DNA from: a virus
Lineage: Duplodnaviria > Caudoviricetes
Reading direction: 5' to 3' (one strand)
Virus record (IMG/VR): IMGVR_UViG_3300048080_000159
Location: 1-36,519 of that record
DNA length: 36,519 bases
Within the stretch, counting starts at the first letter, position 1. Each line of letters starts with the position of its first letter. The position numbers and the translations under genes were made by a program. A model generated the notes under the pieces. That model searched no databases. It had not been told where the DNA came from and was given only the letters and a program-made list of their open reading frames with translations. This document shows, one piece after another, positions 1-36,519 of the stretch.

Positions 1-184
1 TGCCGGACTTTCACAAAGTGCGAGTGCGCTGTCGCTGCACCTGTACAAGAAAGCCGGAAAGGATGGTCAAAAAATTGTGGGCCATGCGAGCGAGGGCATG
101 ACCAGAAACTACCAGCGAGACCACGAGGAAATCGTCTGGTCCGAAGCAATTCCGGACCTGAATATCAGCGAAATCACCGGGTAG
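1..184 (+). pseudogene. C-terminal remnant of a lambda-like tyrosine integrase from an older element, frameshifted; cut by the window edge
   Basis: The frame from nt 3 gives PDFHKVR (HxxR box). The frame from nt 2 continues ALSLHLYKKAGKDGQKIVGHASEGMTRNYQRDH...ITG-stop (GH...T..Y box II, TAG 182-184). The two catalytic motifs are in different frames. Confidence 0.75.
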
Positions 185-215
185 TTTTGCGCCAGTTTTG
201 CGCGGGTTTTGCGCA
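183..215 (+). repeat. Three tandem GTTTTGCGC repeats at 11-bp period; probable arm-type integrase sites of the older element
   Basis: agttttgcgcc agttttgcgcg ggttttgcgca lies directly after the integrase stop and before the att core. Confidence 0.6.
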
Positions 216-270
216 GACGCAAAAAAGCCGATCTATATGATCGACTTAAGTGTCTGATTCTACTCAGAAA

Positions 271-320
271 ATATGGTCGGGACGGAGTGATTCGAACACT
301 CGACCCCTAGCACCCCATGC
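271..320. repeat. Left att site: duplicated 3' part of tRNA-Pro
   Basis: ATATGGTCGGGACGGAGTGATTCGAACACTCGACCCCTAGCACCCCATGC is identical to 36410-36459. Confidence 0.97.
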
Positions 321-594
321 AAGCAGATGGGGCTGCACACCGCTAAACACATGACTCCATAAGGGGCGCTCGCTGCAACGATGCCCAACAGTGTTTAACG
401 TCGAGTGCCTTTGTCACTTGGAAATCCCTCGACCCCTAGCATTTTCCATCTCCGGCGTTCTGCCGACCTATAACAACCACCATGCTGCGCCTAAATTTAT
501 GCACAACACCGTTGTAGCTAAAGAATTTTCAGAACGTCTACGTCAGTTCTGCTAGCTTCATTGCGACGAATATCCATCCGACAGGAGATATGGA

Positions 595-828
595 ATGTCC
601 AACATTGACGTGTATTTGCCAGCAGTAGATGGATCGGAGTATCGACCAGTAGCGAAAGGAGACTCATGCAAGGATGCAGTTCATATCCTGTTCACCGACG
701 ACTTCGCCGCGCCACCGCATAGATTAGTGATCAAGATCACGACCGCCACCGGGAAGGTGGTGGAGGTCAGCATTCCCTATTCTGATATTGACAAGGCCAG
801 CGTACGGATAGACGGCGAGACGGTGTGA
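595..828 (+). CDS. Hypothetical protein, 77 aa
   Basis: Clean ORF with an AGGAG Shine-Dalgarno upstream; first gene inside the left att. Confidence 0.7.
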   Translation: MSNIDVYLPAVDGSEYRPVAKGDSCKDAVHILFTDDFAAPPHRLVIKITTATGKVVEVSIPYSDIDKASVRIDGETV

Positions 829-900
829 CCAAGATGACGCCTAAGACCTGGCAAGGTTACAGAAAATCGCTTATAGGCACGCGCAGTACTCGGAGGTTGG

Positions 901-1152
901 ATGAGCGATGAATGCGAGGTTGTTGATGTAGCTGGATTGGGGCGGATGCTTGGACGAACTGAGGCAGCGGTAAGACAAGGGATTAGCCGTGGCGTGGACT
1001 GGCTACCCAAGAGTTTCAGAATGGGATCGAGGCATTGCTGGCTCAAGGATGACGTGCGGGCGTTCCTGCTCGCCTGCCGGGATGGCGAGAACAAGAGACC
1101 GAAGGTCGGCAGAAAGCGCAAGATTCCACCGACACTGATCAGTATCAGGTGA
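901..1152 (+). CDS. Excisionase/AlpA-like winged-HTH DNA-binding protein
   Basis: GGAGG SD. The pattern VDVAGLGRMLGRTEAAVRQ...LPKSFRMGSRHCWLKDDVRAFL fits the RDF/MerR-like wHTH, with a basic tail. Confidence 0.75.
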   Translation: MSDECEVVDVAGLGRMLGRTEAAVRQGISRGVDWLPKSFRMGSRHCWLKDDVRAFLLACRDGENKRPKVGRKRKIPPTLISIR

Positions 1153-1201
1153 TGTCGGATCGGAAAATGACGTTTGCGCGGCGAGGCGCGAGGACACAAG
1201 C

Positions 1202-1399
1202 GTGATAGAGATAAAAGATATTGATCGTTTCCTTCGCCTCGACGAGGTGCTTCACACCACCGGGCTTGGGAGAAACACAGTTTATCGTCGGATCAGAGAA
1301 GGGACCTTTCCAAAACAAGTCAGGATAGGCCCCAACTCGGTGGCTTGGCGTCAGTCAGCAATCGTCAAATGGATGTTCGATCTAAACCCAGTCGATTAA
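1202..1399 (+). CDS. alpA: AlpA family regulator / recombination directionality factor
   Basis: RFLRLDEVLHTTGLGRNTVYRRIREGTFPKQVRIGPNSVAWRQSAIVKW is a typical AlpA signature; GAGG SD, GTG start. Confidence 0.92.
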   Translation: MIEIKDIDRFLRLDEVLHTTGLGRNTVYRRIREGTFPKQVRIGPNSVAWRQSAIVKWMFDLNPVD

Positions 1400-1438
1400 A
1401 CGCAGGAGCGTGTTGCGATCGAACTGCGGAGTGCAAAA

Positions 1439-1699
1439 ATGCGCTATTTAACCGTCAGGAAGTTTTCCAGCGAGTCAGGCTACACGGAGGCAGCAATAAG
1501 ATCGAAGATCGCGGACGGAACGTGGGTTGAAGATCGGGTCTGGAAGCGGGCGCCAGACAGTCGGATTTTGATCGACGTACAAGGATATGAGGAATGGGTC
1601 GAAAGCTTGGCAAGGCCACAGCTATTAATACAAAAATCACCGCGTCAAACGTCCAAAAATCGAAAACACGTAGCTCTAAGCCCGCCACCCTTCAAGTAA
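1439..1699 (+). CDS. Phage excisionase (orphan)
   Basis: MRYLTVRKFSSESGYTEAAIRSKIADGTW...WKRAPDSRILIDVQGYEEWVE matches the proteobacterial phage Xis pattern; GGAG SD. Confidence 0.85.
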   Translation: MRYLTVRKFSSESGYTEAAIRSKIADGTWVEDRVWKRAPDSRILIDVQGYEEWVESLARPQLLIQKSPRQTSKNRKHVALSPPPFK

Positions 1700-1725
1700 T
1701 GAGCTTGCTGGCTTGGCGCTGAGCG

Positions 1726-1772
1726 TGAGCCATGAGCCATGAGCCATGAGCCATGAGCCATGAGCCATGAGC
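1726..1772 (+). repeat. Heptamer tandem repeat (TGAGCCA)x6 plus TGAGC
   Basis: Read directly; degenerate units at about 1700 and 1720. Confidence 0.97.
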
Positions 1773-1857
1773 ATCCTTCTCGTTTTCAGACTGATCACGC
1801 AAGAAATGAGGCCGCAGCTCATCGCCCTACCCTCGCAGAATCCATTCGCCTCGATTA

Positions 1858-1873
1858 CTGTATATCCACACAG
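1858..1873. promoter_or_regulatory. LexA (SOS) box
   Basis: CTGTATATCCACACAG fits CTG-N10-CAG with palindromic TA flanks, about 20 bp upstream of GTG 1893. Confidence 0.85.
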
Positions 1874-1892
1874 TATCTATAGGCGTTACCTC

Positions 1893-2237
1893 GTGGACCC
1901 TTACGAAATCGAAGACACCAGCGACTGGCTGGGCTGCCCGACAGAGCTTGAAACCTGTCGCCACTACTTGCGCCTGCTGGAAAACGAAGTCCAAGAACTG
2001 AACCTGCAACTGCGCATGTCTAGAGAAACTATTTTCGGCCTGGTGAAAATGTATGACGATGCCTCCGCGCAGCGTGATGAGGCGATGAGCAATCTTCGGG
2101 AACGGTCGGGGGAACTCGCAATGGTGCGCAAGCAGCTGTACGATCTCGACATAATATCAAGAGGTCACAAGCGCGAAGCTGATCGACTCCGTGGGATTTT
2201 GAACGGCCTCACTCCGAACTCGAAAACGATAATCTAA
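1893..2237 (+). CDS. Putative SOS-inducible coiled-coil protein, 114 aa
   Basis: In-frame GTG (DPYEIEDTSDWLGCPTELETCRH...) just after the LexA box is preferred over the track start at 1767; heptad-rich. Confidence 0.75.
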   Translation: MDPYEIEDTSDWLGCPTELETCRHYLRLLENEVQELNLQLRMSRETIFGLVKMYDDASAQRDEAMSNLRERSGELAMVRKQLYDLDIISRGHKREADRLRGILNGLTPNSKTII

Positions 2238-2288
2238 ACCCAGCATTCGACATGAGGGATCTCACCAAACTTATACAAGCGGATCTGT

Positions 2289-3299
2289 CTACAACTTTAT
2301 CGATTTCAGCCAGCGCCACGCTTTGCATCCACATATCAGATAGGGAGCAATAGAAAGAACCAACACAAAATAAGGAGTTAATACCGGAATGTTTCGAAAG
2401 TTAGGCTCCATTTCTAGGAGGACTAACGGGACGATAATCCCGAACCCTGCGACCCAACTGAGCACCAACAAGCCAACCACGGAAAGTTCTTTAAAGCGAT
2501 ATCTCTGTTTTACTTTTTTCTTTACCTCTACGACATCCTGATACAGTGCTAAGTACCGCTGACCGTATTCGTTCATTCTTTGAAAGCCCGAAATAACCAT
2601 GGAGGCGTAATCAGTCGGATGCCGAGATGAGTAAAATTCTGTGAACCAGTCTCTCGTACGTTGTTCGTCCCATTTTGGGTCATTCCCTCGAACAGTGCGT
2701 GTATGCTCCACTTTTTCCTCGATCTCTGCCACTATCTTTGACGCCTCTATTTCAGAAGCTCTTCGAGCTAAAGCGGTATAACCTTCACCTGCGCTCGCCC
2801 AGCAAAAATCCAAATAGTTGACTCGCTCAGCTAATGCTTGGAACCTTTCAGCATCATCTATTGAGCTAAAATCACCCTTCTCCGTCTGGCTTGAAGCGAT
2901 CATGCTATACCCTTCGAAGGGGTAACTTACGTGGATTCTATAAAGCGTAGAGCAAAACGATTTGCATAGACTCAGCAGTACTTCATCGTCGAGAAATTCG
3001 AACTCATACGGATCCTCCACAACACTCTTGCGGCATTTAAGACGTGTATCTCTCAAGAGCGCTTGAACTTTCACCCAATCCAAACTTCCAGCATCATCAT
3101 ATATGTCTGGACTTCCTGCCTGAAAATGAAAAGCCGGACTAATAAAGTCCTTCATTCCTTTTCGAACTTCCTCAGCCCTATCTTCGAACTCGTAAATTTT
3201 CTGTTGCGCCTGAATAAAAAACGCGGACAAGAACGCAGTCCCAATCCCGAGGACGGTACCGTGTAATCCAGGCAAAGCAGCCAGCAGCTGTGATGGCAT
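2289..3299 (-). CDS. Moron: 336-aa membrane protein of unknown function (1 N-terminal and 2 C-terminal TM segments)
   Basis: Long ORF, visibly AT-richer than the structural genes; hydrophobic stretches VLGIGTAFLSAFFI, VVGLLVLSWVAGFGIIVPLVLL and YFVLVLSIAPYLIC. Confidence 0.85.
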   Translation of the reverse strand: MPSQLLAALPGLHGTVLGIGTAFLSAFFIQAQQKIYEFEDRAEEVRKGMKDFISPAFHFQAGSPDIYDDAGSLDWVKVQALLRDTRLKCRKSVVEDPYEFEFLDDEVLLSLCKSFCSTLYRIHVSYPFEGYSMIASSQTEKGDFSSIDDAERFQALAERVNYLDFCWASAGEGYTALARRASEIEASKIVAEIEEKVEHTRTVRGNDPKWDEQRTRDWFTEFYSSRHPTDYASMVISGFQRMNEYGQRYLALYQDVVEVKKKVKQRYRFKELSVVGLLVLSWVAGFGIIVPLVLLEMEPNFRNIPVLTPYFVLVLSIAPYLICGCKAWRWLKSIKL

Positions 3300-3495
3300 C
3301 CAAAGATCTCAACGAAATTTACAAAGCCGAAAGCAAACCTGCGTTCGGTTATCTACCAAACAGTATCTGAAAGGTAGCACATTAGAACAGCCCCCCAGCT
3401 CGCCTCTAGCCCCGGTCGTAAACACTAACTCTGTACCACAATCGTTACTCCGTGACGCCGGTTAAATGTTGACGCATCCCCCTCGGCCACTCTTT

Positions 3496-4020
3496 TCACT
3501 TCGATGCTGAGACTTCTCTTGCGTAGGCCTGACAAGCTGCCAGCGCTATCAATCCTTGGTCACCGTCGTCAGTGATGGCGATAATTCTTTGAGCATGCGC
3601 CGGGTCAAGTCTGGCGCGCGCTCCTCCATGAACCACGCCGCCGGCGCCGGTGCCGGCTGGCACTGAGCAGCCACCGGCTGCACCCGCAGCGTCGACGAGG
3701 ACTGACAACTGCAAATCAGAAGTGGCAAGGCGATCGCGCAGGCGAGCCTGATTGGTTTGAGCATCTGTCAGTTCCTTGTGGTGAGTTTGGTCGCTGGCCG
3801 AAAGGCGCTGCTCGAGCGCCAGGCGCCTGTCCTGATCGGCGCGCAGCTGTGCCGCCGCCGCGTTGCTGATTGCAGTCAGATCGTCCTGATGCAGGCCAGC
3901 CTGTTCGGCGAGTTGTTTGCCGTATCGCCAGTCCTGAACCTGCCACATGATTGCCGCGCTGCCGCCTATCAGCATCACGGCCAGTACCAGCAGGCCGAGC
4001 AGCTTCTGCACCGGAGTCAT
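3496..4020 (-). CDS. Rz: Rz-like inner-membrane spanin
   Basis: Start MTPVQKLLGLLVLAVML at 4020 overlaps the endolysin stop; N-terminal TM, WQVQDWRYG, coiled coil, ALAACQAY end. Confidence 0.88.
   Translation of the reverse strand: MTPVQKLLGLLVLAVMLIGGSAAIMWQVQDWRYGKQLAEQAGLHQDDLTAISNAAAAQLRADQDRRLALEQRLSASDQTHHKELTDAQTNQARLRDRLATSDLQLSVLVDAAGAAGGCSVPAGTGAGGVVHGGARARLDPAHAQRIIAITDDGDQGLIALAACQAYAREVSASK
3549..3764 (-). CDS. Rz1: Rz1-like outer-membrane lipoprotein spanin, embedded in Rz
   Basis: Signal peptide with lipobox-like LLICSC and a Pro-rich mature part, fully nested in another frame of Rz. Confidence 0.8.
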   Translation of the reverse strand: MLKPIRLACAIALPLLICSCQSSSTLRVQPVAAQCQPAPAPAAWFMEERAPDLTRRMLKELSPSLTTVTKD

Positions 4021-4445
4021 CACGGCACATCCTTGAAGAAGACATGGTGACCGAGCTGCAGCGTCTGCTTGCCCCCCTTCGTCCAAGTTGGGGGCTTCGG
4101 CATTGTGGTCGCGTAATAGTGCGTGGCGCCGCCGGTAGGATCCGGCGCAGTGCCGGCGATCACCTGGTCAGCGGCGATCTGCGCCTGGGCGAACTCGCGG
4201 AACGGAATCGGCTTCGCCCCGCTCAGGTAGGCGTAGTTCGGATCGTTCTTGTTCCAGCAACTGAACTGATACGGCTTTTGACACACACCCGCGTAGCCCT
4301 CCCCCCACCATGAGCGGTCCTTGCCGTCGAACACGCGGTTGCGAATGGCCCACGCCACGGCGATCTGCCCGGCCAGGCTTTCGCCACGCGCTTCGCCCCA
4401 AAGCGTGCGGGCAAGGATGTCGCGGTCTCTTTCAGTAACAGGCAT
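4020..4445 (-). CDS. Endolysin, SleB/Hydrolase_2-type cell wall hydrolase
   Basis: LARTLWGEARGE, NRV, YQFSCWN and DPTGGATHYY motifs; GGAG SD before ATG 4445. Confidence 0.92.
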   Translation of the reverse strand: MPVTERDRDILARTLWGEARGESLAGQIAVAWAIRNRVFDGKDRSWWGEGYAGVCQKPYQFSCWNKNDPNYAYLSGAKPIPFREFAQAQIAADQVIAGTAPDPTGGATHYYATTMPKPPTWTKGGKQTLQLGHHVFFKDVP

Positions 4446-4460
4446 CACTTTTCTCCAGGC

Positions 4461-4486
4461 AAAAAAATACCCGCTCAATGGCGGGT
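4461..4486 (-). terminator. Intrinsic terminator between tail fibre chaperone and endolysin
   Basis: Minus strand ACCCGC-loop-GCGGGT followed by a T tract. Confidence 0.7.
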
Positions 4487-4502
4487 GGCTCTACGGCTCA
4501 GG

Positions 4503-4910
4503 TTATGCAGGAAGGTTTGGCCAGTTGATCAGCTCAGGGTATCCAGCCTGAGACGGTACCCGGTTCAGCTGGACATAATAGGTCTTCCAGGCTTTCAACG
4601 ACGCCAGCTCCGCCGCGGTCGCCTCGTCTAAATCCACCGCGTACTGCAGGGGCGTGATCGCATAATCGGCGAACGCGCGCAGCCGGGCCGTCTCGGCCAC
4701 CGCCTCAGACAAAAAGTCGCGCGCAGGAACGGGGCGATCCACCAGAATCGGATAGCCGTTTTCGTCGGCGGCAATCTTCTTCCCATCAGTCTGACCGGCC
4801 AGCAGGGCCCGGCGCTGATCCGAAGTGATATCAATTGCGCCCTCTGGAACATCGCCAGCGTCCGGGACATCGTCGAATGACAGCGTTGCTGCAAAAAATA
4901 ATATGGCCAT
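4503..4910 (-). CDS. Tail fibre assembly chaperone
   Basis: LLAGQ..GK.I..DENGYP.L and ITPLQYAVDL...WK.Y.V.LNRV...YP..I.WP..P motifs; directly follows the fibre gene. Confidence 0.9.
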   Translation of the reverse strand: MAILFFAATLSFDDVPDAGDVPEGAIDITSDQRRALLAGQTDGKKIAADENGYPILVDRPVPARDFLSEAVAETARLRAFADYAITPLQYAVDLDEATAAELASLKAWKTYYVQLNRVPSQAGYPELINWPNLPA

Positions 4911-4914
4911 CCGC

Positions 4915-5634
4915 TTAGAACCCCGCAGAAATAAAGTGAAAGGTTGTGCCGGTCAGCCCAGACGAGGTGCGAGCAGTGACGTTAAACGAGCCCAGATTCG
5001 TGGGTTGCGCGCCGAACGTCACGTTCTGGGTAAAGTCCCGTGATTGGCAAAAGACCACGTAATTCAGGTTGGCATGGGACGTCGGTAGCGTTATCCCGTC
5101 AATGCCGTTGACGTTGCTGTTTGCAACACCCCACTGAACCAAAAAACCGCTGAGCCACGTCGGCAGCCCGATATAGCCATTGGCCCCCAGCAAGATCCTG
5201 AACCCCGCCCGGTTTTTCTTGGGCGTGACAATGGTCGAATCATCCGTGCCGGCGTTAGTCTGCGCTTGAGTCGCGATCTTGGCCCAACCAAATGCCGCTT
5301 CCGTCGCCTGCGCAACAACCGCGGCAATGGCCTGGAATACCCGAAGCGGAGTCATCCGTTTAGTGTTGTCAGTGCCGGCCACGGCCTCAGCCTGACTGGC
5401 GCTCGTCGCCTGGTTGCGCGTGTCGATGATCAGGCCAAGCGCCGCATTGAGCTGCGTATTGTCCTCCTCATCTGGAGTCAGCCCGGCCGCGGTGATCACA
5501 GCCAGCATTTCTTCCGTGACGGCATTGCCCCAGGCCGAAGGAATCAACGACCCCGGCGTGCCGACGAGCGGATCCTCATCGACAAATTTGCCATCGACCA
5601 GCCCAATGCTGGGTACGCTTATCGGAAAATCCAC
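4915..5634 (-). CDS. Short tail fibre protein
   Basis: MDFP..VP..GLVDGKFVDE N-terminus, ATQA..AGTDD..TP repeats, NGY..LP...L.VQWG C-terminal module. Confidence 0.85.
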   Translation of the reverse strand: MDFPISVPSIGLVDGKFVDEDPLVGTPGSLIPSAWGNAVTEEMLAVITAAGLTPDEEDNTQLNAALGLIIDTRNQATSASQAEAVAGTDNTKRMTPLRVFQAIAAVVAQATEAAFGWAKIATQAQTNAGTDDSTIVTPKKNRAGFRILLGANGYIGLPTWLSGFLVQWGVANSNVNGIDGITLPTSHANLNYVVFCQSRDFTQNVTFGAQPTNLGSFNVTARTSSGLTGTTFHFISAGF

Positions 5635-5645
5635 GGTCTTACCTC

Positions 5646-6245
5646 TCAGTCATAATTGATGTGCACAACGGTATGCGCCGGTGCCGACCGGCGTATTAAA
5701 CATTCGAGCGCGTTGCCGGGATTAGCGCCGAAGCGCTCACCCCAGTAGCTGACCCCGAAACGCCGACCCTGCCGATGACGGCCGCCGGTGTTGAGCGTCC
5801 ACATGAACTGCGCGCGCCAGGTGCCAAAGTGCGCTGCACCAAACCGAGAACGCCCAAAACGTGGCGCCCGATGTTCAGTAATGGTCGCGCCGGGATAGCC
5901 CTGACTCACCGCAATTTCAATAAAGTAAGCCGTGCTCTGCCCGCCAACCTCAACGAGACGCCTCCGTACGGAGAGGCGGCGATCTTCAAACGCGGGATTT
6001 GGGCCGAGGCAGGAGTCAGGCAACCCCATTACCACCTCCCAGTCCGGAACCAACTCACTCACACCCGAGGGGTCCATCTCGTTGAGCAGGTCTACTGCAC
6101 GGGCGTCCAGCCGGGAAAACTCCAGCGATACGCCCGCCAGCACCAGGTTAATCTCCGGAACCAACTCCGGATCCCATGCGGGGCCGGCAGGCAGAAGCCC
6201 GCGAAGCTGCTGACGGTATTGATCGGCGGTTCTCGCTACAGCCAT
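5646..6245 (-). CDS. Baseplate protein, YmfQ/Mu gp48-like
   Basis: LLP.GPAW, DWE.V.GLPD.C and LEC.I....PAHT motifs; synteny. Confidence 0.9.
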   Translation of the reverse strand: MAVARTADQYRQQLRGLLPAGPAWDPELVPEINLVLAGVSLEFSRLDARAVDLLNEMDPSGVSELVPDWEVVMGLPDSCLGPNPAFEDRRLSVRRRLVEVGGQSTAYFIEIAVSQGYPGATITEHRAPRFGRSRFGAAHFGTWRAQFMWTLNTGGRHRQGRRFGVSYWGERFGANPGNALECLIRRSAPAHTVVHINYD

Positions 6246-7273
6246 GTGATACCCCCAAAGGTCAGCAGTTGATTGGTGGCCGGTACGACATTGGTCGCAG
6301 GCGCTATCAACTGGTGATCGGTCTCGCCTGGTGATCCGCTGATCGCTTCACGGATATGGCTGATGAGTAAGGTTTCCCCCAACCCGGCTTCACGTTCGTG
6401 CAGGTCCAGCAACTGGGCCTGAATGCCAGCACGTACCGCGCTGGTGTCTGGTACCGCGCGAATGGTGTAGTGGACCGGAACTCTGTTCGGTGCGAGAACA
6501 AAGAGCTCTGCCGTTACCGGCCGCAGCGTCTCGATGTAGGTCTTCACTTCCGCGAGTTGCGCCGGATTAGGAACCGGATCGACGTCGCCATCGCGCATGA
6601 TGAATAAGCCAACGGTGCCAGGCCCCATGTAGTTACCGTGACACCAGGCACGAGTCACGCCGGCAACCTCCAACGCCCACGTCTCATAGTCGGCGGCAGA
6701 TCCACCGTGCGGGATAACCCGATAGGACCGCACCACTCGCGCACGCAGTGACTCAACGCTTTCCTTTGCGATGCCCCCCGTTAAGCCGGGAGCCAAAACG
6801 GTAAAAGTATTGGTAACGCCGGCCACCGGCTGGATCAGGCTCAAGGCAAGACCTGGATCAGCATTGCCAAGCGTGCCGGCGTCGACCGCCTCGATCGTGG
6901 TGGTGTTGAGTCCTGCCACCGTGGTCACGCCAGTCGTCACCTTATAGGTGCGACCATCACCGGCTTGTAGCACCACATCAACATCGAGCACTGCACCCGT
7001 AGCGGCAGAGAAGCTGACCAACCCTTCTGCTGGCTGAGCAGGGTTGCGCGGCTGATTCAGGCGCAGCAACGCAACCCGCTCAAGCGTTTCTTCGTCCGCC
7101 CGATCAGGCAGGATCTGCTCTGCGATCCAGTCGAGGTAGCCGTATAAACCAAAAGCCGTGCCGCCCAATGTTCTGGCCAGCACCTGCGCATCAGAACGGC
7201 GCAGCGAGTCAGAGGCCAAGTCACCTTGGGTACGGCCGATTAGGACAGGTAACGAAGGCGTTTCAAACGGCAT
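6236..7273 (-). CDS. Baseplate J-like / Mu gp47 wedge protein
   Basis: ES.ESLRARV and PHGG...DY..WALEV.GVTRAW motifs. Confidence 0.93.
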   Translation of the reverse strand: MPFETPSLPVLIGRTQGDLASDSLRRSDAQVLARTLGGTAFGLYGYLDWIAEQILPDRADEETLERVALLRLNQPRNPAQPAEGLVSFSAATGAVLDVDVVLQAGDGRTYKVTTGVTTVAGLNTTTIEAVDAGTLGNADPGLALSLIQPVAGVTNTFTVLAPGLTGGIAKESVESLRARVVRSYRVIPHGGSAADYETWALEVAGVTRAWCHGNYMGPGTVGLFIMRDGDVDPVPNPAQLAEVKTYIETLRPVTAELFVLAPNRVPVHYTIRAVPDTSAVRAGIQAQLLDLHEREAGLGETLLISHIREAISGSPGETDHQLIAPATNVVPATNQLLTFGGITWL

Positions 7274-7667
7274 AGATCACCTGCCATGAAGAGGGTTGTT
7301 TGATTTCAAGCCGCGTGCCGCCGGTGATGGTCAACGTCGGAATCAGGTTCAGCCGGTTGATGTCGACCTTTTCACTGGCGATAGCGATGTCGATGACATG
7401 ACCATCGTCCAGCAACCATTGCAGGGCTTCATGGGCGTAAGCCTCAGCATCGCGCTGGGTCTGTGACGTCAGCTTCACCCGACGCAATAGCCACAGTCGG
7501 GAGCCGATGCGGTCATCCGTGACCGGCGGATAGCTATCGCCCCACCAACCAAAGCGATCGTCGTCATCAACAGGGTCATCGATTTCTGCTCGGCGCCAGG
7601 TGTACAGGCTGATCGTCACGGCGCGAATAAGAGCAGCTTCAACATCGGAAGGGATGACCATGCTCAA
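7263..7667 (-). CDS. Mu gp46-like baseplate protein
   Basis: ISL.T.RRA, GWWGD, IGSRLWLL.R.K and EALQWL.DDG motifs. Confidence 0.92.
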   Translation of the reverse strand: MSMVIPSDVEAALIRAVTISLYTWRRAEIDDPVDDDDRFGWWGDSYPPVTDDRIGSRLWLLRRVKLTSQTQRDAEAYAHEALQWLLDDGHVIDIAIASEKVDINRLNLIPTLTITGGTRLEIKQPSSWQVIYAV

Positions 7668-8170
7668 CCTCCCGCGACAGGTACGCCGCTCTGGCCACTA
7701 CCAGCCTGGACACCACCATGAAGGTGATTAATTTGGCTGATCCCGCCGGCGACCTGATCGCCCTGCGAAACGATTTCCCCGGTCTGGTTGATCACTGGCG
7801 AATCAATGTTCACCGCGGTCGTGGCTTTGATGTTCAGGGTTTGTGTTTCGATGTCGATGATTCGACCGCGCTTGAAGTGGATGCGATCGCCTTCGTCGGT
7901 GTAGATGGCCACCTCGCCAGCCTCCAATGCTTGGATCCGGTACCGGCGATCTGCCGCCACCAGCACAACCGCATGGGAGCGATCACCACCGATGAATGCC
8001 GCTAGCACCTCGGCACCGGCCAGCGGGTTGCTGGTGAATCCATAGGGTTCGAAGTGTTCGGCGCCGTCCTTGAGCTCACCAGCGGTGAGGCGGACTTGTA
8101 GGCCTTGGAGCTTTTTTGCGGCATCGACCAGCACCACCGTGCCGCGGGCGAGTATATTTTTCATATTCAT
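7664..8170 (-). CDS. Mu gp45-like baseplate spike
   Basis: EHFEPYGFTSNP, GG.RSH, GEVAIY.DEG and C-terminal HLHGGV metal-binding tip. Confidence 0.92.
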   Translation of the reverse strand: MNMKNILARGTVVLVDAAKKLQGLQVRLTAGELKDGAEHFEPYGFTSNPLAGAEVLAAFIGGDRSHAVVLVAADRRYRIQALEAGEVAIYTDEGDRIHFKRGRIIDIETQTLNIKATTAVNIDSPVINQTGEIVSQGDQVAGGISQINHLHGGVQAGSGQSGVPVAGG

Positions 8171-9282
8171 TTTTTTGGCTCGTAGTCAGCGGGGATCAGG
8201 TATTCGAAGTTGTCGCCCTTGCCGCCCTTCTTCACCTTCCTTTTGCCATGCGGATCTTTCGGCTCAGGCTCAAAACTCTCAGGCGGACCCACCTCCAACT
8301 TGGTGAGCATCCCCTGCTCGCTCAGCGTGTAGGTGATGCGCGAGATCAACATGTCTCGGTCCATGCCAATGATGGGGTCGATCACCCTGACGACCGTGTT
8401 GTGGCGCCAAAGCTGGCCATTGGATTGGCGCCATCCCTGAACCACATAGGTGACGGTGAGCGCCTTCCCCATTCGGCTACTGCGTTCCCAGTTGGCCCGC
8501 GACTGCGCCAACTCATTGGTCACTTGCCCGGATTCCTGAATGATCATTACCCGTTTGCGCGTGGTGCGATCGTCAGCTGCGCTAGCCGAAACCTCAGCAG
8601 CATCCGGCCCGAATTCATCGTCGGTACCGCTCTTCTGGCCCAGCACCTGGTACTCGGAAAACACCCCGGAGAAGTCGAGCGGCGCGTCTCCGGTCTTGAC
8701 GTTCTTGCCCACCTCAATTGCATCGAAGGTGCGGCCACCACTGCCTGGGCTGGCCAGCACGGCGGCGCCGCGTGCGTCGTCCGTAGAGAACACCCGAAAC
8801 AGCGTCAACAGCCGATCAATGGATGCGAACACTGTCTCGCCTGGCTCGATGGTGTGGTCAGAAAGTTTTCCGCCTTCGGGGATCTCACTGTTCACCGTGA
8901 TGCCATAGGGCGCAGCCAACGCTTTTACGATGGCCAGCACCGCCTGGTTGTTCCATTGCCCAGGCTTGTTGACTGCCGCGCAGTCCACCAAGTCCGCCGT
9001 CAAGGATCGCCCGCTGATCGTCTTGGTGATTTGCTTATCGTCGTAGCTGACCGGTGTTGCAAACACCCACGCCGTCAGCACCAGGTCATTGCCGATCCGC
9101 ACTTGGCACTTGTCACCCTGCCGGATGGGTACGTTTTGCACTTGCCCCGGCCACTTCCAAGTCAACGACACATTGAAAGAACGGGCCTGGTCTTCAAGGC
9201 CCGCGGTGATCTCCACCGATTTCCAGCCGAAGTAGTCCAGGCCATTCACCGTGAGGCTGACCGCGTTTTGTTCATCAGGCAT
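8167..9282 (-). CDS. Mu gpP (gp44)-like baseplate hub
   Basis: GW.SVEI.AGLE..ARSF, GRS.TADLVDC, FSEY.V.GQ and GWRQ..G.LW..N motifs. Confidence 0.92.
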   Translation of the reverse strand: MPDEQNAVSLTVNGLDYFGWKSVEITAGLEDQARSFNVSLTWKWPGQVQNVPIRQGDKCQVRIGNDLVLTAWVFATPVSYDDKQITKTISGRSLTADLVDCAAVNKPGQWNNQAVLAIVKALAAPYGITVNSEIPEGGKLSDHTIEPGETVFASIDRLLTLFRVFSTDDARGAAVLASPGSGGRTFDAIEVGKNVKTGDAPLDFSGVFSEYQVLGQKSGTDDEFGPDAAEVSASAADDRTTRKRVMIIQESGQVTNELAQSRANWERSSRMGKALTVTYVVQGWRQSNGQLWRHNTVVRVIDPIIGMDRDMLISRITYTLSEQGMLTKLEVGPPESFEPEPKDPHGKRKVKKGGKGDNFEYLIPADYEPKK

Positions 9283-9285
9283 TGG

Positions 9286-10587
9286 CTACCTCTGGGCGAT
9301 TTTGATGGGCACCGCCGGCACGAAGCCCGGATGCTTAATGCGGTTGCGCTGCACCACCTCCGGTGAACGCGTTGCATCGCCGAAGCGTCTGTATGCCAGC
9401 ACCAATGCCGACAGGGTTTCAGGCGGCGTGATGTCGACCAACTTGACCCCGGATTGCGCGACGGCCGTCAGGTGCTTCACCACTGTCTGCCGAAAGTTGT
9501 TCAGCGCCAGATAGTGCTCAGGATCAGCCTTCAGCGATGCTTCGTGAATGGCCTCATTGAGGTTGTCCCGAAGTTCGATCACGTCGTCAGCCACCGGCAC
9601 GTCGGGCCGAACAATGGGCTGGAGTGCCTGTTGCTCAACGGAAGGCATCGACTCAATTGACTCCGGCTGAGGGGCCACCGGCATTTCGCTCACGATCAGA
9701 CCGATCTGCACCAAGGTTGAATCCTGCACCAGGTTTGCGGTGGCCTGCGACGCAGTGATCGCATCGGTGCCGCCGATAGAGCTGACGGTGTTTATGCTGC
9801 TGACTGCCTCCGTCTGCTGGCTGGCTTCGGCGACAGCCCCGCGGTAACCGCCGCCATCATTGCCAGCGCCGGAGCTAGTGCCAGAACTGGACCGGCCACT
9901 TGAACTTGAGCTGAAAAAATCGAAGCCAGAAAAGCTGCTGAAGTAGCTGGAGAAGAGCGAGGGCAGAGAGCCGGGGGAATTGATCAGTGACTGCGCGAAA
10001 CCCGTAACATCCGTGAAGACACTCACGAACGGCGCGAACTGCTGCTGAATGACTGAGAAGACGTTCGTCAGGCTGTTGCGCATTTGCAGCAACCCGAGCC
10101 GGGCTTGATTCACTGTACCCATGGCGGTCTTGTACCGATTGAGCGAAGACGTCAGCAGGCTTTCAGACGAATTCACCACTTGCGCCTGGGTGTTGACCTT
10201 CGCCGCGGGCGTCTTCAGTGGCACGTCCGGATAAAAAGTCAGCTCAAAACTGACCATGCCACCGCCCACGAAGTCGTGGGACATATCGCACTCGCCCACC
10301 TTGACCTGCATTTTTCCGAGCCAAGGGTGCACCAACTCCCCGGCACCCGGAGTGTTCAGCGCTTCGATCAACTTGTCTCGCCGCTCGAAACAATCATCAC
10401 CGATGACCCACGCCGTCATCTTGTGCACCTGGGACTGCTTGCCCAGTTGCTCAAAGAACGGTGTGTCTCGCTGAGGAAATTCGTGCAGCTGGCCCTTCAT
10501 GCCCACCGGCACCGAGGTCTGGGGGATCAAGAAGCTGATCCCCCGGAACGAAGCCGGCAACAACTTATCACGCCACGTCGCTGTCAT
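9286..10587 (-). CDS. Mu gpN-like DNA circularisation protein
   Basis: W...L.PASFRG..F, HEFP.RD, GELVHPW.G and N.I.HPGFVP motifs. Confidence 0.92.
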   Translation of the reverse strand: MTATWRDKLLPASFRGISFLIPQTSVPVGMKGQLHEFPQRDTPFFEQLGKQSQVHKMTAWVIGDDCFERRDKLIEALNTPGAGELVHPWLGKMQVKVGECDMSHDFVGGGMVSFELTFYPDVPLKTPAAKVNTQAQVVNSSESLLTSSLNRYKTAMGTVNQARLGLLQMRNSLTNVFSVIQQQFAPFVSVFTDVTGFAQSLINSPGSLPSLFSSYFSSFSGFDFFSSSSSGRSSSGTSSGAGNDGGGYRGAVAEASQQTEAVSSINTVSSIGGTDAITASQATANLVQDSTLVQIGLIVSEMPVAPQPESIESMPSVEQQALQPIVRPDVPVADDVIELRDNLNEAIHEASLKADPEHYLALNNFRQTVVKHLTAVAQSGVKLVDITPPETLSALVLAYRRFGDATRSPEVVQRNRIKHPGFVPAVPIKIAQR

Positions 10588-12647
10588 TAGTTGGGCCTCA
10601 TAACACCGATGGTTCGGGTACCGACACTGGGCTTGATGCTCAGGCCCGGTTGATTGGTTTTCGCTTGATCGACGGTGGTACCTGGTGGAGCACCGGGGAT
10701 GTTGATGGTGATCTCGCCGTTGAGCTTCGGTGCCTGATTGCCCGATGCCTGTTGAAGCAGGCCGCTCGACTGGTTGGCCAGATTCGGTCGACTCAACAAC
10801 TTGTCAGTACTCGGGATGCCTGCCGCGTTTTTCATCATCCGTTGATAACGCTGGGCACCTTCGACTGCACCGGCTTCAACGAACGCACCGTCACCACCGC
10901 CCGGTCCGGCGTTGCGTACGCGCTGCTCTTCGGCGAACTCGTTAGCTTTGTTGGTGGCGGCTTTGATGATTCCTTCACCCCCCTCGCCGCCGCCGAAGTA
11001 CTTCATCATCGGCTCGATAATCGGTTTCAATTTCGCCCATAGCTTCTGGAACCACTCAGTGATGGGTGCCCAGTTCTTGGCAATCATCCCGAGCGGCGTC
11101 CACTCAAACATGCGCCCGAGGAAATCCATTACCGGCGTGGAGACAGCGACAAGAACATCCCAAAGCCCCGAGAACAACTCAGTCAACGGCCCCCAGTTTT
11201 CCATCACCATCGGGATCGGAGTGAATGCAAAGGCCTGCTTAAACCAGCCCCACAGGATCATGGCCGGACCTTTGATCTTTTCCCAGATCGCCTCGAAGTA
11301 CGGCGCAACGCTCGCCCAGTTGGCAATCAACAGGCCCGCCGCTAGCGCGATGCCGCGAACGATTATCCCGATCGGCGACATTGCGGTGACGGCACTGAGG
11401 ATCTTGGTTGCAACCACGGCGCCCATCACCGCGACACGCAGCACGCCGAAGGCAACGCCTGCACCCAACACCCCGCGAATAACGCCAGGGTGCTCAGCGG
11501 CGAGCGAAGACATTTGAGAGATGGCTGGGCCGATCTGGTCCATGAATTCATTGAATGGCGGTAGAAGACCGGAACCCACCGCGACACCCAAACGAGTGAC
11601 CTTGTTGGTCAGCAACTGCATGGAGTTGGCAGTGGTCGCAGATCGCGCCGTGTACTCCGCCTCCATCGAGCCAGCAAATTTTCCTTCCTTGGCCACAGCG
11701 CCGAAGCTGGATTTCAGCAAGTCGAGGTTGGTCAACAGCGGCGCGATGGCCGAAACCGATTCGGTACCGAAGAGCTGGGTGAGCAATCCGGCTTGCTTCG
11801 CCGGATCGACCTTGGCGATGCGCTCGAGCACATCTTCGATGGTGCCCTGCGCATCCTTTTGCATGCTCTTCGAAACTTGCTTCACGTCCAGCCGCAACGA
11901 CTTGAACGCCTCCGACTGTTGCTTGGTGGCTGCGCTGCCCTTGGTCAGCGACAGCATAAAGTTCTTCATGCCCGTCGCAGCGACTTCACTGGGTACGCCC
12001 ACCCCCGCAAGCGTTGCGCCCATTGCGGCAACCTGCCCCGCCGACAGGCCGGCGATGCCACCCAACGAGCCGATCCGGGTCACGATGTCGGAAATCTGCG
12101 CCGCCGATGAAGGCCCGATGTTGCTCAAGTAGTTGATCTTGTCAGCCAGGGTAACGACTTCCGGCTGCGTCATTTTGAAGGAAGTGCGCCACTTGGCCAT
12201 CATGTCGCCGGACTGGTCGGCCGTCTGATCGAAGGCGATTCCCATCTTCACCGCGTCCTCGGCGAACTGCTTCAGCTCACCTCGGGCGAAACCGGCCTGG
12301 CCACCGGCAGCAACGATGGCTGCGATGCCGCTCGCCGCCATCGGCATTTTCTCCGACATATCAAGCACGTCCTGCCCCATCTGCTTGAACTGTTCGGGCG
12401 TGTCGAAGGTAACCACCTTCTTCACATCGGCCATGGACGTTTCGAATTCCATGGCAGCACGGGCACCGGCGATGAACGGCGCCGCAAAGGCGCCGCCCTG
12501 CAACATATCCTTAAAGCCGATGTTGCCAAGGCCGGTGCTGTTCATCTGTTTGCGGAAGCCCGCAACGTTCTTGCGGATCCCGGTCAGTGTCGGCGACAGC
12601 TTGTCGACGCCGGTGATCAACGCCTTGAGCTGGAACTTGTCCGCCAT
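10587..12647 (-). CDS. Tail tape measure protein (TP901-type core)
   Basis: A.EFE..MADV.KV, LFG.E motif, Ala/Gly-rich with Trp repeats; position after the chaperones. Confidence 0.93.
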   Translation of the reverse strand: MADKFQLKALITGVDKLSPTLTGIRKNVAGFRKQMNSTGLGNIGFKDMLQGGAFAAPFIAGARAAMEFETSMADVKKVVTFDTPEQFKQMGQDVLDMSEKMPMAASGIAAIVAAGGQAGFARGELKQFAEDAVKMGIAFDQTADQSGDMMAKWRTSFKMTQPEVVTLADKINYLSNIGPSSAAQISDIVTRIGSLGGIAGLSAGQVAAMGATLAGVGVPSEVAATGMKNFMLSLTKGSAATKQQSEAFKSLRLDVKQVSKSMQKDAQGTIEDVLERIAKVDPAKQAGLLTQLFGTESVSAIAPLLTNLDLLKSSFGAVAKEGKFAGSMEAEYTARSATTANSMQLLTNKVTRLGVAVGSGLLPPFNEFMDQIGPAISQMSSLAAEHPGVIRGVLGAGVAFGVLRVAVMGAVVATKILSAVTAMSPIGIIVRGIALAAGLLIANWASVAPYFEAIWEKIKGPAMILWGWFKQAFAFTPIPMVMENWGPLTELFSGLWDVLVAVSTPVMDFLGRMFEWTPLGMIAKNWAPITEWFQKLWAKLKPIIEPMMKYFGGGEGGEGIIKAATNKANEFAEEQRVRNAGPGGGDGAFVEAGAVEGAQRYQRMMKNAAGIPSTDKLLSRPNLANQSSGLLQQASGNQAPKLNGEITINIPGAPPGTTVDQAKTNQPGLSIKPSVGTRTIGVMRPN

Positions 12648-12649
12648 CA

Positions 12650-12819
12650 CTACACCTGCTGAAGTTCGTTAATGCGTTGGGCGTGCTCAAGGCATTCCGT
12701 GAGCGCATCCAGTGGCCTGGCCATCATCTGTTCGGGGTCAACCTTCCAGAACCAGGCCAGGTCGTAGGCGACTGAAATCAGGTCGTTGATGGAGCCGACG
12801 CCGCACTCATGAAAAAACC
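12650..12819 (-). CDS. Frameshift extension of the tail assembly chaperone (G-T type)
   Basis: Slippery GGTTTTTTC at 12819-12811. The -1 frame reads HECGVGSINDLISVAYDLAWFWKVDPEQMMARPL...LQQV to TAG at 12650, next to the tape measure start. Confidence 0.8.
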
Positions 12820-13074
12820 GGCGACCGCCCAGCTCAGCGCGTTGAGGTCAGCCAGGTCCAGTTGATTGACCGACGACGGCGGGATGCCTGCACAGACCGC
12901 GATGTATTTCGCGGCCACATCCATGTCGAGGCCGACCTCTTCGTTTTTGTCGATCCGATACGGCAGCGCCTTGATGGCGCGTACTTCCTGTACGGTCGGC
13001 CGACGCAACGTCAGCTCGGTCAAAGGCTCGCCGTGGGCCTCGATGGCTACCTGAAGTTTTACTGCGCCCGTCAT
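12778..13074 (-). CDS. Tail assembly chaperone (Mu gp41-like)
   Basis: ELTLRRPT, IPPSSV.QLD..D and GFF motifs; ATGA overlap with the tube stop. Confidence 0.88.
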   Translation of the reverse strand: MTGAVKLQVAIEAHGEPLTELTLRRPTVQEVRAIKALPYRIDKNEEVGLDMDVAAKYIAVCAGIPPSSVNQLDLADLNALSWAVAGFFMSAASAPSTT

Positions 13075-13418
13075 TGCCACACCCCTTTGATGCCGTCGAA
13101 TTGCAGTTCAATGGTGCCGTCATCGCCTTTCGACGTCGGCTCGTCGACCAGGTACGCACCCGAAAGCACGTAGACCTTGCCGTTGTTGAATTCACAGGTG
13201 ACCGTCATATCCGTGCCTTCGGTCAGCGTCTTGATCGATAGAGCCGGGTCGTGGATGGCGGTCATCTTCAGATAAGGCGCCAGCTCCTCCTCCTTGTAGA
13301 AGCCCGGATAAACCGTCTCCCGTTTTTTATCCATCAACGGCGCCTCGGCGCCACCGGTGACGGTCAGCTGCATCCCGTCCACTTTGATGTAGGCCGTGCC
13401 CGCTACTTTTTTGCCCAT
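13071..13418 (-). CDS. Tail tube protein (Mu gpM-like)
   Basis: AGTAYIKVDG.QL N-terminus; follows the sheath. Confidence 0.9.
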   Translation of the reverse strand: MGKKVAGTAYIKVDGMQLTVTGGAEAPLMDKKRETVYPGFYKEEELAPYLKMTAIHDPALSIKTLTEGTDMTVTCEFNNGKVYVLSGAYLVDEPTSKGDDGTIELQFDGIKGVWQ

Positions 13419-13437
13419 GGGTTGTATCTCCAGAATG

Positions 13438-13461
13438 AAAAAGCCCGCTAAAGGCGGGCTT
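13438..13461 (-). terminator. Terminator-like hairpin between sheath and tube
   Basis: Minus strand AAGCCCGC-CTTTA-GCGGGCTTTTT. Confidence 0.65.
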
Positions 13462-13478
13462 GGTGATCGTGGTCAGCG

Positions 13479-14975
13479 TTACGCGGCGGCGTCGTACTGG
13501 AGGCGGAACTGGTTGAGCAACGCAAAAATGCGCAGGCCGTTGATGTAGTCCGGCGGGAACAACACGTTCACGCGGCTCGGGTCATTGCTGTCGCGCTCCA
13601 CCACCAGGTGCTCGGCGAACAGGTCGGCGTTTTCCACATGCCCTTCCAGTTCGAGCTTGGCGTATTGCGCAATCAGCTCGCCGCGAATGGTGCTCGGCGT
13701 GACGATCGGCTGGCCGGCACCGAAGCGCGTACCGTCACTGGCCAACTTGTGGCGACCGTACTTGCTGGTGATAACGCTCTGCATGCGCCGGATGATGAAC
13801 GCCGACTGGTGCATGGTCTCGCTGTCCAGGTAGGAGTTGTCCGCCTGGCCATATGCGTTCTTCTGGTAGGTGGTGATCGATCGCTGAATGCGCACGTATC
13901 CACCTTCGTAGTAGGCCGTAGCCAGGCCGTAGGTCAGTAGCGATTGACGCTCCGTGAGCGTGAAGCGCTCGCTGGCCGGTGCTGGATCCAGCCCGGGCAG
14001 AGAGCCGCTTTGCGTTGGCCGGCTGGCATCTGCCGAGATGAACACCGAGGTGCGAGCCGCCAATGCTGCTGCCTGTACCCAGACTGGCTGTGGCACGCCA
14101 GGCTCCACCGCCTGGATGGTCATGTGCTGATCGTTGCGGGCTTGGCCTGCAGCCACCAGCGTACCCAGGGTGCCGCGCTTCGCCGTGTAGACGTGGCCGA
14201 ACAGTTGTTTCGCCCAGCTCCAGCGGCCGGTGTTGTCGTCCATCGCATCTTTCCACGCATTCAGCGTGGTCGTGTCCGACCAGGGCACGCAGATGAATTC
14301 GAAAGGCTCGTCGCCCAGCGCCGCTACTGCATCGATCTGATCAGGCGCACCGACGCCCCCAGTCATCTGGGTCGCAAAAACAGTCAGGCCCGCTGGAGTC
14401 GCCTCGCCATTGGACTTGCCTAGGCGATTCAGGACCAGACCAATGTCGTTGCCGCTCTCACCCTTCCACTTACAAGTGAGCGTGATGACACCCGCGACAG
14501 CCAGGGCGGTGACTGGCAGGTCTGGCGTGGCGTTGATCTTCACGGCCAATGCCGACGCCGCGATGGTCGGAGTAGCCGCCGCCACAACGACCGACTGCAC
14601 ACGAACACCACCGACGTACAGGTTCAATAACCCGGGCTCGGTCGCTGCACCGGTGATAGTGACCGTCGCTGTTGCAGCGGTACCGGTATCGTTCTGAAGC
14701 GGCAGGCACCAGATCTCGCCAATCGGATCAGTCTTGCGCCAGGTTTCGTACATCGCCGCCAGCATCGAGCCTTGCCCGCCGATGTCCTTGGCAAGACCCA
14801 GGCTCGACACCAGCACCAGCTGGCCAATGCTTTCGCTGGTGGCGTCACCATTGACCTGGGCGACGATCAGCCGGCGCATCGCCGACGATGCACTGTTAGC
14901 CGCCGAATTATCCATCTCCGCATAGAACAGCGGCACACGGATATCGGCGGGAATGTTACTGAATCCGATAGCCAT
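13479..14975 (-). CDS. Contractile tail sheath (Mu gpL-like)
   Basis: F..IP...RVPLFYAE.DNS.A, ITTYQKN.YG..D.SYLD.ET and KY.RHKLA motifs. Confidence 0.95.
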   Translation of the reverse strand: MAIGFSNIPADIRVPLFYAEMDNSAANSASSAMRRLIVAQVNGDATSESIGQLVLVSSLGLAKDIGGQGSMLAAMYETWRKTDPIGEIWCLPLQNDTGTAATATVTITGAATEPGLLNLYVGGVRVQSVVVAAATPTIAASALAVKINATPDLPVTALAVAGVITLTCKWKGESGNDIGLVLNRLGKSNGEATPAGLTVFATQMTGGVGAPDQIDAVAALGDEPFEFICVPWSDTTTLNAWKDAMDDNTGRWSWAKQLFGHVYTAKRGTLGTLVAAGQARNDQHMTIQAVEPGVPQPVWVQAAALAARTSVFISADASRPTQSGSLPGLDPAPASERFTLTERQSLLTYGLATAYYEGGYVRIQRSITTYQKNAYGQADNSYLDSETMHQSAFIIRRMQSVITSKYGRHKLASDGTRFGAGQPIVTPSTIRGELIAQYAKLELEGHVENADLFAEHLVVERDSNDPSRVNVLFPPDYINGLRIFALLNQFRLQYDAAA

Positions 14976-15181
14976 TATTGCGCTTCCTCGGGTTTCGGCG
15001 TGGTGACGCCCTTCGTGGATTGGGCTTTATCAGCCTTGAGCGTTACGTCCCCATCCGCCTGGCGGCGGCGCCACCATGCGTTGTCTGGGACTTCCCGGCC
15101 TTCAACAGGCAACAAGTCGCCAGCCTCCGGATCGGGCACAGAGCGGCCAGAGGCCGGCACCACTGTGATGCGTTTGGTCAT
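14975..15181 (-). CDS. DUF2635 / Mu gp38-like protein
   Basis: P..GR.VPDP..G.LLP.EGR.V....WW.RR..DGDV motif. Confidence 0.88.
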   Translation of the reverse strand: MTKRITVVPASGRSVPDPEAGDLLPVEGREVPDNAWWRRRQADGDVTLKADKAQSTKGVTTPKPEEAQ

Positions 15182-15768
15182 GGTGTTACGTCTCCTGAGA
15201 ATTTCGCTTCAATGCGCCCATCCGGGCCAGGTCGTTGCAGGTTTGGATCTGCTGGATCGATGCAGTCCATGTCGAAGTCAACGCCGGTGAACGGCGCCAA
15301 GCCATCAAGTTCAAGCTCATGCCACGTCTCGGCCGGATCACTTTGCTCGCTACGTCCGAGCTGGAACTCGGCCGTGAATAGAAACTGGTACACCACCCGC
15401 GCCCTACTGGTGTGAAGCAACGCGCCTTTTCCATATTCGACAGGCTCGTATTCCGGGGCCGGGCACCAACCGATTAAGGATCGCCAGAGTTCAGCGCGAA
15501 GGTCGTGCAACAAATCGTTGGCCTCTTGGCCACGTTCATCGCCAGCCTCTAGAACAATCACCACAGCGAACTGATCGGTGATGTCTTGAATGACAGCGTT
15601 CTGCGCTTTGTTCGGCCCACCTGCATCTGCTGACGCAATGACATATGCCGCAGGAAATGTGAGCTTTGCGCTTTCCACAACAGCATCCCAGTCGATGCCG
15701 CCAGTGACTCGACCGGCAAAGGTGGGGCACGTCATTCGAAGGTGAGCAACGATAGGGTTCAATTTCAT
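15178..15768 (-). CDS. Tail terminator/completion protein
   Basis: CP.F.GRV.GG, PAAYVI and LWR.L.GW motifs; position before the sheath. Confidence 0.8.
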   Translation of the reverse strand: MKLNPIVAHLRMTCPTFAGRVTGGIDWDAVVESAKLTFPAAYVIASADAGGPNKAQNAVIQDITDQFAVVIVLEAGDERGQEANDLLHDLRAELWRSLIGWCPAPEYEPVEYGKGALLHTSRARVVYQFLFTAEFQLGRSEQSDPAETWHELELDGLAPFTGVDFDMDCIDPADPNLQRPGPDGRIEAKFSGDVTP

Positions 15769-15786
15769 TGACTAAATCCCTGGTAT

Positions 15787-15816
15787 AAAAAAACCCCGCA
15801 GATGCGAGGTTTTTTT
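15787..15816. terminator. Bidirectional terminator-like hairpin after the neck-region moron
   Basis: A7-CCCCGCA-GA-TGCGAGG-T7. Confidence 0.7.
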
Positions 15817-15827
15817 GAAGAAGTTAT

Positions 15828-16223
15828 TCAGCCCTTTTTAAAACTTTCCATTACAGCGCCAACATCAATGTCGGATGGCAGCGGGAGCTTCATAACTGCG
15901 ATGTCGGATTCACTGGAAAACTTAGTCTCGGCCAATTGGCGAGCGCTTCCATTTACCGGTTTGAACTTGTCTGCCTCGTAAAGCCAGACTTGCGGTGGGC
16001 TCTTTCCATTGAGCGTGTAGTTCCAGCAGCCGATCATTGACCGGGTACCGACCACCTTCGATTCACACTCGACAGAGCCTTTCGGGTAAACCTTGTGGTT
16101 CATGTAAATGAGTGTGATTCGGTCGAGTGCGGAGCTTGGTGCTTTGTCAGCAGCCACAGCTGTATTGGTGCTCATGATCAGCACCAGCATGGCGATAGAA
16201 GCAAACAGGTTTAAAGTCTTCAT
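15828..16223 (-). CDS. Moron: exported protein with signal peptide, 131 aa
   Basis: AGGGAG SD before ATG 16223; MKTLNLFASIAMLVLIMSTNTAVA-A signal peptide; two Cys; own terminator. Confidence 0.82.
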   Translation of the reverse strand: MKTLNLFASIAMLVLIMSTNTAVAADKAPSSALDRITLIYMNHKVYPKGSVECESKVVGTRSMIGCWNYTLNGKSPPQVWLYEADKFKPVNGSARQLAETKFSSESDIAVMKLPLPSDIDVGAVMESFKKG

Positions 16224-16275
16224 AACAACTCCCTGTAAATAGAACGCCAAGCCTATCTCAAAGAGGTTTCGCAAG

Positions 16276-16797
16276 TCACGACAACGCGTCAGCGAACGCG
16301 GCTTTCAGAATTGACTCAACTTGCGAAGATGAATCCTGCAGGGCGTCGGCCATGTAGTTGTCTCGTGGCTTGATCCTCCATTCACCAGAAGCACGCTCAG
16401 CCAGCGCTGCGGCGCGAACGCCTTTGGCCCGGCGGTTGGATTTGCCTTTGCCCATCCCGGGCGCCAGCTTTCCAAGCTTCTTCCCACGCTTCACCCCGTA
16501 GTGCAGGTATGCCGGGTAGAACGCCTCCATAGCGGAAGTCTTGGTGGGAGAGATGCGTACCAGAAAGCCCGACCGCGATACCTTGAAACTGATCGAACCT
16601 ACCGTCGCACCAGTTCGATTCACCGGGTATCCGTCCTGGCCTTTGCCAAGCGCGAGATTCATTTGCGCCTTTTGGGTAATCAGCAAGCCGACCTTACGCA
16701 TCCCTGCCCGGATTTTTCTTTTGTCGAAGGCCTCTCGCTCGAACTTGTCGAAGCCTTCGACGTGCAGATATCCATCAATCGAAGCTGAGTTAGACAT
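16276..16797 (-). CDS. HK97 gp10-like neck/tail completion protein
   Basis: P..RTG, FYPAYLHYGV and PR.NYM.DAL motifs; start MSNSAS. Confidence 0.8.
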   Translation of the reverse strand: MSNSASIDGYLHVEGFDKFEREAFDKRKIRAGMRKVGLLITQKAQMNLALGKGQDGYPVNRTGATVGSISFKVSRSGFLVRISPTKTSAMEAFYPAYLHYGVKRGKKLGKLAPGMGKGKSNRRAKGVRAAALAERASGEWRIKPRDNYMADALQDSSSQVESILKAAFADALS

Positions 16798-17200
16798 ATA
16801 TCCCTGCTCCGGATTGTGACGGGGTGATCTCTTCAACTTCCAGAAGCGTGAAGCGTCTGGTGTCGTTCATATCAGCTGAGCGCTTGACGCGGTACAGCGG
16901 CGATTCAGGAACCACCTCATAAACTTCTTCGGTCCCAGGGACGCGCGTCACATGCACGATTTCGTGCGCGTCGGTGATGCCTTTAACGATCCGAAACCAG
17001 ATTCGGTGAGTGACCTTTACCTCGGTTTGCACGCCTTCGGAATAGACCGCCGTGCCCACTGGCTGGATCTTCCCCCAACGGGCTTTCAATTCAGTAAAGA
17101 TCGAATCCAACCCCATATCGCCCGCTGGCAAATCTGTCCTTTGGCGAATGGCCAGGCGCCGGTTTAACTCGCCGGCGGCCGGATCTCGATAAGCGGCCAT
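16790..17200 (-). CDS. Head-tail adaptor / head closure protein
   Basis: AGELNRR..I and TH.I..R motifs; synteny. Confidence 0.85.
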   Translation of the reverse strand: MAAYRDPAAGELNRRLAIRQRTDLPAGDMGLDSIFTELKARWGKIQPVGTAVYSEGVQTEVKVTHRIWFRIVKGITDAHEIVHVTRVPGTEEVYEVVPESPLYRVKRSADMNDTRRFTLLEVEEITPSQSGAGIYV

Positions 17201-17209
17201 GACAACTCC

Positions 17210-17521
17210 TCAGAAACGCTTTCGGTACCAGAGTAACCGCTCGTACGCGAGCGGCACCTCGGTCGCTGAAACACCGTTCGAGCCGATCATCACGGCCTCG
17301 CGATTTGAGTACCAGTGGCCAACCAATAGCAGAACGGCCTGGAGGACATCTTTGGTCAAGCCCATTTGCTCGGGGAGCACGGGTTCGTCCGAGACCAGCA
17401 CTCGATCGCAATGCTGTTCGACGTGAGCAAGCGCGGCGTCGATATACCCCTGGATCAGGACATCTTCATCATCGTGATCGACGCGCAAATGCTGCTTCAC
17501 CAGGGATAGCTCGATCATCAC
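17210..17521 (-). CDS. Head-tail connector (HK97 gp6-like)
   Basis: VKQHLRVD..DED.LI and AVLLLVGHWY.NREAV motifs. Confidence 0.93.
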   Translation of the reverse strand: MMIELSLVKQHLRVDHDDEDVLIQGYIDAALAHVEQHCDRVLVSDEPVLPEQMGLTKDVLQAVLLLVGHWYSNREAVMIGSNGVSATEVPLAYERLLWYRKRF

Positions 17522-17709
17522 TTGTTCTCGTTGGGCTTGGCTTGTTTGGTGGAGGCAGGCTTCACGCTTTCGGCAAGGCCTTTACCGATAAGGGCGTGGG
17601 CATACTCCTCATCCTCAACATCGAGGACAGTGCCAGCCATCACGCGGCCATTCCCGGTTTTGAGCTTTCCAGGATCACCTTCGAAGCCCCAAAGCACTTT
17701 AATTTCCAT
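17518..17709 (-). CDS. Small head-associated hypothetical protein
   Basis: A.ALI.KGLAE motif and basic tail, typical of the gene after the capsid; overlaps the next start. Confidence 0.7.
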   Translation of the reverse strand: MEIKVLWGFEGDPGKLKTGNGRVMAGTVLDVEDEEYAHALIGKGLAESVKPASTKQAKPNENK

Positions 17710-17758
17710 GATATTTACCAGGTGTATGGGGCTGGAAAGCCCCAGATGAAAAGGAAGG

Positions 17759-18967
17759 TTATACAGTCAGCGCGAAGCGCCCTTTCACAAAGGCGTACTT
17801 CTTACGAACCGCCAGGCCAAGACGCTCTTCGACCAGAATGGCGCGCTGGTTTTTGATGAAGTCGTCGTTGATCATGCCGACCTTGATGGTGAACGCCATG
17901 CGGTCGTAGATACGAGCGCCCTGCTGGAACGAACCAGTCAGGAACTCACCGCCGGTTGTTGCACCGTCGCCTTCGTCCATACTGTCGGAAGCAACCACTG
18001 GACGTCCCCACAAGATCGGGGTGGACAGCCCTTGCAAATTCGCGAACAAGTAGCGGTTCTCGCCATCCTTCTGCAGCTCGATGTTCATCCAGTCCAGATC
18101 GGACATCACCACCGCATCCGCTGGCAGCTTGGATTGTTTGCGCGCCTGGTAGATCGCGCGGCGCACAGTATCAATCGCCGTGTCGGTGGCTTTGGTGAGG
18201 TCGTTGTCGAACGCCGTGGCCTGGGTCATGATTCCGTTGAGGTTGTTACCGATGCCGTCACCTTTCAGCAACTGACCTTCGCGCTTCAGTTCCAGGTCAT
18301 AGCGCAGAAGCTCCTGAATGTAGCTGTACAATTGCGGCACGTCGTCCAGGGCTTCATCAGTCACTGGCATCCAAACAGCAATTTTCTTGATGATGTCGGT
18401 GACTTGTTCGAAGGTCACGTTGCTGGTTGGTTTGGCCGCGCCCTCCGCCACCATGCCGGCGCCCAGGGTATGCAACAGTTCACGGAAGTAGGTGAACGAC
18501 TGACCCGTAACCGGGGTGGTCGGAATCAGATCCCGAATCAGCAGGTTTTGACGTGGTGGGCCTTGGATCACCGTGTCGTACTGCGGAGCAACCAAACCCG
18601 CGCTGGTGACCTTGGTCTCGGCCATGCTCGCCATATCGGATTTGGTGACTTCCATCTCGGCAACGCTTTGGCTTTTCTGAGCCAGCGCCTGGTACTTGTC
18701 ATTACCCTTGACGAAGTCAATGAAGCTTTTCTTCTCGGGGTTCTGATTGCGCAGCTTCACGCCCTTTTCTTCGAGCTTCTGCACCTGCTCGATGACGCGT
18801 TCGATCTCGCCTTTCTGGTTTTCGATCTGCTTTTTCAGTTCGGCGGATGCAGAGCTGCCCTTTTCTAGTTCGTCAGACACTGCGTCGTACTTGACTTGCA
18901 GTGTGCCGAAACCATCTTTAAGTTGCTTTTCGAGGGCTTCGCGAATTTCTTTAACATCAGCGGTCAT
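17759..18967 (-). CDS. Major capsid protein, HK97 fold with delta domain
   Basis: Coiled-coil N-terminus, V.EG..KP.S, L.GDG.G.NL.GI and F.KN...IL.EERL.LAV motifs. Confidence 0.96.
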   Translation of the reverse strand: MTADVKEIREALEKQLKDGFGTLQVKYDAVSDELEKGSSASAELKKQIENQKGEIERVIEQVQKLEEKGVKLRNQNPEKKSFIDFVKGNDKYQALAQKSQSVAEMEVTKSDMASMAETKVTSAGLVAPQYDTVIQGPPRQNLLIRDLIPTTPVTGQSFTYFRELLHTLGAGMVAEGAAKPTSNVTFEQVTDIIKKIAVWMPVTDEALDDVPQLYSYIQELLRYDLELKREGQLLKGDGIGNNLNGIMTQATAFDNDLTKATDTAIDTVRRAIYQARKQSKLPADAVVMSDLDWMNIELQKDGENRYLFANLQGLSTPILWGRPVVASDSMDEGDGATTGGEFLTGSFQQGARIYDRMAFTIKVGMINDDFIKNQRAILVEERLGLAVRKKYAFVKGRFALTV

Positions 18968-19608
18968 GGCTGAACTCCAAATTGATTTTTGAACAGGTTG
19001 GATATTTCTTTCAGCTCATCCACGATCGCCGTGGCCGCCGTACCACCATCACGGTGTACTGCGGAGTAGCCGAGCGAAGCGACGGCTGCCGCTTCCTTTT
19101 GCGAAAGGCCCATGCGTTCGCGTAGGGCATTTTCAAAAAGTCTGATATCCGATTTCACATCGGAAATAGTTGCTTGAGGGTTCATGCCGAAGGGCACAAT
19201 CGACGCCTCCCAAAGCTCTGCTTGCTTGATGATCCGAACCGTGCGGCCAGCACGCTCTTCAAATGTTGAAAGCAAGGTGTTGAAGCCGATCGACATACTG
19301 TCGAGCGTTCCTTCTTTCATCAGTTCGTAAGCGTCTCGCGCGTAACTCACAGCCAGGTTGATCTTGCCTTTTAAGTGCAGGCCGTGATCGTCCTGACTGA
19401 AATCAGCCGAACCAACAAGAAGTTTCAAGTCATGAAAAAGCGCCAACTTCAAGCGACCTGCTCTGGTGGTCTTCACCTTGGTGAAGGCTCCGGGCAGGAT
19501 CACGTCATCGCCCAGATCGATGTTGTTGAACACCGCCGCGTAACCCTCGAAGTTACCCGCGTCATCGACGGCCTTTACCTCGAAGGGGACTTCAAGTTTG
19601 CTGAGCAT
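18964..19608 (-). CDS. HK97-family prohead protease
   Basis: FEGYAAVF.N.D...DVI.PGAF, MSIGF and LWE.S.V.F.MN motifs. Confidence 0.95.
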   Translation of the reverse strand: MLSKLEVPFEVKAVDDAGNFEGYAAVFNNIDLGDDVILPGAFTKVKTTRAGRLKLALFHDLKLLVGSADFSQDDHGLHLKGKINLAVSYARDAYELMKEGTLDSMSIGFNTLLSTFEERAGRTVRIIKQAELWEASIVPFGMNPQATISDVKSDIRLFENALRERMGLSQKEAAAVASLGYSAVHRDGGTAATAIVDELKEISNLFKNQFGVQP

Positions 19609-20806
19609 TGGTCTGCATCTCCCACCGGGTAACCCGGTTGTATTCTTCGCCGTCCAGGCGGGGCAGGTTTTCTTTGTCGCGGACTTCGTTTATGCACATC
19701 CAGCCGGAACCGCCAGAGCCGCCCAAGGCCGCCTGGTAATACGTGGCGCGACCAGCGCTGTCGGCGCGCAACAATCCCTCAACGATGAACTCAACGAATT
19801 GAGTCGTACCGCCGAACAGTTTGTCGTTCAGTTCGTCCTCGATCGCATCGAGGTATGGCTTCAGGCCGAAGGTGACAAACCCACTGGTTTGCTGCTCCAA
19901 GTTCGACCCCATGATTGAGGTCTTGCCGGCACGGTTGGCCAGGTACAGCGGAACGCCATAAACACCAGCGAGCGCTTCTTCCTGGAACTGTTGCGACTCG
20001 ATGAACTGGCTGTCCTTTTGGCTTAAGCCCGCAGGCACAATTTTTGGACCACCCTGCAAAATCCCCATCGAACCGATATCGTCGACGTCGCCCTTCCGGA
20101 CATCTGGAAACTTCGCAAGGATTTGCGCCTGCTGAGCGGCGGTCAGAAACTGGTCGTAGATGACATAGCCACCAGTGAAACCACCCTTGCGCATAAACCG
20201 CGCTGACCAGTCCTGCGCCGTCTTCGCAAGCCCCATGGATTCAGCCATATGTTCAATAGGTGAAAGACCATTGATGCCGTCCCCGCTAAACAACTTGAAG
20301 TGCAACATGTTCTCCGGGGAGACCGGGAAGCGATCGCCGCCCAGGGTGACCCAGTAGATGAGGTCATCGCTGGTATCGGCTTCGGCGTTATCGGCATTGA
20401 CCGGAATGAATCCGATCCAATCACCGTTGTCGGCTCGCTCGATAATTGCGTATGCATTTCCACGCAACGCCATGTTCACCACGGCACACTTCAAGAAGTT
20501 GAGCCGGGTCATGTGGGGGTTCGGCTTGCGCAGCACCCGCGCCTGACGGGTTTTGGAACCAACCAAGACGCGGACACCGGTAGCATCGTCGTAGATTTTC
20601 AGTGGAAGACCTGAGACGGACTCACTCAGGATCTTGATGCAGGACCAGACGATGGGGATGCTCAGCGCTTTTTTTGCGGTGATCACCACCCCTGACTTGG
20701 TCCGCTTACCGCCGATAGTCGTGTCGACTTCGACGTAATCACCAGTCACAGGGTCGGTGTATCCGAACATGCGCCAGGACAGCGGGTTGTACCAACGAGA
20801 TGCCAT
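19592..20806 (-). CDS. HK97-family portal protein
   Basis: V..CI..LSE.V..LP, PN..MT, GLSPI, D.QF.ES and NEVR..ENLP motifs. Confidence 0.95.
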   Translation of the reverse strand: MASRWYNPLSWRMFGYTDPVTGDYVEVDTTIGGKRTKSGVVITAKKALSIPIVWSCIKILSESVSGLPLKIYDDATGVRVLVGSKTRQARVLRKPNPHMTRLNFLKCAVVNMALRGNAYAIIERADNGDWIGFIPVNADNAEADTSDDLIYWVTLGGDRFPVSPENMLHFKLFSGDGINGLSPIEHMAESMGLAKTAQDWSARFMRKGGFTGGYVIYDQFLTAAQQAQILAKFPDVRKGDVDDIGSMGILQGGPKIVPAGLSQKDSQFIESQQFQEEALAGVYGVPLYLANRAGKTSIMGSNLEQQTSGFVTFGLKPYLDAIEDELNDKLFGGTTQFVEFIVEGLLRADSAGRATYYQAALGGSGGSGWMCINEVRDKENLPRLDGEEYNRVTRWEMQTNAQQT

Positions 20807-20813
20807 ATTCAGC

Positions 20814-22508
20814 CTATGAGTTCGAGCCGATGAGTCCGAAGAATCCGCCGGAGAGGTAGTTGTCCAGGCCGCTTTGGGCCTGCGGGTTTAGCGAGATCAG
20901 CGAAATGGCGTTGAAGGTAGCCATCAGTGGGTCGATCTTGGCGAAGCCAGATGCCTGCTTGGTAATGAGGATGGAGTTCCCGCGGGGCTCCACCCGAGCA
21001 TTCCCACAGCACCAGTTCATCAGCGGTTGACCGCCGTGCACCAACCCTCCTTCAGCCAGCCTGCGCTCAGTAGTCTTGATGGCGCCGCCGAGCTTCCAGC
21101 CTTGAGAAATGCCGATGACCTTGTCCTCTGGCACTTCGGCTTCCACCAGCGCATCCAAAATCGCTCCGACGCCCGCCGGGTCGACACCGACCTTGTCGAG
21201 TAGCCCAGCCATTTCTATCCGCGCAACCAGCTGCGCCACTTCGGCCACGTCATCACCGATGGTTTTGACCAGCGTCAGATGTCCATCGCGAGCAAAGTCG
21301 TGGAACCTAGCGGCCTCGCTTTTACGGCGAATCAGCACGGATGGGTGTGCCCAGGCATGGGTCCACAACAGCCACTCCCTCGTATCCCGATCACGGCCGA
21401 TCGCGGCAAAGCCAAGCAAGTCGTCTAGCCCGCCACCATCGATTCCCACATCAATGACTTCGCTGCGGTCAAGCAAGTACTCAAAGCTGACACCTGCGGG
21501 GCGTGCCTGGGCTTCCCAGAACTCGGCACCCGCCCAGCGATCCGAGCGCAATGCCAGACCGATTTCAACGTTCAGGTGCTTCGCAAGGAAGCCCCGCATG
21601 GATTCCTCGCCGTCCTCATTCGCCTTCTGGAATTCACGAAGCAGAAACTCGGTGTCGACCGAAGCTCCCATGTTGGGGTTGGTGACGAAGAAGTTTGCAG
21701 GGTCCCGATGTTTGTTAGCCTTGATCATTTCTTCCGGAAATTCATAAATCACCGGAAGAAAGCGTTTGTCATTGATGCGCCCATCCCGAACGCCCCGGGC
21801 ATAGTTCAGCTTCTGCCGAAAGACGCCAGCCGGAGGCTCGTCGGATTGGGTAGACAGAAAGATTGTGAAACCTTCAGGCCGTGATGCCAGGCCGCCGCAG
21901 GCTTCACGCAGCATGTTCTCGGCGTTCGGACGCTTGCCGAACAACCACAACTCGTCGATCAGAACGCCGGTTGCTTTCTTGCCGCCGACCGTGTCGCTGT
22001 CGGCGGCCACTACTTTCAAAGTGGCGCCGGTCAGGCGGTGAGTGATGGTCCGTGTGTGGTCCTGCACTTGGAGCAGTTCCGACAGTTCGTCGTCGCTGTT
22101 CACCATGTCGCGGGCAGGAAAGAAACTGTTGTTGGCGATCTCAATCGTCGGAGCGAGGATCAGGAACTCGGCCGAGTGACGCCAGTTGCGGATCAGAGCA
22201 GTAAGCATGATGCCGGCGGCGGTCGTCGACTTTGTGTTCTTCTTCGAGATCAGCAGGAAGAACTCGGTGATCAAACGGCGTCCTTGCTCCGGATCGTACG
22301 AGCCGAACACTGAACCAACAAAATCGATGATCCAGTCGCGCGAGACTTCGCCCATCGTCGGCTTGCCGGCCATGTCCGCAACACGAAGCTGTTTGAAAAC
22401 CTCCATCGCTTCTGTGCGTTCAGTAGGAAACAGTGGAACAACTGGCACCAGCGACTCGCTCGCCAAGATGCGCTTTTCCCAATCAGGGCAAGCAGTTGTC
22501 CATTCCAT
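20814..22508 (-). CDS. Terminase large subunit
   Basis: LISKKNTKST Walker A variant, LIDELW Walker B, GIDGGGLDD and KIDP nuclease motifs. Confidence 0.95.
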   Translation of the reverse strand: MEWTTACPDWEKRILASESLVPVVPLFPTERTEAMEVFKQLRVADMAGKPTMGEVSRDWIIDFVGSVFGSYDPEQGRRLITEFFLLISKKNTKSTTAAGIMLTALIRNWRHSAEFLILAPTIEIANNSFFPARDMVNSDDELSELLQVQDHTRTITHRLTGATLKVVAADSDTVGGKKATGVLIDELWLFGKRPNAENMLREACGGLASRPEGFTIFLSTQSDEPPAGVFRQKLNYARGVRDGRINDKRFLPVIYEFPEEMIKANKHRDPANFFVTNPNMGASVDTEFLLREFQKANEDGEESMRGFLAKHLNVEIGLALRSDRWAGAEFWEAQARPAGVSFEYLLDRSEVIDVGIDGGGLDDLLGFAAIGRDRDTREWLLWTHAWAHPSVLIRRKSEAARFHDFARDGHLTLVKTIGDDVAEVAQLVARIEMAGLLDKVGVDPAGVGAILDALVEAEVPEDKVIGISQGWKLGGAIKTTERRLAEGGLVHGGQPLMNWCCGNARVEPRGNSILITKQASGFAKIDPLMATFNAISLISLNPQAQSGLDNYLSGGFFGLIGSNS

Positions 22509-22509
22509 A

Positions 22510-22995
22510 TCACTTCACCGCGCGAAGCGGTGGCGCACCGGTGCCAAAGCGCCCAGTGCCGGCCTGCTTCGCGGCGTCCTGCTTGTCCTGTTTTTTCCCA
22601 GCATCGCCCTTGCGCTGGTGCATGAAAGGCATCAATGCCTTTGCCGCATCGACTCGAAGCTTGGGTTCGCTGCCGAAGTCGTTCATGACGGCGAGCAAAA
22701 AGTCTTTTGGGTCTCCGTGCCGAAGCGCTTGGGCAAGATCAAAACCGGCTTCGGTAGGCTCTTCGAACGCTTCGCCGACGTCGGCAGCCGGTGCAGGCCG
22801 AGTGGCGCGGGCTTTAACAATTTTGTTAACGCCCAACGCTGCAAGGGCCGCCATGACGTCCGGGTGTTTTGCCAACCTTGAGCCAGCGACCGATGCGCTG
22901 TCGACCGCGTATCCCGCGGCGATGGCTGCATTTTTATTGGACGCACCTTCCCTAACAGCATTCACAAATGCCTGCTGTTTGGGTGTTAAAGCCAT
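22510..22995 (-). CDS. Terminase small subunit
   Basis: Start MALTPKQQAF; AAIAAGY...SA...GSRL and R.DAAKALMPF.H motifs. Confidence 0.9.
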   Translation of the reverse strand: MALTPKQQAFVNAVREGASNKNAAIAAGYAVDSASVAGSRLAKHPDVMAALAALGVNKIVKARATRPAPAADVGEAFEEPTEAGFDLAQALRHGDPKDFLLAVMNDFGSEPKLRVDAAKALMPFMHQRKGDAGKKQDKQDAAKQAGTGRFGTGAPPLRAVK

Positions 22996-23075
22996 TAACA
23001 AAAAACCTATGAGAGGAAAAAAATCTGTCCGTGCGGGGGCGAGTGGTCTAGAAGACTTTTGCTTCTCAGAATTTC

Positions 23076-23094
23076 GCCCCCCCCGGGGTGGGGC
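23076..23094. other. Candidate cos site
   Basis: GC-run GCCCCCCCCGGGGTGGGGC in the gap between HNH and terS, where HK97-like phages carry cos. Confidence 0.45.
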
Positions 23095-23177
23095 ACTGAC
23101 GTGCTGCACCGTCGCGGTGCGCGGACCGGGGAGTTGACGTGCCGCAGAGGCAGGTCTTCTGTGCCACCGACCAGGCA

Positions 23178-23516
23178 TCACCACCGAGGCAGCAGTGCCT
23201 CCTCCTTCTTCTTCACCACGTCATGGCATGGCTTACACAGCGACTGCCAATTGGTGCGGTCCCAGAACAACACCATGTCGCCACGGTGCGGGATGATGTG
23301 GTCGACGATGCATGCGCCAGTCACCCGGCCTTCACGGTCGCAGTACTTGCACAGCGGGTTCTCATTGAGGAACACCAATCGCGCTTGCTGCCATTCGTAG
23401 GTGTAGCCACGCTGGTTGGAGGTGCGCTTATCAGATCGCCATGAATCAGGGTCAGCAGTTGCCAGTCGGTCGCCTTGGGTCTTCACCCTGGTGGCGAGCA
23501 TGGTAAGTCGTGCCAT
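23178..23516 (-). CDS. Terminase-associated HNH endonuclease (HK97 gp74-like)
   Basis: PLCKYC...VDHIIPHRGD..LFWD..NWQSLCKPCH motif. Confidence 0.95.
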   Translation of the reverse strand: MARLTMLATRVKTQGDRLATADPDSWRSDKRTSNQRGYTYEWQQARLVFLNENPLCKYCDREGRVTGACIVDHIIPHRGDMVLFWDRTNWQSLCKPCHDVVKKKEEALLPRW

Positions 23517-23525
23517 CGCCGCCTC

Positions 23526-23798
23526 CTACTTGCTCTGACTGCGTTTGATCTGTGCATCGACCTGGTCGGCACACGTATCAAGCAGTTTGATGGCCTGATC
23601 CTTGAGCTCCCAAACATCGCCATTCAGGCGAAGGTCAGCTGCATCAGCATCGACGCGCTCACAGGGGATCAGCTCAGGGGCTTCAATTCTTACTGCCATT
23701 GCCTTTGTTACCACTGGCGGGCTTCCCGCGCAGGCCGTCAGGCAAAGGCTGAGCAGCCCAATCACGAACAGGCTTGCTGTTGCGCTTGAGATCTTCAA
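23526..23798 (-). CDS. Outer-membrane lipoprotein spanin of the holin-linked pair
   Basis: Lipobox LTAC, PELIPC and ALD/LDTC..QVD-type end; overlaps the i-spanin 3' end; TTG start. Confidence 0.8.
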   Translation of the reverse strand: MKISSATASLFVIGLLSLCLTACAGSPPVVTKAMAVRIEAPELIPCERVDADAADLRLNGDVWELKDQAIKLLDTCADQVDAQIKRSQSK

Positions 23799-24060
23799 AG
23801 TCCTTCCTCGCCTTTTTGGCTTTGTCTTCGCTGGCCTTGATTCGAATGTTCAGGTCTTTCAAGTAATCAGCGTTGCGCTGGGCCTCGGCACGCAGCGTGG
23901 TGATCGTCGCCTGGCTCTCGACATTGGCGTCGACGGCCTTCTGTTTCTCGCCTGCCTCGAACTGAACGTCAGCACGCAAGGCGATCACCCGGTACTGCTG
24001 AATCCCAACGAGCAGGACCGCGACCAAGGCGATGATGATTGCAGCGGCTACGGCCTTCAT
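23683..24060 (-). CDS. Inner-membrane spanin of the holin-linked pair (LysB-like)
   Basis: ATGA overlap with the holin; N-terminal TM, coiled coil, VRDWAAQPLPD motif. Confidence 0.82.
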   Translation of the reverse strand: MKAVAAAIIIALVAVLLVGIQQYRVIALRADVQFEAGEKQKAVDANVESQATITTLRAEAQRNADYLKDLNIRIKASEDKAKKARKDFEDLKRNSKPVRDWAAQPLPDGLRGKPASGNKGNGSKN

Positions 24061-24380
24061 GCGGCATCCGCCTTGCGACCAAGGAACTTGGTCACCAGTT
24101 CGCGGATCGCGGTTACACCAAGGAAGCCAATAGAACCGCCGGCGGCAACTGAAAGGCTCGGTGGCCATGCCATCCATTCGATCAGGCTCGATGCAACCAG
24201 GCTCAACGACCCACAGATAAGAGCTTCGAAGAAAATTCGACGCTTACTGGTTTCTTTTGCGTCGTACATGACGCGCAGCAGGGAGACGGTGACGGCCATA
24301 ATTACGCCCTGCCATAGCGGGTTCGAGAGGGCATCCATGAGCTTGGCCCACGTGTCTGGCTTATCAGGCATGGCAGGCAT
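24057..24380 (-). CDS. Lambda S-family holin with possible dual start (24380 and 24371)
   Basis: MPAMPDKPDTW start, three hydrophobic segments, EALICG and GG.IGFLGV motifs; GGAGG SD. Confidence 0.92.
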   Translation of the reverse strand: MPAMPDKPDTWAKLMDALSNPLWQGVIMAVTVSLLRVMYDAKETSKRRIFFEALICGSLSLVASSLIEWMAWPPSLSVAAGGSIGFLGVTAIRELVTKFLGRKADAA

Positions 24381-24469
24381 CCGGGTGTCCTCCCTCTCGG
24401 GGAGCGAAATAGGTACAGCTCCAACAGCACTCCCAGCTCGGAGCAATGGGTGTGGTGGAGCCGAACACG

Positions 24470-24495
24470 AAAAAGCCCCGCACAGTGGCGAGGCT
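24470..24495 (-). terminator. Intrinsic terminator upstream of the holin
   Basis: Minus strand AGCCTCGC-CACTGT-GCGGGGCTTTTT. Confidence 0.7.
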
Positions 24496-24537
24496 CGGAG
24501 TGGGAAGGGTCTAGCCTTCTTGTGCTGTGGTTAACTC

Positions 24538-24984
24538 TTAAACAGCCAGTGCTTTTTCAAGACTTTCATACATTGCAGAGAACAAATGACCGTATTCACC
24601 GCGGCTGAACGGACTTGGATAAATTGCAGCGTCCGTCGAAGATGCTTGGTACTTGGTACCAACTTTACAAAGCCGAAGGGACAAAACATGTTGGCTGTTT
24701 GGCCTATCCGTAGGCTCAACACTAAGATTCAAAAGCAGCGCGAAATGCAGTAGATTTTTATACTGCTCCATTTGCGCAAAATCGCACTGTTCAAAACCAT
24801 CAAGGCCAATACGTCCGAAATGGACCCACCGACCACTGTCTTCCACCTCGGGCTCTGGCAGCCCTAAGTATGTGCAAAATCCCTCTAGAATCTCCTTTGC
24901 GGTATCGCGAAGGTCGATCCAGTAGCCCGCCTCAGCATCTACCAATGATTCGTATTTTTTCTTGAGTTCCAGAAACTTTGTCAA
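24538..24984 (-). CDS. Moron: hypothetical protein, 148 aa
   Basis: AAGGAG SD before TTG 24984; AT-richer; flanked by terminators. Confidence 0.75.
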   Translation of the reverse strand: MTKFLELKKKYESLVDAEAGYWIDLRDTAKEILEGFCTYLGLPEPEVEDSGRWVHFGRIGLDGFEQCDFAQMEQYKNLLHFALLLNLSVEPTDRPNSQHVLSLRLCKVGTKYQASSTDAAIYPSPFSRGEYGHLFSAMYESLEKALAV

Positions 24985-25036
24985 TTGGTCACTCCTTAAC
25001 GAGCATGCTTTAAGCCGGCATCGAAGGATGACCAAT

Positions 25037-25065
25037 AAAAAAGCCCGACGCAATGGCCGGGCTTT
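25037..25065 (-). terminator. Intrinsic terminator, copy 2
   Basis: AAGCCCGGCCATTGCGTCGGGCTTTTTT on the minus strand. Confidence 0.8.
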
Positions 25066-25080
25066 CTCTTTAATCACGAA

Positions 25081-25365
25081 TTAAAATGCTTCGGGTGTTA
25101 ACTCAAGATCTTCGACAAGTCGAACGTCCATAGCATTCAAGACGCTCTTGCTGACAGCATCAATGGCACTGACTGTCTGCAGCCTATGCTCGATCATTTG
25201 GTTATACCGTAGTCGATAGGCATGCTCGTGTTCGAGAATCAATGACAGCGCCTGCTCGAGAGGAAGGCTGGTCGCCATCGCCAGAACCGTCTGAGTCGGC
25301 GGCTCTGGATGTCCGTCCTCGGCAGAAAAAAGCAATTCGTTCAATGTTATGAGAAGCATATTCAT
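25081..25365 (-). CDS. Moron: hypothetical acidic protein, 94 aa
   Basis: The ORF fills the space between two near-identical terminators. Confidence 0.6.
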   Translation of the reverse strand: MNMLLITLNELLFSAEDGHPEPPTQTVLAMATSLPLEQALSLILEHEHAYRLRYNQMIEHRLQTVSAIDAVSKSVLNAMDVRLVEDLELTPEAF

Positions 25366-25376
25366 CCCTGATCAGT

Positions 25377-25405
25377 AAAAAGCCCGACTCAATGGCCGGG
25401 CTTTT
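25377..25405 (-). terminator. tR'-like terminator after the late promoter, copy 1
   Basis: AAGCCCGGCCATTGAGTCGGGCTTTTT on the minus strand. Confidence 0.8.
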
Positions 25406-25445
25406 CGTGTTCGCATCCTAAAGACGCAGAACCGCAATGTGGTGT

Positions 25446-25474
25446 ATTAAATTCTCATTTTCTCAGCGGGTCAA
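25446..25474 (-). promoter_or_regulatory. Late promoter (pR'-like) with candidate Q-binding element
   Basis: TTGACC-17 bp-TTTAAT overlapping the Q stop; the spacer has the direct repeat TGAGAA-AA-TGAGAA. Confidence 0.65.
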
Positions 25475-26022
25475 GCTGCTTCCGCTATCAATTCCGCTTC
25501 GTTGAGAATCACCCATGCCGAGGCGATTGCAGCATCACGCTCGGCCTCCAGCCACTTGCGGATATCCGACCGCCACCGGTACAGCGTCTTCTCCGGTGTG
25601 GGCGTGTCGGCGTTGTCCCAAGTGTGCAGCACCATGAATGCCTCAGGCAGTCGTGGAGTTGCCCAAGCGGTGACGCACTTCGTCCTGAACAGATGGTGAG
25701 ACCTCCCGGGTGCCGAGCGCGCCAGGTGGGCGATGGCCGCAATCCGCTGCTGCTGGGTCGAGCCGTCCAGATCCACCATAAAGTGAGCCACCAGCACTTG
25801 CCAGTGATGAGACGCCAAGACCCGACGCAGTAGCGACCGAGTCATGCTGTCCTGGGTGAGCTGGTCGAATCGATCCATTGGGCATGGGTTATCAGCGCGC
25901 TCCGCCTCCCAGGCTTCGGGCTTGTACTTGTTCTGCCAGCCAGCCCCCTTGTGCAGTGAAATTGAGTCGACGTTCATCGCTCGCATTATGCCGTGCTCCG
26001 CACTTCGATAGACCGTCATCAA
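25471..26022 (-). CDS. Probable late antiterminator (Q-like)
   Basis: Last early gene before the promoter/terminator and lysis genes; C-terminal HTH-like PEKTLYRWR. Confidence 0.7.
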   Translation of the reverse strand: MMTVYRSAEHGIMRAMNVDSISLHKGAGWQNKYKPEAWEAERADNPCPMDRFDQLTQDSMTRSLLRRVLASHHWQVLVAHFMVDLDGSTQQQRIAAIAHLARSAPGRSHHLFRTKCVTAWATPRLPEAFMVLHTWDNADTPTPEKTLYRWRSDIRKWLEAERDAAIASAWVILNEAELIAEAA

Positions 26023-26318
26023 GCAGCCCTCCGGATACGGCGGGGAGGCGGATTGTCGTCCAGACCCAGCAGGTTGCGCAGCAGGCGGTCGGCGGTCTTG
26101 CTTTTCGCGTTACCCTCGGCGACCCATCGTTTGCAGTAATCGCCAAATCCGATGTTGACCCGGGTGGTATGCCAACTGGCAACCATGTCCAACAAACAGG
26201 CCATGGCCGCAGCTCCACCGACTTTCTCTTGTGCTAGTCCCTCGCCCGCGATCTTCAAAAACTTCCGTTCGTGCTCGAGAAGACTCTTGCGCGGTAATGC
26301 CGCTGTTACGTTGTTCAT
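26019..26318 (-). CDS. Hypothetical phage protein
   Basis: 4-bp overlaps with both neighbours. Confidence 0.75.
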   Translation of the reverse strand: MNNVTAALPRKSLLEHERKFLKIAGEGLAQEKVGGAAAMACLLDMVASWHTTRVNIGFGDYCKRWVAEGNAKSKTADRLLRNLLGLDDNPPPRRIRRAA

Positions 26319-26524
26319 TTCGCCTCCAGGATGCGGCGGTGTACTTCGAGGGTATCGAGGCCAGATTTGTTTGTGCTGTTCGGACGACTTTTCACGATCA
26401 ACTCGGCATCGCCGCGCATGACGACAGTCAGGGGTTGGTGAATCGGGGGGCGATCCAGGCGGATCCAGCTAATGTCCTCGCTGTTGACGGCGAGGCCGGT
26501 GGATTGATCAAGGAGGATCATCAT
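26315..26524 (-). CDS. Hypothetical phage protein, 69 aa
   Basis: Start MMILLDQSTG overlaps the dnaB stop; GAGG SD. Confidence 0.7.
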   Translation of the reverse strand: MMILLDQSTGLAVNSEDISWIRLDRPPIHQPLTVVMRGDAELIVKSRPNSTNKSGLDTLEVHRRILEAK

Positions 26525-27894
26525 TGACCTTTCCTCCCCTTGTACTGGCTCGCAAACGGCCGCTGCATCTCGACTTCCTCGTTGGATGGCTCGCGCCCGG
26601 CGAAGTTGACGAATCGGGCGAACTGGCCCTGCTGCTGGACCAGGCACGAACTGACCGGAGCGTGTCGGCACTTGGGCATGATCAGCTCGGTGACGCCGTT
26701 TTGGCCTTCCTCGCTGTCCATGTCGCGGTGGACCAGGATGATGCAGTGGGCGTCCGCCTCGATCTGTCCGGAGTCGCGCAGGTCGGAGGCGATCGGCTTC
26801 TTGCCCGGGCGCTTGGTCGAGTCCCGGTTGAGCTGGGCCAGCAGGATCACCGGCACGTTGAGCTCCTTGGCAATGTTGACGATGCCGGTTGAGATCTTGC
26901 CGAGCTCCGCGGTGCGGTTGAACGCCTTACCGTCAGACCCGATCAGCCCGATGTAATCGATCACCACTACGTCGAGACCATGGGCGCGTTGAACCTGTCG
27001 GCAGATGCTGCGGATCCGCGCGACCGTGAGGCCCGACTTGTCGCTGACGTACAAGGGGGCATCCATCAGCTTACTGACCGCCGATGTCAGCCGAGGCCAA
27101 TCCTCATCCTGCAGTTGCCCATCGTCGAGTTTGCGCAGGTCGACGCCGCCAATCGATGCCAGCGCCCGGTTGCCCAGTTCCTCCTCGGGCATCTCAAGGC
27201 TGAACACCATGCCAACACCGGCGCCGGAGCAGGCAATATGCTGCGCGATCTGCAAACCGAGGGTGGTCTTGCCGCTACCGGGCAGGCCGGCCACGATGGT
27301 GACGGTCTTTTTGCGCAGGCCACGGATCATCTTGTCCAGTTCTACCAGCCCGGTGGACTGCCCTGATTGAACCTGTCCGTTGAATTTGGCGTCGATGATG
27401 TCGATGTTTCGCGCCACCACTTCGTCCATGCGCTTGTAGTCCGGCTCACCGGTGTCAAGGTCGCGTAGGTCGGCCATGGCCTGCTGGGCACTGGCGATAA
27501 TCTCGGTCACCGGTTTGTTTTCGCTGGCAGAGTCGCGCACCGCGTCAGCCGCATCCACCAACCGCCGCAACACCGCACGCTCCCTCACGGTTCGGGCATA
27601 TGCCTTCCAGTTGGCAGTGCTGGGGGTGTTCTTCGCCAGCTCACCGGCGTAGGCCAAGGTCATATTGCCGCTGGGCAGATACGGCTTGAAGCCGTGCAAC
27701 GTCACCGGATCAATTGGCGCACCGGTGCCATGGAGTTCAATCATCACCTCGAACAGAGCGGCGTTTTCCGGGTCGTGAAAGTCTGCCGTGGCCACGCTGG
27801 TGGTGATCGAATCGAACAGGTTGCCGTCCAGCATCAGGGCGCCCAGCAGAGCGTGCTCCGCTTCATCGCTGTACAACTCGCGATAGTCGTTCAT
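26521..27894 (-). CDS. dnaB: Replicative DNA helicase, DnaB family
   Basis: GLPGSGKT, FSLEM, IDYIGL, LAQLNR and DLRDSGQIEADA motifs. Confidence 0.97.
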   Translation of the reverse strand: MNDYRELYSDEAEHALLGALMLDGNLFDSITTSVATADFHDPENAALFEVMIELHGTGAPIDPVTLHGFKPYLPSGNMTLAYAGELAKNTPSTANWKAYARTVRERAVLRRLVDAADAVRDSASENKPVTEIIASAQQAMADLRDLDTGEPDYKRMDEVVARNIDIIDAKFNGQVQSGQSTGLVELDKMIRGLRKKTVTIVAGLPGSGKTTLGLQIAQHIACSGAGVGMVFSLEMPEEELGNRALASIGGVDLRKLDDGQLQDEDWPRLTSAVSKLMDAPLYVSDKSGLTVARIRSICRQVQRAHGLDVVVIDYIGLIGSDGKAFNRTAELGKISTGIVNIAKELNVPVILLAQLNRDSTKRPGKKPIASDLRDSGQIEADAHCIILVHRDMDSEEGQNGVTELIMPKCRHAPVSSCLVQQQGQFARFVNFAGREPSNEEVEMQRPFASQYKGRKGQ

Positions 27895-28688
27895 GCGCGC
27901 CTCCGCTCAGATTCCCAGGTGAACCCGGCCAGCAGCGCCTTGTTCTCGCGCAGGCGGTCGAGCGCTCGCTCGCCGATGTACTGGCCGAGCCCCTTGGCAT
28001 CCATGTTCGACACCAGCACCGTTGGCCTGACCAACTGATACCGGCGATCAAACACCTCATGCAGCACCGCCAGCTCGTAAGCGGTACCAGCCTGGGCGCC
28101 GACCTCATCGATCACCAACAGATCGAAGTCGGCCAATTCGGCGATCACATCACGCTCGCTGTACCCGGCAGCTCGATCCATCGAGCCTTTGAATACCCGG
28201 ATGATCTCCGCTGCCGAGGTGATAACGGCGACCGCGCCCAGCTTGCGAATGACCTGCTGAACAATGCTGCTGGCCAAGTGGGTTTTCCCGGTGCCGAGAT
28301 TTCCGCACAGCAACAGGTTCCGACCATCGCGGTAGTGATCGTCGAAGTTGTCGGCGTATCCCTGGCAGATTACCAAGGCCTGGGTCATGGCCGAGCTTGT
28401 GGCGCGGTAATTGGCGAACATGCTTCCAGCGAACCGAGGAGTGATTCCAGAGCCCACAAGCGCGCCGTTGACGCGTTCGGTGGTGACGTGAGCCAAGGCC
28501 TGGGTATGCGCCTCGCTGCCAATTGGAGCCACCCGTAAACCTTCCCATTGGCACGCTTTGCACGGACGGACCAGCATCGAGCCGTCGAACTGCTCGACCT
28601 CAGAGCGATCGACATGACCGTGCACAGAGCAGCTACCCGAGAAAATGCGAGTAGCTGGTGATCGGCGGAAATTAGAACGCTGGGACAT
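27891..28688 (-). CDS. DnaC/IstB-like helicase loader ATPase
   Basis: GNLGTGKTHLA, LLVIDEVG and DRL motifs; C..H...C..C N-terminus; start MSQRSNF. Confidence 0.93.
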   Translation of the reverse strand: MSQRSNFRRSPATRIFSGSCSVHGHVDRSEVEQFDGSMLVRPCKACQWEGLRVAPIGSEAHTQALAHVTTERVNGALVGSGITPRFAGSMFANYRATSSAMTQALVICQGYADNFDDHYRDGRNLLLCGNLGTGKTHLASSIVQQVIRKLGAVAVITSAAEIIRVFKGSMDRAAGYSERDVIAELADFDLLVIDEVGAQAGTAYELAVLHEVFDRRYQLVRPTVLVSNMDAKGLGQYIGERALDRLRENKALLAGFTWESERRRA

Positions 28689-29442
28689 TGGACGCCTCCT
28701 GTTGCAAATACATGTCTTCGGTGTGGACCGGGAGATTCGTGTAGGAGGACTGCTTGCCGGCGATTGCAGGCCGAAGAACATCAGTCCAACGCTCACCGTT
28801 CAGCCAAGTGGAGGCGTTCGGAATGTAGCGACCGCCGTCCTTGGTCCAGTCCTCGGAAACACAGTGGCTGCCCAATGCAGTGATCAGAGTTCGGTGAAGC
28901 TCTGCATCGGGTTTCAGCTTCGTCCACGCCTTGAGCGCTTCCTTGCGGCTCTTCTTCTTCGGGTACAGCTTCCAGAACTGTTCAAACCCTTCATCCAGAG
29001 CCACATCCCCCTCACCGTTTGCTGAAGGGTTTTTAATGCTCTTTGTATTGTTGCTGTGTGTATTGCTCCCCTGCGTGTTTCCCGAAGGGGGTTCGCCGCC
29101 TTTTCCGAAGGGGTTCGCAGCGTTTTGCGTTGCCGTGTTCGGAAAACCGAAGGGGTCAACAAGTCGCAGGCGGCGCTCGACTACGCGCTTGCCTTCACGG
29201 ATCAATTCAACGCGCACGTGCCCTTTATCAACAAGACCGCTGATGATCTCGGATACCCGAGATATCGACAGGTTGAAGAACTCAGCAAAGTGCGCGTTGG
29301 TGGCGTAACAACCGCGTGGACCGGTTTCCAAACTGGCGATCTCGCCGAGCATGACTTTCTCGGTTGGCGATAAAGTCCGATCAAGCCAACGATCAGCGGG
29401 TATCCATACGCCTTGAAATTTACGTGGAGTGTCGACGGTCAT
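28672..29442 (-). CDS. Phage replication initiator (wHTH plus conserved C-terminal domain)
   Basis: CYATNAHFAE HTH, FEQFWKLYPKK and YIP.ASTWLNGERW.D motifs. Confidence 0.9.
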   Translation of the reverse strand: MTVDTPRKFQGVWIPADRWLDRTLSPTEKVMLGEIASLETGPRGCYATNAHFAEFFNLSISRVSEIISGLVDKGHVRVELIREGKRVVERRLRLVDPFGFPNTATQNAANPFGKGGEPPSGNTQGSNTHSNNTKSIKNPSANGEGDVALDEGFEQFWKLYPKKKSRKEALKAWTKLKPDAELHRTLITALGSHCVSEDWTKDGGRYIPNASTWLNGERWTDVLRPAIAGKQSSYTNLPVHTEDMYLQQEASNVPAF

Positions 29443-29663
29443 AGATTCATCTCACGGCAGACGCGACGGATGAAGTCGTCGTAGGTTTCAGTCATGGCGA
29501 ACCCTTGATTTTCGAGAGCTTCGCGGTAGGCTTTGGCGCTGCCATAAAGCACCCAGCGCTCGCGCTCAGGCAGGGTCTTGAAAGTGGCGTAGCTCGGCCA
29601 CGGGCCAGCAATTACCGGTGCTGACTCCTTATCGGTGGTTGGATGTTTCGGCTGGATCTTCAT
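29439..29663 (-). CDS. Hypothetical phage protein
   Basis: Coupled by 4-bp overlaps in the early operon. Confidence 0.75.
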   Translation of the reverse strand: MKIQPKHPTTDKESAPVIAGPWPSYATFKTLPERERWVLYGSAKAYREALENQGFAMTETYDDFIRRVCREMNL

Positions 29664-29992
29664 TGCAGAGTCTCCACGGCAGGGAACTGATGGACACCAG
29701 GCTCAAGCACTAGAACCTCCAGACGCAGTTGTAAGACTTCTTTGCGCAGAACCTCGGCATCCATCCCTGTGAGGCGCCTCACAAGGGCTCGGAGTGCCAC
29801 ACAGGCATGTGCAACTTCAAACTTGGCATCGTGCAGACTGTCCACGCAGGCTCCATCGTCGAACAGAATTTCTTGCGCCAGGTCCACTCCGATCCAAGCT
29901 TTGTAAGCCAACTGATCGTTGGTGAATTGCTCCATATGTTCGTCATCGATCACCGTCGGGTCCGTTGACAATCGCGTTTTGTTTTGGCTCAT
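29660..29992 (-). CDS. Hypothetical phage protein
   Basis: Coupled by 4-bp overlaps in the early operon. Confidence 0.75.
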   Translation of the reverse strand: MSQNKTRLSTDPTVIDDEHMEQFTNDQLAYKAWIGVDLAQEILFDDGACVDSLHDAKFEVAHACVALRALVRRLTGMDAEVLRKEVLQLRLEVLVLEPGVHQFPAVETLQ

Positions 29993-30753
29993 GCGGAGGT
30001 CCTCAGGCGCAGCTTGAAGCGGCCTTGCTGAATATCAGGATGGGTCGCGCGTTCGGCAGTGACGAAGGTGCATTCGGCAGCGAACCGGTCGAAGCGGCGC
30101 GTGATGTCGGCCTTCGGCCAAATGGCATACGGTTGACCACCGTCGTCAGCGTGCTTGCTGCGCACCATGGCGAACGGAAGCGGGCAGCCAGGTATGTCAC
30201 GCATCACGGCATTGATGACCCACTGCGGGATCCCATGGCGCAGATTGATGCGCGAGCGGATTGAGGTCATAGATTCGAAACCGGCGGGCATTGAATCCAG
30301 GTAACGGACCTGCTCAACACTGGCCACACGGCTTTCGATGCCGGCCATCACCTGTTCGGTTTGGGCTTGGCGACGTTCCATGTCGACGAGAAGATTGGCA
30401 CTTGCCGCTATCAGTTGAGCTTGGGACATTGGCCTCTGGTAACCACCAGTCTTGCGGATGCTCGGGAGGACATCACCAACAACCCACTCTTCGAAAGCTT
30501 CCGCAGCCGGCATCTTCGATCGCATGACAAGCCGGTATAGATCGCGCTCAGGAATCACTTTCACATTGCGGGCCTGACCCGTCATTTCAACGGGGCAGGT
30601 TTTCGATGCTTTGCAGTGCGCACGCACCGCCTGATCGGTATCGATGTACTCCAACAGATCGGCGACGTCCTTGGCGACAAACCATGGTTCACCCTGGTCG
30701 TCGGTAACTACTCGGATCTCGTTGCCGCGGAAGTCGAAGGGGATCATGTTCAT
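29989..30753 (-). CDS. Bro-N domain antirepressor-like protein
   Basis: F.G.EIRVV....GEPWFVAKDVA..L.Y, E.DLYRL..RS..P.A..F..WV...VLPSIRKTG.Y motifs. Confidence 0.92.
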   Translation of the reverse strand: MNMIPFDFRGNEIRVVTDDQGEPWFVAKDVADLLEYIDTDQAVRAHCKASKTCPVEMTGQARNVKVIPERDLYRLVMRSKMPAAEAFEEWVVGDVLPSIRKTGGYQRPMSQAQLIAASANLLVDMERRQAQTEQVMAGIESRVASVEQVRYLDSMPAGFESMTSIRSRINLRHGIPQWVINAVMRDIPGCPLPFAMVRSKHADDGGQPYAIWPKADITRRFDRFAAECTFVTAERATHPDIQQGRFKLRLRTSA

Positions 30754-31046
30754 TGATCACCTCCGGCTGCAGACAACATATTTTCTGCTTCAGCGCTTTG
30801 TGTCGCGACATCAGAAGCATTGAGTTCTGCATGCCAGTCTTCGATCAGGCAGTCGACGCTGTTGGCCTGGTCTATGGCGACAAGTGCGCCCAATGCGGCG
30901 AGACTTGCCGCATCCGAGTAAGCCTGTGCGCCCTTCTTCAGCGAATTGAATAAAGCCCCAAGCTGCTGAAGCGTTTCGCGTGCCGCCCTCAGCGAATCAA
31001 GAGCGTCTTCTGCAATTGCACTCGCCGAGCGAATGGAAGTGTTCAT
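30750..31046 (-). CDS. Hypothetical helical protein
   Basis: 4-bp overlaps on both sides. Confidence 0.75.
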   Translation of the reverse strand: MNTSIRSASAIAEDALDSLRAARETLQQLGALFNSLKKGAQAYSDAASLAALGALVAIDQANSVDCLIEDWHAELNASDVATQSAEAENMLSAAGGDQ

Positions 31047-31363
31047 GCTTCACCGCCCTGACGATTGCCAAACTCGACGCTGAGAACGCCGGAGTCGACA
31101 AGTGCCTTTGCCGAGTCGACCAAGAACCGGATGCCGTAGATTTCATTCGCATCCATGCCTTCTTCTAGGAAGCGATCAAGGAAGCTCGTTGCGGCCGCCA
31201 AAAGATTGCTCGAAGAACTGAACGCTTCGCTGATAGGCATACCCGGGCGAACCTCAATCAGTCCCAGCGACTCGTCGGTGCTGTCAAAGGAGTGGAAAGG
31301 GGCGCGGCTGGTAAGAAGGATCTCTTGCGCCTTTAGTAGAGCAGTGCTATTTTTTGGGTGCAT
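31043..31363 (-). CDS. DUF3077-like protein
   Basis: EVRPGMPISEAF and LVDSAKALVDS resemble DUF3077; GGAGG SD before ATG 31363. Confidence 0.7.
   Translation of the reverse strand: MHPKNSTALLKAQEILLTSRAPFHSFDSTDESLGLIEVRPGMPISEAFSSSSNLLAAATSFLDRFLEEGMDANEIYGIRFLVDSAKALVDSGVLSVEFGNRQGGEA
31325..31353 (+). promoter_or_regulatory. Antisense promoter candidate
   Basis: TTGCGC-17 bp-TATTTT with extended -10 TG. Confidence 0.55.
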
Positions 31364-31453
31364 TGATTCGTCCTCCAACAGACGAAGAAGTACTGAGGCA
31401 CTTGTCCAACCAAGTGCTGCTTAAGGAGCCCGCTTCCAACAGCGGGCTTTTTT
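31360..31453 (+). ncRNA. Putative antisense sRNA with three TCCAAC-loop hairpins ending in a terminator
   Basis: Hairpins at 31367-31386, 31398-31417 and 31427-31448, then T6; complementary to the SD and ATG of the 31363 gene. Confidence 0.6.
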
Positions 31454-31636
31454 GTGCCTGGCGTTTAGGTTTACCCATGACCACAACACAAAAAAATGAT
31501 GCAACCCTCTCCCCTGAGAGAGTTGAGGCCTACCCTGGACGGGCGGGCGGAATAAATGATCGTGGGCGCATATCACATCTCCAGAATTCGCAAGCTATAG
31601 CTCTAATAGTGGGAAGGCAGTGGTGCGCTATAACGA

Positions 31637-31918
31637 TTAAAAAATCTTGAAAAACGAGACATGTCGCTTTTTCATAACTATTAGTCGCCCTATTGAATAA
31701 CCTGCTGCAAAACATTGAACGTCGTATCCGCGCATGCGCGGAAATGAGTTTTCGCATGCTGAAACTTTCGCCCGCGCCATGAAGGCAAGGACAGCTAAGT
31801 CTGGCTGTACAGTTTTTTCAATTTGATATGCAAAGACCAAGCAATGGAAGTCGCTGACCAGGCCCTGCGGAGGGCCTTCCATTTTTCCTGCGGAAGTGCA
31901 GGCCGCGACGATACTCAT
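31637..31918 (-). CDS. Doubtful hypothetical ORF in the cII position
   Basis: ATGA overlap with the cro stop, but no recognisable motif. Confidence 0.3.
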   Translation of the reverse strand: MSIVAACTSAGKMEGPPQGLVSDFHCLVFAYQIEKTVQPDLAVLAFMARAKVSACENSFPRMRGYDVQCFAAGYSIGRLIVMKKRHVSFFKIF

Positions 31919-32241
31919 GAAGCGAGGGCCTCAGGAGGGTCGAGTTTTATAGCAGTGCTGGATGGATGAACAGAGCCATCAGGCCCAGGTGCGTGATCAG
32001 GCGGATGGAGGGAAGATTTGTTCAAGGTTTGCAGAGCTACAACCTCAGCAATCACTACGCTTAGTTCAGAAGCGGAAATTGCCCCTCCGGACTTTTGCTC
32101 AGCAAGGACTGCTTTCTCGGGACTGATTTTTTGGGCGCCTGACAACCAATACGAAACCGTCGGCTGAGAAACGCCCAAGGCTTTTGCGGTAAGCGCCTGG
32201 TTCCCGAAATGAAGAATAAGTTTGCTGATGATAGGAGCCAC
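31915..32241 (-). CDS. cro: Cro-like HTH repressor
   Basis: HFGNQALTAKALGVSQPTVSYWLSG; divergent from cI. Confidence 0.88.
   Translation of the reverse strand: MAPIISKLILHFGNQALTAKALGVSQPTVSYWLSGAQKISPEKAVLAEQKSGGAISASELSVVIAEVVALQTLNKSSLHPPDHAPGPDGSVHPSSTAIKLDPPEALAS
31958..31973. promoter_or_regulatory. Candidate LexA box in the cro 3' end
   Basis: CTGGATGGATGAACAG (minus strand CTGTTCATCCATCCAG) fits CTG-N10-CAG and resembles the box at 1858. Confidence 0.55.
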
Positions 32242-32255
32242 GTCGTCGGCCTCTG

Positions 32256-32316
32256 ATAAGTCTTTTTATAGACTGCACAGAAGTAAACTTCTTTGCAACC
32301 CCATAAGTATTTTTAT
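32256..32316. promoter_or_regulatory. Three 14-bp operators between cro and cI (OR-like)
   Basis: ATAAGTCTTTTTAT (32256), AGAAGTAAACTTCT (32279), ATAAGTATTTTTAT (32303); consensus ATAAG-N4-CTTAT, 23-24 bp period. Confidence 0.75.
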
Positions 32317-32327
32317 AGGATCAGCGG

Positions 32328-33107
32328 ATGAACTTATCCGAACGAATCAAGCTAGCTCGCAAGAAAGCAGGACTTACCCAGTCCGGCCTCGCCGAATCGG
32401 TGGGCATCGCTCAGACCGCAATCAGTCAGCTAGAGTCTGGGAAAACGTTGCGCTCCTCGTACCTGATTCAAATAGCTCGATCTTGCGGAGTGAACAGCGT
32501 TTGGCTGGCGTCTGGCGAAGGCGAAATGCTTTCGCCTGAAGATTTCTCGACTTCCCTGAGCAGCGAACTTGAAGAAATCATGCGCGGAGAGCATGAGGAC
32601 GATGCGGCACTGAACATCGCTTTACGTGAAAGGCTGGAAGAGGTGCGTAACGCCAGTAGATACGTCTCGGCGGGTACTTTTCTCACGGAAGAGATACCCT
32701 ACCTTGTAGAGCTTGATGACCCGCTTGACCCTTCGAAAACGATGGTCGAGGTGAGCGTCAAGCTTCATCTTGATCTTAACGATGAAATACTCCTGAAGCA
32801 GGAAGTCTTGCCGCAGAACGTTGTTGCGGTAGCGATCTCCGGCAACTCAATGGCACCCGTCCTGCAAGACGGCAGTACAGTCATCGCCCATTTGCTTGAA
32901 AATCACGTCGTCGACGGACGAATGTATGTGATGGACCACGGCGGACAGATAAGGGTCAAGGCCCTGTATAGGCTTCCTGGCGGAGGCATCAGGGTGAGAA
33001 GCTACAACACGGCTGAACATCCCGACGAGTCATACTCAGCACTCGAAATGGAAGAGGCTAAAATTCGCATCATAGGGCGTGTTTTCTGGGGCGCCTCTTT
33101 TTATTAG
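32328..33107 (+). CDS. cI: CI-like repressor (XRE HTH plus S24 peptidase domain)
   Basis: LSERIK.AR...GLTQ..LA..VG..Q.AISQLE.GK; GNSM.P and RVK catalytic motifs; IIGRVFW end. Confidence 0.95.
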   Translation: MNLSERIKLARKKAGLTQSGLAESVGIAQTAISQLESGKTLRSSYLIQIARSCGVNSVWLASGEGEMLSPEDFSTSLSSELEEIMRGEHEDDAALNIALRERLEEVRNASRYVSAGTFLTEEIPYLVELDDPLDPSKTMVEVSVKLHLDLNDEILLKQEVLPQNVVAVAISGNSMAPVLQDGSTVIAHLLENHVVDGRMYVMDHGGQIRVKALYRLPGGGIRVRSYNTAEHPDESYSALEMEEAKIRIIGRVFWGASFY

Positions 33108-33125
33108 TCGAGACACGTGCCTCCT

Positions 33126-33148
33126 AGCCCGGTTAGCCGGGCTTTTTT
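33126..33148 (+). terminator. cI terminator
   Basis: AGCCCGG-TTAG-CCGGGCTTTTTT. Confidence 0.85.
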
Positions 33149-33189
33149 GTGACCGCCGATCCGCGATTATAATTTCACTGCTCAACAAT

Positions 33190-33228
33190 ATAAAAATACT
33201 TCTTGTCTCGCAATATCAATCAGCTTAT
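33190..33228. promoter_or_regulatory. OL-like operators
   Basis: ATAAAAATACTTCT (33190) and ATCAATCAGCTTAT (33215) match the OR consensus, upstream of the early operon leading to int. Confidence 0.65.
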
Positions 33229-33265
33229 ATTTTCTTCATCGAAGACAAGATGGAGCAACACACCA

Positions 33266-33574
33266 ATGAGTGGAATTATCAATTTCGGACAGTTTCATGG
33301 ATCGACCGGCCTATTGGCGGAGCAAGAGATGCGCGCCGCTATGGCAATCTGCTCAGGTCTGTCCGGCAAGGAGGCGGCTCGAGTCCTAGGTTGCGCACCA
33401 GGCACAGTTAAAAAAACTGTAGAACGCATTTTCTTCAAGCTGGGTGTTTCCAACCGAGCGGCCTTAGTAGCAGAGGTTTTCAAACGCGGCCTGATTGATT
33501 TCGCATGCAACATGACCCCTTCCCCACAGCATCAGCACGAACAGGAATCTACCAGTGGCGCTCTCATCGCGTGA
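33266..33574 (+). CDS. LuxR-type HTH protein
   Basis: LAEQE....ICSGLSGKEAARVLGCAPGTVKKTVERIFFKLGVSNRAALV; GGAG SD before ATG 33266. Confidence 0.88.
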   Translation: MSGIINFGQFHGSTGLLAEQEMRAAMAICSGLSGKEAARVLGCAPGTVKKTVERIFFKLGVSNRAALVAEVFKRGLIDFACNMTPSPQHQHEQESTSGALIA

Positions 33575-33707
33575 TCAGCGGCGTGCGCCTGCGGAGCGGG
33601 CGTAGTCCAGTGATCAGCGATCCGCTGACCGTTTAATCAAACCAGTTTTTCGCGAAAGCCAACAACGCGGCCGGGATTCGTTCGGCCTAAAAAAAAGGAG
33701 CGACACC

Positions 33708-33902
33708 ATGTTGATTCTCACCCGTCGAGTCGGCGAAACAATCCGCATCAACGACGACATCAGCGTCACTGTGCTTGCCGTCACGGGCCAGCAAGTGCGT
33801 ATCGGTATCACCGCGCCGGCCGCTGTCGAAGTGCACCGCGAAGAGATCTACCAGCGCATCCAGGCAGACGTCCCACAGGTGAAAGGGGAAGCCCGTGCCT
33901 AA
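33708..33902 (+). CDS. csrA: CsrA/RsmA family RNA-binding protein
   Basis: [46 protein letters not shown]; AAGGAG SD. Confidence 0.97.
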
Positions 33903-34290
33903 CTCACTGAAGCGCCCGGTGATCGACAGGATTTCAATCGTCTTGCGCCCTGCCGATGGGCAAACGTTGGACCAGATCGCTCCGTTTGTTCAACTCGGTG
34001 CTCACGTTTCAATCGGGCGCGGCTTAGCGGTTATCGCCGGCGCCAGCGACCGGGACGTCGTCACGCCAGCGATGGATACGGCCGAGTTCTGCATCGACGA
34101 CCACATCCAAATGGCTGCCGACGCCAACCGTTACCGCTGGCTGCGCGACCGCACCAGGGCAAGGGATTTGGACACCGATATCTGCGCCTCGGCGGATGAT
34201 CAGTGCTTCTTCGGGTGCGACTTGGACAAGAACATCGACGACGCGATGCGCCTGACCCGCCTTGAGGAGTTGCACCCATGCGTGGATTGA
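33895..34290 (+). CDS. Hypothetical phage protein (DA.RYRWLR motif)
   Basis: [10 protein letters not shown] and LD..ID.AM motifs, common in Pseudomonas phage early genes. Confidence 0.78.
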
Positions 34291-34562
34291 TCACTATCGC
34301 CCTGCTGGTCGCCTTGGGCGAGGCCAGTGCCAGTCCTGCCGAACAAGTCATCAGCGTTCAGCACGATTCAAGCCGTGCGGTTACTTGCTGGATCACACCC
34401 CAAGGCGGCATCAGTTGCTTGCCGGACAATCAGCTCGCCCCGCTCCCACAGGCGGCCACCCTTTCCAGCCATACGGGCAGGGCCTCGACAGCCAGTTCTG
34501 GGTACGAAAACGGGACTTTCCCGGCCGCCCCGCTCCCACAGGATGAGAGGTTACAGCTATGA
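34278..34562 (+). CDS. Small exported protein
   Basis: Signal peptide [18 protein letters not shown]; HD..RAVTCW.....GISCLP motif; GAGGAG SD. Confidence 0.75.
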   Translation: MRGLITIALLVALGEASASPAEQVISVQHDSSRAVTCWITPQGGISCLPDNQLAPLPQAATLSSHTGRASTASSGYENGTFPAAPLPQDERLQL

Positions 34563-34753
34563 GCGCGAGCGCACAAAAGCCGGCAGCCGCGAGCAACGAG
34601 TTTGCCAGCCTGGGCACGCGACTCGTCCGCCTCGGTCATGCGTTGCAGGAACCCAGCACCACGGTTCATGAATTGGTGGCTTTGGCGATGGCGTGCGGCA
34701 TAAAGCTGCAGATGCGTGCGGTCGCCGAGTCGGAGGGGCGTAGCAATGGCTAA
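34559..34753 (+). CDS. Hypothetical protein
   Basis: ATGA overlap with the upstream gene. Confidence 0.7.
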   Translation: MSASAQKPAAASNEFASLGTRLVRLGHALQEPSTTVHELVALAMACGIKLQMRAVAESEGRSNG

Positions 34754-34877
34754 AACTATCCTGCCCTGTCGCTCAATCGTCTTTTACCTAAACAAGTCTT
34801 CAGTCGGAATTAACGGGCGGTGGTTTCCCCTGGCGAGCTGGGCGTGCGTGTCGGCTGCTGCTTGGGAGAAGATATGA
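34746..34877 (+). CDS. Small ORF, 43 aa, coupled to xis (below the ORF-track cutoff)
   Basis: GGAGG SD; MAKTILPCRSIVFYLNKSSVGINGRWFPLASWACVSAAAWEKI; its TGA overlaps the xis ATG. Confidence 0.5.
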   Translation: MAKTILPCRSIVFYLNKSSVGINGRWFPLASWACVSAAAWEKI

Positions 34878-35275
34878 GTTCAGAATTAGCACTCCTCCCC
34901 CGCTTCATCCGAGCTAAGCAAGCCCCTGCGTACCTTGGCATGTGCCGCGCTGTATTTGACGCGGAAGTACGCCCGCACATCCGAGAATTTCCCATTGGAA
35001 AACAAGGTGTCGCCTTCGACCGGCATGAGCTGGACGAGTGGGCCGACGCCTACATCGCTCGGAAGTCGGTTGAAAAGGCAGCAAATCAGGACAACAATCA
35101 GCCCCGCAGCGAGCGCCGTGGTGGAGCCAAAGGAGATACCCCATGGCCCAAAAAGCAATCTCAGGTCTCCAGCAAATGCCGAGCGGCATCTGGAAAATTG
35201 ACAAAGTCTACAGAGGAGAAAGAATTCAGGAGAGTACTGGCACTCGTAACCGGGCGGAAGCAGAGCAATACCTAA
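34874..35275 (+). CDS. Cognate excisionase-like protein overlapping int
   Basis: PRFIR..QAPAYLGM.R..FD..VRP....PIG.QG.AFDR.ELD.W wHTH pattern; GGAG SD; 133-bp overlap with int. Confidence 0.8.
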   Translation: MSSELALLPRFIRAKQAPAYLGMCRAVFDAEVRPHIREFPIGKQGVAFDRHELDEWADAYIARKSVEKAANQDNNQPRSERRGGAKGDTPWPKKQSQVSSKCRAASGKLTKSTEEKEFRRVLALVTGRKQSNT

Positions 35276-36330
35276 TTCATAAACTCGAAAAACTAAGACA
35301 GCAAAAGGTCTACGGGGTAAAGCAGATCAGGACTTGGCGGGAGGCTTCCACCAAATTCCTGCTGGAAGTGAAGGACCAGGCCTCGATCCATATTTCAGCG
35401 ACGTATATGGCTCAGCTCGACCCCTTCATTGGGGATATGCCGATCACCCATATAGATGACGCGGCCTTGGCCCCGTACATCAAATCGAAGCTGAACCCCA
35501 AGGACGGGAAGAAGCCGGTCACAAACCGGACAGTAAACATCGCCCTTCAGCGAGTCATCCGGGTTTTGAACCTGTGTGCCAGGAAGTGGCGAGATGACGA
35601 GCGCAGACCCTGGCTCGATACCGTGCCGATGATCTCGCTGCTGGATGAGAAGACGACCAGTCGCAAGCCCTACCCGCTTTCGTGGGAAGAGCAATCGATT
35701 CTGTTCTCTGAACTGCCGGCGCATTTGCAGATCATGGCCATGTTCAAGGTCAACACCGGCTGCAGGGAGCAGGAGGTATGCAAACTTCAGTGGGATTGGG
35801 AGATTGCGGTACCGGAACTGGGAACGAGCGTGTTTCTGATCCCGGCCGGCTTTGGAGGCAGGAGCGAACGATCCGGCGTGAAGAACCGGGACGAGCGTTT
35901 GGTGATATTGAACAGCGTGGCCAAGTCGATCATCGAAAAGCAGCGCGGGCAGCACAAGCATTTCGTCTTCCCTTTCGGGATGCCGGATGAGGATGGGAAT
36001 CTGACCATGATTCACCGGATGAACGACTCGGCCTGGAAGCGAGCAAGGATCAGGGCTACCAAGAAGTGGCTCGAAAAACATCTTCGAGCACCACATGAAG
36101 GGTTCACCAGGATCCGGGTTCACGACCTGAAGCACACCTTTGGCAGAAGGTTGCGTGCAGCAGGCGTCACAGAAGAGGATCGAAAGGCATTGCTCGGACA
36201 CAAGAACGGCAGCATCACCAGTCACTACTCAGCCGCAGAGCTGGACCAACTGATTGAAGCTGCGAATAAGGTATCAGTAACCGATTCACGCGCACCAGCG
36301 CTGACGATTTTGAAAAGGAGGCAGGCTTGA
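35143..36330 (+). CDS. int: Tyrosine integrase
   Basis: NTGCREQE (R), VKN (K), HDLKHTFGRRL (HxxK variant), LLGH and SHY motifs; adjacent to the att/tRNA. Confidence 0.96.
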   Translation: MAQKAISGLQQMPSGIWKIDKVYRGERIQESTGTRNRAEAEQYLIHKLEKLRQQKVYGVKQIRTWREASTKFLLEVKDQASIHISATYMAQLDPFIGDMPITHIDDAALAPYIKSKLNPKDGKKPVTNRTVNIALQRVIRVLNLCARKWRDDERRPWLDTVPMISLLDEKTTSRKPYPLSWEEQSILFSELPAHLQIMAMFKVNTGCREQEVCKLQWDWEIAVPELGTSVFLIPAGFGGRSERSGVKNRDERLVILNSVAKSIIEKQRGQHKHFVFPFGMPDEDGNLTMIHRMNDSAWKRARIRATKKWLEKHLRAPHEGFTRIRVHDLKHTFGRRLRAAGVTEEDRKALLGHKNGSITSHYSAAELDQLIEAANKVSVTDSRAPALTILKRRQA

Positions 36331-36409
36331 AGAAAAAACCCTAGCTCACTCGGTAAGTCACTAGGGCAGAAACGACAAAGCCACCAAAAGGCGGCTAAGT
36401 CATTGAATT

Positions 36410-36459
36410 ATATGGTCGGGACGGAGTGATTCGAACACTCGACCCCTAGCACCCCATGC
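36410..36459. repeat. Right att site
   Basis: Identical to 271-320. Confidence 0.97.
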
Positions 36460-36489
36460 TAGTGCGCTACCGGACTGCGCTACGCCCCG
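36413..36489 (-). tRNA. tRNA-Pro (GGG)
   Basis: CGGGGCGTAGCGCAGTCCGGTAGCGCACTAGCATGGGGTGCTAGGGGTCGAGTGTTCGAATCACTCCGTCCCGACCA; 77 nt, anticodon arm CTAGC-ATGGGGT-GCTAG, TTCGAAT T-loop, CCA end. Confidence 0.98.
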
Positions 36490-36519
36490 ACTAGGCGTGA
36501 AACTCGTTCCTCTTCTCGA

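Follow-up and report, generated by a model that had tools for sequence, protein, structure and literature searches.

Arrays of foreign excisionase-type genes in Pseudomonas prophages and islands, candidate blockers of rival integration

The window analyzed here, the whole of a 36,519-bp virus record, appears to be one complete temperate prophage with relatives in Pseudomonas. Judged from sequence comparison, a run of three small genes close to its left end (R1, R2 and R3) is a real, selected and variable cassette of foreign excisionase genes. With moderate confidence, we favor the hypothesis that this array is expressed in the lysogen, where it would block the integration of incoming rival temperate phages.

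The prophage and its three excisionase-type genes

The prophage is bounded by 53-bp direct repeats that correspond to the 3' part of tRNA-Pro(GGG) (Table 1), and it contains repressor, replication, head, contractile-tail and lysis genes. The preliminary description had pointed out an integrase gene and an overlapping xis-like gene, and both are real: they are intW and X0, the putative excisionase gene of the prophage itself. The array is situated within the prophage at the lysis end, in the orientation opposite to the late genes. When region 330-2300 was compared by blastn, no full copy was found in phages (4 partial matches) or plasmids (0). Between the array and the lysis genes lies a low-GC moron of 336 aa (2289-3299, minus strand), a candidate defence gene with no match in Pfam, PHROG or PADLOC. 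Between the R3 stop and a LexA-box match, a 7-nt unit is briefly repeated in tandem, possibly to a variable length, and the early operon upstream of xis-int includes a LuxR-type gene (33203-33574) and a CsrA-like regulator gene (33708-33902).

Table 1. Coordinates of the array, the integrase module and associated sites in the window
Feature	Position	Strand	Basis or remark
Left att core, 53-bp direct repeat, 3' part of tRNA-Pro(GGG)	271-323		98% identical to 36410-36462
12-bp motif, att arm of the intW family	365-376	+	inverted copy at 35106-35117
Extended -10 match, TGCTAnnnT type, predicted promoter of the 595-1699 operon	550-558	+	36 nt before the start at 595
Conserved hypothetical gene, 77 aa	595-828	+	SD; not Xis-like by HMM
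R1, Xis-fold protein, 83 aa	901-1152	+	phrog_6355, predicted structure, neighbors of relatives
R2, AlpA-family protein, 65 aa, GTG start	1202-1399	+	PF05930
R3, excisionase, 86 aa	1439-1699	+	phrog_9668
LexA-box match, downstream of the array, before the next gene	1858-1873	+	comparison with the LexA consensus
X0, putative own excisionase, overlaps int	34874-35275	+	ATG start at 34874
intW, own tyrosine integrase	35143-36330	+	Pfam/PHROG
Right att core	36410-36462		inside the intact tRNA-Pro(GGG) gene at 36413-36489 (-)

The array genes are all intact. As had been noted from the sequence at first sight, they are consecutive and co-oriented, each is preceded by its own SD-like (purine-rich) stretch, and they are dissimilar (best pairwise BLASTP E values of 0.003-0.03 over 15-37 aa). 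R2 is indeed an AlpA protein (PF05930, E 1.8e-18) and R3 a phage Xis (PHROG excisionase phrog_9668, E 1.9e-22). The HTH_17 label first given to the product of the gene at 901 finds no support in Pfam, which gives R1 no match; it belongs to phrog_6355, a PHROG family of unknown function. The best structural match of the AlphaFold model of R1 (pLDDT 73.8) was the RdfS excisionase (Z 8.1, rmsd 2.3, 57 aligned), followed by GIsul2 Xis (Z 6.6) and then BldC, P2 Cox and Pukovnik Xis, and Foldseek returned nothing for R1 at E<=0.001. By HMM (R2, R3) or by model (R1), all three proteins are of the excisionase type and have the small MerR/Xis-type winged-helix domain expected of a tyrosine-integrase RDF. 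In PADLOC only a weak mad1 match was obtained for R2 (E 1.7e-4), as expected of an AlpA domain. The 77-aa gene ahead of R1, whose homologues amount to 19 matches counting itself, is probably the first gene of the same operon. An Rfam scan of the window and 10 array loci returned nothing relevant besides tRNA and tmRNA.

For the normal partners of these proteins, viral, genome and metagenome collections were scanned and the copies classed by their neighboring genes. Among the matches listed (the best 80 of 97, 289, 276 and 142 in four scans; two scans used array-type queries, so that the figures are pairing proportions and not frequencies), 72 of 118 distinct copies of R1 were integrase-linked, 36 stood in arrays and 10 were classed as other; the corresponding numbers were 75, 20 and 5 out of 100 for R3, and 114, 14 and 8 out of 136 for X0. 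Integrase-linked R1 copies are convergent to one integrase family (intR1), beyond which tRNA-Ser(CGA) is found in several loci, and in phage vB_PaeP_YA3 the homologue of R1, convergent to the integrase, bears the annotation excisionase. Integrase-linked R3 copies extend into the beginning of intR3, an integrase gene of the Arm-DNA-bind_2 type, and X0 overlaps intW in 80/80 best viral matches. R2 relatives are neighbors of the att site used by intR2, a P4-type (Arm-DNA-bind_3) integrase that inserts at queD: the next gene was queD in 43 and intR2 in 10 of the 79 loci (53/79), and most of the other 26 stop at a contig edge. In these elements insertion takes place at the 5' end of queD, and attP comes with a divergent queD start (L103, L123, L132).

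R1, R2 and R3 each have a different integrase as partner (21-29% identity over partial alignments). The initial proposal that the genes are RDFs for three other integrase families is thereby borne out, insofar that the close homologues of each gene adjoin one tyrosine integrase family, a different one in each case. Since intW pairs with a fourth family, X0, and R1-R3 pair with other integrases, the three genes, as read from their genomic context, belong to three foreign modules and not to the cognate int-xis module of the prophage. The arrays moreover assign RDF-integrase pairs for the unannotated families phrog_6355, phrog_13517 and DUF4224.

As far as sequence comparison goes, it is on this family pairing, and not on distance, that the orphan status of the genes rests. 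The separation of 33 kb from int emphasized in the preliminary description is correct for the integrated form, but it fails as an argument for orphan genes because, measured across attP, just 710 bp separate the array from the int stop, with both in the same direction; orphan status is thus not shown by distance alone. The argument is also wrong in form, because the cognate integrase of R2 sits at the far prophage end as well, as was the case in 3 of the 5 proviruses inspected. A prophage with int at one end and rdf at the other has a precedent in PMC6957869.

Recurrence and selection of the arrays

With an array defined as two or more co-oriented Xis-family matches without an integrase nearby, the survey of related elements yielded 45 distinct, variable arrays with 2-6 members in 30 compositions, 3 of the 45 being doubtful (L369 minus, L500 and L635). 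Array members fall under 14 family labels, among them HTH_17, DUF4224, Exc and further AlpA types, and the DUF4224, XL2 and X4 families were each seen elsewhere paired with the integrase of another prophage. The X0 family occurs in 16 other arrays and is missing from that of the present prophage. By hand count, 14 of 401 sampled genomes from one Pseudomonas genus group (~3%) hold an array, which is a lower bound, with three families searched, 11-14 candidates scored per genome and the center genome included. The carriers are prophages, with the array at the lysis end, and P4-type islands, and the same R1/R2/R3 arrays accompany at least five unrelated own integrases. Two kinds of two-domain fusion, R3-X4 and DUF4224-X4, occur without an integrase. 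In L029 and L094, 42-48 integrase codons persist behind the Xis gene, and these remnants suggest capture from xis-int operons.

Further observations were made at the array loci. The fusions (R3-X4 / DUF4224-X4) are located at L001 6490-7086 and L007 1827-2423; L383 835-1341, L494 10499-11005 and L500 743-1282. A protein of 69-72 aa (phrog_12397), with its own -10 motif, heads or closes many arrays (e.g. L030 4756-4974, L004 1531-1740). Unrelated cargo genes lie between R2 and R3 in L060 (1106-2872), L074 (5533-7296) and L032 (5766-6941), so that the array is also an insertion hotspot. Defence-type genes beside arrays comprise a match to PD-Lambda-2_B, accompanied by a small, toxin-like partner (L029 6969-8400), and a SoFic match (L034 6133-7287).

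Two lines of evidence indicate that the array copies form lineages of their own and are maintained. First, on unrooted FastTree trees of short alignments, from which copies under the length cut were dropped (3, 1, 1 and 1 rows), the label array or linked changed 3 times for R1 against 29.6 after shuffling, and 3 times against 18.4 for R3; the R2 and X0 trees required a single change each (support 88 and 99, respectively). Secondly, dN/dS for disjoint array-array pairs was 0.15 for R1 (14 pairs), 0.20 for R2 (10), 0.13 for R3 (8) and 0.20 for X0 (4), with L094 left out on account of its integrase remnant. The ratio was below 1 in all 36 array pairs, and integrase-linked copies gave similar values (0.14-0.19). 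Purifying selection is accordingly evident at 0.13-0.20 in the array copies, and the array genes of the present prophage differ from their nearest copies by a pN of 0.08-0.12 and a pS of 0.54-0.68. The integrase frame is kept in 1/20 array copies of R3 and 0/14 of X0, compared with 75/75 and 113/114 linked copies, and despite this loss the C-terminal tail motif of R3 is retained in 18 of 19 array copies. The array R3 cores have a median identity of only 65% to the nearest linked copy, and their specificity may therefore have drifted.

Expression signals, self-avoidance and possible functions

The predicted promoter of the array operon belongs to a sigma70/S-type -10 motif class (TGCTAnnnT) that is found ahead of 25 of 39 array units, compared with a mean of 2.1 and a maximum of 7 after shuffling, the units being related and not independent. 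A stock sigma70 scan of the window gave no promoter. For the present prophage, control of the array by the SOS response was rejected, since the LexA box is downstream of it; none was found upstream of the array in the window, 1 of 34 arrays matched upstream, and the LexA-type boxes of arrays mostly lie downstream, ahead of the next gene. The LexA-box match at 1858-1873 precedes a coiled-coil gene (ORF 1767-2237, likely start near 1893) of a kind common at Pseudomonas prophage ends and, in relatives, often beside SRAP-like genes.

Among 13 prophages in which the array could be read together with the own integrase module, the carrier's own family was present in the array in none, against a permutation mean of 3.6 (p=0.007; p=0.012 after removal of 2 related rows). 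This set comprises prophage arrays, to the exclusion of P4-island arrays, single orphans, G110 and arrays for which no integrase was found (G002, G005, G007). The result becomes weaker (2/13, p=0.066) if a divergent DUF4224-X4 fusion (36-39% identical), on the opposite strand, is scored as own family. An RDF of the own family would be expected to destabilize its carrier, and self-avoidance as seen in these sequences therefore fits expression of the array in the lysogen.

From these results, the mechanism of the favored hypothesis could be outlined as follows. Each family is normally paired with a tyrosine integrase of its own, as the neighbors of its linked copies show; array lineages, by trees and dN/dS, are separate and under purifying selection, with the integrase shed; and on the permutation test, carriers lack their own family in the array. 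A constitutive or stationary-phase promoter would yield the proteins without SOS induction, and from what is known of RDF biology, the pre-made Xis would bind the attP arms of the rival together with its Int. Bound Xis would shift recombination away from integration, and the repressed, unintegrated rival genome would be diluted out, whereas an established prophage with little Int would mostly stay. Against this hypothesis, many arrays sit in P4-type islands and not in phages, and expression early during infection is also possible, because in the circular genome the array is located just downstream of int across attP and in the same direction.

Overexpression of AlpA is known to excise CP4-57. 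RDFs are reported to prevent re-integration (PMC3509656), overexpressed RdfS cures its own ICE (PMC11963761), and the Pseudomonas XisF4 and XisF5 are subfamily-specific (PMC7379572). Such specificity would explain why many RDFs have been collected.

A broader version of this hypothesis, which we regard as tentative, is that the arrays are an evolving library of rivals' excisionases, amounting to a heritable record or integration immunity, and that the X0 module in addition senses or silences the rival. The latter part derives from the leader of array X0, in which a -10 motif is followed by an 11-bp stem whose loop holds a 10-nt motif of the intW att arm; the loop would thus match a conserved site by the rival integrase start and att arm. 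In 103 of 134 X0-linked loci the motif is found, inverted, ~28 nt before the intW start. The stem is 92% paired and shows compensatory changes, with both sides altered in 4 of its pairs, in few lineages, and the motif-bearing leader is present in L001, L004, L007, L037, L050, L085, L087, L164, L383 and L396. A pattern search retrieved 13 viral records, in 10 of which the leader stands ahead of an orphan X0, and a 9-mer search for a leader/att motif common to R1, R2 or R3 loci found none. The inverted motif also occurs just downstream of array R3 in L030, L032, L037, L058 and L074, where it adjoins the end repeats of array-carrying P4-type islands, in one lineage and possibly by chance. Because the sites bound by RdfS are attP and the promoters of int and of its own gene (PMC11963761), the leader motif is most simply read as an autoregulatory operator. 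It could also be an Xis/Int site or, more boldly, take part in long-range or antisense RNA pairing that resembles retroregulation across attP.

The co-occurrence of arrays and matching prophages bears on another function that had been proposed at the outset, the eviction of co-resident elements. In this alternative the array would evict or sabotage residents, prematurely excising or curing other prophages either on infection, by read-through across attP, or on co-induction. We consider this rather unlikely. By hand count, 4 of the 401 genomes contained an orphan copy together with an integrase-linked copy of the same family, where ~1.8 would be expected given background rates of 58, 23 and 13 in 401; no genome-level depletion of matching prophages in array carriers was seen in this set, a comparison of low power that depends on arrival order. 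Blocking, against which the lack of depletion would also count, likewise depends on arrival order. In G185 an intact orphan X0 with its leader is found with an intact X0-intW prophage (70% core identity), in G039 the orphan and linked R3 are both intact (68% core identity), and in G101 the pair is 44% identical. Since two of these genomes thus combine an array gene that is intact with an intact matching prophage, the initial suggestion of eviction is weakened and its constant form disfavored, as far as such pairs can tell. The fourth genome, G008, would suit eviction, as it holds an intR1 prophage and each of the three genes of its array has suffered a frameshift or deletion. Eviction is equally compatible with self-avoidance, and read-through would be helped by the co-directional position of int and array, a geometry that can also be deduced from positions in G001, G003, G004 and G006. 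However, arrays have their own -10 motif and are often several kb inside att behind other genes, and excision also needs the Int of the rival. Quiet prophages, such as lambda, may make no Int. That RDF overexpression can cure elements (PMC11963761) is nevertheless in favor of eviction.

It is improbable, in our judgment, that the proteins are mainly transcription regulators or decoys, similar to Cox, XisF4 or TorI, acting on promoters of rivals or on host genes. The position of the X0-family motif before intW in the linked loci would agree with such a role, but the tail motif of R3 has been kept after loss of the integrase frame, and the collection across unrelated integrase families, together with self-avoidance, points to recombination modules. 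The C-terminus of lambda Xis reportedly serves cooperativity with Int. RDFs do often control transcription, as stated in PMC7379572, PMC3509656 and PMC11963761.

Even less probable is a cooperative role, in which the array would assist its carrier in its own excision or, in islands, would mobilize helper prophages. The short distance to int across attP and the arrays in P4-type islands could be taken as support, and, according to PMC7721734, VefA/B/C of V. cholerae promote the excision of other islands; yet intW is always paired with X0, the same R1/R2/R3 arrays ride with unrelated own integrases, and the own family is avoided. Finally, that the arrays are neutral debris of nested, decayed elements at an integration hotspot is very improbable, for although integrase N-terminal remnants occur in L029 and L094 and the arrays of G008 and L500 are decayed, the arrays are recurrent, variable and under purifying selection, they share promoter motifs and include separate clades and fusions, and remnants at one att site should be rich in that site's own family whereas the array families use other targets; for most arrays, the dN/dS and tree results rule out a decayed nested remnant.

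Comparison with known systems

A literature search, confined mostly to papers free of subscription, retrieved no arrayed or orphan excisionase system. Within the searchable literature the arrangement is new, its protein parts are of known kinds, and an antagonistic function is probable. If blocking as favored here is true, the arrays would add a new layer of mobile-element conflict, acting at the integration step with the rival's own parts, and they would influence what prophages a single genome is able to accumulate. They would also offer a means, specific to each family, of blocking Pseudomonas prophages or removing them.

In position, in orientation opposite to the late genes, in having their own promoter (here predicted) and in high turnover, the arrays resemble the moron and superinfection-exclusion cassettes at the lysis end of prophages. 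The known cassettes of this kind keep a phage from entering or replicating, or they kill the cell, and we know of none that acts on the integration step by means of an RDF. The ICP1 Adi protein and the trigger of PLE excision are similar in that a phage protein works via the integrase and att site of another element in a conflict between genomes, according to PMC9638900 and PMC6002521; these are, however, single proteins of a lytic phage that act on a serine recombinase, and neither captured Xis genes nor an array is involved.

With the RDFs of tyrosine integrases (lambda Xis, RdfS, AlpA, TorI, P2 Cox and Pf XisF4/XisF5) the array proteins have the small winged-helix fold and whole families in common, and relatives of the array genes likewise adjoin tyrosine integrases. 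Known RDFs, however, occur one per element and are cognate, whereas arrays hold 2-6 unrelated ones, without integrases and with the own family missing. A further likeness is to VefA and VefB (VPI-2) and VefC (VSP-II) of V. cholerae, where, according to PMC7721734, RDFs act on other elements and one island carries two. The Vef proteins promote excision among co-resident islands, whereas the role of the arrays would be antagonistic, and unlike the Vef genes, the array members stem from unrelated phage integrase families and are brought together in a variable cassette.
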